The notes under the pieces were generated by a model, which worked only from the letters and a program-made list of their open reading frames with translations, was not told the origin of the DNA and did not search any database. A stretch of DNA of 64,000 bases from an uncultured Gemmatimonadales bacterium (GTDB lineage: Bacteria; Gemmatimonadota; Gemmatimonadetes; Gemmatimonadales; GWC2-71-9). A program made the translations under genes and the position numbers. This document shows positions 1-64,000 of this stretch, piece after piece. The stretch lies in contig CAWHFW010000005.1 in NCBI GenBank assembly GCA_963828735.1, positions 2,656,001 to 2,720,000 of the forward strand, in the 5' to 3' direction. Position 1 is the first letter of the stretch; each line of letters begins with the position of its first letter.

Positions 1-1142
1 ACCGCGGCGCCGACGAATACGCTCTCGTCGGCCGCATAGAAGCGCGGCGAATGAGCGGGGAGCCACGGACCGCCAGGCTCGCGCGCGCCGACCCTGAGAA
101 AGCACCCAGGCAGACGCTCAAGGTAGAACGCGAAGTCTTCCCCGCCCATGTTGGCCCCGGCGAGCGGCACCAGCGCGTCGGGGCCGAGCACGGTGCGCAC
201 CGCCTCGCGGGCCCAGCCGGTCGGCCCTGGCTGGTTCGTCAGCGGCGGCGTGCCGGCGCCGAACGACACCTTCGCCTCCAGCCGGTGCGCCGCCGCGACG
301 TGCACGCTGATTGTCTGGAGCCCGGCGAGCAGCAGATCGCGCGAGGCGCTGTCCACCGCGCGGACGGTTCCAGTCACCTCGGCAGTTCCCGGAATGACGT
401 TGTCCGCCGTGCCCGCGTGCACCGATGCGACCGTCACGACGCCTGGCAGTGCCGGATCCAGTCTCCGGGAGACCAGCGTCTGGAGCGCCGTGATCAACGC
501 CGCCGCTCCAACCACCGGATCGGCGGACTCGTGCGGGCGGGCCGCATGCGCGCCTGAGCCGACCAGCTCGATCCGGAAGAAGTCCGCCGACGCCGCCAGC
601 GCCCCGGGTTGCGCCACCACCTGTCCTACCGGGTACCGCCGATCCACGTGCGCCCCGATGATGGCCGATGCCCCGTTCAGCGCGCCGGTCGCGAGCACCG
701 CCGCCGCACCCTCGGCCGCTTCCTCCGCCGGCTGCAGCAGCACCAGCACGTCGCCGTCGGCCGGCGACTTCCGCAGGAGCATCGCGGCGCCCACCGTCCA
801 GCTCGCGTGCACATCGTGCCCGCATGCGTGCATGACCCCCGGCGTCTCCGATGCATACGCGAGGCCTGTGGCCTCCTGGATCGGGAGCGCGTCGATGTCG
901 CCGCGGATCACCACCGGGGGGCCGCCCGAGGTCCGTCCCGGGATGCGGCCGAGCAGGCCCGTACCGGCCACTCGCCGGATGTCCGCGACACCAAGCGCCG
1001 CCAGCGCCGCCTCCAGGCGGGCCGCGGTCGCCTCCTCCTGCCAGGAGAGCTCCGGCCGGCGATGCAGCTCGTGTCTCAAGGCGATGAGCCGCGCCGCGTC
1101 TTCCTCCCCGAAGCCCAGCGTGGCCGGCAGCGCGGACCTCAA
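1..1142 (-). CDS. M20-family amidohydrolase (probable N-succinyl-L-amino acid hydrolase); 3' end outside window, probable 1-nt insertion near 47
   Basis: Manual translation (absent from ORF track): LRHELHRRPELSWQE, RGDIDALPI, MHACGHDVH, QPAEE, GGEDFAFY. TTG start overlaps the GNAT stop (TTGA). Confidence 0.9.
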   Translation of the reverse strand, partial: MRSALPATLGFGEEDAARLIALRHELHRRPELSWQEEATAARLEAALAALGVADIRRVAGTGLLGRIPGRTSGGPPVVIRGDIDALPIQEATGLAYASETPGVMHACGHDVHASWTVGAAMLLRKSPADGDVLVLLQPAEEAAEGAAAVLATGALNGASAIIGAHVDRRYPVGQVVAQPGALAASADFFRIELVGSGAHAARPHESADPVVGAAALITALQTLVSRRLDPALPGVVTVASVHAGTADNVIPGTAEVTGTVRAVDSASRDLLLAGLQTISVHVAAAHRLEAKVSFGAGTPPLTNQPGPTGWAREAVRTVLGPDALVPLAGANMGGEDFAFYLERLPGCFLRVGAREPGGPWLPAHSPRFYAADESVFVGAA

Positions 1143-1942
1143 CGCTCCGCCTTCGAGAGCCGGTAGAAGCCGCCCGAGTTGGCCCGCTGGAAGCCCGAGA
1201 CGCGGTAGCCGTTGCCGAGACAGTGGAGAAACGCCGAGCGCGTGGACTCGCGCCACGCGCGGGCCGTGGCGGGCGCGGTGGCGATCAGATCCTGGATGTC
1301 GCCGGGAATCGCGATGAAGAGCTCGGGCGCGCCTTCGGTCGCGCATGGCATCGCGAGGTTCACCACGAGGGCCGCCGGGGGCTCCGCCGCCGGGGCGTGA
1401 GGTGAGGTTCGTGCCAGCGTACCGGCGCCCGAAGTGAGCTCCCAGGCGACGACCAGTCGATCGGTGCCGATCGCGTCGTGCAGCGCGCTCCCCGTGTCCG
1501 AGCCGTACATCTCCGGTACGTACTCGGCCACCTCCGCGCCAAGGGCATTGAGGTTGAGGTGCGCGTTCCGGGCCACGAGCGGATCGTAAGTCCAGAACAT
1601 GCGCGTCACGCCGAGCTCCGCGACCAGGGAGCGTTGGTACAGCTTGAGGCGTCGGCCAAGACCGCGGTCCCGGGCCTCCGGGCGGACGGCAAGGAGGTCG
1701 GACCAGTGCACCAGCCGCCCGTCCTGCACGCCCGTCATTCCGAACACGAAGCCGAGCATCGCCCCGCCGTGCCCGTCGAACGCAGCGGCTGTCACGCCGC
1801 CGAGATACTGCGCTACCCTGAGGATCGTGGCCGGCACGCGCTCGTTGAAGCCCGCGCCCCACGTCAGATCTTCGATGCGGACGCACTCGTCGTACTCGGC
1901 TTGTGTCTCCACCCGACGGATGACGATGCCGTCTTCGCTCAT
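1139..1942 (-). CDS. GNAT acyltransferase (putative D-amino acid N-succinyltransferase)
   Basis: MSEDGIVIRR...HWSDLLAVRPEARDRGLGRRLKLYQR...WTYDPLVARNAHLNLNALG. ATGA-coupled to the permease; context with NSAR/OSBS and M20. Confidence 0.85.
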   Translation of the reverse strand: MSEDGIVIRRVETQAEYDECVRIEDLTWGAGFNERVPATILRVAQYLGGVTAAAFDGHGGAMLGFVFGMTGVQDGRLVHWSDLLAVRPEARDRGLGRRLKLYQRSLVAELGVTRMFWTYDPLVARNAHLNLNALGAEVAEYVPEMYGSDTGSALHDAIGTDRLVVAWELTSGAGTLARTSPHAPAAEPPAALVVNLAMPCATEGAPELFIAIPGDIQDLIATAPATARAWRESTRSAFLHCLGNGYRVSGFQRANSGGFYRLSKAER

Positions 1943-3294
1943 GATGGCGGGGCTCCGGCAGGACCGGGCGCAGGTTCGGCACCCGCCGGAGCGCCGCGGC
2001 GGCGCCAGACCAGATAGACCGGCGACCCGAGGAGGACGACACCGAGGCCGATCGCCGCCCGGCCCGGCTGGGCGACGATCGTGTTGAGCACGATCGCGGC
2101 GGCGGACGCGACGAACAGGAGCGGCGTGATCGGATAGCCGGGTACCCGGAACGGACGGGGCGCGTCGGGCGCGCGCCGGCGATAGCGGAACAGGCTGAGC
2201 GCGCCCAGCGCGTAGAAGATCCAGCCGACGAACACGACGTAGGTGAGGAGCTGCTCGAAGGTGCCGGTGACGGCGAGCAGCATTGCCCAGGCGGAAGACG
2301 CCACGATGGCCACGGCCGGAGTGCCGAAGCGCGGATGTACCTGGGCGAGCTGACGGAAGAAGACCCCGTCCCGGGCCATCGCGAAGAAGGCGCGCGGGAG
2401 CGTGAGCACGGTTCCGTTCGTGGCGCTGAAGATGGAGACCAGGATCACGAGGGCCACCACCGTGCCGGCGGCGTGTCCGAAGAGCGCGGTCGCGGCCTCG
2501 GCCGCCACCCGGTTCGATCCCGCGACGCCGGCCGGACCGAGCGCCGCGATATAGCCGAGGCAGGCGAGCAGGTAGATGCCGACCAGCGCGGCGGTGCCCA
2601 GCACGATCGCGCGCGGGAAGGTGCGCTGGGGATCCCGCGCTTCGCCGGCGGAGTAGGTGACGAACTGCCAGCCCTCGTAGGCCCACAACGTCCCGATCAT
2701 CGCCAGGCCGAAGCCGGTGACCAGCGAGCCGCCGGCGACCGGCGTCACGGGGGCGACTTGGCTGAAGCCGTGGCCCTTCAACAGGAACAGGACGCTCATC
2801 AGCAGGATACCGGCCACCTTGATCAGCGTGGTCCAGCCCTGCAGTCGCGCGCTGCCGCGAGTCCCCCGGACGTTGATCACCGCAATCGTCGCGATCAATG
2901 CCACCGCGGTGAGCCGGCCGGTCACGGGCCCCAACGGCACGATCTGGCCGAGGTACGTGGTGGACGCCACCGCGAGCGTGGCAATGGTACCGCTGCCGGT
3001 GACGAAGAAGAGCGTCCAGCCGAACAAGAAGGCCGGGAAGGGACCGAACGCGTCGCGGATGTACACGTACAGGCCGCCGGCCTCGGGCCGCATCGCGCCG
3101 AGCTCGGCGTAGGTGAGGGCGCCAAGCAGCGAGAGCGCCCCGCCCACGATCCAGACCAGGAGTGATATCCCGACCGAGCCGCCCGTCTGACGCATGACGG
3201 CGCCGGGGACGATGAAAATGCCTGAGCCGATGACCGTGCCGATCACGATCGCCACCAGCTGGCGCAGGCTGAGGAGGCGGGGCAGCTCGCTCAT
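1939..3294 (-). CDS. APC-family amino acid permease
   Basis: GTVIGSGIF, GALTYAELGAMRPEAGG, LWAYEGW, many TM segments; ATGA overlap with the upstream gene. Confidence 0.93.
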   Translation of the reverse strand: MSELPRLLSLRQLVAIVIGTVIGSGIFIVPGAVMRQTGGSVGISLLVWIVGGALSLLGALTYAELGAMRPEAGGLYVYIRDAFGPFPAFLFGWTLFFVTGSGTIATLAVASTTYLGQIVPLGPVTGRLTAVALIATIAVINVRGTRGSARLQGWTTLIKVAGILLMSVLFLLKGHGFSQVAPVTPVAGGSLVTGFGLAMIGTLWAYEGWQFVTYSAGEARDPQRTFPRAIVLGTAALVGIYLLACLGYIAALGPAGVAGSNRVAAEAATALFGHAAGTVVALVILVSIFSATNGTVLTLPRAFFAMARDGVFFRQLAQVHPRFGTPAVAIVASSAWAMLLAVTGTFEQLLTYVVFVGWIFYALGALSLFRYRRRAPDAPRPFRVPGYPITPLLFVASAAAIVLNTIVAQPGRAAIGLGVVLLGSPVYLVWRRRGAPAGAEPAPGPAGAPPS

Positions 3295-4418
3295 GCGCCG
3301 CGTCCCAACCGCTCTTCGCGTACCGTCAGCCGTCCGATCATCTCGCGGTCCGGCGTGACACCGATGCCTGGATCCGTCGGGACGCTGACCAGGCCGTCCT
3401 GCATCGTCCACTCGGGCGAGACCACGTCCCGCTCCCAGTACCGCGCGCTCGGAGAGACGTCACCCGGCTTGAGGAAGTTGGGCAGCGCGGCGAGCGCCAC
3501 GTTGTACCCCCGGCCCACGCCGCTCTCGAGCATGCCGCCGCACCAGACGGGAATGTCGTGGGCCGCGCAGAAGTCGTGGATCGCGATGGACGGCCCGAAC
3601 CCGCCGACCCGGCCCGGCTTGATGTTGACGATGCGCCCGCTCCCGAGGGCGACCATCTCCTGGGCCCGCTCGAGCGAGGTGATCGACTCGTCGAGGCACA
3701 GCGGTGTCCGGAGGCGAGGCTGGAGCTCCGCGTGCTGGCGGAGGTCGTCCCAGGCGAGCGGCTGTTCGATCATCATGAGACCGAGCTCGTCCAGTTCGAG
3801 GAGGCGGTCGGTGTCAGCGAGGGTATAGGCGTTGTTGGCGTCGGCCATGAGCGGCGCGTCGGGCCCGAGGGCGGCGCGAACGGCGCGGACGAACTCCACA
3901 TCCGAGCCCGGCTCGATCTTGAGCTTCACCTTGCGGTAGCCGTCCTGCACCGCGCGCGCGGCGCGCTCGACTAGCGCCGCGGGCGAGGTCTGGATGCCGA
4001 GCGAGATGCCGACCTCGATACCGGCTCGCGTCCCGCCGAGGCGGGCGGCCAGCGAGAGACCCTGTCGCTCGGCGTCGAGCGCCCACATTCCCATCTCGAG
4101 CGCGGCCTTGGCCATGAGGTGCCCGCGGAAGTTGTGCTGCAGGGCGGGGAATACCTCTTCGGGGCCGGCGAACGTCCGGCCGAGGACCCGGGGGGCGACC
4201 CAGTGCTTGAGAGCGAGCCAGGCGGTGTCGATGGTCTCGCCGGTGTAGTTGGGCTCCTCGGGCGCGACGCACTCGCTCCACACGGTCACGCCGTCGGCGT
4301 CCTCCAGCTCGAGGAGGAAAATGCGGCGCGCCCGCTGCGTCCCCGAGGAGATCCGGAATGGCTCGCGCAGCGGGAGCTGGATCTCCCGGAGGACGAGGCA
4401 CGCGAGGGCCAGGCTCAC
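3291..4418 (-). CDS. menC: o-succinylbenzoate synthase / N-succinylamino acid racemase (enolase superfamily)
   Basis: KVKLKI, DANNAY, MIEQPL, LDESI, NIKPGRVGG, WCGGMLESG. GTG start at 4418 inferred. Confidence 0.9.
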   Translation of the reverse strand: MSLALACLVLREIQLPLREPFRISSGTQRARRIFLLELEDADGVTVWSECVAPEEPNYTGETIDTAWLALKHWVAPRVLGRTFAGPEEVFPALQHNFRGHLMAKAALEMGMWALDAERQGLSLAARLGGTRAGIEVGISLGIQTSPAALVERAARAVQDGYRKVKLKIEPGSDVEFVRAVRAALGPDAPLMADANNAYTLADTDRLLELDELGLMMIEQPLAWDDLRQHAELQPRLRTPLCLDESITSLERAQEMVALGSGRIVNIKPGRVGGFGPSIAIHDFCAAHDIPVWCGGMLESGVGRGYNVALAALPNFLKPGDVSPSARYWERDVVSPEWTMQDGLVSVPTDPGIGVTPDREMIGRLTVREERLGRGA

Positions 4419-4444
4419 CGCGGGGGAGTCGCTGCGGGAGTGGC

Positions 4445-4470
4445 TACTGGATTCAGTATTGTATACATTA
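4445..4470. promoter_or_regulatory. AT-rich divergent promoter region with palindromes; TTGTATACA resembles a GntR/FadR-type operator
   Basis: Perfect palindrome TGTATACA at 4460-4467 and TACTG-N4-CAGTA at 4445-4458, between divergent genes in otherwise very GC-rich DNA. Confidence 0.55.
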
Positions 4471-4541
4471 GTAGAAACAATGGACGGTCGGCGCGTACCG
4501 CGCAAGAGGGTCCGTTACTCACCAGCCCATCTTCCTGCCAA

Positions 4542-6289
4542 ATGCCTGCTGCCGCTACCCGCTTGGTTCCCTGGCTCCCGTTCCTCGGCCTGCTCGCCTG
4601 CCACGCCGGACCCGCCGCTACATCGCCCGGGCCCATCCCGGAGGTACGGTATGACGTGATCCTGGCGGACGGAAAGGTGATGGACGGTACCGGCAACGCC
4701 TGGTTCCAGGGGGACGTGGGCGTCACGGGGGACCGGATCACCTGGGTGGGGCCGGCCGGCTCCCTGAGCGGGGCGACAGCAGCGCGGCGGGTCGACGCCC
4801 GCGGGATGGTCGTGGCGCCGGGCTTCATCGATATCCAGAGCGGCTCCTACGACAACCTCCTCGTGGGCGACGGCCGCTCGCTCAGCAAGGTGACACAGGG
4901 CATCACGACCGAGATCATGGGCGAGGCGTACACCCCGGCGCCCTGGAACGACGCCGTGGCCGCATTCAGCGACTTCCTCTTCGCCTACGCCGACAGCGCC
5001 ACGGTCAAGCGCACCGTGGCGGAGCTCGGCGGCCCGCACGGGTTCGGGAACTGGCTGGACGCGATGCAGCGGCACGGCATGTCGGTCAACGCGGGCTCGT
5101 TTCTCGGCGCCACCACGCTGCGCACCTACGTCATGGGGCAGTCGCCCGGGGCGCCGAGCGCGGAACAGCTGGACTCGATGCGGGCGCTCATGCGGGGCGC
5201 GATGGAGGACGGCGCCTTCGGGCTCGGGACGGCGCTGATCTACCCCCCGGCAACTACGCCTCCACGTCGGAGCTGACCGAGATCGCGAAGGCGATGGCGC
5301 CCTATCATGGCGTCTACATCACCCACATGCGGTCGGAGGCCGACCGGTTTCTCGAGGGGATGGACGAGGCGCTGGCGATCGGCCGCAACGGCGGGGTGCC
5401 GGTCGAGATCTACCATCTGAAGGCGGCGGGAAAGCGCAACTGGGATAAGGCGGCGCAGGCGATCGCCAAGATCGACTCGGCCCGCGCCGCGGGACAGGAC
5501 GTCTCCGCCGACATGTATCCCTACATCGCCGGCGGCACCGAGCTCGCCGCCTGCCTGCCGCCCTGGGCCTCGGCCGACGGGCGACTGATGGAGAACCTGA
5601 AGGACTCGGCCACGCGCGCGCGCATCCGCACCGAGGTCTCGGCCGAGCGCTCGGCGGAGTGGGAGAATCTCTGCCAGCTCGCGACGCCGGAGGGAGTTCG
5701 GGTCGGCGACTTCCAGCGCCCGGAGAACAAGCGCTTCGAGAACCAATCCCTGGAGCAGATCGCGGCCACCCGGGGGCAGCCCTGGGTCGACGCGCTGATG
5801 GACTTGACGGTGGAGGAGAACGGCCGGCTCGGCGCGATGTTCTTTCTCATGAGCGAGGAGAACGTCGAGCTGCAGCTCCGGCAGCCGTGGATCAAGTTCG
5901 GCACCGACGCCGGCGCGAGCGATCCTGCCGACACGCACGGCAGCGAGACGCACCCGCGGGCCTACGGCACCTTCCCGAGGATTTTAGGGCACTACGTGCG
6001 GGAGCGCCGGGTGCTGCCGCTCGAGGACGCGGTCCGGAAGATGACGTCCGCGGTCGCGGAGCGGCTTTCGATTCGCGATCGCGGGCTCGTGCGTGAGGGC
6101 ATGTTCGCCGACCTCGTGGTGTTCGATCCCGCTACCGTGATCGACAACGCTACCTACGAGCACTCGCACCAGATCTCCAGCGGCATCCTGGACGTCTTCG
6201 TCAATGGCGTCCCGGTCGTGCTGGATGGCAAGCACACCGGCGCTAAACCCGGGAAGGCCGTGCGGGGGCCGGGCTGGCGCCACAACTAG
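4542..6289 (+). CDS. N-acyl-D-amino-acid deacylase (amidohydrolase family), lipoprotein-like N-terminus; 1-nt deletion near 5249
   Basis: VAPGFIDIQ, YITHMRSE, HPRAYGTFPRILG, ADLVVFDP. Adding one G restores LIYPPGNYASTSEL and joins ORFs 4119-5276 and 5294-6289. Confidence 0.88.
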
Positions 6290-6372
6290 GGACGCAGCAG
6301 ATCGAGTTGGTGGTGGCGGAGACGCTGTTGCAGCCGCCGAAAGGGACGGCGGCGAAGTAACGGGGCCCGTTC

Positions 6373-6882
6373 CTACTCCGATCCTGGCGCCATGGAGTCC
6401 TCCACCCGAGGCCTGATGCTCTCGTCGCGCGCCAGGATCCGCGCGCAGGTGTTCCACCGGAGGATCGCCTCGTCGTTGCCCGCCGGACGCCCGGCCTCCG
6501 CCTTCTCGTACCACTCCATCGCCTCGCGAAACCAGTGGTAGGCGAGCTCGCCCGATCCCATCGACCCGCGGCGCACGTAGGCCTTGGCGCAGCGCTCCGC
6601 GACGATCCCGGAGTAGTAGGCCCGCTTGTACTCGCCGTCCAGCCGGGCCAGCAGGTCCTTGGCGCGACGCACCCCTTCGGCCGGCCCCGCCGTGAACTGG
6701 TCGGTGATCGCGAGGATCAGGGTGATCAGCGCCTCCTGGCTTCGGGGATCCACCTCCAGCACGTCGAGGCAGATGCTCTCCGCGGACGAGGGGTCGTTGA
6801 TGATCCGGTAGCGCTCCGCCTTCTGCAGCGCCGCCGGAATGCCCTCCCGCGAGATCCGCTTGAGCTCGTACTCGTCGGTCAC
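6373..6882 (-). CDS. Hypothetical TPR-like helical protein, last gene of the sdh operon
   Basis: GTG start overlaps the sdhB stop (GTGA); TDEYELKRISREGIPAALQKAERYR...ILRWNTCAR. Confidence 0.75.
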   Translation of the reverse strand: MTDEYELKRISREGIPAALQKAERYRIINDPSSAESICLDVLEVDPRSQEALITLILAITDQFTAGPAEGVRRAKDLLARLDGEYKRAYYSGIVAERCAKAYVRRGSMGSGELAYHWFREAMEWYEKAEAGRPAGNDEAILRWNTCARILARDESIRPRVEDSMAPGSE

Positions 6883-7712
6883 GGTTGTTCCCTCCGGCTG
6901 AACAGCTTCAGCACCCGTCCCAGCGGATCGTAGAACTCGTCCACCACCCGCTCCTTGAGCGGGATGATCGCGTTGTCCGTGATCGTGATGTGCTCGGGGC
7001 ACACCGTGGTGCAGCACTTCGTGATGTTGCAGTACCCGATCCCGTGCTCGCGCTTCAGGGCCTCGACCCGGTCCTCGGTGTCGAGCGGGTGCATCTCGAG
7101 CGCCGCGGCGTACACCAGGAAGCGCGGCCCGATGAACTCGTCGTGCAGATGGTGATCCCGCAGGACGTGACAGACGTCCTGGCACAGGAAGCACTCGATG
7201 CACTTCCGGAACTCCTGCACCCGATCCACGTCCGACTGGTCGATCCGCCAGGTCCCGTCGGGCGCGTCCGGCGCCCGGGGCTTGAAGGGTGCGATCCGTG
7301 TTTTCACCCGGAAGTTCCACGAGACGTCGGTCACGAGGTCCTTGACCGCCGGAAACGCGCGCATGGGCTCCACGGTCACCGGCTTCTCGATGGGGAGCTC
7401 GTTCAGCCGGGTCATGCACATCAATTTGGGCTGGCCGTTCACCTCCGCCGAGCACGAGCCGCACTTGCCGGCCTTGCAGTTCCACCGGACGGCGAGGTCG
7501 TTGGCCTGCTCGGCCTGGATCTGGTGAATGGCGTCGAGCACGACCATTCCGGGCGACACCGCGGTGGTGTAGTCCACGAATTGCCCGCCGGCCCGGTCGC
7601 CGCGCCAGACGCGGAACGTGGCCGCGCCGTGGGGCTCGGCCCGCGGGTGCGGCGGCTCCGTCTCCTCGACCGCGCCAGTCTCGACCAGGTCCGGCTTCAA
7701 CGTTTCCGTCAC
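6879..7712 (-). CDS. sdhB: Succinate dehydrogenase/fumarate reductase iron-sulfur subunit
   Basis: CKAGKCGSC, CIECFLCQDVC and CNITKCCTTVCP Fe-S motifs. Confidence 0.95.
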   Translation of the reverse strand: MTETLKPDLVETGAVEETEPPHPRAEPHGAATFRVWRGDRAGGQFVDYTTAVSPGMVVLDAIHQIQAEQANDLAVRWNCKAGKCGSCSAEVNGQPKLMCMTRLNELPIEKPVTVEPMRAFPAVKDLVTDVSWNFRVKTRIAPFKPRAPDAPDGTWRIDQSDVDRVQEFRKCIECFLCQDVCHVLRDHHLHDEFIGPRFLVYAAALEMHPLDTEDRVEALKREHGIGYCNITKCCTTVCPEHITITDNAIIPLKERVVDEFYDPLGRVLKLFSRREQP

Positions 7713-7743
7713 CTATGCCTCCTGCCTTCGTCCCGAGGGCGCA

Positions 7744-9561
7744 CTACTTCTGCTCCTCGATCACCCGCTTGAGCTCCGCCGACATCTCCGCGATCGGCTC
7801 GCGCACGAGCTGCATCTCGCCGCCCGTGCCCTTCCGCACCACGATGTTGAACTTCCCGTAAGCCGGATCCTTCTCGGGGCAATCCTCGCGAAAATGTCCC
7901 CCGCGGCTCTCCTTGCGCTCGATCGCCGCCCTGGTCACCGCCTCGGAGACCGTGAGCAGGTTGTCGAGGTCGAGCGCGGTGTGCCACCCCGGATTGTATT
8001 CGCGGTTGCCGGGGACGCCCACCTTCCGCGCCCGGTCCTTCAACCGCCCGAGCCCCTCCAGCGCGCGCTCCATCTCGGGGCCGGTCCGGACGATGCCGAC
8101 CAGGTCCTGCATCATCCCCTGCAGCTCCTGCTGCACCTGGTACGGCCCCTCGCCGTTTACCTGGGCGCGCTCGAACGGCTCGAGCGCGCGCTCGACCGCG
8201 TCGTCCACCTCGGTGGAGTTGATGGCCGCGGAGCCATGGTCCCGCGCGAACCGCGCGGCGTACTCACCGGCGCGCTTCCCGAACACCAGCAGGTCGGACA
8301 GCGAGTTCCCGCCCAGCCGGTTCGCGCCGTGCAGCCCCGCCGCGCACTCGCCCGCGGCGAACAGGCCGGGCACGGTGGACATCTGGCTGTCCCCCTCCAC
8401 CCTGATGCCGCCCATGATGTAGTGCGTGGTGGGCCCGACCTCCATCGGCTCGGCGGTGATGTCGATATCGGCGAGCTGCTTGAACTGGTGGTACATGCTC
8501 GGGAGCTTGCGGATGATGTGCTCCCGCGCGTTGGGCAGCCGCTGCTTGATCCAGGAGATGTCGAGGAAGACGCCCCCGTGCGGGCTGCCACGCCCCTCGG
8601 CGACTTCCCGCCGGATGCAGCGGGCGACGTGGTCGCGGGTCAGGAGCTCGGGCGGCCGGCGGGCATCCTTGTCTCCCTGGGTGTAGCGCCAGCCCTCTTC
8701 CTCGTTGTCGGCGGTCTGGCTCCGGTAGTTCTCGGGGATGTCGTCGAACATGAACCGGCGGCCCTGGTTGTTGAGCAGGACGCCGCCTTCCCCGCGCACG
8801 CCCTCGGTCACCAGGATCCCGCGCACGCTGGGCGGCCAGATCATGCCGGTGGGATGGAACTGCACGAACTCCATGTCCTGCAGCGCGGCGCCCGCCTCGT
8901 AGGCCAGCGCGTGGCCGTCACCGGTGTATTCCCAGCTGTTGCTGGTGATCGAGTAGGCCCGGCCAATGCCGCCGGTCGCGAGGATGATGGCCTTGCACCG
9001 GTACACCTTGAAGCGGCCCCGCTCGCGGTCGTACCCAAGCGCGCCCGCGATCCGGCCGCCGTCGGTGAACAGCCGGAGCACCGTGCACTCCATGTGCACG
9101 TCGATGCCCTGATGGATGCTGTGGTCCTGGAGCGTCCGGATCATCTCGAGACCGGTCCGGTCGCCGACGTGCGCGAGGCGAGGATACTTGTGTCCGCCGA
9201 AGTTGCGCTGGAGAATGCGTCCATCGGTCGTCCGGTCGAACAGCGCGCCCCACGCCTCCAGCTCGCGCACCCGGTCCGGTGCTTCCTTCGCGTGCAGCTC
9301 GGCCATGCGCCAGTTGTTGACGTACTGGCCGCCCCGCATGGTGTCGGCGAAGTGCACCTGCCAGCCGTCGCGGTTGTCCACGTTCGCGAGCGACGCCGCG
9401 ATGCCGCCCTCCGCCATCACCGTATGCGCCTTCCCCAGGAGCGACTTGCACACGAGCCCGACCTTGACGCCCGCGCCCGACGCCGCGACCGCGGCGCGGA
9501 GCCCCGCGCCGCCGGCGCCGATCACCAGGACATCGTGCTCGACGGTCTGGTAGTCGGTCAG
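7744..9561 (-). CDS. sdhA: Succinate dehydrogenase/fumarate reductase flavoprotein subunit; start appears to be CTG
   Basis: DVLVIGAGGAG, KAHTVMAEGG, QFHPTG, HYIMGG, HGANRLGGNSL, ESRGGH. Confidence 0.95.
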   Translation of the reverse strand: MTDYQTVEHDVLVIGAGGAGLRAAVAASGAGVKVGLVCKSLLGKAHTVMAEGGIAASLANVDNRDGWQVHFADTMRGGQYVNNWRMAELHAKEAPDRVRELEAWGALFDRTTDGRILQRNFGGHKYPRLAHVGDRTGLEMIRTLQDHSIHQGIDVHMECTVLRLFTDGGRIAGALGYDRERGRFKVYRCKAIILATGGIGRAYSITSNSWEYTGDGHALAYEAGAALQDMEFVQFHPTGMIWPPSVRGILVTEGVRGEGGVLLNNQGRRFMFDDIPENYRSQTADNEEEGWRYTQGDKDARRPPELLTRDHVARCIRREVAEGRGSPHGGVFLDISWIKQRLPNAREHIIRKLPSMYHQFKQLADIDITAEPMEVGPTTHYIMGGIRVEGDSQMSTVPGLFAAGECAAGLHGANRLGGNSLSDLLVFGKRAGEYAARFARDHGSAAINSTEVDDAVERALEPFERAQVNGEGPYQVQQELQGMMQDLVGIVRTGPEMERALEGLGRLKDRARKVGVPGNREYNPGWHTALDLDNLLTVSEAVTRAAIERKESRGGHFREDCPEKDPAYGKFNIVVRKGTGGEMQLVREPIAEMSAELKRVIEEQK

Positions 9562-10361
9562 AGGATCCGCCAGTCGGTCCAGATGCCCATCGAGCAGAGA
9601 CGGACGTAGATGTCGGCGAAGGCGACGGAGAACAGGCTGCACCACGCCCACCGCATGTGGCCGCGGTTGAGGCAGCTCGAGCAGGCGTAGAGCTGTCGCC
9701 GCACGGGACGGCCCGAGAGCCGGTCCAGGTAGCCGCCGATCACGTGGCGCATGGAGTGGCAGCCCAGCGTGTATCCACCGAGCAGGAAGACGTTGGTCGC
9801 GAGCACGAGCGTGCCGACGCCGATGCCGAACGTCGTCCGGCCGGTGGCGGCGTCGGTGAACCAGAGCGCCTTCCAGACATCGGACAGGAGCACCACCAGG
9901 AAGCCGAGCGCGACGTAGAGGAAATAGCGGTGGATGTTCTGGACGATGAGCGGAAACGACGCCTCGCCCCGGTACCGGGCCCGCGGCTCGCCGACGGTGC
10001 AGGCGGGTGGGTCGGCCCAGAAGGCCTTGTAGTAGGCGCCCCGATAGTAGTAGCACGTCACCCGGAATATCCCCGGGAAGGGGAGGATCAGGAGCGCCGG
10101 CGAGAACGGCAGCCAGGCCGGCCACCATCCCGGCTTCGCCCCGAACCAGGCGTGGGGCGAGTCCCCGAACAGCTCGGGCGAGTAGAAGGGCGAGAGATAC
10201 GGCCCGTACGTGTAGTGTGCGCCCTGGAACGCTGCCCACGTCGCGTACACCATGAAGCTGGAGAGCACGAGAAACACGACGGCGGGCTGGATCCACCACG
10301 CGTCGCGGCGCATGGTCGCACCGAAGCGGCGGCGGGTGAGCTGGTGGGGCACATCGGCCAT
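9558..10361 (-). CDS. SDH membrane anchor, actinobacterial Sdh1 (Rv0249c-like) type
   Basis: Several TM helices; YLSPFYSP, TCYYYRGAYYKAFW, NIHRYF, GCHSMRH, LNRGHM; first gene of the operon. Confidence 0.8.
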   Translation of the reverse strand: MADVPHQLTRRRFGATMRRDAWWIQPAVVFLVLSSFMVYATWAAFQGAHYTYGPYLSPFYSPELFGDSPHAWFGAKPGWWPAWLPFSPALLILPFPGIFRVTCYYYRGAYYKAFWADPPACTVGEPRARYRGEASFPLIVQNIHRYFLYVALGFLVVLLSDVWKALWFTDAATGRTTFGIGVGTLVLATNVFLLGGYTLGCHSMRHVIGGYLDRLSGRPVRRQLYACSSCLNRGHMRWAWCSLFSVAFADIYVRLCSMGIWTDWRIL

Positions 10362-10524
10362 GGACTCGATCCTCCGAGGGGATACCCCAAGATGCCTTAG
10401 CCCGTCCGGGCTGGCCAGCGCCAGACGGCCTGGCGGAGGGTCCAGGGGACGCGTGTCTTGCCCTGTGCCGCCCGACGTCATATATGATGATTGCGGCGCA
10501 ACCCGTCGCCCGGCGGCCCCGAGC

Positions 10525-11235
10525 ATGCAGCTGACCCTCCTCGAATCCGAACGTAGCTTCCTTCGCTCCGCTGAATGCGCCGCGTTGAGCATCGTGGCGC
10601 ACCTGGGAATCATCTGGGCTGCCATGACCGCCACCGACGGCGGCTTCCACCTTCCAGTCACCGAGCGGGACGCCCGACTCATGTTCCTGCTCCCGCCCGA
10701 CCGGATCCCCGCGGCCGAGCGCGAGTCCAAGATTCCCCGGGTGGGGAAGCTGGGCGCTGGCCTCGAGGAGGCCGACGCCGCCGGTCCGGGCGAGGGCATG
10801 CGCCTGCAGGCCGCGGCCTCCACCTCGCGTGCCCACAGAAAGGGCACGCGGAGCGGTCCCCGCAAGGACCTGCCGATCGCCCCGACGCCCTACGTTCCCG
10901 ATAGCGTCTACAGCGCGCTCCAGGTGGACCAGATGGTGGAGCGCTTCGAGAGCAGCGCCGCTCCGATCTACCCACCAGAGCTCATCCAGCGCGGCGTCGA
11001 GGGGCAGGTAGACGCGACCTACGTGGTCGATACCCTGGGGGCCGTGGACACGGCCACCTTCGAGGTGCTGCAGAGCGACGACTCACTCTTCACGGAGTCG
11101 GTCCGGACGGCGTTGGCCGACATGCGGTTCCGGCCGGCCAAGCGGTCGGGGAAGACGGTGCGTCAACTGGTGGCCCAGCGGTTCCGCTTCAAGATCGCCC
11201 CGACGACGCCGCCGGCCGTGAACGGTCCGAGCTGA
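10525..11235 (+). CDS. Energy transducer TonB-family protein
   Basis: N-terminal TM with a His; C-terminal PIYPPELIQRGVEGQV...VVDTLG...RFRPAK. Confidence 0.82.
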   Translation: MQLTLLESERSFLRSAECAALSIVAHLGIIWAAMTATDGGFHLPVTERDARLMFLLPPDRIPAAERESKIPRVGKLGAGLEEADAAGPGEGMRLQAAASTSRAHRKGTRSGPRKDLPIAPTPYVPDSVYSALQVDQMVERFESSAAPIYPPELIQRGVEGQVDATYVVDTLGAVDTATFEVLQSDDSLFTESVRTALADMRFRPAKRSGKTVRQLVAQRFRFKIAPTTPPAVNGPS

Positions 11236-11304
11236 CAGATCATCGCCGCTGCGGTTGCGGCCGGCGCCGTAGCAATAGAAGGTCGCAACAGGTTGGGAGG
11301 CGGC

Positions 11305-11943
11305 ATGCGCCTGACCGTCGTTTCATCCATCGCCTCGGTATGGCTGTCGGTATCCCTTTCGGCGTGCGGCTCCATACAGAGCGCCGTGGCGCCCGCCGCC
11401 CTGTCCACTCGTGAAACGCCCGCCATCGGCTCGGTGCCCGACGGGATCCTGCTCGACGTCATCCGGCACAGCGAGCTGATCGTGCTCGCCGTCCCGCAGG
11501 ACTTGCTCCCGGCGACCGGCTCCCTCAGCCCCACGATCCAGTTTGGTGCCAAGGAGACGTGGTACAACGTCAAGCTCACGGTGGATTCGCTGCTGAAGGG
11601 GCGGCTTGGCCACGCCAAGTCACCCGACTACGGATGGCTTCCCCCGGCCTTCCAGCCTCCCGCGCCGTTCGCTCAGCTGGAACGCAACGAGATCGTGATC
11701 CAGTATCCTGCCGTCACCGCGATGAATAGCGACTGGGCGGCCGCGCCGCCGCCGGTCGTCGGCGAGCGCGCGGTCTTCCTGTTCAGGCGATGCTGGAACT
11801 GCATCACGCTCGGCATCGCTACCGGGCGAGGCCAGTACAAGGCGAATCCGCTGGTGGCGACAGGGTGGGGAAGCAAGCTCGACGCGGCGGAGTGGCCGCG
11901 GGTGGTGGCGCTTCTCACGCAGGCCAAGGGAGGGTGGAAGTAG
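11305..11943 (+). CDS. Hypothetical lipoprotein
   Basis: Signal peptide with LSAC lipobox; GGGAGG RBS; contains CWNC. Confidence 0.7.
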   Translation: MRLTVVSSIASVWLSVSLSACGSIQSAVAPAALSTRETPAIGSVPDGILLDVIRHSELIVLAVPQDLLPATGSLSPTIQFGAKETWYNVKLTVDSLLKGRLGHAKSPDYGWLPPAFQPPAPFAQLERNEIVIQYPAVTAMNSDWAAAPPPVVGERAVFLFRRCWNCITLGIATGRGQYKANPLVATGWGSKLDAAEWPRVVALLTQAKGGWK

Positions 11944-11951
11944 GACTGACC

Positions 11952-11984
11952 GTTCGACTGTGGCGTCGAGTTCGACTGTGGCGT
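11952..11984 (+). repeat. 15-bp direct repeat (two copies, 18-bp period)
   Basis: GTTCGACTGTGGCGT at 11952-11966 and 11970-11984. Confidence 0.8.
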
Positions 11985-12113
11985 TTTGTCGTGGAAACCA
12001 GCCCGCCGCAGCCGAGCCCCGCGCGCGTAGAATCGGCATCCGGATGACGAGCGACGGCCTTGCCGCTGCCCCGCCAGGCGGTACTCTAGGATACCGCCTT
12101 TCTAGGCAGGGCC

Positions 12114-14378
12114 GTGCTCGATCCGCTCGACGACCTCCAGATTGCCCTCGAAGGCCGCTACGCGATCGAGCGGGAGATCGGGCACGGCGGCATGGCCGTG
12201 GTCTACCGTGCCCGCGATCTCCGCCACGACCGCACCGTCGCGCTCAAGGTGCTGCAGCCCGGTTTCAGCGCGAACCTCGGCGCCGAGCGGTTCCTGCGGG
12301 AGATCCGACTTATCGCCCGCCTGCAACATCCGCACCTCCTGCCGCTGTACGACTCCGGCGACGCCGGCGGCCTCCTGTACTATGTCATGCCCTGCATCGA
12401 CGACGGCTCGCTTCGCGATCTGCTCAAGCAGGAGGGCCGCCTCCCACCGGCGCGGGCGCTCCACCTCGCGCGGGAGGTGGCGGACGCCCTCGACTACGCG
12501 CACCGCCAGGGCGTGATCCACCGGGACATCAAGCCCGAGAACATCCTGCTCGAGGAAGGCCACGCGATCGTGGCCGACTTCGGCGTCGCCCGGGCGGTGA
12601 GCGCGGCGAGCGAGCGCGGGCAGACCGAGTCCGGCGTCCTGACCGGCACACCCACGTACATGAGCCCCGAGCAGGCCGACGGAAATGCGCCGCTCGACGG
12701 CCGGAGCGACCTCTACTCGCTCGGCTGCGTGCTGTATGAGATGCTCGCCGGGCATCCCCCATTCACCGCGGGCTCGCCGATCGCGCAGATCACCCGCCGG
12801 CTCACCGAGCCCGCCCCGACGCTCCGCTCGGCGGGTGTGCCGGCGCCCGCGCCGCTCCAGGACCTGCTGGACCGGCTCCTGGCCCGCCAGCCGGCGGAGC
12901 GGATTGCATCGGCGGGCGAGCTCGCCATCCAGCTGGCCGAGCTCGATCGGGGGCCGACCCGGGGAACGGGAACGCCGGCTGAGGCCGCACCGCGCCGGCT
13001 CGCCGCGATGGCCGTGCTGCCATTTGTCAACGTGAGCGCCGATCCAGAGAACGAGTACTTCAGTGACGGCATGACCGATGAGCTGATCACCGCGCTCGGC
13101 CGGGTCGAGGGGCTGCGCGTAGTCTCGCGCGGGTCGGCATTCACGTTCAAGGGCAAGGACGTGGACGCGCGCGAGGTGGGGCAGCGCCTCAACGTGGGCG
13201 CGGTGCTCGAGGGAAGCGTGCGGCGCGCTGGCGACCGCATCCGGGTGTCGGCGCAGCTCGTGAACTCGGCGGACGGCTATCAGCTCTGGTCCGACTCATA
13301 CGAGCGGACGCTGGCCGATGTGTTCGCGCTCCAGGAGGAGCTGACCCAGGCCATCGTCGGGTCGCTACCCCTGGCCGCGCCGCCGTCCCGGCCCAGCACG
13401 CTGGTGCGGCCGTCCACCAGTACCACCGAGGCGTACACGCTGTACCTCCGCGGCCGCTTCGAGGCACTCAAGCGGTCGCTGCCGGGGCTCATCGCCGCGA
13501 TCGACTACTTCGAGCGGGCGCTCGAGCGCGACCCGCGCTACGCGCTGGCCCACGCGGCCCTGGCAGAGTGCTGGTTCCTCAGGGGCTTCGAGGAGTTCGG
13601 CGACCTCGCGCCGCTCGAGGCCATGCCACGCGGCAAGGCCGCCGTGCGGCGGGCGCTCGAGCTCGAGCCCGACCTGGCCGAGGGGCACTGCTGGAGCGGC
13701 ACGGGGAGCCTGCTGTTCGACTGGGACTGGACGGCCGCCGAGACGTCGTTCCACCGTGCGGTCGAGCTCCGGGCCGACTACTCGCTGGCGCATACCTGGT
13801 ACGCGGTGTTCCTCATGGCGCGCGGACGACACGACGAGGCGATCGCCCGGAGTCAGCTCGCCGCCGAGCTCGACCCGCTCGTGCTCGCCATTCAGGCGCT
13901 CATCGGCCAGTGCCACCACTTCGCGGGCCGATTCGACGAGGCGCTCGTCCGCCACCGGTCGACGCTCGAGTTGGACCCAGGCAACCTGCAGGCGCTGCTC
14001 TGGTCGTCCCGGACCTACCGGGCGCTGCGGCGTCCGGCCGACGCGTTGCCCCTGGTCGAGCGCGCGCTCGCGCAGTGGGGCCGGATGCCCGCCCTGCTCG
14101 GCGAGCTGGGGACGGTGCTCGCGCCCCTCGGCCGCCAAGACGAGGCGCGCGCGGTCCTCGCCGAGCTCGGCGGGATGGCGGAACGGCGATACGTCTCACC
14201 GTTCTTCGAGGCTGGGATCTGCGGGGCGTTGGGGCTTGAGGAGCAGTGCCGCTACAAGTGCGAGCGCATGGAAGAGGCGCGATCCGGGATCATCCCGTTT
14301 CTCGGCGATCCGGCGTGGGACTGGTACGTGGAATCCGCATGGTTCCGGGACCTGTTGCGGCGGACGGGCGTGCGCTGA
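12114..14378 (+). CDS. Ser/Thr protein kinase with TolB-N-like and TPR domains
   Basis: GHGGMAVVY, VALK, HRDIKPEN, DFG, YMSPE; AVLPFVNVSADPENEYFSDGMTDELI; TPRs. Confidence 0.93.
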   Translation: MLDPLDDLQIALEGRYAIEREIGHGGMAVVYRARDLRHDRTVALKVLQPGFSANLGAERFLREIRLIARLQHPHLLPLYDSGDAGGLLYYVMPCIDDGSLRDLLKQEGRLPPARALHLAREVADALDYAHRQGVIHRDIKPENILLEEGHAIVADFGVARAVSAASERGQTESGVLTGTPTYMSPEQADGNAPLDGRSDLYSLGCVLYEMLAGHPPFTAGSPIAQITRRLTEPAPTLRSAGVPAPAPLQDLLDRLLARQPAERIASAGELAIQLAELDRGPTRGTGTPAEAAPRRLAAMAVLPFVNVSADPENEYFSDGMTDELITALGRVEGLRVVSRGSAFTFKGKDVDAREVGQRLNVGAVLEGSVRRAGDRIRVSAQLVNSADGYQLWSDSYERTLADVFALQEELTQAIVGSLPLAAPPSRPSTLVRPSTSTTEAYTLYLRGRFEALKRSLPGLIAAIDYFERALERDPRYALAHAALAECWFLRGFEEFGDLAPLEAMPRGKAAVRRALELEPDLAEGHCWSGTGSLLFDWDWTAAETSFHRAVELRADYSLAHTWYAVFLMARGRHDEAIARSQLAAELDPLVLAIQALIGQCHHFAGRFDEALVRHRSTLELDPGNLQALLWSSRTYRALRRPADALPLVERALAQWGRMPALLGELGTVLAPLGRQDEARAVLAELGGMAERRYVSPFFEAGICGALGLEEQCRYKCERMEEARSGIIPFLGDPAWDWYVESAWFRDLLRRTGVR

Positions 14379-14465
14379 GCTCGGCGCAGGGCGGGGGTCC
14401 GGCGCTCGCCTCCCGAAATGGTTGCGGCGGAAGACCCCTTTCCGCTCCTGGCGCGAGGCCATCTC

Positions 14466-14494
14466 TTGACGCCTCGCGTTCCGCGCCGTAGGCT
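14466..14494 (+). promoter_or_regulatory. sigma70-like promoter
   Basis: TTGACG-N17-TAGGCT upstream of the ATG at 14550. Confidence 0.55.
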
Positions 14495-14549
14495 CTCCGA
14501 ACCCTCGAAGAAAAGACTCGAGCGTTCCGGCCGGCTCCTGGAGGAAGCC

Positions 14550-15905
14550 ATGCGACTCGTCATGGCGCTGGGTGCAGTCGCGCTCTCCCTGTCCGCCTGC
14601 GGCGGTGGCGACGACAACGGTCCCTCGCCGTCGCCGGATCCCACCCGTCTCGCGTTCCAGGTCCAACCGACCACGACCACTGCCGGACAGCCGATCACGC
14701 CCGCCGTCCAGGTCGCACTGCAGGACGCGTCCGGCAACCTGGTCACGGCCGCGACGAACCCGGTGACGCTCGCCCTCGGCGTGAATCCATCCGGGGCGAC
14801 GCTCGGCGGCATTGCCACGGCGAATCCGGTGAATGGCGTCGCCACCTTCGCCGACCTTGCGATCAACAAGTCGGGCACGGGCTACACCCTGAGCGCGACG
14901 TCCACCGGTCTGACCGCAGCCACCAGTGCGGCATTCGATGCGACGCCGATTCCCGGACTCGCGGCGGCGATCGCGCCGTCGGCGGGCGACGGCCAGAGTG
15001 CCACGGTGGGCCAAGCGTTGGCGACCAATCCAGCGGTGACGGTCACAGATGGACTGGGTGATCCGGTCGCTGGCGTGGTCGTTACCTTCGCGGTCGACGC
15101 GGGAGGTGGCACCGCCGCCGGTCTGGAACAGACGACGGATGCCGCTGGCGTGGCCACTGTAGGGCCATGGACACTCGGGACGACCGCTGGCCTGAACCGG
15201 CTCACCGCCACCTCGTCGGGGCTGGAGGGCAGCCCCGTGACCTTCACCGCTACCGGGACGGCGGGGCCGGCCACCGCGATGCTTCAGAATTCGGGCGACA
15301 ACCAGGTCGCCAGCCTCGGATCTGCCGTGGCAGAGGCGCCGTCTGTGTTCGTGACCGACGCCTTCGAGAACCCGGTTGTAGGGGTCGGGGTCACATTCGA
15401 GGTGACGGCGGGTGGCGGCGAGGTGACCGAGGCATCGCAGGTCACCGATCCGGACGGCGTCGCGACCGTAGGGAGCTGGAGGCTGGGTGGTACGGCTGGG
15501 CCGAACAAGCTGAAAGCGACGTCATCGGGGCTGACCGGCTCGCCGGTGACCTTCAGCGCCACGGCCACGACCTTCCCGACCAGCGTGACCGTCGAAGTGC
15601 ATACGAACTTCTTCCTCAGCGTGCGGAACGGCAGCGGCGCCAATCCGGGCGTGTTCGGCTCGGTCGCCGTGGACACGGTCGCCGTCGGCGGCACGGTGAC
15701 ATGGGAGTGGGCCGGCCAGCAGCACAACGTCACGCCATACGGGAACTCGGCGTTCACGGCGAGCTCCACGCAAAGCGCGCCCGCCACGTTCGGTCCGATC
15801 GCCTTCACGGCGCCGGGCACGTATGTCTACCGCTGCACGATTCACAGTATGGTGGTGGACATACTAGGCCTGGTGGGCATGAGGGGCGAGATCGTCGTTC
15901 GCTAG
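14550..15905 (+). CDS. Lipoprotein with tandem Ig-like domains and a C-terminal cupredoxin domain
   Basis: LSAC lipobox, GGAGG RBS, repeated G-D-x-Q...WTLG...GSPVTF modules; QHNV...YRCTIH...GMRG. Confidence 0.82.
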   Translation: MRLVMALGAVALSLSACGGGDDNGPSPSPDPTRLAFQVQPTTTTAGQPITPAVQVALQDASGNLVTAATNPVTLALGVNPSGATLGGIATANPVNGVATFADLAINKSGTGYTLSATSTGLTAATSAAFDATPIPGLAAAIAPSAGDGQSATVGQALATNPAVTVTDGLGDPVAGVVVTFAVDAGGGTAAGLEQTTDAAGVATVGPWTLGTTAGLNRLTATSSGLEGSPVTFTATGTAGPATAMLQNSGDNQVASLGSAVAEAPSVFVTDAFENPVVGVGVTFEVTAGGGEVTEASQVTDPDGVATVGSWRLGGTAGPNKLKATSSGLTGSPVTFSATATTFPTSVTVEVHTNFFLSVRNGSGANPGVFGSVAVDTVAVGGTVTWEWAGQQHNVTPYGNSAFTASSTQSAPATFGPIAFTAPGTYVYRCTIHSMVVDILGLVGMRGEIVVR

Positions 15906-15949
15906 GCCGCGTTGCTTGGGCCTCCCTCGGCGCCCGGAACGCCGAGCAG

Positions 15950-17113
15950 CTACCGGATCGCCTGCACCACCGGAACCTTCGACGCCCGCCGCGCCGGAAA
16001 GAACCCGCCCACCATCCCCATTACGACCGCGAAGATGAGCCCCGCCAGCAGCAGTACCGGCGTGATCCGAAAGCTGAACGCGATCTCGCTGAAGTTTGCC
16101 CAGTTGGTCGTGCTGGTCACGATCCCGTTCATCGGCAACGCCAGCAGACACCCGATGATCCCGCCGATCCCCGCGATCACCGCCGACTCCGCGAGGAAGC
16201 TCGCGAGGATGCTCCTCGGCCTGAATCCGAGCGTCAGGAGCACAGCGATCTCCGGCGCCCGCGAGGCTACCGCGGCATACATGGTGTTGACCGCCCCGAA
16301 CACCGCCCCCACCGCCATGATCCCGGTGATCATGATCGCGAGGATCCGGAGGATCCGTCCGAGCAGCTCCGACTGCTTGGCGTAGAAGGCGGACTCGCGG
16401 TACACGTCCACCGTCACCCGCTTGTCGGCCTCGAGCATGCGCTTGGCCTCGTCGAACGAGGCCGGATCCGCCAGGCGGAACGCGAGCGACTGAAAGCCCT
16501 GGCGGCGCATGGCCGGCATGATCTGCTCGTTCTCACCCCAGATCTCCGACTCGAAGGCCGACCCCGCGGCCGCGAAGTGGCAGGTCACGGTCCACGGCTG
16601 GCCGGCGAAGTGCATCGTCTCGCCGATGCCGGTATTGGGAAACCGCCCGACCAGCCGCTTGCCCACGCAGATCTCGTTCTTCCCCGCCGCCGGGCGGGTG
16701 CCCTCGAGCAGCGCCACGTTGTTCCGCACCTGCCACGCCTGCGCGCTCACCCCGCGCACCACGACGTTGGCGAGCTTGGTGGTGTCGCCCATGCGGCCGA
16801 GCGGGATGACGACATACACCTCCGGGCTCGCGAGCGCCCGCCCGTCGGGGGCGCGCGCCACGTGGGGCGAGGCAACCAGCGTGTTGATCGCGTCCCGGTC
16901 GAGCCCGCTCGACATCTCGGAGTCGGCGCCTTTCCGCAGCACGAGCACGTTCCGCTCGGAGCCGGTGCGGGTGAGCGCCGCGGCGAAGCCGTTGGCCAGT
17001 GCCAGCATCCCGATGAATACCGCGACCACGAGCCCGATGCCGAGCGCCGTGAGGGCGGTGGACACGGGGCGCTGCCGGACGCTCCGCAGGTTGTAGGTGA
17101 GCGGGATCTTCAT
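15950..17113 (-). CDS. MacB/FtsX-family ABC transporter permease
   Basis: MKIPLTYNLRS, TM plus periplasmic domain, EIAVLLTLGF. Confidence 0.9.
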   Translation of the reverse strand: MKIPLTYNLRSVRQRPVSTALTALGIGLVVAVFIGMLALANGFAAALTRTGSERNVLVLRKGADSEMSSGLDRDAINTLVASPHVARAPDGRALASPEVYVVIPLGRMGDTTKLANVVVRGVSAQAWQVRNNVALLEGTRPAAGKNEICVGKRLVGRFPNTGIGETMHFAGQPWTVTCHFAAAGSAFESEIWGENEQIMPAMRRQGFQSLAFRLADPASFDEAKRMLEADKRVTVDVYRESAFYAKQSELLGRILRILAIMITGIMAVGAVFGAVNTMYAAVASRAPEIAVLLTLGFRPRSILASFLAESAVIAGIGGIIGCLLALPMNGIVTSTTNWANFSEIAFSFRITPVLLLAGLIFAVVMGMVGGFFPARRASKVPVVQAIR

Positions 17114-18252
17114 TCGACGTTCCTCAAGGCCGCCACCACCGGGAGCCGAGCGGCGCGGACGGCCGGCACGATGCCGCTCGCGAGCATCAGGAGCAGCGCG
17201 ATGACGGCGCCGATGCCCAGGGTCTGCCCGTTGACGTCGAAGCCCGGAAGGAATCCGGCCGCGTTGAAGTTGGTCGCCTTGTAGAGGATCTTCGCCGCGC
17301 CGAGCCCGATGACGGCGCCGGTCACGGTGATGAGGCCGGCCTCGACCATCACGAGCCCGAACAGGCGGCGGTCGGAAAAGCCGATGGTCTTGAGCACCGC
17401 CAGCTCGCGGGTTCGCTCGCGGGCGCTCATCATCATCGCGTTCGCCGCCACGAGCAGGATCGCGAACACCACCGCCATGCCGATGGTGTTCATCAGCAGG
17501 CTCACGTTGCCCCACATGGTGGCGAAGCTGGCGTTGAACGCCTGCTCGGTGCCCGTCTTGGTCGGTGCGCTCGAGTTGCGGAACAGGTCGTCGATCGTCT
17601 TGCCGACGATGGGCCCGTTCTGCGGGTGATCGATCTGCATGATGTACCAGCCGGCCATCCCGTTCCGCCCCGAGCGCTCGTCGAGGTATTCCCAGTGGAA
17701 CATCATCGCGTCGTCGTTGATCACCGGGTCGGTCGGCGTGTAGACGCCGCGAACGGTAAAGGTCCAGTCCCCCGGATAGATGGTGCCCCGGAGCGTCACG
17801 TTCTGGCCCACCTTCCAGCCGAACAGGTCGACCAGCCGCGCGCCGATGAGCGCGCCCGAGCGGTCCTGGAGGAACGCCTCGCGCTGGTCGGCCGGCACGG
17901 ACATCTCGGGATAGAGGTCGAGATAGGTCTTCGCGTCTATGGCGAAATTGGCGAAGAACCGCTTGCCGTCGCCGTACTGTCCGCCGAACCAGTTGGCCCA
18001 GGTGACCTTCTCGATGCCGGGCACGGTCGCGAGCCGCTGGGCGTACGATACGGGCAGCGGGAAGATGAGCCCGCTGGCATTGGTGGAGACGAGGCGTCGG
18101 GCGCTCCCGAAGTCGGCCGCCGCGCGAAGCGTGGTGATGACGGTGCGGAGCGACGCGAACAGGAAGAGCGCGAGCGCCACGCTCGCCACGGTGAGAAGGG
18201 TCCGCCGCTTGTGGCGGCCGAGATAGGCCGTGACGAGGGGAAGGAATCTCAT
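17110..18252 (-). CDS. MacB/FtsX-family ABC transporter permease
   Basis: RERTRELAVLKTIGF; ATGA overlaps at both ends. Confidence 0.9.
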   Translation of the reverse strand: MRFLPLVTAYLGRHKRRTLLTVASVALALFLFASLRTVITTLRAAADFGSARRLVSTNASGLIFPLPVSYAQRLATVPGIEKVTWANWFGGQYGDGKRFFANFAIDAKTYLDLYPEMSVPADQREAFLQDRSGALIGARLVDLFGWKVGQNVTLRGTIYPGDWTFTVRGVYTPTDPVINDDAMMFHWEYLDERSGRNGMAGWYIMQIDHPQNGPIVGKTIDDLFRNSSAPTKTGTEQAFNASFATMWGNVSLLMNTIGMAVVFAILLVAANAMMMSARERTRELAVLKTIGFSDRRLFGLVMVEAGLITVTGAVIGLGAAKILYKATNFNAAGFLPGFDVNGQTLGIGAVIALLLMLASGIVPAVRAARLPVVAALRNVE

Positions 18253-18959
18253 GAGGCCGCTCCCGCCGTGACCGACGCTGGCTGGCCCTGCTCCACGAAC
18301 GTGCCCTTCTCGAGGTGGAGCTGGCGCTTCGCGCGCGTGGAGACCTGTGGGTCGTGCGTCACCACGATCACCGTCTTGTCGAACTCGGTATTGAGCCGGC
18401 CCAGGAGTGCGAGCACCTCCTGCGAGCTCTTGGCGTCGAGCTGTCCGGTGGGCTCGTCCAGGAGGATCAGCGTCGGATCCGCCACGACCGCGCGCGCGAT
18501 CGCCACCCGCTGCTCCTGGCCGCCCGAGAGCTGGCGCGGGTAGTGGTAGAGCCGGTCGTCGAGGCCGACGACGCCGAGCGCGATGCGCACCCGCTCCTCG
18601 CGCTCTCTCTTCGAGAGCCGCGTGAGCAGGAGCGGGAGCTCGACGTTCTGGAACGCGGTGAGCACGGGCAGGAGGTTGAACGACTGGAAGACGAACCCCA
18701 CGTTCCGCGAGCGCCATTCCGCGAGCTGCGCCGGCGTCATGGCGCTCACTTCGGCACCGCCGACGCGCACCGTGCCCTTGGTGGGCTTGTCGAGCCCCGC
18801 GATCAGGTTGAGCAGGGTGGACTTGCCTGAGCCCGACGGTCCCATGAGGGCGGTGAAGGTGCCTTGCCCGATGTCCATCGAGAGGCCATGAAAGACGTCG
18901 ATCCGCTCGGCGTCGCGGTGGAACGTCTTGTGGACGTCCCGGATTTCTACCAGCGCCAT
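18249..18959 (-). CDS. ABC transporter ATP-binding protein (LolD/MacB-like)
   Basis: GPSGSGKS, LSGGQEQR, ILLDEPT. Confidence 0.95.
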   Translation of the reverse strand: MALVEIRDVHKTFHRDAERIDVFHGLSMDIGQGTFTALMGPSGSGKSTLLNLIAGLDKPTKGTVRVGGAEVSAMTPAQLAEWRSRNVGFVFQSFNLLPVLTAFQNVELPLLLTRLSKREREERVRIALGVVGLDDRLYHYPRQLSGGQEQRVAIARAVVADPTLILLDEPTGQLDAKSSQEVLALLGRLNTEFDKTVIVVTHDPQVSTRAKRQLHLEKGTFVEQGQPASVTAGAAS

Positions 18960-19059
18960 TGGTCGGTCACTCCTCGGGGCGAGAACCCCGCATGTGTCGT
19001 CCTGAGAGCCACCCCGCGAAGCCAGGCGTGCGTGTCTGACGCATGGCCCCTTGCTTCCC

Positions 19060-20328
19060 TCAGGGTGACGCCGTCTTGACCCGCATCCCTTCCTTTGGCT
19101 CCTCCACGCCGCCCGTCACCACCCGCTCCCCGCCCGAGAGCCCCCGTCCGATCTCCCGAAACCCTCCGCTCACCGGCCCCGCCTCGACCTCGCGCGCCTG
19201 GAGCCGCCCGTCGCGCACCAGCCATACGACGCTCCGGCCCCCACTCTCGCGCACGGCCGCGGCCGGGAGCCGGAACCGCGCCGACCCCGCGCTCGACGGG
19301 GCGCCGGACGCACCCGGCGTCCGCGCGGAATCGGGCTCGAGGAAGTCCACCCGCGCCCCCATCTCGGGCAGAATCCGCGGGTCGCGGTCCACGATGGTCA
19401 CCTTGACCTGCACCGTGGCACGCTGCCGATCCGCGGTCGGCACCACCTGACGCACCTCGCCGCGAAACGACGTGTCCTGGTACGCGTCGAGCGTGATCCG
19501 CGCCGGTTGCCCGTGCCGCACGCGCGCGATGTACGCCTCGTTGACGTCCACCTCGACCTCGAGCGACGCGAGATCCGCCATCGTCACCACGGCGCCCCGC
19601 GTGAGCCCGCCGCCCACCGACGGCGCCACCACTTCGCCGACCTCGGCTTCCTTCCGGAGCACGGTGCCCGTGAAGGGCGCGCGGATGTAGGTGTTCTCGA
19701 GCGTGGCCTGGGCGAATTGGAGCGAAGCCTCGGCGGCCTGGACGCGGGCCTCAGCCGAGCTGGCCCGCGCCGCCGCCTGCTCGGCGCGGCTCACGGCGCT
19801 CTCGGAGTCCTGCGCGGAGAGGAGCTCGGGATGCTCGCCGTGAATCCGCGCCACCCGGCCGGCCTCGCGGGCCGACTGATCGCGGTCGGTGGCGGCCTCC
19901 GTGAGCTGTGCACGCGCGCTGGCGACGTTGGCCCTGGCCTCGGCGACGGCGGCCGCGTAGTCGGCGTTCTCGAGCTGGGCGATCACCTCGCCGCGTCGCA
20001 CGTTGGTGCCACCGTCCACGGTCAGCGTGGCGATGCGGCCGGGGATCTTGGCCGAGACCGCGGCGTGCGTGCGCGCGACGATGTAGCCGTTGGCGGTGAC
20101 GGATGTGGTGGCCGCACCGGCGCCGCCACTTCCACCGCTCGCGACCGGCGTGGCGACCACGGTCTCGACGGTGGCCACCGAGCGGCTCCGGGCGAACACG
20201 ACCGCGCCGGCGACCAGCGCGGCCGCGACTCCGACGAAGACCAGCGTACGGCCGAAGGCGCGGCGAACGGCGCGGGGAGGATCGCGATCGATCCGAAGCT
20301 TCGAGAGATCGTGGGTCGGTGAAGTCAC
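19060..20328 (-). CDS. Periplasmic adaptor (MacA/HlyD family)
   Basis: TM anchor, lipoyl-like halves flanking a coiled coil, IRAPFTG, LEVEVDVNE. GTG start inferred. Confidence 0.9.
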   Translation of the reverse strand: MTSPTHDLSKLRIDRDPPRAVRRAFGRTLVFVGVAAALVAGAVVFARSRSVATVETVVATPVASGGSGGAGAATTSVTANGYIVARTHAAVSAKIPGRIATLTVDGGTNVRRGEVIAQLENADYAAAVAEARANVASARAQLTEAATDRDQSAREAGRVARIHGEHPELLSAQDSESAVSRAEQAAARASSAEARVQAAEASLQFAQATLENTYIRAPFTGTVLRKEAEVGEVVAPSVGGGLTRGAVVTMADLASLEVEVDVNEAYIARVRHGQPARITLDAYQDTSFRGEVRQVVPTADRQRATVQVKVTIVDRDPRILPEMGARVDFLEPDSARTPGASGAPSSAGSARFRLPAAAVRESGGRSVVWLVRDGRLQAREVEAGPVSGGFREIGRGLSGGERVVTGGVEEPKEGMRVKTASP

Positions 20329-20449
20329 GCAGCGAATATATCCCGAAGCCAAGAAGGTGTCGACCGGGAAATGCCCGGTCGTTACGGGCCGACCACCAGC
20401 TGAGCGTTCCTCGCCGATTCGCGGCGTGACTCCGATCCGGCCGGCCATC

Positions 20450-20484
20450 GTGAGAACGGTATTGCCCCCCGTGCGTATCCCCTC
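20450..20484 (+). promoter_or_regulatory. Putative ECF sigma promoter, copy 1
   Basis: GTGAGA-N16-TGCGTATCCCCTC; same motif and spacing at 23440-23474. Confidence 0.6.
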
Positions 20485-20554
20485 CTGACGACCACCACAA
20501 TTCGGGGCGACCGATGCTCCGACCACCGCCCAGGGGCGACACGAGGAGAAAACC

Positions 20555-21052
20555 ATGCACCGATTCGAGATCAAGCGCTCGTTGCGCATTCTGGCGGCTT
20601 GTTCGGCGCTGCTCCTCGCGGCCGCGTGCGGCGGCGGTGACAAGAGTCCGACTGGTCCCGGCGGCAACGATGGTGGAGGCAATGGCGGTGGCAATAACGG
20701 TGGCGGCGGCGGGAACGGCTTCGCAGGCGACTACCAGTTGCTCAGCGTCGGCAAGATTGCGCTGCCCGCCAACCTCACCTTCGACCAGTGCGATCCCGCG
20801 CGCGTCTTCGGCGGCGCGCTCAGGATGAACGCCGACGGCACCTGGGAGTTCGCGATCAGTCTGGCCGACGCGTATGGCACGAACGACGAGCTCGACGACG
20901 AGGGCACCTGGCAGTGGGATGGTACGAGGTTGCAGTTCCAGTCGGAGGCCTACGGCGACAGCTTCTCCGCGAAGATCGATGGGGCGATCATGATGGACTA
21001 CGACTACTGCCCCGATGGGCAGAGCGACATCCAGCTCGTGTTCGGGCAGTAG
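20555..21052 (+). CDS. Hypothetical lipoprotein (lipocalin-like beta protein), paralog of 23544-24014
   Basis: AAAC lipobox, GAGGAG RBS; AGDYQL, QCDP, GGALRMNADGTW, SEAYGDSF, DYDYC. Confidence 0.8.
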   Translation: MHRFEIKRSLRILAACSALLLAAACGGGDKSPTGPGGNDGGGNGGGNNGGGGGNGFAGDYQLLSVGKIALPANLTFDQCDPARVFGGALRMNADGTWEFAISLADAYGTNDELDDEGTWQWDGTRLQFQSEAYGDSFSAKIDGAIMMDYDYCPDGQSDIQLVFGQ

Positions 21053-21109
21053 GAGGGGGAACGACGATGCGATGCGCGGGACCCGGCCGGGTGGCCGGGC
21101 TCCGCGCAC

Positions 21110-21883
21110 TCACCATCGCACCGACAGACAGGTCAGCCCGCCGTCCATCTTCCGGTACTCCGACATCTCCAGCGGCACGACCTCGTGGCCCAGCTCGCCG
21201 AGCAGCGCCGCGGTTGCCGGGAAGCCCCGCGCCACCAGCACCGCATCGTGGATCCGGATGCAGTTGGCCGCGTACTCCTCGCCCTCGGGGACGCGCACCA
21301 CCTCCCATCCGCGGAACGCCTCGTGCCCGGCGATCGCACCGACGGCCAGCAGTCGTCGCCCGCCGAGCCAGGAGATCCCCGTCTTGTGGTGCAGCATGCC
21401 GGGGATGCGCCGGATGTCCACCACGCTCGACTGGAAGCCGCGCCGCGCCAGCCACTCCGAGAGCTGGCGCGCTCCCTCGGCGTTGGTGCGCCACGAGTGG
21501 CCGATGAAGAAGTGATCGCCGGCCTCGCACACGTCGCCGCCGTCCACCGTGCCGGGTTCGGCAATCGCGTCCATCTCGGGGAAAAACTCCCTGAGCGCCG
21601 CGCCGAGCGATGCCACCTCTCCCGCGCGGGTCGCCGCGCCGGGACGGGTGAGGATCGCGCCGCGGCTCGTGACGATGGCCGCGTCCTCGACGAACGTGCT
21701 GTCGGGAAAGTCGGGATCCGGAGCGAGGCGCACGAGGGAGAGACCCAGCCGTGCCAGGGTCCGGCAGTAGGCCTCGTGCTGCTCCAGCGCGAGCGCGAGG
21801 TCGGGCGGGCCAAGGCCGGACGAGGTGATCCCGTCGGCGAAGGTGGCCGCGGGGGGCCGGACGATCGCGTGGGTGAATCGCAC
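21110..21883 (-). CDS. Dimethylarginine dimethylaminohydrolase (amidinotransferase family)
   Basis: FPDSTFVEDAA, DGGDV, LHHKTG, YRKMDGGLTCLS. Confidence 0.9.
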   Translation of the reverse strand: MRFTHAIVRPPAATFADGITSSGLGPPDLALALEQHEAYCRTLARLGLSLVRLAPDPDFPDSTFVEDAAIVTSRGAILTRPGAATRAGEVASLGAALREFFPEMDAIAEPGTVDGGDVCEAGDHFFIGHSWRTNAEGARQLSEWLARRGFQSSVVDIRRIPGMLHHKTGISWLGGRRLLAVGAIAGHEAFRGWEVVRVPEGEEYAANCIRIHDAVLVARGFPATAALLGELGHEVVPLEMSEYRKMDGGLTCLSVRW

Positions 21884-21885
21884 CG

Positions 21886-23265
21886 CTAGCTCGCGCTCGA
21901 GCGATCCCGCTTCGCGACCACCGCCCGGTACACCGGATAGCTGAGGGCGAGCAGCAGCAGCGACTTCCAGCTGTTGCCCCAGTCGCTCACCACGGATCCG
22001 ATGAGGAAGGCGAGCGAGCCCACCAGCGCCAGCCCGGTCGTGAACGGATACCCCGGCACCCGCCATGGTCTCGGCGTGTCGGGCTCCTTCCGCCGGAGCG
22101 CGAACACGCTCACGAACGACAGCGTGTAGTTCGCCACGAAGAAGAACGCGCACAACGCCAGCACCGTGTTGAACGTCCCGGAGATGATGAACCCGGCCGC
22201 AACCCCGATGCCCGTCCAGTGCGCCACCGTCGGCGTGCCGCCCGCGTTCACCGTCTCGAACCTGGCCGGCAACAGCCGGTCGCGGCTCATCGCCAGCATG
22301 ACCCTCGGCGCCATCAGCGCGCACGCGTTCATGCCGCTCAGAATCGAGATCAGCACCAGCAGGCGGATCACCAGGTCGCCCCGCGACCCGAACAGCGCCT
22401 TCCCGGCGGTCGCGGCCACGAACGGATCGCCGGCCATCCGCCCGATCCCGAGCACGCGGACGAAGGCGACGTTCACCAGCACGTAGATCAGGATGACCAG
22501 GAGGACGCCGAGCACCATCGAACGGGGGAGGCCGCGGCCGGGGTTCTGCGTTTCCTCGCCGAAGTAGAGCGGGCCCGTCCAGCCGTCATAGGTGTAGATC
22601 ACGGCCTGGAGCGCCAGCACGATCGCGGTCACCAGCGCGAGGCCGGACGCGTGCGCCGCGGGCGCGACGGCTGCGGCGGCGGGCACGGGCGCGAGCAGGC
22701 AAACGCCGATCAAGCCGCCAAACGCGAGTCCCTTGATCGCGCTCAGGACCTGCTGCGTGAGATCGCCGATCCGGATGCCGCGCCAGTGCAGCAGCCCGAA
22801 CATGAGCACCAGCGCCACGCCCGCCGGCACTCGCCGTCCGGCCAAGGCCGGCACCAGCGGCTCGAGATACTCGGTGAACACCATGGCGCCGAGCGCGATC
22901 GGCGCGCAGGTCGAGAGCCAGTCGCTCCAGCCGACCACGAATCCGGCGTACTCGCCGAGCCCGCGGCGCACGAACGGGTACTGCCCGCCGGATCGGACGA
23001 CCATCGCACCGGGCTCGGCCAGGGAGATGGCCCCGAGCAGGGCGTAGAGCCCGCCGATGACCCAGACCCCAATGAACAGCGCCGGGCTGGGCAGCTTCGC
23101 GGCCACGTCGCCGGGCGTGCGAAGGATCCCGACGATGATGGTATTCCCGATGAGCACGGCGACGCCGAACGAGACGCCGAGAATCTGGAGGAGCTTGCCT
23201 CGGTTGGCCGCCCGGACGAGTCCGGCTGGAGCGACGGTGTGATCCACGGTCTCAGGTGCCGCCAC
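21886..23265 (-). CDS. APC-family amino acid permease
   Basis: GNTIIVGILRTPG, YTYDGW, many TM segments; co-oriented with the DDAH gene. Confidence 0.9.
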   Translation of the reverse strand: MAAPETVDHTVAPAGLVRAANRGKLLQILGVSFGVAVLIGNTIIVGILRTPGDVAAKLPSPALFIGVWVIGGLYALLGAISLAEPGAMVVRSGGQYPFVRRGLGEYAGFVVGWSDWLSTCAPIALGAMVFTEYLEPLVPALAGRRVPAGVALVLMFGLLHWRGIRIGDLTQQVLSAIKGLAFGGLIGVCLLAPVPAAAAVAPAAHASGLALVTAIVLALQAVIYTYDGWTGPLYFGEETQNPGRGLPRSMVLGVLLVILIYVLVNVAFVRVLGIGRMAGDPFVAATAGKALFGSRGDLVIRLLVLISILSGMNACALMAPRVMLAMSRDRLLPARFETVNAGGTPTVAHWTGIGVAAGFIISGTFNTVLALCAFFFVANYTLSFVSVFALRRKEPDTPRPWRVPGYPFTTGLALVGSLAFLIGSVVSDWGNSWKSLLLLALSYPVYRAVVAKRDRSSAS

Positions 23266-23439
23266 GGGCTACCCTCCGCCGGCAGGGCCGGCGTGCTGGG
23301 GTGGTGGTGAGCTCACGACGCTACGCGCAACGGCGATGACGGGCGACGGCGGTGGATTGCTTGCCAATGGAGACGGAAACGGCTGGATGGACGGTTGAAG
23401 ATACCTTCGGGTCGGGATTCCCGCCCCCGGTGAGCCCGT

Positions 23440-23474
23440 GTGAGACGGCCGCGGCCCCGCCTGCGTATCCCCTC
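23440..23474 (+). promoter_or_regulatory. Putative ECF sigma promoter, copy 2
   Basis: GTGAGA-N16-TGCGTATCCCCTC. Confidence 0.6.
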
Positions 23475-23543
23475 GTACAAGCGACACCGGGCCACCGACA
23501 CGAGCGAGCGGCGGCCGGCGACCCGACACACGAGGAGACAGCT

Positions 23544-24014
23544 ATGCGGTGCCTAGGCATGATCCGGAATTGGCGGCCCATGGCCGCATGGTGGACGCTG
23601 GTATGTCTGGCCGCCGCGGCGTGCGGCGGCGGGAAAGACGGCGGCAGCACCGGCCCTGGCGGCGGCGTGGGCGATGTCGCGGGCGACTACCTGCTCGCGG
23701 GCGCCAACGACGAAGCGCTACCGGCCACGGTATCGACCAACGAGTGCTCCCCGGTCCAGATCCTGAACGGCGGCATGAGGCTGAGCCAGGACGGCACCTT
23801 CGAGATGCAGTTCAACTGGACGAGCACACTGGGCGAGGCCAAGTTCACCGCCGACCACGGGCACTATCGCACCGATGGCGACCAGTTCGAGTTCTCGTCC
23901 GACGCCTGGGGCGACAAGTTCGAGGGCGAGATGGACGAAGGCCTGCTGTGGATCGACTACGAGTTCTGCACGGACACGCCGGGCCAGGAGCTGGAGCTCG
24001 CGTTCTCGCAGTGA
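23544..24014 (+). CDS. Hypothetical lipoprotein, paralog of 20555-21052
   Basis: AAAC lipobox, GAGGAG RBS; AGDYLL, ECSP, GGMRLSQDGTF, SDAWGDKF, DYEFC. Confidence 0.8.
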   Translation: MRCLGMIRNWRPMAAWWTLVCLAAAACGGGKDGGSTGPGGGVGDVAGDYLLAGANDEALPATVSTNECSPVQILNGGMRLSQDGTFEMQFNWTSTLGEAKFTADHGHYRTDGDQFEFSSDAWGDKFEGEMDEGLLWIDYEFCTDTPGQELELAFSQ

Positions 24015-24040
24015 GGTGGCGGAGCGATCGGAGCGAAGCG

Positions 24041-24074
24041 GAGTGCCGAGCCAGCAGACGCGGGCTCGGCATTC
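24041..24074. terminator. GC-rich hairpin between convergent genes
   Basis: GAGTGCCGAGCC...GGCTCGGCATTC inverted repeat; no U-tract. Confidence 0.4.
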
Positions 24075-24076
24075 GC

Positions 24077-24616
24077 CTATCTGGCGGCGAAGGGCGCGGT
24101 GGAGTCGGCCGCGAGCGTCGAGGCGTACACGTAGCCGAGCACCCGCCCGTCGAGCGCAACGCGCCACCAGCCGCCCTTGAGCGAGTCGGCCAGCACGGTG
24201 TCACCCGGGAGCAGGACGGCCACGAGGTCGGCCTTGACGCTCCGGCGGGCGTGCACCTTGGTCCACGTGCGGGCGAAGCGCGGCGTGGCCTCGGCGCTGG
24301 GCATCGAGTCCGGCACCGCGGGAGACGCAGCCGCGCGGGCGGTGTCGAGCGCGGCAGGGGCTTCGGCCGGGACCACGGCGGTCGCCGTGACCTCGGGGCC
24401 GGGGGATCCCCCGCCGCGGATGAGCCACGTGGCCAGCCCGCCTGCGGCCAGCAGGATGGCGGCGATGCCTAGCAACGGGAACAGCCGCCCGGGATCGCGA
24501 GACGTCGGCCGCCGCACGGGCTGACCGAGGATCTCCTGGCCGCACGCGGGGCAGCGCGTCGCGATGCTTAACGCGCGTTTACCGCAGGCGGGGCATTCCC
24601 GGTAGCTCGTTCCCAT
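24077..24616 (-). CDS. Zinc-ribbon, TM and SH3b-like domain protein
   Basis: CPACG...CPACG, one TM, C-terminal LLPGDTV...GWWRV...GYV. Confidence 0.75.
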   Translation of the reverse strand: MGTSYRECPACGKRALSIATRCPACGQEILGQPVRRPTSRDPGRLFPLLGIAAILLAAGGLATWLIRGGGSPGPEVTATAVVPAEAPAALDTARAAASPAVPDSMPSAEATPRFARTWTKVHARRSVKADLVAVLLPGDTVLADSLKGGWWRVALDGRVLGYVYASTLAADSTAPFAAR

Positions 24617-24710
24617 CCTCGAAGAATTATCGCGGGTGCACGGAGCGGCCAGTCATCCGGCCGGAAGCGGACACTCCGCTTGCAAACTCCAGGCCTCGCA
24701 CCGGCCCACG

Positions 24711-25553
24711 TCAGATGGCGCCTTGGCCGGCTTCGCGGGCCGCCGCCACCACTCGGTCCGACAACCGTTTATCTCCCACGCGCGCCTCCCAGGCCGCGAA
24801 ACCCTCCGCGGGTCCCCGCCACCTGAGATCATCGACGTTGTGAAACAACGGCGCGTCGGTTTTGAGCGTGGCGAGGCGCTTGAACAACAAGGCCTGCTCG
24901 CGGTCCGCTCCCAGGACGTTGTCGGGAAACGCCTCGATCGGCCCGTGCCGGTTGAGCAGCCGCGCGGCCGTGGCCTTGCCGATACCGGCGATCCCGGGGT
25001 AGCCGTCCTGCGCGTCCCCCACCAGCGCCAGCAGGTCGGGAATCAGCGCCGGCTCGACCCCGAACTTCGCTCGCACCCCGGCCGCGTCGCGGACCTCCTT
25101 GGCCCGCCGGTCCATCTGGACCACCCGGTTCCCGATGACGCACTGGGCGAGATCCTTGTCGTTCGCCCAGATGCACACCTGCTCGACGGGCTCGTGCTCG
25201 TTCGCGATCCGCGCGGCCGACGCGAGCGCGTCGTCCGCCTCCAGCTCAACCATGGGCCAGACGACGACGCCCATGGCCGCGAGCGCCTCCTCGAGCGGCT
25301 CGAACTGCGCGCGAAGCGCGGGCTCGATGCCGTCGCCGGTCTTGTAGTCGGGCCAGAGCTCGTTGCGGAAGGACTCGATCACGTGGTCGGTGGCGACGCC
25401 GAGGTGAGTGGCGCCGCCCTCGATCATCTCGAGCGCGGTGTGCAGCACGCCGGCGACGGCGCCGAGCGGCTTGTCGTCGCCCTTGTTGAAGCGGCGCTGG
25501 CCGTAGAAGTGGCGGAAGAGCTCGTAGGTGCCGTCGACGACGTGGACGATCAT
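24711..25553 (-). CDS. 5'-3' exonuclease / flap endonuclease (PolA N-terminal-like)
   Basis: VVDGTYELFR, LEADDALAS, DKDLAQ, LVGDAQDGYPGIAGIGKATA. Confidence 0.92.
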   Translation of the reverse strand: MIVHVVDGTYELFRHFYGQRRFNKGDDKPLGAVAGVLHTALEMIEGGATHLGVATDHVIESFRNELWPDYKTGDGIEPALRAQFEPLEEALAAMGVVVWPMVELEADDALASAARIANEHEPVEQVCIWANDKDLAQCVIGNRVVQMDRRAKEVRDAAGVRAKFGVEPALIPDLLALVGDAQDGYPGIAGIGKATAARLLNRHGPIEAFPDNVLGADREQALLFKRLATLKTDAPLFHNVDDLRWRGPAEGFAAWEARVGDKRLSDRVVAAAREAGQGAI

Positions 25554-25578
25554 GCGGGAGGATGCCGTGTGAATCGAG

Positions 25579-26073
25579 TTATCGCGGCGCGGCTCCCTGG
25601 GCCGCCGCCAGGATCAATACCGCTCCGCCGACCGCCACCGCATCCTCGGCCAGTGCCACGACAGTATCCGGGACCCCGAGCGCCGGAACGAGCCGCGTGC
25701 GCGCCGTGTAGCCGCCGAGCGTGCCGGCCACCGCGCCGAGCGCGCCGAGGACGGCGCCAGGGGCGAGCGAGCCGCCTGTCCCAACCGTGAGCGCGGCCCC
25801 CGAGAGCGCACCCGTGAGGATCCGGGCGCCGAACGGTCCCGGCTTGGTGCGGCTCGGCGTTCTCGGCAGCTTGTCGGCCACCAGCTCGCCGAGCGCGAGC
25901 GCGGTGAGGAGCCAGGCCGCCACGTTCGAGCCGAGGAAGGCGAGGGCCGTGCTCTCGAGTCGGAGCCGGCCGAGACGGGCGCCCCACGCGACGAGAGCGG
26001 GCGCCGTCATCGAGCGCAGGCCCGCGACGACGCCGATCAGGAACGCGAGGATCGCGATGGTCGTGGTCGGCAT
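25579..26073 (-). CDS. Membrane protein (DUF4126-like)
   Basis: GLRSMTAPAL, GELVADKLP, ALAEDAVA. Confidence 0.75.
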   Translation of the reverse strand: MPTTTIAILAFLIGVVAGLRSMTAPALVAWGARLGRLRLESTALAFLGSNVAAWLLTALALGELVADKLPRTPSRTKPGPFGARILTGALSGAALTVGTGGSLAPGAVLGALGAVAGTLGGYTARTRLVPALGVPDTVVALAEDAVAVGGAVLILAAAQGAAPR

Positions 26074-26124
26074 GGATGGAAATCTGCCCTGCCCCAGGCA
26101 CAGGGGCCAGCGTCCTCGTTCGAT

Positions 26125-28356
26125 TTACGTCGGCGGGGCTTCGTGATCTGCCAGGTTCATCTTGCGGAGCAACGCCTGGAACCTGGCGTGTGAGCGCAGG
26201 GGCGTGAACAGGAAGGAGCCTTTGACCCCGAATATTCCGCCGGCGCGCTCCTCATAGGCGCGCTCCAGCCAATCCATCGCCCGATCGTGCTCCCCGAGAC
26301 CCGTGTGGACGTACGCAAAGTGGTACGGTGAGACGTATCGCTGGGCCGACAACTCTTCGAGTTGTCGGAGCACCCCTCGGGCTTCCTCGGTTCGGCCGAT
26401 CAGCGCGAAGGCCTCCCCGAGCTGTGCCAGGTACAGGGTGCTCTCGGGAGCAAGCGATAACGCCTTTTGCAGCGCGGCGATTCCCTGGTCCGGCATGCCG
26501 GCGAACAGAGAGGCCCATCCCAGGGTGCCATGCGCCATGGCGAAGTGGGGATCGATTTCGACAACTCTCGTGATGTGCCGCAAGGCCTCATCGTACCGGC
26601 CGGCCCGGAGGAGCGTGGTCGCGACATCCTGGCGGTGGGCCAGTGGGTCCAACTCGTTGGCACGCTGCTGCATCTCGATGGCCTCGTCGTAGCGCTCGAG
26701 CGCGGACAACATCAGCCCGTAACTGTCGTACGTGTCGCCACTGTTCGGGTTCAGCTCGATGGCGCGCTTGAACTCCTCCTCGGCCCCCGCCCAGTCGTAA
26801 TCGCAGACGAACCTGAGAAACGCCAGCATGGCATGCGCCTCGGCGAGCCCTGGGTCGATCTCCAGCGCCCGCTTCGCGGCGGCCTTGGCTCGCCGAAAGG
26901 CCTCATCCGGCGAAAGGGCGCCGGCCACGCCGAGCCCCATCTCGGTGTAGGCGTGGGTAATGGTGGCGTACGCCAGCGCATAGTTCGGATCGCGCGCGAT
27001 CGCCTGCTCGAGGTGCTTGAGCCCTTGCTCGATGCCTTCATTGGTCCACCGGCTCAGACAATGCTTCCCGAGCAGGAACAGTTGGTAGGCCTGGACGTCG
27101 TCCGTGGGCTCCTTGCGGATCTGGGTCCGCTCCTCCGGCGAGAGCTCCGCCTCGAGCGCGGCTGCGATCTTCAGCGCGACGTCGGTCTGGATGGCGAAGA
27201 TGTCGGTCAGCTCGCGGTCATAGGTGTCCGCCCAGAGATGCCGGTCCGTCTCCGCGTCGATGAGCTGCCCGACGATGCGTACCCGGCCGCCGGCGCGGCG
27301 GACGCTGCCCTCGAGCAAGGTCGTGACGTCGAGCGCCACCCCGATCTCGCGCAGGCTCTGTTCCCGCTTCTTGAACCGCATCACCGAGCTGCGCGAGATC
27401 ACCTTGATCGAGCGGATCTTCGAGAGCTGGGCGATCACGTCCTCGGTGATCCCATCGGCGAAGAACTCGTTTTCGGGATCGGCGCTCAAATTGTCGAACG
27501 GAAGCACCGCGATCGAGGGGAGGCGGGGCGCGCGTGCCGGCGCGGGTCCGGGGGCGAGCGCATCCGCGAACGCCGCGATACTCGGGAACCGGTCAGCCGG
27601 GTCGGGAGCGAGCGCGCGCGTGATCGCCTCGTCCACCGCGGCCGGCACGGCGGGGCGAGCGCGGCGCACCCGGGGTGCGGGCTCGCTGAACCGCCGGGCG
27701 ATCACGGCCCTCGCCGTCGCGGCCGCGTGCGGCGGCTCGCCGGTCAGCAGCTCGTAGAGCACGCAGCCGAGGCTGTACACGTCGCTCCGGCCGTCGAGCG
27801 TGCGCTCGCCGGAGGCCTGCTCGGGGCTCATGTACTCGGGGGTCCCGACCATGAGCCCGGCCTGGGTGAGCCGGTCGCCCGGCGCCGTCCCCGCGGCGAG
27901 CGCGATGCCGAAGTCGGTGACCATCGCTTCGCCCTCGTGGAGCAGGATGTTTTCCGGCTTGATGTCGCGGTGGATCAGCCCGTGCGCGTGCGCGTGGTCC
28001 AGCGCCGCAGCGACCTGCCGGACGAGGGCCACCGCCTCGTCCGTCGCGAGCTGGCCCTCGGTAGCGAGTCGCTGCCGGAGCGATCCGCCCCGCACGTAGG
28101 GCATGACGTAGAAGAGCCGGCCGCCGGCCTCACCCGAGTCGTAGAGCGGCAGGATGTGCGGGTGGTTGAGCGCGGCGGCAATCCGGATCTCGCGGGTAAA
28201 CCGGTCGGGACCGAGCAGGGCGCCCAGCTCGGGGCGAAGCACCTTCACCGCCACCTGCCGGCCGTGCCGCAGGTCGTCGGCCAGGTAGACCGTGGCCATC
28301 CCGCCGTGACCGAGCTCCCGGAGGACGGTGTAGCGGTCGGCGAGCGCGTCGATCAC
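26125..28356 (-). CDS. Ser/Thr protein kinase with TolB-N-like and TPR domains
   Basis: Complete kinase motifs; SIAVLPFDNLSADPENEFFADGITEDVI; TPRs. Confidence 0.93.
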   Translation of the reverse strand: MIDALADRYTVLRELGHGGMATVYLADDLRHGRQVAVKVLRPELGALLGPDRFTREIRIAAALNHPHILPLYDSGEAGGRLFYVMPYVRGGSLRQRLATEGQLATDEAVALVRQVAAALDHAHAHGLIHRDIKPENILLHEGEAMVTDFGIALAAGTAPGDRLTQAGLMVGTPEYMSPEQASGERTLDGRSDVYSLGCVLYELLTGEPPHAAATARAVIARRFSEPAPRVRRARPAVPAAVDEAITRALAPDPADRFPSIAAFADALAPGPAPARAPRLPSIAVLPFDNLSADPENEFFADGITEDVIAQLSKIRSIKVISRSSVMRFKKREQSLREIGVALDVTTLLEGSVRRAGGRVRIVGQLIDAETDRHLWADTYDRELTDIFAIQTDVALKIAAALEAELSPEERTQIRKEPTDDVQAYQLFLLGKHCLSRWTNEGIEQGLKHLEQAIARDPNYALAYATITHAYTEMGLGVAGALSPDEAFRRAKAAAKRALEIDPGLAEAHAMLAFLRFVCDYDWAGAEEEFKRAIELNPNSGDTYDSYGLMLSALERYDEAIEMQQRANELDPLAHRQDVATTLLRAGRYDEALRHITRVVEIDPHFAMAHGTLGWASLFAGMPDQGIAALQKALSLAPESTLYLAQLGEAFALIGRTEEARGVLRQLEELSAQRYVSPYHFAYVHTGLGEHDRAMDWLERAYEERAGGIFGVKGSFLFTPLRSHARFQALLRKMNLADHEAPPT

Positions 28357-28578
28357 ACGAGCCTGCGCGCCCCGTGCGCCTCGAGTTGTTCCTCGAGACG
28401 GCTGTGGGCGGACAACGGGTGAGAGATTGTCGGCGACGACGGGACACTCACGGCGCCTCCTGGGGGAGCGAACCGAGCGAGAGCAGCGGGAGCGCTAAAG
28501 ATGCAGCGCGACTGGAGGAGGGTCGAGGGCGCGCGCCGCCGCGGGGCTCCAGGGTCATGCGGTCGCTGCCTGCCTTGC

Positions 28579-28986
28579 TCAGAGTACCACGTACCGTCCG
28601 CCGCCCGTCGTCGCGATCACCAGGCACATCGCGACCAGCATCAGCTCGTAGTGCCAGCCGTCCGTGCCGTGCTTGCCCCAGAGGCCCGTGTGCCAGACGG
28701 CGATCTTCTTCTGGATCGCGCCCAGCATGATGAGGATGAGGCCGATGGCGGCCAGCTGGATCAGCACGCCGAGCGCTACCCCGAGCCCGCCTGCGATCTC
28801 CGCCAGGCCGAGGAACCGGGTGAACCCGGGTGACATGCCGATGCTCTTGCCGCGCGTGACCGGGTCCTTCGCGTGGCTCCAGCCGCTGGTGACGAAGATG
28901 GCGCCGACCAGGAGGCGCATGAGGAGGACGGCGACGTCGCTGTACGGCAGCAGCCAGGGCAGGGGCACGGGGAGGTGGACCGACAT
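28579..28986 (-). CDS. DoxX-family membrane protein
   Basis: LLMRLLVGAIF, AEIAGGLG, GWHYELML. Confidence 0.85.
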   Translation of the reverse strand: MSVHLPVPLPWLLPYSDVAVLLMRLLVGAIFVTSGWSHAKDPVTRGKSIGMSPGFTRFLGLAEIAGGLGVALGVLIQLAAIGLILIMLGAIQKKIAVWHTGLWGKHGTDGWHYELMLVAMCLVIATTGGGRYVVL

Positions 28987-29095
28987 GGAGCCGCCCGAGT
29001 GAGGAGGAGTACAGCAACCTACAGTGCCGAGTCGACCTGAGAATGAGTCCGCTCAGGGCCGCCCTGTTCCTGGCGCGACGGAGCGGGCCTGGAGC

Positions 29096-29752
29096 TCACC
29101 CCGGAAAGAACCGCCGCTGCAGAAAGTCCAGCACCGACTGATCGAGCCCCGGCGGATCGAACTCGACCGCGATCTCGCGTCCCACCAGCCGCACCACGCG
29201 CCCGCGCACCTCGATCGAGGTCTCCGCGTCGAGCTGCAGCGCGCCCTCGATCCGGCTCCCGATCGCCGGCGCCGACTCGAAGCGGGTGAGCGCGTAGCGC
29301 AGGCCGCTCGCGCTGATGTCGCGGAGCGGCGTCTGCCGGCCCGACGCCCCCGCGACCGGCTCGGGAATCGGCAGCCGGGGATCCGCCCGCCGCTCGCGGT
29401 GCCGCTGCAGCAGCGCCGCGCGCTCCGCCTCGATGTGCGCCGCGTTGGGCCACCGGTCCCCGTCGGGGAAGAAGGCGAGGCCCGCACGATCGATCCGCCC
29501 GATCCACGCGTCCATTTCGATCCGCTCCCCCGTCCGCAGCACCACCGTCCCGCTCACCTGCTGCTCCAGGCTCCAGACACGCCCGCCTGGTGCCGGCTCG
29601 ACGCGGAGCCCGCCGAGGCAGAGGTCGCGCACAGCGCAGCGAAGGCCGTCGAGCTCGAGCAGGGCGGGGGCCGTGCGGCGATATTCGGCGCGCGGGAGGG
29701 CCCGTCGGTCGAGGTGGTGCTTCGCGCTCCAGCGGCCGGGCGGTGGCGTCAT
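29096..29752 (-). CDS. Tandem PilZ-domain protein
   Basis: RRALPR...DLCLGGLR and RRADPR...DISASGLR. Confidence 0.78.
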   Translation of the reverse strand: MTPPPGRWSAKHHLDRRALPRAEYRRTAPALLELDGLRCAVRDLCLGGLRVEPAPGGRVWSLEQQVSGTVVLRTGERIEMDAWIGRIDRAGLAFFPDGDRWPNAAHIEAERAALLQRHRERRADPRLPIPEPVAGASGRQTPLRDISASGLRYALTRFESAPAIGSRIEGALQLDAETSIEVRGRVVRLVGREIAVEFDPPGLDQSVLDFLQRRFFPG

Positions 29753-29892
29753 ACGATGGCGGTAAAGGTGCGGGCAGCAGACATGGATAAACCCTACGGC
29801 GACTCGACTCAATCTGGCGATGAAGGGCGCTTCGTGGCCAGCCGCCTGGCGCCCTCGAATGGTTCGGCTAGACCGTCCTCAGCTCCTCGGGC

Positions 29893-30097
29893 TCAGCGCG
29901 CGCCCTCCACCTCCGCCGCCCACACGTCGCTCTGCCGGTCCCCCACCGTGAACCAGAAGCGCCCGTGCCGCGCCGCGAACCCGAACCGGTGCCACCTCGG
30001 CGAGGTAGACCGCGCCCATTCCGCCGCGGCCGAGCTCCCGCTCGAGACGGTAGCGGTCGCGGAGGGCTTCTGGGAGCCGGGGCGGGAGTTCGGTCAC
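29893..30097 (-). pseudogene. Internally deleted Ser/Thr kinase gene: kinase N-terminus fused out of frame to a propeller-like C-terminus
   Basis: VTELPPRLPEALRDRYRLERELGRGGMGAVYLAE, then in a shifted frame WHRFGFAARHGRFWFTVGDRQSDVWAAEVEGAR*. Confidence 0.75.
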
Positions 30098-30198
30098 GAA
30101 GTTCCGGGCGGGTGGGCTCGAATATGGGTGGGGCGCGGGCGAGCCGCCAGCGCAGTGGGATGTCTTGACGAGCGTCGGTGAGGGCGAGTGAGGTGTCC

Positions 30199-30349
30199 GG
30201 CGTACCGACGTCGGGATAGCTCCCTTCGGGCGCTGCAGTAGCCGCCACGCATGCGTTGGGCTGCTACTAGAGGCTGAGGTAGTGGCGTCTACCGGGTACC
30301 CGCGAAGCGGGTGGACGCCCTGCGGGAGCCATCCCGACGCCGGCACGCC
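30199..30349 (+). repeat. Structured intergenic repeat element, copy 1
   Basis: GGGATAGCTCCC...GGGAGCCATCCC core shared with 42326-42475 and 45653-45785; long terminal inverted repeat. Confidence 0.85.
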
Positions 30350-30473
30350 TGAGCATCTCGGCAAATCCAGCCGCGGGAATGGCGACACAGTCGCCCTTGG
30401 GCCAGCAGATGCGAACGGGGCATGCCTTGGCGCACGCCCCGTTCGTTCATTTAGCGCTTACTGCCTCTACTGC

Positions 30474-31892
30474 TTACTGCTTCGGCGGGATGTTCTGGTT
30501 CATCCGGAACAGGTTTCCCGGATCGTAGCGCTTCTTGAGCTCGACCAGCCGCTCGTAGTTGGGGCCATAGGCGGACCGCACGCGATCCCCCTCTTCCTGG
30601 GTGAGGAAGTTCACGTACACGCCGCCCGTGCTGAACGGCGCGGCCGCCCGGAACAGATCGCGCGCCCAGCCGATGCAGGCCTCGTCCCGGCCGGGCTCCG
30701 TCCACCGCCCGTGCACGTTCATCGCGAACTGCGCCTCGCGGTGCCCGTAGGCCGTCGCGACCTGTGGCACCCGGGAGATCGCGCCGCCCAGCTGCGCGTA
30801 GGCGATCTCGGTGTTGGGATCCGGAATGCGCGCCGTGTGGTCCAGCAGCACGTCGATGAGCCCGTCGCTCAGCTCGCGGAAATCGTGCGACTTCCAGTAG
30901 TTCCGGAATCCCGGCGTGAGCAGCGGATCCAGCGCCGTCTGCCAGTCGGCGTACGGATTCGCCGCTACCACATCGGCCAGCGGCTTCCCGAACGTGCGAA
31001 GGGGTGCGGCCACGCGCTCGCCCTCGGCGAGGTCACCCGACCAGCACATCGCCAGCACGAGGATCGGCTTGCCGTGCCACTCGGGAGCGAGGAACGGCAG
31101 CGGCGGCGCCAGGCGCAGCACGAACCAGCACGAGAACGCCTCGGGCGTCGTCGGCAGGAAGTCGCGGTAGAAGCGGAGGACGTCGCGGGCCGCGCCGAGC
31201 GGGTGGACCACCAGCCCCGAGAGCACATGCGGCCCGACCGGATGGAGCTGGAACTCGAACGACGTGACGATGCCGAAGTTGCCGCCGCCGCCGCGAATGG
31301 CCCAGAACAGGTCGGGATTCTCGCTCGCGCTGGCGCGCACGATCTCGCCCTCGGCAGTCACGACCTCGGCCGAGAGCAGGTTGTCGATGGTGAGGCCCAG
31401 CCGCCGGCTGAGCCAGCCGAACCCGCCGCCGAGCGTGAGCCCGGCGATGCCGGTGGTCGAGTTGACGCCGAGCGGGGTAGCCAGGCCGTAGCTCTGGGTG
31501 CTGCGATCCACGTCGCCCAGCGTGCAGCCGGCGCCGACCCGGGCGGTGCGCGTCGCCTGGTCCACCCGGACCGACCGCATCGGTGAGAGGTCGATCATGA
31601 GGCCGCCGTCGCAGACGGCGTTGCCCGCGATGTTGTGTCCGCCGCCCCGGACCGCGACGAGCAAGTCGTGCGCGCGGGCGAACCGCACCGCCCGGGCGAC
31701 GTCCTTCGCGTCGGCGCACTGCACGATGAGACCGGGGCGGCGATCGATCATCGCGTTCCAGATCGTGCGCGCTTCATCGTAGCCTGGGGAGTCGGGGGTC
31801 AGAAGTGTCCCGCTGAAGTTGGCGAGGTGCTCACCGCCCTCAGCGTCGAGCAGGGCCGGCGAGCCGCCGGAAGTGCGAAGCGTGACCATCAT
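30474..31892 (-). CDS. FAD-linked oxidoreductase (berberine bridge enzyme/VAO family)
   Basis: RGGGHN, GGGFGWL, DLFWAIRGGGGNFGIVT, YVNF, KKRYDPGNLFR; GGAGG RBS. Confidence 0.93.
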   Translation of the reverse strand: MMVTLRTSGGSPALLDAEGGEHLANFSGTLLTPDSPGYDEARTIWNAMIDRRPGLIVQCADAKDVARAVRFARAHDLLVAVRGGGHNIAGNAVCDGGLMIDLSPMRSVRVDQATRTARVGAGCTLGDVDRSTQSYGLATPLGVNSTTGIAGLTLGGGFGWLSRRLGLTIDNLLSAEVVTAEGEIVRASASENPDLFWAIRGGGGNFGIVTSFEFQLHPVGPHVLSGLVVHPLGAARDVLRFYRDFLPTTPEAFSCWFVLRLAPPLPFLAPEWHGKPILVLAMCWSGDLAEGERVAAPLRTFGKPLADVVAANPYADWQTALDPLLTPGFRNYWKSHDFRELSDGLIDVLLDHTARIPDPNTEIAYAQLGGAISRVPQVATAYGHREAQFAMNVHGRWTEPGRDEACIGWARDLFRAAAPFSTGGVYVNFLTQEEGDRVRSAYGPNYERLVELKKRYDPGNLFRMNQNIPPKQ

Positions 31893-32182
31893 GGAAGACG
31901 ACCTCCAGGAGATGATCGGGGTGCGGTCGGGGTCCACCAGAGCCACGAGTGGTCCTCGAGTCGGCCCCGGCAGGAACACGCCGTGTTGTCTGGTTAACTG
32001 TTAGAACGGCGGCGAATGTAGGGGGCGGACCGCGGCCCCGCACCTGCCAAAGGTGAGTGTTCTGATCTGCCGAAGGTGAGAGTCAAGGCTCGAGTCGTGG
32101 ACTCGGAGTCCACCTCGGGCCAGAGTGGCCCCTCAACGGCGCGCTCACGGTCGTAGCGCCGGCGCTCCGCGCGCGCCACGCG

Positions 32183-34875
32183 TTAGGACCCACCTGCCCC
32201 CCGCATCCGCCGCACGAGCGCGGGCAGATTCTGAATCACCATCACCCGTGCCGCCGGGCTGCTCCGCACCATGACAAACGTCTTGCCGTCCGGCGACACG
32301 CCGTAGTTGGCGTGCGGCGAGGTGCTCACGATGTCCCCGATGGGAAAGAGCCGCTTCCGCGCAGTCACTGCCAACGTCGGCGTCGTGGCGATCTGCGCCG
32401 CGACCAGGAACGGGTTCTCCTGCCTGGTCTCGCGGTAGTACACCTCTCGACCGTCCGGGCTCCACACCGGCTCGTTGCCGCCGTCGGCCGAGACGAGCAC
32501 CTGATCTCGCTCGCCCTTGAGGTCGCGGATGTAGACCTCGTCGCGGCCGGACTGGTCCGACACGAACGAGATCCAGCGGCCGTCGGGCGACGCGCCCACG
32601 TACATCTCCTCGAACCGGCTCGCCACCAGCGGCTCGATCGGTCCCTTCCCCCCGTTCCGGATGATGGCGGCATCGCTCCCCGTGAGGACCTGGGCCGAGT
32701 CCGGGAGTTGCGGGTCCCGCCGCAGGTTGTCCGTGGTGGTAACGAGGGCGCTGCCGTCCTTGAGCCACTCGCCGGTGTACGACAGGGCGGTGGAGGCCAG
32801 CAGCGTGTCCGGCGCCTCGGCGCTGCCGGGTCGCTTCCGGAGCAGCACCAGGGTGACGCCGCCCGGCCGGGCCACCGGAACGATGTAGGTGAGGAAGCGC
32901 CCGTCAGGCGTCCAGGTCGCGTCGTGCCCGTCCCGATCGAAGGTGGCGCGCGACAGGGTCCCGTCTCCCAAGTCCATGATCCAGACGTTCCGACCCTCGA
33001 CCGAGTTGAAGTCGAAGCTGAGGCGGCGCCCGTCGGGGGAGAACAGCGGATGGTGGAAGTTCCGCCGCTCGCTCGTGGCCAGGCGGCTCGCGCCGGTCCG
33101 GTCGACGAAGATCAGCGAGGCCGGCTCCTGCGGGATGTAGGCCAGGTTGCCGTTGTCCGCCACGGCGAGCTGGGCCACCGACTGTCCGGTGACGGCCACG
33201 TTCGCGGCGATCGTCACGGGGCTCGATGCGAGCCGGGCACCGCTCCGGTCGAGCGGCGCGGCCTGCAGCGTGCCGCCGCCCGTGACCCACACCAGGATGC
33301 CTTGGGTCACCCGCGCCTCGATCACCTGCGTATTCAGGAGCGGCGTCTCGGTGCCGGTCTTGAGGTCGACGAGCACGACCGTGCCGGAGGCGTTGCCGAG
33401 CCGGGTGCGCACGGTCAGGCCGGTGTGGCCGTCGGGCAGAACCTGCAGCAGGCGGAGCTGGCGAGTCCGAATCCGTGGGACGAGCGAATCCCCCACCACC
33501 TGTCCAATCTCGGTGAGGGTGCCGTACCAGAGCGAGCCGTCGGGCGCGAACGCGGACGCGTCGGTGGGGGGCATCCCAGGCGCGACGAGCTCCGCGGCGC
33601 CGCCGTCGAGTGGCACGCGGATCACCTGCCGGGTGACGCCCTGCGTCCCCACGACGTAGCGGCCGTCGGGCGAGACCAGCGGAGTCGCCATCGTCCTGGC
33701 CCCCTGGATCGCAGTCGCGGTCTCCGCGTCGAGAGCGTGCCGCATCAGCTGGAGGGCGCCGTCAGGCATGACGACCGCGTACACCACCCCTTCGCCGTCC
33801 GGCAGGAACGCGATGTGCCGCTGCGACGAGCTGGCGCCGCTCCCGCCCAGGCCGGACGCCAGGATCGCGAGCCGCGACGGCGGGAGCTCGGGTCGGGGGC
33901 GGAGCAGCGCCCAGACGGCGACCCCGGCGGCAACGCCGGCCGCGATCCAGCCGGCCCACGCGAGGACCGAGCGGCTCCGCGCGCGCGGGGCGGCGGCCGC
34001 CGGAATCGCCACGGTGGGCATCGGCTGGCTCCGCTGCGCGCCCGCGCCCGTGAGCGCCTCGCTGAACTCGCGCGCCGTGCCCCAGCGATCGGCGGGGAGC
34101 TTCTGCAGCGCGGTGAGGACCGCGTGCCTCCACGGCGGGCGGCACGGTCGGCCGCTTGGGGCGGAGCGGCGGCGGCTGCTCGGTGAGCACCTTCGCGACG
34201 ATGGCCTGGGAGTTGGGCCCGGTGAACGGCGGCTCGCCGGTCAGCATCTCGTAGGTCATGGCGCCGAGCGCGTACACGTCGCTCCGGGCGCCGATGTCGC
34301 GCTCGCCCATCGCCTGCTCGGGCGACATGTAGGCCGGCGTGCCGAGCGACATGCCGGTCTGGGTCATCCGGATGCCGCCGGCCTGCTGCACGGCGAGGGC
34401 GATGCCGAAGTCGGCCACCAGCGCCGCGCCGTCCTGCAGCAGGATGTTCTCCGGCTTGATGTCGCGGTGGACGACGCCCTGGCGGTGGGCGTAGTCGAGC
34501 GCGGAGGCGACTTCCTGCGAGAGCCGGAGCGCGTCGTCGACGGGGAGCTGCTTGCTCGCGCGGCAGGCGGGCGCGGAGCGATTCGCCCGCGACGTAGGGC
34601 ATCACGTAGTAGAGGAGGCCGTCGGCCTCGCCCGAGTCGATCAACCCCAGGATGTGGGGGTGCTGCAGGTTGGCGGTGACCTTGATCTCGGCCAGGAAGC
34701 GATCGCCGCCGATGACGGCGCTGAGCTCGGGGTGGAGGACCTTGATCGCGACCTTGCGGCCGTGCTTCAGGTCCTCGGCGAGGTAGACGGTGGCCATGCC
34801 GCCCTGGCCGAGCTCGCGCTCGAGGCGGTAGCGGTCCGTCAGTGCTACCTGGAGCCGATTGAGCAGCTCGGGCAT
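32183..34875 (-). CDS. Ser/Thr kinase with TM and PD40/TolB-like beta-propeller; two 1-nt insertions (~34554, ~34128)
   Basis: Kinase motifs spread over three frames (GQGGMATVY; HRDIKPEN and DFG; LQKLPADR), then a TM and SPDG repeats. Confidence 0.85.
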
Positions 34876-34956
34876 GTCGCGTCTTCGTTGGGGAATGCCT
34901 GCAAGATGGCCGAGAAAGGGGCGCTCGGCTAGCGACGAGCAGTGCGGTCACGGTGC

Positions 34957-34993
34957 GGGGCGCGGGGGCGCGACGGGATGGCTCCCGCAGGGG
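34957..34993 (-). repeat. Partial copy (one arm) of the structured repeat element
   Basis: Reverse complement CCCCTGCGGGAGCCATCCCGTCGCGCCCCCGCGCCCC closely matches 42443-42478. Confidence 0.75.
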
Positions 34994-35033
34994 GACGTCG
35001 TGGCCGGCCGCAGCGCCGGCACCCGCAAGCGCG

Positions 35034-37709
35034 TTACTTCCGCGCCCGAGCCTTCATCTCCGCAGTCCAGTTCTGGACCTCGATCAGCTCATTCCGCTCG
35101 TTCGGCGCCGTCTCACGGAGGAAGAGGAACCGCTTGTCGTCCGGGCTCACGTCGAAGGACTGCACCGGATTGAGGGCGACGTACGCCTGGGTCGAGAACA
35201 ACCGCTTCGGCTGGTCGAACGCGAAGGTGGGGCCCGGCCGCACGGCCACGGTCATGAGCGCGTTGGTGGCGCTGCGGTAGAACAGCTCGCGGCCGCTGTG
35301 CGCCCACACCGGGTCTTTGCCCCCGGCGACCGACACCTGCCACCGCGCCGAGGCGGCATCGGGGAACGGGCGCACGTACACCTCGCTGACGCCCGACTCG
35401 TCCGAGCCGTAGGCCACCCAGCGTCCATCGGGCGATACCGCGGGGTCGGACTCGGTCGCCGGGCTCGTTGCCAGCGGCACCAGGGTCGAGTCGCCCGTGC
35501 GGACCGCGTAGATGTCGCCCGCCCCCGCTTCGAAGAGCGAACGGCGCAGCACCAGCCAGCGTCCGTCGTGAGTCTGGAACACCTGACCGAACGCGAATCC
35601 AGAGTGCAGCAGCCTCTGGGCGGCTCCGGTGCCGTCGGCGCGCCGGCTCATGGGCGTGCCGCCGTTGGTACTGGCGTTGCCCACGTAGACCAGCGACCGT
35701 CCGTCCGCGCTCCAGCTGGGCCGCAGGTTCGACGTGTCGCCGAAGGTGAGCCGCGAGAACGGTCCCACCGGAATTTGTTTGACCCAGATCTCGCCGTTCC
35801 CGTTCTGCTGCAGCTCCACGGCAAGGCTTCGGGCGTCGGGCGAAATGGCAAAGGAGGCGACGATACCCTCCGGCTGCCAGCTGGAGTCCACCGGGCTCTC
35901 CAGCCCCTCGCGGGACACCCACACCGGCTGCCGGGCCCGCGTCGCGGAGCCGGTGGTGTAGACCAGGGTGCCGGTGGTCGAGAGGGCCAGGTTGGTGGAG
36001 AACCCGCCGACTTCGATCCCGATCCCCTCGAGCAGGCCCACCGGGGGCCCCGTGATCGCGAGCTTGTCGAGGTCGAACGGCAGCGCGACGAGCTTGCCGT
36101 CGGCGGTGACGACCAGCAGGTGCCCGCTGGGCGAGTACCGCGCGAAGACGCCGCGGATGAGCACGTGGGGCTCGCCCGTCGGCAGCTTCATCGCCAGGAT
36201 CTGGAAGTCGCCCATCGCCTGGTTCGCGAGCCGCGTCCGGAACAGGATCCCCTTGGCGCCGGGCAGCACCACGGGCCATTCGGCCCCGGCCTCCTTCCGG
36301 GTCGAGAGTCTGTAGACCGGCTCGATCGGCCCGCCCGTTGCTCGGATCCGCGCGATTCCCGAGTCCACCTCGAAGTACACGTAGCCGTCCGAGCCCCAGT
36401 CGCCTCCCGTCGTATTGGCGCTGTCTGTGAGCGTGAGGGTGGGGCCGCCGTCGAGCGACACCGTCCGGACGGTCTTCCCGTTCAGCACGAAGCCGATCTG
36501 ACGTCCGTCGGGTGCGAAGAAGGGCGTGCCCGCGCCCTCGGTGCCCGGCACCGGCGAGCTGCTGAGCTGGTCGTGCTCGCGGACCCAGAGCTGGTTGCCG
36601 CGCTGCCCGGGACCGATGTAGACGATGCGTTTGCCGTCGGGCGAGATCGCCACCCGGTTTCCCGATTGGTTCACCGGCGTCAGCGCCTGCGCCGGCGGCA
36701 GGTAGAGGCTGAACCGGTTGACCTCCGGGGACGGCGCGGGCCGGAGCCAGGCCCACGCCGCCACGGCGGCCGCGGTGACCGCGACGCCGGCGAGGGCGAG
36801 CTTGACCGGGTCCAGCCGCGGCTTCGCGGCGGGCGCCGCGGCCGTGGCCGCGGTGGAACGAGTCACCGGCCTCGTGCCCTTGCCCGCCAGCGCCTCGGCG
36901 AACTCCGCCGCGGTGCCGAACCGGTCCGCCGGGAGCTTCTCGAGCGCGGTGAGCACCGCCGCCTCGACCTCGGGCGGGATCGTGTGGCGCTGGGGCAGGA
37001 TCGGGCGCGGCGTCTCGGTGAGCACACGCGCCACGACCGCCTGCGCCGTCGAGCCCGTGAAAGGCGGATCGCCGGTGAGCATCTCGTAGAGCACGACGCC
37101 CAGTGCGTAGACGTCGGACCGGGCGGTGATCTCGCGCTCGCCCATCGCCTGCTCGGGGGACATGTAGTGCGGCGTGCCCAGCGACATGCCGGTCTCGGTC
37201 ATCCGGTTGCCGCCGGCCTTGCTCGCGGCGAGCGCGATGCCGAAGTCGGCCACCAGCGCGCGGCCATCGTGCAGCAGGATGTTCTCGGGCTTGATGTCGC
37301 GGTGGACCACGCCGTGCCGGTGGGCGTAGTCGAGCGCCGAGGCCACCTCGGTGGCGATCCGCACCGCCTCGGCGACAGGCAGCTGCTTCTCCCGGTTGAG
37401 CCGGCTCCGGAGCGATTCCCCTTCGACGAACGGCATGACGTAGAAGAGGTGGGAGTCCGCCTCCCCGGAATCGAACAGCGGGAGAATGTGCGGGTGCTGG
37501 AGATTGGCGGTGAGCTTGATCTCGGCCAGGAACCGCTCGGCGCCGATGACGGCGGAGAGCTCCGGCCGCAGGAGCTTGAGGGCGACCTTGCGGTCGTGCC
37601 GCAGGTCCTGGGCGAGGTACACGGTCGCCATCCCGCCGGCGCCGATCTCACCTTCGATCCGATACCGGTCGGCGAGCGCAAGCTGGAGCCGGTTGAGCAG
37701 CTCGGGCAT
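35034..37709 (-). CDS. Ser/Thr kinase with TM and PD40/TolB-like beta-propeller
   Basis: MPELLNRLQ..., full kinase motifs, TM, multiple SPDG repeats. Confidence 0.93.
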   Translation of the reverse strand: MPELLNRLQLALADRYRIEGEIGAGGMATVYLAQDLRHDRKVALKLLRPELSAVIGAERFLAEIKLTANLQHPHILPLFDSGEADSHLFYVMPFVEGESLRSRLNREKQLPVAEAVRIATEVASALDYAHRHGVVHRDIKPENILLHDGRALVADFGIALAASKAGGNRMTETGMSLGTPHYMSPEQAMGEREITARSDVYALGVVLYEMLTGDPPFTGSTAQAVVARVLTETPRPILPQRHTIPPEVEAAVLTALEKLPADRFGTAAEFAEALAGKGTRPVTRSTAATAAAPAAKPRLDPVKLALAGVAVTAAAVAAWAWLRPAPSPEVNRFSLYLPPAQALTPVNQSGNRVAISPDGKRIVYIGPGQRGNQLWVREHDQLSSSPVPGTEGAGTPFFAPDGRQIGFVLNGKTVRTVSLDGGPTLTLTDSANTTGGDWGSDGYVYFEVDSGIARIRATGGPIEPVYRLSTRKEAGAEWPVVLPGAKGILFRTRLANQAMGDFQILAMKLPTGEPHVLIRGVFARYSPSGHLLVVTADGKLVALPFDLDKLAITGPPVGLLEGIGIEVGGFSTNLALSTTGTLVYTTGSATRARQPVWVSREGLESPVDSSWQPEGIVASFAISPDARSLAVELQQNGNGEIWVKQIPVGPFSRLTFGDTSNLRPSWSADGRSLVYVGNASTNGGTPMSRRADGTGAAQRLLHSGFAFGQVFQTHDGRWLVLRRSLFEAGAGDIYAVRTGDSTLVPLATSPATESDPAVSPDGRWVAYGSDESGVSEVYVRPFPDAASARWQVSVAGGKDPVWAHSGRELFYRSATNALMTVAVRPGPTFAFDQPKRLFSTQAYVALNPVQSFDVSPDDKRFLFLRETAPNERNELIEVQNWTAEMKARARK

Positions 37710-37874
37710 GTTTGGGTCTTGGGTTGGGGAGTGCCTGGAAGATGGGCGGGAAGAGGGCGCTAGGCTAGCAGGGGATGGAATCATCCCCTTGCGGTCCTGG
37801 TTTCACTGTTTCGATCGCTGACCTAAGGGGCGTCTCCGGCGACCTGCTTACGTCTTACGAGTTCGCCCCCCCAC

Positions 37875-38783
37875 TCAGTGCACGCCGGTAACTGTGACCG
37901 CCTCGGTCACCACCTCGCTCGAGCCCACCGGCACCACCAGCGGCATCTGCGGGGTCGTGAAGACGGCGCTCAGTCCGGTCGGCGGCACCAGCGAGAGCTC
38001 GTACGTGTCCGGGGCGAGGTACAGCATGTCCGCGGTGAACACGCCGCCGGACGAGTCGGCCAGGGCAACCGTCGCCAGGGTGTCACCGGCCAGGACCAGC
38101 ACCGCCGAAAACTCCGTCAGGCTCCTCGTCTGACCGAAGATGTCGATGAGGGTGACGTCGGTGCCGAGCTGCGTGGAGAGGTGAATGCTCCCGGCGAGCG
38201 CCGCGTCGATCCCGGTGACCACGGGATCCAGGACCCAGCCGCTTCCCGCATTCTTGAAGCTCTGGCCCACATCGAAGTCCACCAGCACACTCTTCTGGGC
38301 GGAAGTCAGCTGGAGCGCGTCTCCCTGTGTTGCCACCTTGACTCCCGCCGCCTCCAGGCTGGCCAGGAGCGTGCCCTCCGCCGGGCCGCCGCACGGCGTG
38401 CCGTCGTAGCCGGTTGTGGCGTACACGGTGCTCCCGCGGGTCCCGTTGTCCACCGCGATGCACGCGCCCGTGATCTTGAGGCGCAGCTCCTGGTAGTTGC
38501 CCGATGCGACCTCGGCGCCCTGCACCAGCGGGGCGGCGGAGGCGGCCAGCGTGAGCAGGTCCTCCGTCACCGGCGTTCCGGAGATGACCTGCACGCCGTC
38601 CGCGTTGACGAGGTCCACCTCGCCGATGGTGACCACGGCATGCTGCAGGTCGCCGGGCGCGTCCCGGAGCAGGACGGAGAACGAGATCGTATTGCTGGGG
38701 CTGCCGCCGCCGTCGCCGCAGGCGGCGAGGGCGGTGGCGATCGCGACGAGGGCGGCCAGCCTGGACGTGGCCAGGGTACGCAT
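37875..38783 (-). CDS. DUF4382-like lipoprotein
   Basis: LAAC lipobox; VLLRDAP, DLLTL, YQELRL, VLVDFDVGQSF. Confidence 0.78.
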   Translation of the reverse strand: MRTLATSRLAALVAIATALAACGDGGGSPSNTISFSVLLRDAPGDLQHAVVTIGEVDLVNADGVQVISGTPVTEDLLTLAASAAPLVQGAEVASGNYQELRLKITGACIAVDNGTRGSTVYATTGYDGTPCGGPAEGTLLASLEAAGVKVATQGDALQLTSAQKSVLVDFDVGQSFKNAGSGWVLDPVVTGIDAALAGSIHLSTQLGTDVTLIDIFGQTRSLTEFSAVLVLAGDTLATVALADSSGGVFTADMLYLAPDTYELSLVPPTGLSAVFTTPQMPLVVPVGSSEVVTEAVTVTGVH

Positions 38784-38862
38784 GCGTGCTCCCGAAGAGG
38801 GAATGGGTACCGCTCCGTTAATAATGAAGCGGCCAGGCCAATCCGCTACGCCTGGAGGGCTG

Positions 38863-41535
38863 CTACTGCCCGCCCGCCTGCAGCCGCTGGCGGAGCTCGG
38901 TCCGCCAGTTCGGCACGACGACCAGCGGGTAGGTCGCGGACGCCAAGCTCGGGCTCACGATCCGGGAACCGTCCCGGCTGACGTCGAAGTTGGCCTGGCC
39001 GAACCCGGTGGCGGCGCTGAGGATGTTGGCAAAGGCGGTGTCTCGCGAGATCACTCGCAACCCGGGGGAGGTCGCGAGCCGCGCTTCGATGACGGCCGGT
39101 CCCGAGACGTAGTAGAGCCGGGTGCCGTCCGCCGACCAGGCGGGCCCGGCGCCGCCACCTACCGAGATCTGGACCTTGATGCCCGGATCCGGATACGAGC
39201 GGACGTAAATCTCGAACCGCCCGGATTCGTTGGTCGCGAGGGCGGCCCATCGCCCGTCCGGCGATATGCGCGGCGTAACGTCGTTGGGCCCCGTCGCGCT
39301 GTACATGCTGAGCGCCCGGTTCGAGTCCAACGACACCCGCTGAATCGTCCACGCTGTATTGAGGATGCTCTGCACCAGCAGGGACCGGCCGTCCGGCGCC
39401 AGATCGACGATCGGGCTCAGCACGGGCACATCGACCAGCTTCTCCGGCGCGGTCGCGCCCCCGACGGACTGGACCCAGATGGCATCCTTGGGTCCGCTGC
39501 CCGGTGCAGAGTACACGATCCGTTCCCCGTCGTGGGTCCATCCAAAGGACGTGAGGGTGCCCGCGGAGGTGAGCCGGGAGAGCGTCGCCGTCGCGATGTC
39601 GTAGATCCACACGTCCGCTTTGGATCGTTCTCCGATCAGGACGGCGATGCGGCGACCATCCGGCGACAGCCGCGGGCTGGAGAAGGCGCGCGCCTCACGC
39701 GTGATCGGGTGCGACCCGCCGGACCGATCGATCCAGGTCAGCTGCGAGTGGGGGCCTTCCAGGCCCGAGACCAGCGCTCCTCCGGAGGAGATGAAGACGC
39801 CGGAGTTGCCGTTGAGCGCCGACTCGACCGAGACCGGGTCGAGCACGGGCACGGGCTTCCCCATGACCTTCCGCCGCGACAGATCGATCGGCACGGCCAT
39901 CACGGCACCGTCCGCCTGGACGTAGACCAGCGCGCCATCGATCACCGCCAGCGGCCTGATACCCTTGATGTCGAGCCGGGTGACGGCGCCGTCCTCCAGC
40001 GAGGCGATCGCCAGCCTGGACCGGCCCAGCGCGCCCGACCAGATCGTGAACACGACGCCGCGGCCGTCCGGCAGCGCGATCGGCCAGTCGTGCTCCCGCT
40101 CACCCTTCGCGGTGTCGGGCTGTGTGAACTCGGTCAGCTCGCCGCCCGCGACGCTTACCCTCATCAGCCCGGGGTGGCTTCGGGTGGACCCAGTGACCAG
40201 CTCCCCCTTGGTTGTCCAGTCCGCACCGTTGCTGGCGCCGCCATCGGCGATCGTGACCGGGGCGCTGCCGTCGAGCCGGACCTTCCTCTCCTTGCCCGCC
40301 ACCTCGAACGCCACCCAGCGGCCGTCCGGCGAGAACAGCGGTTGGGTCGCCGCCTCGGTGCCGGGGATCGGGTGGCCCTCGAGCTGATCGGAGCGGCGCG
40401 CGTACAGCATCTGGCTGCCTCGTTGCCGGACGCTATACACCAGGGTGCCGCCGTCCGGCGAGATCGCTGCGGGCCACGGGTAGTTGTCGACGACGGGCGC
40501 GCTGTCCGAGCCCGCGAACACGAAGCGGAGCGGGGGCAGCTCGGCGCGGGGCGCCGGTGGGCGGCCGCGCAGCGCGGCGAAGCCGATCGCGACGAGGAGC
40601 GCAGCGGCGAGCGCGAGGACGATGGGGTCGCGAAGGCGGGAGCGGATCGCGATTCCCCGACCGGCGGTCGCCGGGGCGGCGGCCGTCACCCGGCGCGTGG
40701 TCGTCGGGCTCGCCAGCGCCTGCGCGAACTCCGCCGCCGTGCCGAACCGATCGGCCGGGAGCTTCTCGAGCGCCGTGAGCACCGCCGCCTCGACCTCAGG
40801 CGGGATGGTGTGACGCTGGGGCAGCAGCGGACGCGGGGCTTCGGTCACCACCCGCGCGACGATGGCCTGCGCCGTCGACCCGGTGAACGGCGGGTCGCCG
40901 GTGAGCATCTCGTAGAGCACCGCGCCGAGGGCGTAGACGTCCGAGCGCGCCGTTATCTCGCGCTCGCCCATCGCCTGTTCGGGGGACATGTAGTGCGGCG
41001 TGCCGAGCGACATGCCCGTCTCGGTCATCCGGGTGCCGCTCGCCTTGCTCGCGGCGAGCGCGATGCCGAAGTCCGCCACGAGGGCCCGGCCGTCGTGCAG
41101 CAGGATGTTCTCGGGCTTGATGTCGCGATGGATGACGCCGTGGCGATGCGCGTAGTCCAGCGCCGAGGCGACTTCGCTTGCGACCCGGATCGCGTCGGCC
41201 ACGGGCAGCTGCTTCTCCCGGTTGAGCCGGTCGCGCAGCGACTCGCCCTCGACGAAGGGCATGACGTAGAACAGGAAGGAGTCGGCTTCGCCCGAGTCGA
41301 ACAGCGGGAGGATGTGCGGGTGCTGGAGATTGGCGGTGAGCTTGATCTCGGCCAGGAAGCGCTCGGCGCCGATCACGGCGGCGAGCTCGGGGCGCAGCAG
41401 CTTGAGGGCGACCTTGCGGTCGTGCCTCAGGTCCTGGGCGAGGTACACGGTCGCCATCCCGCCCGCGCCGATCTCACCTTCGATCCGGTACCGGTCGGCG
41501 AGCGCAACCTGGAGCCGGTAGAGCAGCTCGGGCAT
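38863..41535 (-). CDS. Ser/Thr kinase with TM and PD40/TolB-like beta-propeller
   Basis: Kinase domain nearly identical to that of 35034-37709; divergent propeller. Confidence 0.93.
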   Translation of the reverse strand: MPELLYRLQVALADRYRIEGEIGAGGMATVYLAQDLRHDRKVALKLLRPELAAVIGAERFLAEIKLTANLQHPHILPLFDSGEADSFLFYVMPFVEGESLRDRLNREKQLPVADAIRVASEVASALDYAHRHGVIHRDIKPENILLHDGRALVADFGIALAASKASGTRMTETGMSLGTPHYMSPEQAMGEREITARSDVYALGAVLYEMLTGDPPFTGSTAQAIVARVVTEAPRPLLPQRHTIPPEVEAAVLTALEKLPADRFGTAAEFAQALASPTTTRRVTAAAPATAGRGIAIRSRLRDPIVLALAAALLVAIGFAALRGRPPAPRAELPPLRFVFAGSDSAPVVDNYPWPAAISPDGGTLVYSVRQRGSQMLYARRSDQLEGHPIPGTEAATQPLFSPDGRWVAFEVAGKERKVRLDGSAPVTIADGGASNGADWTTKGELVTGSTRSHPGLMRVSVAGGELTEFTQPDTAKGEREHDWPIALPDGRGVVFTIWSGALGRSRLAIASLEDGAVTRLDIKGIRPLAVIDGALVYVQADGAVMAVPIDLSRRKVMGKPVPVLDPVSVESALNGNSGVFISSGGALVSGLEGPHSQLTWIDRSGGSHPITREARAFSSPRLSPDGRRIAVLIGERSKADVWIYDIATATLSRLTSAGTLTSFGWTHDGERIVYSAPGSGPKDAIWVQSVGGATAPEKLVDVPVLSPIVDLAPDGRSLLVQSILNTAWTIQRVSLDSNRALSMYSATGPNDVTPRISPDGRWAALATNESGRFEIYVRSYPDPGIKVQISVGGGAGPAWSADGTRLYYVSGPAVIEARLATSPGLRVISRDTAFANILSAATGFGQANFDVSRDGSRIVSPSLASATYPLVVVPNWRTELRQRLQAGGQ

Positions 41536-41662
41536 GTCTGGACTTTGCTGGGGAGTGTCTGGAAGATGGGCGCGCGTGGCGTGTTAGTCCATCGCCGTCG
41601 CGCGTTGCTTGACGTATCCCGTACCGAAGAGCAGCATTCGGCACCCCTTACAAGGCGCCTAC

Positions 41663-42304
41663 ATGTCCGTCCCGGCCAACTGCCGACTCATCGGCAGAGG
41701 CATCCCGATCATCGCCGCCGCCGTCACGCTCTGGATCTGTCCGTGTTCCTCCGCTTCGGCCCAGGGTGAGAAGCAGGTCGCCATCCCAGCCGCGTTGTCT
41801 CCCGATCTCGACGCGGCCCGCGCCGCGCTCGAGAAGTACCAGGACCCGGTTCTCGCGGTCCATGACGGTTACTTCTCGACCGTCGCGTGCGTGGAGTACA
41901 CCAAGGGCGGCGAAGGCAGCATGGACTACGTGCCGGGCGGGATGGGGGTGCACTTCATCAACCTGCAGGCCATCGGGCCGACCCTCGACCCCGCCAAGCC
42001 CCAGGTGCTGCTCTACGAGCCCGTCGGCGACAAGCTCCGCCTGGTCGCGGCCGAGTGGTTCGTGCCGACCAATGTGGCCGGCGCGACGCGTCCCTCGATC
42101 TTCGGGCACGAACTGCAGGGACCGATGGAGGGGCACGAGCCGCTGCAGCCGAAGGGCCTGCACCACTACGACCTGCACGTCTGGTTCTGGAAGAACAACC
42201 CGGCCGGTATGTTCTCGCCGACGAATCCGGCGCTCAAGTGCCCGAAGGGCAGCTACTCGTTCACCGAGCACGCGCCGATGATGGTGGAGGCGGCCGCGCA
42301 CTGA
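41663..42304 (+). CDS. Hypothetical secreted protein
   Basis: Signal peptide; GMGVHF, PQVLLYEP, YDLHVWFWKNNPAGMF. Confidence 0.75.
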   Translation: MSVPANCRLIGRGIPIIAAAVTLWICPCSSASAQGEKQVAIPAALSPDLDAARAALEKYQDPVLAVHDGYFSTVACVEYTKGGEGSMDYVPGGMGVHFINLQAIGPTLDPAKPQVLLYEPVGDKLRLVAAEWFVPTNVAGATRPSIFGHELQGPMEGHEPLQPKGLHHYDLHVWFWKNNPAGMFSPTNPALKCPKGSYSFTEHAPMMVEAAAH

Positions 42305-42325
42305 CCAGCCGAAGGCCTGCGCCCA

Positions 42326-42475
42326 GCGCGGGGGCGCGCCGGGATAGCTCCCTTCGGGCGCAGTAGCCGCCACACATGCCTGGGGCTGCTACTGGTGGTT
42401 GAGGTAGTGGCGGCTACCGGGTACCCGCGAAGCGGGTGGACGCCCTGCGGGAGCCATCCCGTCGCTTCCCCGCGC
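42326..42475 (+). repeat. Structured intergenic repeat element, copy 2
   Basis: Core nearly identical to copy 1; a different outer stem that still pairs. Confidence 0.85.
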
Positions 42476-42628
42476 CCCCAGCATCGCGAACCACAGCCCG
42501 CGCCACCCTCGCGTGCCTCGGCGCGGCGCCCTCCCCGTACCTAGGCGCGCGGTCGACGACGCTCAGCTACCAGCGACACCACGCCAAGGGTATTTTCCGG
42601 CGACTCCCACCCATAGCCCAGGGCTCAC

Positions 42629-45600
42629 GTGTCCGATCTGCGCGCGCAGCTCGAAGCCGGCCTGACTGATCAGTATGCCTTGCTCCGCGAGCTCGGCCGC
42701 GGCGGCATGGCGACGGTCTTTCTCGCGACCGACCTCAAGCACGATCGCCCCGTCGCCTTCAAGGTGCTCCATCCCGACCTCGCGCAGTCGCTCGGCCCCG
42801 AGCGGTTCCAGCGCGAGATAAGGCTCGCCGCCCGGCTGCAGCATCCGCACATCCTGACCGTGCACGACTCCGGTGCCACGGCCGGTCATCTCTGGTTCAC
42901 CATGCCGTTCGTCGAGGGCGAGAGCCTGCGCGACCGGCTCCGGCGCGAACGGCAGCTCCCGCTCGAGGACGCGCTCCGCATCGCCCGCCAGGCGGCGCAA
43001 GCCCTGCACTACGCGCACGAGCACGGCGTGGTCCATCGCGACATCAAGCCCGAGAACCTGCTGCTCACGAGCGACGGCAACACCCTCGTCGCCGACTTCG
43101 GTATCGCGCGGGCCCTCGGCTCGGCGGACGATGACCAGCTCACCCAGACCGGCATGAGCGTGGGCACCCCGGCCTACATGAGCCCCGAGCAGGCCACCGG
43201 CGACCGCGCGCTCGACGCGCGGTCCGACGTCTACAGCCTGGGCTCGGTGCTGTTCGAGATGCTGGCGGGCGAGCAGCCGTACACCGGTCCCACGATGCAG
43301 GCCATTCTGATGAAGCGCCTGTCGGAGCCGGTGCCGCGGGTCCGGAGCGGGCGGCCGTCGGTGCCGGAGACGGTGGACGCAGCGATCTCCAAGGCCCTCG
43401 CGGTGGTGCCCGCCGACCGCTACGCCACCGCTGCCCTGTTCGCCAAAGCCCTCGATCAAGCCGCCACGATCAGCGGCAGTGCCATGGCGGCGACGACGCC
43501 CGTTGGGATTCCCGCTGCCACGACCGTCGCCGCCGAGCCGCGGCCGGCGCCCGCGTCCCTGCCGCGCTCGAGCCGCCGGCGCCTCGGCGTGGCGCTGGCC
43601 GGCGCGGGGCTGCTGGTCGCGGCACTGGTCGGGTGGTGGGCGCTCCGTCGAGCCCCCGCCGGCCCCGCCTCGGCGAACCACCTCGCCGTTCTGCCGTTCG
43701 CCGTCCATGGCGGCGGGCGGCTCGATTTCCTGGCCCAGGGCATGGTGGACCTGTTGAGCCGAAACCTCGACGGCGCGGGCGACATCCGGAGCGTCAACGG
43801 CGCGACCGTCCTGGCCGCGGCGCACGCCGACGGCGGCGTGGCCGATCTGGAGGAAGGGCGGCGGCTCGCCCGTCGGTTGGGCGCCGGGCTCTACGTGCTC
43901 GGCAGCGTGAGCGCGATCGGGAACCAGGTGCGCATCGAGGCCAGCCTCTACGACGGCGCGCCAGCGCAGCCGGCTATGGTCTCGCAGGCGAGCGTGAGCG
44001 GCGACACCACTCAGCTGTTCGAGCTGGTGGACCGGCTGGCCGGCGACCTCATGGTGCGGCAGGGCCGGGGCGTCGGCTCGCGCCTGCTCCAGACCGCCGC
44101 CACCACTACCCAGTCGCTGCCCGCGCTCAAGGCGTACCTCGATGCCGAGGGGCAGCTCCGCCGCGGCGGGTTCGACTCGGCGCTGGCCGGCTTCCAGCAG
44201 GCCGTTCAGCTCGACAGCACCTTCGCGCTGGCCTACTACCGGCTGGCGGTGGCCGCCGCGTGGTCCAGGCACACCGCGCTGATCCGGCCCAATACCGAGC
44301 GCGCCGTGCGCCTGGCCGATCGGTTGAGCGAGCGCGACCGGCGGCTGCTGGAATCGTTCGCGGCGCTGGCCGACGGCAAGCCCGACGATGCGGAGAACGG
44401 CTACCGCGGCATTCTCCAGGACTATCCCGACGACCTCGAGGCGCAGTGGCAGCTCGCCACCGTGCTCAACGTCTACAATCCGCTGCGCGGGCGCCCGATT
44501 GCGGAATCGGCGCCGGTGTTCGACGGAGTGGTGAAGCTCGACCCCGAGTTTCTCTGCCCCATATGACCCATGATGCACCTCGCCGTGAGCGAGGAGGACA
44601 TCGCGAAGGCCGAATCGCTGGTCGCCAGGGTGGGGAAGGACTACGCGGATAGCGCCATGTTCGCGGTGGCCGAGGGCGACAGCGCCCTGGTCGCGCGGCT
44701 GCTGCGTGAAGCCCGGGACAGCGCTCACATCGGTTTGGTGCTCAATGCCGCGTGGCAGGTCGGCGAGTGGCTGGAGCAGCCGGCCGCCGCCGAGCCGTTC
44801 GCCCGGGTCGGCGCGGCACGTCCCCAGCTGCCGGCGCGGCTCAACGCCGCCCTGGCGGAGAACCTGGTCAGCCAGGGGCGCTGGGCGGCGGCGGACAGCG
44901 CCTTCCTCCGCGCTGTCGGCACGGCCAACACCCCACTGCCGCGGCTGGAGCGGGGGATCACGGCGGCGCTCCCCTTCCTGCAGGTGCCGCGGCCGGTGCT
45001 CCAGGCCATCAGCGCCGATCTCTCGGCCTGGGACCCGGCGACGGACCGGTCGTTGGCGGTCGCTGCCGACCCCAGGGCCGCCATGGTGCCCGCGGTCCGC
45101 CTCTATGCGCTGGGCCTCCTCGCCGTGCGGCTCGGCGAGCCGGAGGCGGCGGCGCGCGCCGCGACTCAGCTCGAAGCGCTGCCGGTGTCGGATCAGGGCG
45201 CCGGGCCGGCCCGTTCGCTGGCGGCGGCGGTGCGGGCGGACCTGGCGCTCACCGCGCGCCGCCCGGCCGATGCGTTGACGGCGCTGGCGGGCGTGCGGGG
45301 CGCCGTGCCGCTGAGCCTCAGCGGCACGGCGCCGTTCTCCGAGGACTACGCGCGCTACCTCCGCGGCGAGGCGCTCCTCGCGCTCGGCAAGGACGCCGAG
45401 GCCCGACGCTGGCTGGAGAACGGCTTCGGCGGCACGCCGGACGTCATGACCTTCCGGGTCCCGGTGCTGTTCCGGCTGGGCGACCTCTACGAGCGCGGGG
45501 GCGAGCGGCAGAAGGCCATCGACGCATACGCGCGGGTCGTGCGGCTCTGGTCGGCCTGCGACGCGCCGCTTCGGCCTGCTGTGGACGATGCACGGGCACG

Positions 45601-45634
45601 GCTGGCGCGGCTGACGGCGGAGCCGAGGAGCTAG
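42629..45634 (+). CDS. Ser/Thr kinase-TM-TolB-N-TPR protein with one in-frame TGA (44564-44566); candidate selenoprotein, 1001 aa, Sec at codon 646
   Basis: ORFs 42629-44566 and 44570-45634 are in the same frame, separated only by TGA and CCC (F-L-C-P-I-*-P-M-M-H). The helical/TPR character continues across the stop. Confidence 0.75.
44567..44603 (+). promoter_or_regulatory. Putative bacterial SECIS element
   Basis: TGATG-ca-CCTCGC-[CGTGA]-GCGAGG-agga-CATCG. The apical loop starts 17 nt after the TGA and has G at position 2 followed by U. Confidence 0.6.
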
Positions 45635-45652
45635 GTCGGGCTCCGGCGCTCC

Positions 45653-45785
45653 GGCGCGGGGGAGCGGGACGACTCCCTGCGGGGCGCTGCAGTCGCCGCC
45701 ACGCATGCGTTGGGCTGCTACTAATTGCGGAGATAGTGGCGTCGACTGACGCGCCGCTCCGGGAGCCATCCCGCTCCCCCGCGCC
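45653..45785 (+). repeat. Structured intergenic repeat element, copy 3
   Basis: Perfect 17-bp terminal inverted repeat; shared core with a compensatory change; lacks the CCCGC-GAA-GCGGG hairpin. Confidence 0.82.
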
Positions 45786-45896
45786 CCAGCATCGTCGGAA
45801 TAGTCGGCGGTTCGTGATGGTCGGATGCGCCGCTGTCTGGCGGAGCCTGGCACTCCGCCCCACCTTTGGGATCGTGAGCTCCGGCCCGAGGGCAAC

Positions 45897-47430
45897 GTGG
45901 CCGATCCTACCGCTTACCACATCCCAGCTCCGAGTCATCAGCCGCAGCCCGCCTCGATCGTCCGGGTGGCTGTCGCTGTTCTATGCGTCGGAACCGCCCG
46001 CTTCCCATTCCCCGGTCCCCTCGCGGCGCAAGGCGTAACCGGCGCGGCCGTCGAGGGCAGGGTGCTCGGCGTGGACAGCACCCCGGTGGAGCAGGCGATC
46101 GTCCAGGTGCTGAACACGTCCACCGGCGAGCGGTCACAGGCGACGACGGGCGCTCGTGGCCGCTACTTCATCGAGTATCTGTCGGTGGGCGGGCCGTACC
46201 GCATCGAGGTGGTCGCCATCGGGTACGAGCCGGCGGGGCGGGACTCCATCTTCCTCGCGCTTGGCCAGCGCCTGACCGCAAACTTTACCCTGACACCGGC
46301 CGTGGTGCAGCTGCAGGAGATCACCGTCAGGGGTACCACGGATCTTCGCCTCGGCGCCGCCCGCACCGGTCCCGCCCAGATCATCACGGACAGCACCATT
46401 GTCCGGCTACCGGTGAACCACCGCGACTACACCGAGCTCGCCGTTCTCTCGCCCCAGGTCACCAAGAGCCCGAACGGCGGGCTGTCCTTCGCGGGGCAGC
46501 ACGATCGGTACAACAGCATCCAGATCGACGGGACCAACAACAACGACCCCTTCGGCCGCTCGTTCTCCGGGAACGGTACACCGGGTTGGGCCGTCGGGTT
46601 GACCGCGTTCACTCCCGAAGCGGTGAAGGAGCTTCAGGTCGTGAGCGCGCCGTTCGATGTTCGTTACGGCGGCTTCGCCGGCGGCCTGATCAACGCCGTG
46701 ACCCGCTCGGGCACGAACCGGGTCGAGGGCTCGATCCTGGGCTATTTCGAGAACGCCGACCTGACCGGCACGGACTCGACCGGCAACCGGGCGAGCGAGT
46801 TCAGCCGGAAGGAGCTCGGCCTGACCCTGGGCGCGCCGATCGTGCGGGACCGCGTCGCGGTGTTCGTCAACGCCGCGCTACGCGAGGAGGTGATTCCCCA
46901 GTCGGTCCCTGTTCCGACCAGCGACACGACCGGCGGAGCGGACTCGGCCGGGGTGGGAATCCGCTACGAGAGCCTGGTGCGCTTCCAGGACCTCTTGCGG
47001 AACTACGGTGTCGAGCCGGGAACCTTTTCTGCCGGGGCGTACCATGCTCCCACCAGCAATCTCTTCGTCAAGGTGACGGCGCAACTCGGGACGAACAGTC
47101 GGCTGGCGGTATCCCACAACTACGGGCACGGCAACGTCCGGGACGAGTCCCTCGGCCGGTCCACCGACTCCTATCCGCTCTCCTCGAGTGGCGGTGAGAA
47201 CCCCGAAACCATCAACGCCACACGGCTGGCCTGGACCACGGCCTTCGCGGCACGGCTCTCCAACGAGCTCATTGTGGCCCGAGTTGACGACCGGCGAAAC
47301 TGCTTTCCAACCTCGGACTTTCCGGCAGTGTCCGTGCGGGCTGACGGCGGGGAGCTTTCCGCGGGAGTTGCCGGCAGCTGCCTCGGGCTCGAGGCCGGGC
47401 ATACCATCTGGGAGATGACCGACAACGACA
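45897..47430 (+). CDS. TonB-dependent receptor (Oar-like, N-terminal carboxypeptidase-regulatory-like domain), truncated at the chimera junction
   Basis: LSVGGPYRI, LPVNHRDYTEL, IQIDGTNNND, APFDVRYGGFAGGLINAVTRSGTN; stops at about 510 aa. Confidence 0.85.
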
Positions 47431-47432
47431 TG

Positions 47433-47468
47433 GCAATCGTTTTTTGTTAAGCGTTTCAGCGTCTTGCT
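47433..47468. other. Probable Nanopore adapter remnant (chimeric junction)
   Basis: GCAATCGT plus TTTTTGTTAAGCGTTTCAGCGTCTTGCT resemble the ONT ligation-adapter strands GCAATACGT... and TTTT...GTACTTCGTTCAGTTACGTATTGCT. Genes on both sides are cut off. Confidence 0.8.
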
Positions 47469-47926
47469 CTGACGGAGCATGCGTCGCCAAAACTAGATCT
47501 AGGACTACCAACGCTCGCCTGCTCGGTGTCGTACAGCGCACGGAAACGGAACGGGATCCAGACCGGATCGCGCCCCAGCTGAAGCTGTCCGGTTCCGTGC
47601 AGGTCACGCTGGACGATCCCCGCGGACGTGGCCTGCACCCGCCCGAGGCGGACCTGGACCGCTCGCTCGCCGAACTGGCTCGAGATGGCGCCGATCAGCG
47701 CTGCCGCAGTCGCATCATCGATTGCCACGGCCGCCTGTCCGCGCGACTGCGGCGGCGGTGCGAGCGCCTTCCCGACGACGCTCGTCGCCGGCGTGCCGGC
47801 GATGGAACCGGCACCGAGCAAGAACGCGGACGCGAGACGAGACGGAGCATCGTTTCCCGGAGGAACAGTCGTGGACGGATCGCTCCACCTTCCCGCTCCG
47901 GCCGTCGACGCGTCGTGATCCGACAT
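47469..47926 (-). CDS. Hypothetical protein downstream of lolA, 3' end cut or obscured by the junction
   Basis: [23 protein letters not shown]...[12 protein letters not shown]; start uncertain. Confidence 0.55.
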
Positions 47927-47944
47927 GCGCGCCGCTGAACGCGT

Positions 47945-48587
47945 TCAGGCGTTATTCGGCTGGCGCCAACCCTCGCCGACGATGTCGACCCCCTTGGCCG
48001 GCACGAATCGGAACGTGCCCGCCGGAAAGGACGGATTGCGCTTCCAGCCACTGAAGTCGATGCGGGTCTTCTGCCCCAGTGCGTCGACGACCTGCATGGT
48101 CGCCAGGCCCTGCGCACCGAAGCCGAGCCGGGCGGACTTGAATCCGTGTGTCGTCCGCCTTTCGCGGCGAGACGTCGAGCCATGCGAGCCCGTCCTTCGC
48201 TTCCGGCGTCTTGCAGGAGGTAGTCGCGCTCCAGCTTCGCGGGATCGACCAGCGCGGCGAGCGGGCTGTTCTGCTCTTCCGCACCCTGGGCGCACGGGTG
48301 ACCTGCTGCAGGTCCGGGTCGTACACCCAGACGCGCTGGCCGTCGGCGACGATCAGCTGCTCGTACGGCTTGTTGTATTCCCAGCGGAACAGGTGCGGCG
48401 CGGACAGCGCGACGCGGCCGCTCGATGTTTCCTTCGGCTTGCCGTTGGCGTCGAACACCTGCTGCGTGAACTGGCCATCGAGGCCCTTGAGGCCCTTGGT
48501 GAACGTGGTCAGGTCGTCGCGTCCACCGGCGAAGGCGGTGGTCGCGACCAACGCAGAGGAAAGGCCGGCCAGGCGGATGGCGCGCAT
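47945..48587 (-). CDS. lolA: Outer-membrane lipoprotein carrier LolA (several frameshifts)
   Basis: [46 protein letters not shown]; follows ftsK. Confidence 0.9.
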
Positions 48588-48671
48588 TGCTCGTCTCCTG
48601 TCGATCGTTGCGGCAAGTCTGGCGTCGCCAGCTGAATGCGCATTCGACGGTCGTCGAACGCGAACTGAACT

Positions 48672-51035
<2,364 letters not shown>

Positions 51036-51117
51036 CGTGCGGTCAGACCTTAAGACATTCCCCTAATGGCTTGATAGTACAAGCCATCGGGGAGGGTCGC
51101 CAGCGTCCTGCGATGAC

Positions 51118-52185
51118 TCAGAGCTTCATGCCCTGCAAGGCGGGGTGGACGATCTTGCCGCCTTCGACATTGATGCCGCGCACCAGCGGCTGGCTGTCGC
51201 GCCAGTTGCCGGAAGCGAGCTTGGTGACCCACGGCAGGATCGCTGCGCAGATCGCCTGCGAGGAGGTCTGCGGCACGGCGCCCGGCATGTTCGTGACCGC
51301 AAAATGGGTGACGCCTTCCTCGATGTAGGTCGGCTCCTTCCAGGTGGTCGGACGCGAGGTCTCGAAGCAGCCGCCCTGGTCGATCGAGATGTCGACGACC
51401 ACGCTGCCCGGCTCCATGCCGCGGATCATTTCGCGGCTGAGCACGTGCGGCGCGACCGCGCCGGTCACGAGGACGGCGCCGACGACGAGGTCGGCCGAGG
51501 CGACTTCGCGCGCGACGACTTCCTCGTACGGATACAGCGCGGTCACGTTGTTGCCGAGGCGCATCATCTCGTCCATGCGGTCCTGGCGCTTCTCGAACAC
51601 GACGACGTTCGAGCCGCCGGCCGCGGCCAGCGCCGCGGAGTTGCCGCCGGCCTGGCCCGCGCCGAAGACGACGACCTTGCCGCGTTCGGTCGACGGCAGG
51701 CCACCCAGCAGCTTGCCCTTCCCGCCCATCGGCTGGTGCAGCAGGTGCGTGCCGACCTGGACCGCGATCTTGCCGGCGATGATCGACATCGGCGCGAGCA
51801 GCGGCAGGTCGCCGTTGGGCAGTTCGACCGTCTCGAACGCGACGCCGGTCAGGCCGATGTCGAGCAGGCGCTTGGTGAGCCCGGGCAGCGGCGCCAGGTG
51901 CAGGTAGCAGAACAGCAGGTGGTCCTTGCGCAGCAGCGCGAGGTCGCCTTCGATCGGCTCCTTGACCTTGACGATCAGTTCGCCCTTCTCGTACAGCGCG
52001 GCGGCATCGGGCGCGATCTGCACGCCGAGCTTTGTGTATTCGGCGTCCTTGAAACCGGACTTGATGCCCGCGTCCTTCTCGATCCAGACCTCGTGGCCGC
52101 GACGGACCAGGTCGCCGGCAGCGGCCGGTACGAGCGCGACGCGCCCTTCGAGGGTCTTGGTTTCCTTGGGAACGCCGATACGCAT
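51118..52185 (-). CDS. ald: Alanine dehydrogenase
   Basis: MRIGVPKETK, VKVKEP, FCYLHLA, VDISIDQGGCFETS, VTNMPGAVP. Confidence 0.95.
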   Translation of the reverse strand: MRIGVPKETKTLEGRVALVPAAAGDLVRRGHEVWIEKDAGIKSGFKDAEYTKLGVQIAPDAAALYEKGELIVKVKEPIEGDLALLRKDHLLFCYLHLAPLPGLTKRLLDIGLTGVAFETVELPNGDLPLLAPMSIIAGKIAVQVGTHLLHQPMGGKGKLLGGLPSTERGKVVVFGAGQAGGNSAALAAAGGSNVVVFEKRQDRMDEMMRLGNNVTALYPYEEVVAREVASADLVVGAVLVTGAVAPHVLSREMIRGMEPGSVVVDISIDQGGCFETSRPTTWKEPTYIEEGVTHFAVTNMPGAVPQTSSQAICAAILPWVTKLASGNWRDSQPLVRGINVEGGKIVHPALQGMKL

Positions 52186-52400
52186 TGCCGGATCTCCGTT
52201 GCGCCCACATGCGAGCCGCGAGCGGCTCATCGGGCAGTTTGGGTTTCGCGATGCGGGACGAACGCTTCGTCCCGCGTTCCGCGCCTTGTGTTGCGGGGGC
52301 GGCGCCTCCAAGCTATGCCGCTCGCGGTCGCCGGGTGCGCTTGATGCCCGCTTCAAGTCGCCTGTTTCGCCCGGCAAACGCCGCATCACACAGCCCCTAA

Positions 52401-53360
<960 letters not shown>

Positions 53361-53370
53361 TCGCCGGCCG

Positions 53371-54518
53371 ATGAGCGTCGCGCGCATCGTCGGCAGCCTG
53401 TCGGAGATTCCCGCGACCGAGTGGGACGCGCTGCACGACGGTCGCAATCCGTTCGTCGCGCATGCGTTCCTGTCCGGCCTGGAGACGCACGGCGCCCTGC
53501 TCGAACGCAACGGCTGGACAGCGCGCCACCTGCGTCGCTCCGTGACGACCGCGGCGCGCTGGTCGCCGCGGCGCCCGGCTACATCAAGCGCAATTCACAC
53601 GGCGAATTCGTCTTCGACCACGCCTGGGCGCACGCCTATGCGCGCTACGGCGAGGCGTATTTCCCCAAGTGGCTGTGCGCGGTGCCGTACACGCCGGTGA
53701 CCGGACCGCGCCTGTTGGCGCGCGACGCCGATGCACGCGCGCGAGCTGGTCCAGGCGATTGAAACGATGACCGCGGGCGCTGGACTTTCGTCGGCGCACG
53801 TCAATTTCATCGAGCCGACCGACGACGATGCGTTCGGGGCCAGCTGGCTCTCGCGCGTCGACGTGCAGTACCACTGGCGCAACTTCGGCGGCTGGGGCGA
53901 CTTCGACGCGTTCCTCGCCGCGATGGACCACAAGCACCGCAAGAACATCCGCCAGGAGCGGGCGAAACTGGCTCGCGCGGGGGTCGAATTCCGGATCGTC
54001 CACGGCGACGAGGCCAGCGACTCCGACCTCGCCGCGATGCATGGTTTCTACCTCCAGACCTTCTCCGAATACGGCAACACGCCGACGCTGACCCTGGCGT
54101 TCTTCCGGCATCTCGCGCGGGCGATGCCGCGACAACTGGTGCTGTTCCTGGCCGAGCGTTCGAGGCGAGCCCGATCGCCGGCGCACTGTGCCTGCGCGGC
54201 ACCGACACGCTGTACGGACGCTATTGGGGAACGGCCGGCGACACCGGGCACGAACGCATTCCCGGGCTGCATTTCGAGGCCTGCTACTACCAGGGCATCG
54301 ACTATTGCCTGCGCGAAGGCTTGACCGTCTTCGAACCGGGCGCGCAGGGCGAACACAAACTGGCACGCGGCTTCCTGCCGACTTTGGTCCGCAGTCGGCA
54401 TTGGATCGCCGATCCCGCATTTGCCGAGGCTCTCGGGGCCTGGTGCAGGGAAGAAACCGCCTCGGTACTGCGCTACAAGGCGTTGCTCGACAGCCACTCG
54501 CCGTTCCGGCGCAGCTGA
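53371..54518 (+). CDS. FemAB-like/DUF482 GNAT-fold protein (several frameshifts)
   Basis: NPFVAHAFL, SHGEFVFDHAWA, VPYTPVTGPR, LHFEACYYQGI, FEPGAQGEHKLARGF across frames. Confidence 0.85.
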
Positions 54519-54569
54519 GCCGCAGATGTCTCGTTCGGCGATCGACACGTGCCAGCTCAAGATATCCAC

Positions 54570-55304
54570 ATGACGCTGCGCGTGCATTGGCTGGACCCTG
54601 CTCCGGACGCTCCCTTCCCGCCGGCCACGGCGGCGTTGCACGATCCGGACGGCTTGCTCGCGGCAGGCGGCGATCTGACCCCGCAGCGGCTGCTCAACGC
54701 CTACCGGCACGGCATTTTTCCGTGGTTCTCGGAAGGCCAGCCGATCCTGTGGTGGTGTCCGGATCCGCGGATGGTGTTCCGCACCGACGCGGTCAGGTTG
54801 TCGCAACGTTTCCGCCGCACGCTGCGCCGGGCACGGTGGGTCGTTCGTGCCGACACGGCGTTCGACGATGTCGTCGCCGCCTGCGCGACGGTCCCGCGCC
54901 CGGGCCAGGCCGGAACATGGATTACGAGCGGAATGCGCGAAGCCTATTCGGCGCTTCACGGGTTGGGCCATGCGCATTCGGTCGAGGTGTTCGACGGGGA
55001 CACGCTGGTCGGGGGCATCTACGGGGTGGCGATCGGCCGCATGTTCTTTGGCGAGAGCATGTTCAGCGCGCGCCCGGGCGGATCGAAGGTGGCCCTGGCG
55101 GCGTTGGCCAGCCGATTGCGCGAATGGCAGTGGCCGCTGATCGATGCGCAGGTCGAGAGCCCGCACCTGCTGCGGTTGGGCGCACAGCCATGCCCGCGCG
55201 GGGAATTCCTTCGCAGCGTCCAGGCACTGACGGCCTTGCATGAACCGCCGGCGGCATGGACCGAACGCTTCGGCGAGCTGGCGGCCGCGTCGCTTGCCGA
55301 CTGA
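54570..55304 (+). CDS. aat: Leucyl/phenylalanyl-tRNA-protein transferase
   Basis: GLLAAGGDL, AYRHGIFPW, WWCPDPR, FFGESMFS. Confidence 0.95.
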   Translation: MTLRVHWLDPAPDAPFPPATAALHDPDGLLAAGGDLTPQRLLNAYRHGIFPWFSEGQPILWWCPDPRMVFRTDAVRLSQRFRRTLRRARWVVRADTAFDDVVAACATVPRPGQAGTWITSGMREAYSALHGLGHAHSVEVFDGDTLVGGIYGVAIGRMFFGESMFSARPGGSKVALAALASRLREWQWPLIDAQVESPHLLRLGAQPCPRGEFLRSVQALTALHEPPAAWTERFGELAAASLAD

Positions 55305-55433
55305 CGGTCTTTTGCGCGGCACCCCGCCCGCGTGCCAGAATGCCCGACTTTCCCGGCGGCTCCGCCGGACCCGCGGCGTGCCTGGCTCATGGTGAGCTTG
55401 TCGAACCACGCGCTGCGCAACACCAGGAAACAC

Positions 55434-55652
55434 ATGGCGAAAGACGACGTCATCGAATTCGAAGGCACGGTCTCCGAAACCCTCCCGAACACCATGTTCC
55501 GGGTGAAGCTGGAGAACGGCCACGAAATCATTGCCCACATTTCGGGCCGGATGCGCAAGAACTACATCCGCATCCTCACCGGCGACAAGGTCAAGGTCGA
55601 AATGACGCCTTACGACCTCACGAAGGGCCGGATCACCTACCGCATGAAGTAA
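55434..55652 (+). CDS. infA: Translation initiation factor IF-1
   Basis: [11 protein letters not shown]...[17 protein letters not shown]; 72 aa. Confidence 0.98.
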
Positions 55653-55693
55653 CCGCGGCCGAGCCGCACGGGCTATCCAGACGCAGATGCATC

Positions 55694-55718
55694 AAGGCGA
55701 CCGATGGTCGCCTTTTTT
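55694..55718 (+). terminator. Rho-independent terminator after infA
   Basis: AAGGCGACC-GAT-GGTCGCC-TTTTTT. Confidence 0.85.
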
Positions 55719-55857
55719 GCGCCTGCCCTGTCACAGGTCACCGCGACTGGAGGCCGACGGTCTTAGGTCACTGCCACTTCAGGCAGATTCCGAATAACGC
55801 GCACGGCCCTACGTTGGATCCCGGTTCGACCCGAGCCGTCCATCAAGGGGTACCGCC

Positions 55858-56223
55858 ATGCAAGTCCTCCGCATCACTTCCCTCGCGCTGCTCATGGCAA
55901 CCGGCGCCGCCCAGGCGGAGGCGCCGGCCACGCAGTCGACGCCCCTCGCCGATTGCGTGGACCTGGCTCCGGATCATCAGGCGTTCGGCTTCGGCACGCA
56001 GTACCTGCTGGTGCAGGATGGCGACGCGCACTACCGCGTGTCGTTCTACGGCAACTGCGATGCCGTGGGGATGCCGCAGGTCGAGATCAGCACGTCCGGC
56101 ACGACCAACCGGCTGTGCCCGCAGGCGACGCGCGTCACCGCGAGCACGCGCACCTGCTCGGTCCGCAGCGTGGAACAGATCGACGCCGACCGCTATGCGC
56201 GCTATCGCCGCCTGAGCCGCTGA
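55858..56223 (+). CDS. Small secreted hypothetical protein with four Cys
   Basis: Signal peptide ending AQA; RBS-like AAGGGG. Confidence 0.7.
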   Translation: MQVLRITSLALLMATGAAQAEAPATQSTPLADCVDLAPDHQAFGFGTQYLLVQDGDAHYRVSFYGNCDAVGMPQVEISTSGTTNRLCPQATRVTASTRTCSVRSVEQIDADRYARYRRLSR

Positions 56224-56239
56224 GGGCCGCCGTTGCCGG

Positions 56240-58514
56240 TCACACCGTGACCGGCAGCAGCTTCTCCGGTTCTTCCTGGGCCTCGACCGACAAGTCGCCG
56301 TCCTTGACGTCGATGCTCACGCGCCCGCCGCGGGCGAGCTTGCCGAACAGCAATTCGTCCGCCAGCGGCCGCTTGACCTTGTCCTGGATGACGCGCGCCA
56401 TCGGTCGCGCGCCCATCAGCGGATCGAACCCGTGCTGGGCGAGCCATTCGCGCGCCGTGGGGGTCGCCGACAGCGTGACGTTCTTCTCGTGCAACTGCGC
56501 CTCGAGTTCGATCAGGAACTTGTCGACGACGCGCAGGATGTGATCCATGCCCAAGCGGCTGGAACTGCACGACCGCATCGAGGCGGTTACGGAATTCCGG
56601 GCTGAAACTCTTGCGGATGACTTCCATCGCATCGGTGCTGTGATCCTGCTTGGTGAAGCCGATCGTGCGACGGGCCGCCTGCGCGGCGCCAGCGTTCGTC
56701 GTCATCACCAGGATCACGTTCTTGAAGTTGGCCTCGCGCCCGTTGGTGTCGGTCAGCACGCCGCGATCCATGACCTGCAACAGGATGTTGAAGATGTCCG
56801 GATGCGCTTTTTCGACCTCGTCGAGCAGCAGCACGCAATGCGGCGTCTTGACGATCTTCTCGGTCAGCAGGCCGCCCTGGTCGAAGCCCACGTAGCCCGG
56901 GGGCGCACCGATCAGGCGCGACACCGAGTGCGGTTCCATGTACTCGGACATGTCGAAGCGCACCAGCTCGATGCCGAGCTGCAACGCGAGCTGCTTGGTC
57001 ACCTCGGTCTTGCCGACGCCGGTGGGACCGGCGAACAGGAAGTTGCCGATCGGCTTTTCCGGATTGCCGAGGCCCGAGCGCGCGAGCTTGATCGCCGACG
57101 TCAGCGTCCCGATCGCCGGATCCTGCCCGAAGATGACCATCTTCAGGTTGCGCTCCAGGTGCTTCAGCACGTCCTTGTCGGACGCGCTGACCTGCTTGGC
57201 GGGGATGCGCGCCATCTTGGCGACGATCGTCTCGACTTCCTCGACGTCGATGGTCGTCTTGCGCTGGTCCAGCGGCAGCAGGCGCTGGCGGGCGCCGGCT
57301 TCGTCGATCACGTCGATCGCCTTGTCCGGCAGCAGCCGGTCGCCGATGTGTTTCACCGACAGGTCGACGGCAGCCTGCAGGGCCTCGTCGGCGTAGCTGA
57401 CGCCGTGGTGCGCTTCGTACTTGGGCTTCAGGCCGTGGAGGATTTCGACCGTCTCGCCGACGGTGGGCTCGACGATGTCGATCTTCTGGAAGCGGCGCGC
57501 AAGCGCGCGATCCTTTTCGAAGATGCCGCGATATTCCTGGAACGTGGTCGAACCGATGCAGCGCAGGTCGCCCGATGCCAGCGCCGGCTTGATCAGGTTG
57601 GACGCATCCATCGTGCCGCCGCTGGCCGAGCCGGCGCCGATGATGGTGTGGATCTCGTCGATGAACAGCACCGCGCCCGGGATCTTCTTCATCGCGGCGA
57701 GCACGGCCTTCAGGCGCTTCTCGAAATCGCCGCGGTACTTGGTGCCGGCGACCAGCGCGCCGAGGTCCAGCGCGTAGATCACCGCATCGGCGAGCACGTC
57801 GGGAACGTCGCCATCGACGATGCGCTTGGCCAGGCCTTCGGCCAGCGCGGTCTTGCCCACGCCGGCTTCGCCGACATACAGCGGATTGTTCTTGCGGCGA
57901 CGGCACAGCACCTGGATGGTGCGTTCGACTTCGTCGGCGCGACCGACCAGCGGATCGATCTTGCCGGCCATGGCGAGTTCGTTGAGGTTGTTTGCGTATT
58001 CGGCCAGGGCGTCGCCCTTGCCCTCGCCTTCGCCCGCCTCGGCGCGCGAACCCTCCTCGTGGCCCTGGGATTCGTCGCCGCCCTGCTTGGCGATGCCGTG
58101 CGAGAGGTAGTTGACGACGTCCAGGCGCGTCACGTCCTGCTGGTTCAGGTAGTACACCGCGTGCGAGTCCTTCTCGCCGAAGATCGCCACCAGCACGTTC
58201 GCGCCGGTGACTTCCTTCTTGCCGGAGGACTGCACGTGGTAGACCGCCCGTTGCAGCACGCGCTGGAATCCGAGGGTCGGCTGGGTGTCGCGGCCGTCGT
58301 CCTGATCGAGCTTGACGACCGACTTGTCGATCGCCTGCTCAAGTTCGGCGCGCAACCGCGGGAAATCCGTGCCGCTGGCCTTGAGGACCATTTCGGCCGA
58401 CGGGTTGTCGAGCAGGGCGAGCAACAGGTGCTCGACGGTCATGTACTCGTGGCGCGCCTCGCGGGCGCGCTTGTAGCACTGGCCGATGCTGTATTCGAGG
58501 TCTTTGCTGAACAT
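56240..58514 (-). CDS. clpA: ATP-dependent Clp protease ATP-binding subunit ClpA (frameshift ~56550)
   Basis: HEYMTVEHLLL, GEAGVGKT, GPTGVGKT, PEFRNRLD, MGARPMAR. Confidence 0.96.
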
Positions 58515-58622
58515 GGGGCTGCTGCCCTCCGGAGAAACCACTGCCGACGATGTGGGGCGGCTGCATGCCGCTCTCAAGCCCGCTGCCCACGTGCCCTGAC
58601 CGACAGGGCCCCTGTCGCACGT

Positions 58623-58943
58623 TTACGCCTTCTCCATCGTGCACAACAGCGGGTGCTGGTTGAGCCGTGAATATTCGTTCACCTGCGCCACTTTCGACTC
58701 TGCCACTTCGCGCGTGTAGACGCCGCACACACCCCGGCCGCGGGTATGGACGTGGAGCATGATCTGGGTGGCCTTTTCGATGTTCATCGCGAAGAAACGC
58801 ACCAGCACCTCCACCACGAATTCCATCGGGGTGTAGTCGTCGTTCAGCAGCAGGACCGAATATAGCGGCGGCCGCGCCACCTCCGGCTTGGAGGTTTCGA
58901 CCATGACGCCGTGGTCGCGTTCGTTTCCGGGTTGATGTGCCAT
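58623..58943 (-). CDS. clpS: Clp protease adaptor ClpS
   Basis: [26 protein letters not shown]. Confidence 0.96.
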
Positions 58944-58950
58944 GGCGCCG

Positions 58951-59008
58951 ATTATAGAAGCCGCGCCCCAACGCGGCATGGACGCACCGGCGGCCAGCAA
59001 AGGACAAT
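58951..59008. promoter_or_regulatory. Divergent -10 boxes for clpS and the NUDIX gene, probably leaderless
   Basis: TATAAT on the minus strand (58951-58956), 7 nt before the clpS ATG; GACAAT (59003-59008), 6 nt before the ATG at 59015. Confidence 0.55.
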
Positions 59009-59010
59009 GA

Positions 59011-60612
<1,602 letters not shown>

Positions 60613-60616
<4 letters not shown>

Positions 60617-61244
60617 GTACGCCAGTTTCCGAAAGGCCCGATCTTCCGCGCGACGAGCGCATGCTCGCCCTCGCCGGCCTGATGCAGGCGCTGCAACAGG
60701 TGCGTCGCATCGCCGATACGGGACAGGCCGACGGGGCGATCCTCGATGCAGCCGTGTCCAGCGTCTTCCGCATCGACGCGGACACCACGTCCGGCGTTTA
60801 TGGCGGCATTGCCGCGCTGCGCCCCGGACTGCTGCTGTTGCGCGGTTACTTCCGCAATGAAGGCCGCGACGAGCTGCTGCCGCGCCTGGCACTCGCCGTC
60901 CTGCAACTCGAGCGGCGTTTCAGCCGCGATGCCGCGGCACGCAGGTACGCGACGGCATCCTTGCGGTTGCGCCGTCGGCCGAACGCCTCGGCCCGACGCA
61001 TCCCGACGTGCTGGCTGCGCTCGGCAGCCTGTATGCGCAGACCGTCAGTCAGCTGCGCCCGCGTGTGCTCGTGCAGGGCAATCCGCATTATCTCGGCCAG
61101 GCCAATGTCGTCGCCGAAATCCGGGCGGTCCTGCTCGCCGCGTTGCGCTCGGCGGTATTGTGGCGACAGCTGGGCGGCAGCCTGTGGGATTTCCTCCTGC
61201 GACGCCGGCAAATGGTCGCCAGCATCGACGCACTGCTGGGTTAG
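60613..61244 (+). CDS. hflD: High-frequency lysogenization protein HflD (frameshift ~60940)
   Basis: [35 protein letters not shown]; follows mnmA. Confidence 0.92.
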
Positions 61245-61431
61245 CGCTCACATCCAGGCGTCCGCATGCATGCCTGACCTGCGTTTGCCCTAAAGCGCAA
61301 CAACGCGCGCAGGACGTCCGTGGCATCGGCTAGCCCAGCCTGCCGCGATGCAAATCCCTGGCTGGCGCGTGTAGCCCGGGGCTGCTCCCCACGACGGGGA
61401 CGACACGATTCGTGCACGGTGGGAGGTTCGA

Positions 61432-64000
61432 ATGGCCACCCGGAAAAATGCGAACGCGTTGACTGCCGCGGAGAAGGAGGAACTCGTCCGCGCCTTCGTG
61501 ATGATGAAGGCCGACCCAGTCCCCGGAAGGCCCTACAACTGGTTCGATGCGTTCGCCCTCATCCATCGCTACATCCAGAACGTCAACGCTCCCGCCGTGC
61601 CCGGCGGCTCGCCTGCGAAGGACAGTGTCAACTTTGGCCACCATGGTGCGGCCTTCACGCCTTGGCACCGCTACTTCCTCTATCGCTTCGAACGCCAACT
61701 CCAGGTGTATGTGCCGGGCGTCATGCTGCCGTACTGGGATTGGACCGATCCGGCACCGAACATCATGGTGCCGACGTTCATGGGCCCAAATGGCCTCGCG
61801 ACGAACAACTGGGAAGTGCGCCAAGGATATTTCGCCGCGAATGCGCCGGGCAGCGTCGACAACCTGATCCCCAAACCCGCGTGGTGGCCGGCCGGACTCG
61901 CCGGCTGGACGCTTCCGGCGGCGTGGGGTACCTACGCTGGCGCGCTGCGACGCAGCGTGCGGTCGGTGTCGGCGCTGCCGTCGGCCGACGCGATCCGGCA
62001 GACCCTCGATACGCCCAGCTACCTCAACTTCCGCGGCAACCTCGAGACCGGAGCCGGGGTGCCGGGCACCATGCACAACAGCATCCATGGTTGGTTCGGC
62101 CCGAACTCGCACATGCTGCTGGCGTTGACATCGGCGTCGGATCCGATGTTCTACCTGCACCACGCCAATATCGACCGGCTATGGGCGATGTGGCAGATGG
62201 ACGGCCACGGTGCCGAGTACCCGCCAGACGGTTCGGTACGCCAGGCACCACCGCCTCGACCGACCCGATGTATCCATGGGTGGCGCCGTCGGCCGGCTAC
62301 GTTGCCAACGGCACGCTTCCCGGCGTTGCCGCAGCTTCCGGACTATTCCGCCGAGCCCGCAGTGACCGCAGCCGACGCGATGGACCATCGTGCGCTCGGC
62401 TACTCCTACGACACGATGGTGACGATCGGTATTTCGCTGGATCGCACCGGCAGCATGCTCGGACTCACGCCCGACCCGATGACGGGCATGGCCGATGTCA
62501 GCAAGTGGGTGGCGGCAAAGCGAGGGGTTTCGGCATTCCTGCAGGACTGCGAAGCGGCATACCAGGCGAACGAGGCGTACGTGGTCGCCGGCGTAAAGAC
62601 CTTCCGGCAGACGACCACCAACCAGCTCGTGCCCGTGTTCGCTGGAACGTCTTACGGGGTGGTCAAGGCGTCCGGCGGGTACAGCGCCGCCGCCTTCGAT
62701 GCCGCCATCGCGGCGCAGACGGTCGCGACGGGCGATACCACGCCGATGGCCGCGGCGCTGACCGATGCGTTCAACACCTTGGTGCAGGCACCCTTCGCCG
62801 GAGCGCCCGCGGACGAACGCCGCTACCTGGCCGTCTTCAGTGATGGAATCCTTTCGTCCGGATCCGGACTTTCGACGATCCCGAACCACAGCCTGGCGCG
62901 GACCGCCGTGTTCGCGATGGGTTTCGGCAACGCCGGCCAGGTGAATTACACCACGCTGTCCAGCATCGTCGCGAAGGGTGCCGTGACGCTCCCGACGCCG
63001 CAGGTCTTCCACGGCGAAAATGCGGGACAGATCGACAAGTTCTTCTCGAAGGTGCTGGCGGATGCGCTGGGCTATGCGCCGGTGATGGATCCTGCGCTGG
63101 AACTCTTCGCGGGCGAACACGTCCACCTGCCGTTCACGGCGACGTCGGCCGAAGCAGCGTTCTACATCACCGCGCAGGGTGCGGACTTCGACGGCGACGC
63201 ATGGTCGTTCCAGTTGATGTCCGCCGACGGAACGATGTTGTATTCCGACGGCATCGCGCCAGCCCACGATCACGACAGCGGCCATGTCCACGACGGGGGC
63301 CGCGCGCCTTACGTGAGCGCGCGGCGCAGCGCAGGCCGGCTGACGCTGTTCGTACAACGAAACAACTGTGGCGATTCCACGTGGATTGGCGACTGGATGC
63401 TGCTGGTCGCGCGCCGCGCACTGGATTTCGAGGGAATGGTGATGGTCGGTCCGGGCCCGATGTTGTTTCCGGTGGCTGCAGGGCCCGTGCGCGGCCCCCG
63501 GTATGCGCGGCTGCTGCGGGACCCGGCCGAGCGCCACCCTGCCCGTCACATCGCGGCTCCGGCGAGCAACGTGCTGGATGAAACGATCAATTCCACGAAC
63601 CGTTCCCACGACGCCTGCATGGTGGTCGTGAACATCTACGCCAGGACGACGCTGCACTTCGACCTGGCGGTGGATGGAGAATGCACAGGCAAACCCCTGC
63701 GCATCGATCTCGTCTCCGATTCCGGTGCCGTGGCGACGGTGACGCAATCGGCGGTGCGCGCGGTTTCCCCGCGCGTCGACCTGCGCTCACTGCTATCCGG
63801 AGGGTCGTGTCCGGAAGAGGACAATTCAGAAGACGACCCCGAAAACGATGCCACGCTGTTGCTCGCAAGGATCGAGTCGAAGGAGCCGGACAAGTTCGCG
63901 CCCCTCGACGAGGCCGGCGCGCTGGTATCGCATCACGGAGGCGGCTGGCACTTCCATCTGGAACGCACCGACGTTCCGGGTGCCTACCACTTCGGCGTGA
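61432..64000 (+). CDS. Tyrosinase (type-3 copper) and vWA-domain fusion protein; runs off the window
   Basis: Manual translation: LIHRY, GHHGAAFTPWHR, LPYWDW, MHNSIH, DPMFYLHHANIDRLW; vWA motifs LDRTGSM, TTPMAAAL, AVFSDG; GGGAGG RBS. Garbled by compensating indels at about 62240-62330. Confidence 0.88.
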   Translation, partial: MATRKNANALTAAEKEELVRAFVMMKADPVPGRPYNWFDAFALIHRYIQNVNAPAVPGGSPAKDSVNFGHHGAAFTPWHRYFLYRFERQLQVYVPGVMLPYWDWTDPAPNIMVPTFMGPNGLATNNWEVRQGYFAANAPGSVDNLIPKPAWWPAGLAGWTLPAAWGTYAGALRRSVRSVSALPSADAIRQTLDTPSYLNFRGNLETGAGVPGTMHNSIHGWFGPNSHMLLALTSASDPMFYLHHANIDRLWAMWQMDGHGAEYPPDGSVRQAPPPRPTRCIHGWRRRPATLPTARFPALPQLPDYSAEPAVTAADAMDHRALGYSYDTMVTIGISLDRTGSMLGLTPDPMTGMADVSKWVAAKRGVSAFLQDCEAAYQANEAYVVAGVKTFRQTTTNQLVPVFAGTSYGVVKASGGYSAAAFDAAIAAQTVATGDTTPMAAALTDAFNTLVQAPFAGAPADERRYLAVFSDGILSSGSGLSTIPNHSLARTAVFAMGFGNAGQVNYTTLSSIVAKGAVTLPTPQVFHGENAGQIDKFFSKVLADALGYAPVMDPALELFAGEHVHLPFTATSAEAAFYITAQGADFDGDAWSFQLMSADGTMLYSDGIAPAHDHDSGHVHDGGRAPYVSARRSAGRLTLFVQRNNCGDSTWIGDWMLLVARRALDFEGMVMVGPGPMLFPVAAGPVRGPRYARLLRDPAERHPARHIAAPASNVLDETINSTNRSHDACMVVVNIYARTTLHFDLAVDGECTGKPLRIDLVSDSGAVATVTQSAVRAVSPRVDLRSLLSGGSCPEEDNSEDDPENDATLLLARIESKEPDKFAPLDEAGALVSHHGGGWHFHLERTDVPGAYHFGV

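Follow-up and report, generated by a model that had tools for sequence, protein, structure and literature searches.

We found that the in-frame UGA at positions 44564-44566 of a 64,000-nucleotide stretch of Gemmatimonadales DNA (the window) is very probably a selenocysteine (Sec) codon, which, judging from the comparison of homologous sequences, would be read through to give a single 1001-residue receptor kinase. The full-length candidate selenoprotein gene (42629..45634, forward strand, as are all features below) is made of two open reading frames in a common frame, one encoding 645 aa (42629..44566) and the other 354 aa (44570..45634), joined by the TGA. The upstream frame, originally predicted to comprise kinase, transmembrane, TolB-N and TPR regions and to halt at C-P-I-TGA, indeed ends with TGC CCC ATA TGA (44555-44566), and the same frame stays open for another 355 sense codons, as had been predicted. 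When the TGA is taken as a residue, the product has 1001 residues with Sec at position 646 (U646), followed by a terminal stop.

The N-terminal domain of the predicted protein (residues 16-269, 42674..43435) is a Ser/Thr kinase of the Hanks type located in the cytoplasm; it matched PF00069 in a Pfam profile search with 171.1 bits (cut-off 31.7). The domain contains VAFK at residue 42, HRD at 136, DFG at 156, and SPE at 185, so that the features of Hanks-type Ser/Thr kinases (a Pkinase match above the Pfam threshold, the catalytic Lys, HRD, DFG, and an APE-like motif) are all present. A single transmembrane helix was predicted at about residues 321-339 (43589..43645), where the best 19-residue Kyte-Doolittle window begins at residue 321 with a mean of 2.07; RRR borders this segment N-terminally and RR C-terminally. 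The extracytoplasmic part consists of an alpha/beta domain (residues 345-476, 43661..44056), TolB-like according to the JGI names of its homologs and with mixed strands and helices in the AlphaFold model (model residues 1-132), and of an all-helical TPR-like solenoid (residues 477-1001, 44057..45631) that continues through the TGA. The AlphaFold model of this sensor had a pLDDT of 89.6 and a pTM of 0.83, and the downstream open reading frame matched TPR_2 with 31.8 bits. Profile matches and the structure model thus strongly support a predicted layout of a cytoplasmic kinase, one membrane helix, and an outward-facing TolB-like and TPR sensor bearing the putative Sec site.

Selenoproteins of the type treated in PMC1088965 are recognized by a conserved in-frame TGA with conserved coding on both sides and by at least two Cys homologs aligned to the TGA. 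The candidate Sec residue lies in a CxxU motif (C643-P-I-U646, 44555..44566), and the TGA was found at the aligned column in 33 of the 49 loci examined, the window itself being one of the 33. These 33 loci correspond to 27 distinct junction sequences, and two genomes of other families in the class (L080 and L081) brought the number to 29. The 29 junctions come from independent assemblies and at least five Gemmatimonadota families, and the coding sequence is conserved on both sides of the TGA. The original prediction proposed that homologs should carry TGA or Cys at this column and that annotated homologs should end in CPI ahead of an in-frame downstream frame; we found all of these. Among the best 120 database clusters, 96 were called as proteins ending exactly at the TGA (one being the window's own product), 95 of them with CPI and one with CTM as the last residues, at 57-96% identity. 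Nine clusters (P0002-P0006, P0056, P0086, P0105, and P0120) were continuous proteins with Cys at the column (CxxC). In a quick IQ-TREE tree with SH-aLRT support, the CxxC form P0005 was nested within the CxxU clade (starred in the tree). Three genomes carried two in-frame TGAs 9 nt apart, encoding UPIU or UPTU, and these UxxU forms made up one clade.

Conservation extends to the immediate surroundings of the TGA. The Ile codon adjoining the UGA on its 5' side (44561..44563) was ATA in 26 of 26 Ile-bearing junctions, and ATA was also present in L080 and L081. Past the TGA, the residues P-[ML]-x-x-L-A-V were conserved, including in the Sec forms L050-L052. TGA is otherwise an ordinary stop codon in this group. 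Six distant paralog matches that had been flagged as having one TGA were rejected, since their TGAs are ordinary C-terminal stops, and Sec is therefore confined to the [C/U]xx[C/U] clade. A 23-residue match in L027 (Fimbriimonadales) was irrelevant.

A bacterial Sec insertion sequence (SECIS) is expected directly downstream of the UGA, as a stem-loop whose small apical loop includes a G (PMC1088965). The hairpin CCTCGC-[CGUGA]-GCGAGG that had been predicted after the TGA, with GU at loop positions 2-3, was located at 44578..44594, where a 6-bp stem (CCUCGC/GCGAGG) encloses the 5-nt loop CGUGA. The 17-nt spacing of this hairpin from the UGA is the same in every one of the 29 junctions, including that of the 39%-identical L081, and the G-U at loop positions 2-3 was kept in all 29. 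A stem-loop with a small G-containing apical loop was thus found just downstream of the TGA in 29 of 29 junctions, with one stem pair broken in each of two (L025 and L052), and 172 of 174 cells of the upper stem were paired across the 29 sequences. The closing pair was C-G in 26 sequences, G-C in one, U-A in one, and broken in one, giving two compensatory changes. Covariation is thin: four of the six pairs are invariant, which leaves two sequences as its basis.

The coding sequence in this region is also constrained at the RNA level: of the degenerate conserved codons, four of four inside the hairpin used a single codon, compared with two of 33 outside. In the five close Cys forms, each protein has residues incompatible with one or both hairpin arms. 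No genome with a CxxC form was found among the 401 genomes of the order and 401 genomes of the phylum sampled, so that hairpin loss in the Cys forms was judged from protein sequences. The expectation that the hairpin would be conserved and covarying held for the upper 6-bp stem, with its two compensatory changes, but not for the lower stem. In the minimum free energy structure, an extended hairpin (44572..44602) in which 44572-44576 are predicted to pair with 44597 and 44599-44602, nearly matching the lower stem originally drawn, is present in the window genome and its close relatives only; the lower stem differs or is missing in distant orthologs. The window hairpin folded with -18.9 kcal/mol (z = -1.54), and 16 of 200 shuffled sequences folded as well. 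Its stability is therefore ordinary, and its significance comes from conservation alone. An Rfam scan of 44450-44750 with E values up to 10 gave no match and thus no curated bacterial SECIS family. The exact motif occurs once in the genome, and a repeated element was accordingly rejected as its origin.

The genes of the Sec pathway, proposed as a further check in the original prediction, were all found in the host genome: a tRNA-Sec gene (selC, 65.2 bits, anticodon tca), selB (256 bits), selA (322 bits), and selD (371 bits), with selA and selB frameshifted in the assembly. Another CxxU protein, SelW-like, is also encoded in the genome, and its gene too contains an in-frame TGA. The selA match was intact and above the cut-off in all 16 other genomes carrying the TGA form; selA occurs in 309 of 401 genomes of the order, however, so this co-occurrence is weak evidence. 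The conserved TGA, the TGA/Cys pairs, the hairpin, and the Sec machinery together make up a recoding signature, found in a gene with the domain layout above. The TGA and Cys homologs, the hairpin, and the machinery support the original prediction that the in-frame UGA is the Sec codon of a 1001-aa Hanks-type kinase.

The frameshifts bear on whether the family is a real selenoprotein family whose Sec pathway is broken in this organism, so that the UGA would terminate translation and only the 645-residue form would be made. Compared with G139 and G026, selA of this genome shows three 1-nt insertions and falls into three reading frames, and selB gave two matches in different frames; for this reason the pathway of this particular organism is only presumably intact. 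However, rpoB, an essential gene of the same contig, is likewise divided between two frames, which points to indel errors in the assembly as the source of the selA and selB frameshifts. The tRNA-Sec gene, selD, the SelW-like gene, and the 355 codons downstream of the kinase's TGA are all intact. The downstream part also differs from close relatives mostly at third positions (24, 26, and 78 nucleotide differences from L042 at codon positions 1, 2, and 3), implying purifying selection past the TGA. A broken pathway is therefore very unlikely.

Two separate genes are also conceivable, with the TGA as a true stop and translation of a TPR protein beginning independently, either from ATG 44570 or from a GTG close by. 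Gene callers split the locus in this way in 96 of the best 120 clusters, an ATG lies one codon past the TGA in most orthologs, and a GTG is found inside the hairpin in 28 of 29 junctions. However, continuous CxxC homologs place Cys exactly at the TGA, and the frame is the same in 29 of 29 junctions. The UxxU forms would stop three codons earlier, yet P-I/T is kept between both of their TGAs. In three Sec forms no ATG adjoins the TGA: L050 and L051 lack it, and the first ATG of L052 is two codons further. By eye, no purine-rich Shine-Dalgarno sequence precedes ATG 44570 in the window, as the original prediction had remarked, and the AlphaFold solenoid is continuous through the site (pLDDT 84-92). 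On these grounds a two-gene arrangement is highly improbable.

Readthrough of the UGA might also occur without Sec, a near-cognate tRNA inserting Trp or Cys. In E. coli, termination is weak at a UGA followed by C, and C follows the UGA in 27 of 29 junctions. Such readthrough would nevertheless leave the conserved hairpin at a fixed spacing, its G-U loop, and the frozen synonymous sites unexplained, as well as the alternation of TGA and Cys, and L080 and L081 have UGA-A. We find it hardly credible.

The TGA was also present in independent public data. One DNA contig of 1438 nt (run X1) spanning 44000-45146 and another (run X6) spanning 44538-44709 showed no differences from the window, and no variants at 44564-44566 were listed in the four sequencing runs compared. 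A 315-nt RNA-library contig (X15, 44341-44655) crosses the TGA with two differences, both elsewhere; only small shares of the RNA runs were sampled, and this contig is no proof of transcription. Despite the indel errors elsewhere in the assembly, there is next to no chance that the TGA arose by nonsense mutation or sequencing error or marks a pseudogene, given the same TGA in 32 other loci of independent assemblies, its presence in public contigs, and the purifying selection downstream.

For the Sec codon, we propose that a minimal SECIS, comprising the 6-bp G+C-rich stem and the 5-nt loop with G-U at positions 2-3, would recruit SelB with Sec-tRNA(Sec), allowing the ribosome to read through the UGA and make the single 1001-residue product. 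In the AlphaFold model, Cys643 lies in a loop and Sec646 at the N-terminal end of one of the helices that form the TPR solenoid of the sensor. Paired in C-P-I-U, the two residues may form a reversible selenenylsulfide switch or a site for soft metals or electrophiles, and the state of the pair could alter the sensor and hence the kinase output. The sensed signal would then be redox state or soft metals. If Sec insertion fails, a 645-residue kinase lacking about two thirds of the TPR solenoid would be released. Tentatively, and with considerable doubt, the receptor might use selenium for sensing in the periplasm and be controlled at two levels, in which the CxxU or UxxU site senses oxidants, electrophiles, soft metals, or metalloids and adjusts kinase output, while selenium supply determines whether the full-length or the 645-residue kinase is made. 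Were this so, the UGA would be an inherent switch that couples a phosphorylation pathway to selenium status, and the receptor would be the first selenium-dependent signal-transduction receptor in bacteria.

The site does not belong to a thioredoxin-fold CxxC/CxxU oxidoreductase, a candidate that we rejected because the motif is embedded in a TPR solenoid that is helical throughout; the likeness is only in its placement at a helix N-terminus. In a Foldseek search against PDB, the 40 top matches listed were without exception helical repeat proteins, TPR in most cases. The search yielded nothing beyond generic TPR superhelices (TM 0.14-0.34), and none was informative as an analogue of the Sec site. 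According to PMC13188914, bacterial CxxU, UxxC, and UxxU selenoproteins with a SECIS inside the reading frame (among them SelW-like, Trx-like, and Prx-like proteins) share with this family the in-frame UGA, the Cys homologs at its column, and a small loop-G hairpin just downstream, and UxxU variants are already known there in Prx-like and FmdB-family proteins and a metal-binding protein. Unlike these, the protein described here is a 1001-residue signalling receptor, and its motif belongs to a TPR solenoid, not to an oxidoreductase fold, thioredoxin-like or otherwise. The hairpin resembles the E. coli fdhF-type SECIS and the bSECISearch consensus in being a stem-loop within the coding sequence 3' of the UGA with a small G-containing loop. 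Its loop G-U and its spacings (17 nt, or 26 nt for the upstream UGA of the UxxU forms) fall within the range of the consensus model. In contrast to those elements, only the 6-bp upper stem is conserved here, the lower part varies, and no Rfam family matches. Binding of SelB to it is putative.

A kinase-fold selenoprotein, SelO, is already in print (PMC3281104), and PMC12013277 reports a SelO-like selenoprotein from bacteria, so the original statement that no Sec-containing protein kinase had been described has to be narrowed to Hanks-type receptor kinases. SelO and the protein described here both combine a protein-kinase-like domain with Sec. SelO, a pseudokinase/AMPylase, is soluble and has its Sec close to the C-terminus, but here the kinase is canonical (PF00069) and the Sec would sit in a separate sensor domain across the membrane. 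The N-terminal kinase, one transmembrane helix, and C-terminal sensor recall the PknB-PASTA and PknD receptor kinases, and the best NCBIfam match was to the kinase part of PknB_PASTA_kin (303 bits, below the 450-bit cut-off). The sensor, however, is TolB-like and TPR with the putative Sec, not PASTA or a beta-propeller. The TolB-like and TPR module also occurs in SARP-type regulators and TIGR04510 peptide-modification-system cyclases, which have other output domains. JGI names for the homologs are SARP, TolB-like, and TPR proteins, and TIGR04510 scored 83 bits on residues 406-889. The SARP- and TIGR04510-type homologs inspected (P0058, P0059, P0063, P0069, P0077, P0114, L055, and L057-L070) had no Cys/Sec pair at the site.

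Almost every prokaryotic selenoprotein in the catalogues is, to our knowledge, a small redox enzyme. The kinase/TPR Sec family was absent from the main texts of the 2026 review, deep-Sep, and BSepDB (whose family table possibly lies outside this scope) and from full-text literature searches, and Sec in a Hanks-type receptor kinase seems to be new. With Sec in the sensor of a Ser/Thr receptor kinase, the reach of selenium biology would widen to include signal transduction in bacteria. A very small SECIS serving UGAs at two spacings is useful for studying how SelB measures distance, and the natural CxxC, CxxU, and UxxU versions of one site for asking what Sec adds over Cys. The family is widespread, abundant in soil and rhizosphere Gemmatimonadota, and routinely mis-annotated; through the systematic splitting by gene callers, both the receptor architecture and the selenoproteomes of these bacteria are mis-stated in databases.

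The gene at 42629..45634 (+) is, judged from its sequence and those of its relatives, a genuine selenoprotein gene whose product, a receptor Ser/Thr kinase, carries Sec in its sensor domain, and the UGA is very probably decoded as Sec. The window reads TGC CCC ATA TGA CCC ATG ATG at 44555-44575, in a region of ~72% G+C. The upstream ORF (42629..44566, +, 645 aa) and the downstream ORF (44570..45634, +, 354 aa) share one frame, and if the TGA is translated the product is 1001 residues long, with U at position 646. The original prediction described two same-frame ORFs around the TGA followed by a hairpin, and recomputation of frame and fold showed this to be accurate. The TGA was confirmed by contigs of three public sequencing runs. 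A 1438-nt DNA contig of X1 covered 44000-45146 and a contig of X6 covered 44538-44709, both with 0 differences from the window, and a 315-nt contig of the RNA library X15 crossed the TGA with two differences, both elsewhere. Among the variants listed for the four runs compared with the window, none falls at 44564-44566.

The expectation that homologs carry TGA or Cys at this column, and that annotated homologs stop there ahead of an in-frame ORF, was borne out. Among the best 120 clusters listed in a database search with residues 420-1001, 96 (one being the window's own product) were called as proteins ending exactly at the TGA and are 57-96% identical to the query; their last residues are ...CPI in 95 cases and ...CTM in one. 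Nine further clusters are continuous with Cys-x-x-Cys at the site, and 15 have no Cys pair. Reference genomes, metagenomes and a set of 401 genomes from the order supplied the related DNA. TGA occupied the aligned column in 33 of the 49 loci examined (one being the window itself), and the conserved downstream ORF was always in frame; three of the 33 (in genomes G067, G281 and G328) have two TGAs, U-P-I/T-U. Sampling 401 genomes across the phylum yielded two more carriers, G499 and G530, which belong to other families of the class. In more distant paralogs the site lacks both Cys and TGA. The TGAs that they do contain were rejected as Sec codons, each being an ordinary terminal stop, so TGA is not reassigned in the group. 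One genome, G133, has two copies of the TGA form (G133:C94:1128-2675 and G133:C92:1864-3411; 49-50% identity to the window). Three clusters of ~790 aa (P0056, P0086, P0105) have CxxC at the site, yet Pfam records list no kinase domain for them, so the sensor module with Cys is also found joined to a different N-terminal part or standing alone.

Folding predicted an upper stem-loop, CCUCGC-[CGUGA]-GCGAGG (44578-44594), with its loop 17 nt after the UGA and atop a 5-bp lower stem. Taken alone, the hairpin is not beyond chance (MFE -18.9 kcal/mol, z = -1.54; 16 of 200 shuffles equally stable). The suggested test for covariation showed the upper stem to be conserved, with two compensatory changes at the closing pair; the lower stem shifts register or vanishes. 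An alignment of the 29 distinct junctions has 174 stem cells, of which 172 are paired, and four of the six pairs are invariant. At the closing position, 26 sequences have C-G, one has G-C (L081) and one U-A (L056), and in one (L025) the pair is broken; locus L052 has one inner pair broken. The covariation score was 0.044 against 0.011 in shuffles, with 0 of 500 reaching it, a significance overstated because the sequences are related. L081, the most divergent carrier (39% identity), has a different loop yet keeps G-U at positions 2-3 and the 17-nt spacing. No Rfam model matches the hairpin. Locus L049, from the unpublished genome G077, is one row of the 27- or 29-junction sets, and no conclusion hangs on it.

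Of the conserved degenerate codons, 37 lie within 50 codons of the TGA, and a single codon was used in every sequence at 4/4 positions inside the hairpin versus 2/33 outside, a pattern pointing to clear RNA-level constraint at the hairpin. One of the two outside is the Ile codon just 5' of the UGA (44561-44563), which is ATA in 26/26 Ile-bearing junctions and likewise in L080 and L081; this A+T-rich codon stands in a host genome of 72% G+C. The base after the UGA is C in 27 of 29 junctions. The invariant ATA and the UGA-C suggest selection on UGA codon context. Judging from their protein sequences, five close Cys forms have residues unable to encode one or both stem arms. Residues between TGA and hairpin are conserved despite a missing or late ATG in three loci: ATG is absent from the five codons between TGA and hairpin in L050 and L051, and the first ATG of L052 lies two codons past its TGA. 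Downstream of the TGA, most differences between the window and four close relatives are at codon position 3 (e.g., 24/26/78 versus L042). These comparisons show a recoding signature.

The search for selA, selB, selC and selD that the original prediction called for detected all four in the host genome G000: tRNA-Sec (65.2 bits; ARAGORN anticodon tca), selB (G000:C2:157206-159039; 256 bits, two matches in different frames), selA (G000:C2:304867-306146; 322 bits, three 1-nt insertions versus two relatives) and selD (371 bits). The selA and selB frames are disrupted in the assembly, which we tentatively attribute to assembly error because the essential rpoB (G000:C2:619695-624120) is also split into two frames on the same contig; rpoC is intact, and contig C2 seems to have indel errors. 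The genome has a second selenoprotein gene, a SelW-like (Rdx) gene (G000:C5:2254924-2255133) with an in-frame TGA at C5:2254951, CxxU and its own hairpin. selA was above cut-off in 16/16 other carrier genomes; because it is common in the order (309/401 genomes, a tally in which alone G358 and G090 were counted), its co-occurrence with the TGA form is weak support.

A quick maximum-likelihood tree unites the [C/U]xx[C/U] forms (SH-aLRT 86), makes the UxxU forms a single clade (96) and nests the CxxC cluster P0005 within a CxxU clade (99). The CxxC label needs three changes on this tree, at least two of them forced by starred branches. The UxxU forms L053 (G067), L054 (G281) and L056 (G328) have two in-frame TGAs 9 nt apart and a single downstream hairpin; the two 9-nt stretches that end in a TGA-CCC unit nearly repeat one another.

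The protein has a kinase domain at residues 16-269 (Pfam, 171 bits) with VAFK, HRD, DFG and SPE all present, a single strongly hydrophobic segment at ~residues 321-339, and Pfam TPR repeats in the part downstream of the TGA. Since the kinase is necessarily cytoplasmic, the topology would place the CxxU site beyond the membrane, on its outer side. AlphaFold2 modelling of residues 345-1001 from a 28-row alignment (mean pLDDT 89.6, pTM 0.83) gave an alpha/beta domain, then a single continuous helical solenoid passing through the TGA position. Cys643 is predicted in a loop (model residues 294-300) and Sec646 at the N-terminus of a helix (301-310). Foldseek searches with the model gave generic TPR superhelices only. 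In its predicted position at a helix N-terminus the C/U pair resembles redox-active and metal-binding CxxC sites, but the modelled fold is not thioredoxin-like. Our best guess is that the pair may form a selenenylsulfide or soft-ligand switch modulating the sensor. SelB would bind the hairpin loop and deliver Sec at the UGA, and where the motif is UxxU, this one hairpin would also serve an additional UGA, which lies 26 nt from the loop. Failed Sec insertion would yield a truncated 645-residue kinase.

The consulted parts of a 2026 prokaryotic selenoproteome review, deep-Sep and BSepDB (its supplement covered in part) mention PSTK as their sole kinase and contain neither a TPR protein nor a comparable Gemmatimonadota family. 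Full-text literature searches gave nothing closer to a selenoprotein receptor kinase, and NCBIfam has no selenoprotein model for the kinase protein. Bacterial UxxU motifs have been described before. The original claim that no Sec-containing protein kinase had been described is preceded by SelO, a kinase-fold selenoprotein (PMC3281104), and was therefore narrowed to Hanks-type receptor kinases, for which it holds in the literature searched. The selenoprotein receptor kinase is apparently uncatalogued.

Directly upstream and divergent lies a second Ser/Thr kinase gene (38866-41535, -; 890 aa) with PD40/TolB-type beta-propeller repeats. Directly downstream, an ORF of only 541 aa with CarboxypepD_reg and outer-membrane beta-barrel regions (45825-47447, +) resembles the beginning of a TonB-dependent-receptor-like gene, and a frameshift may have cut it short.
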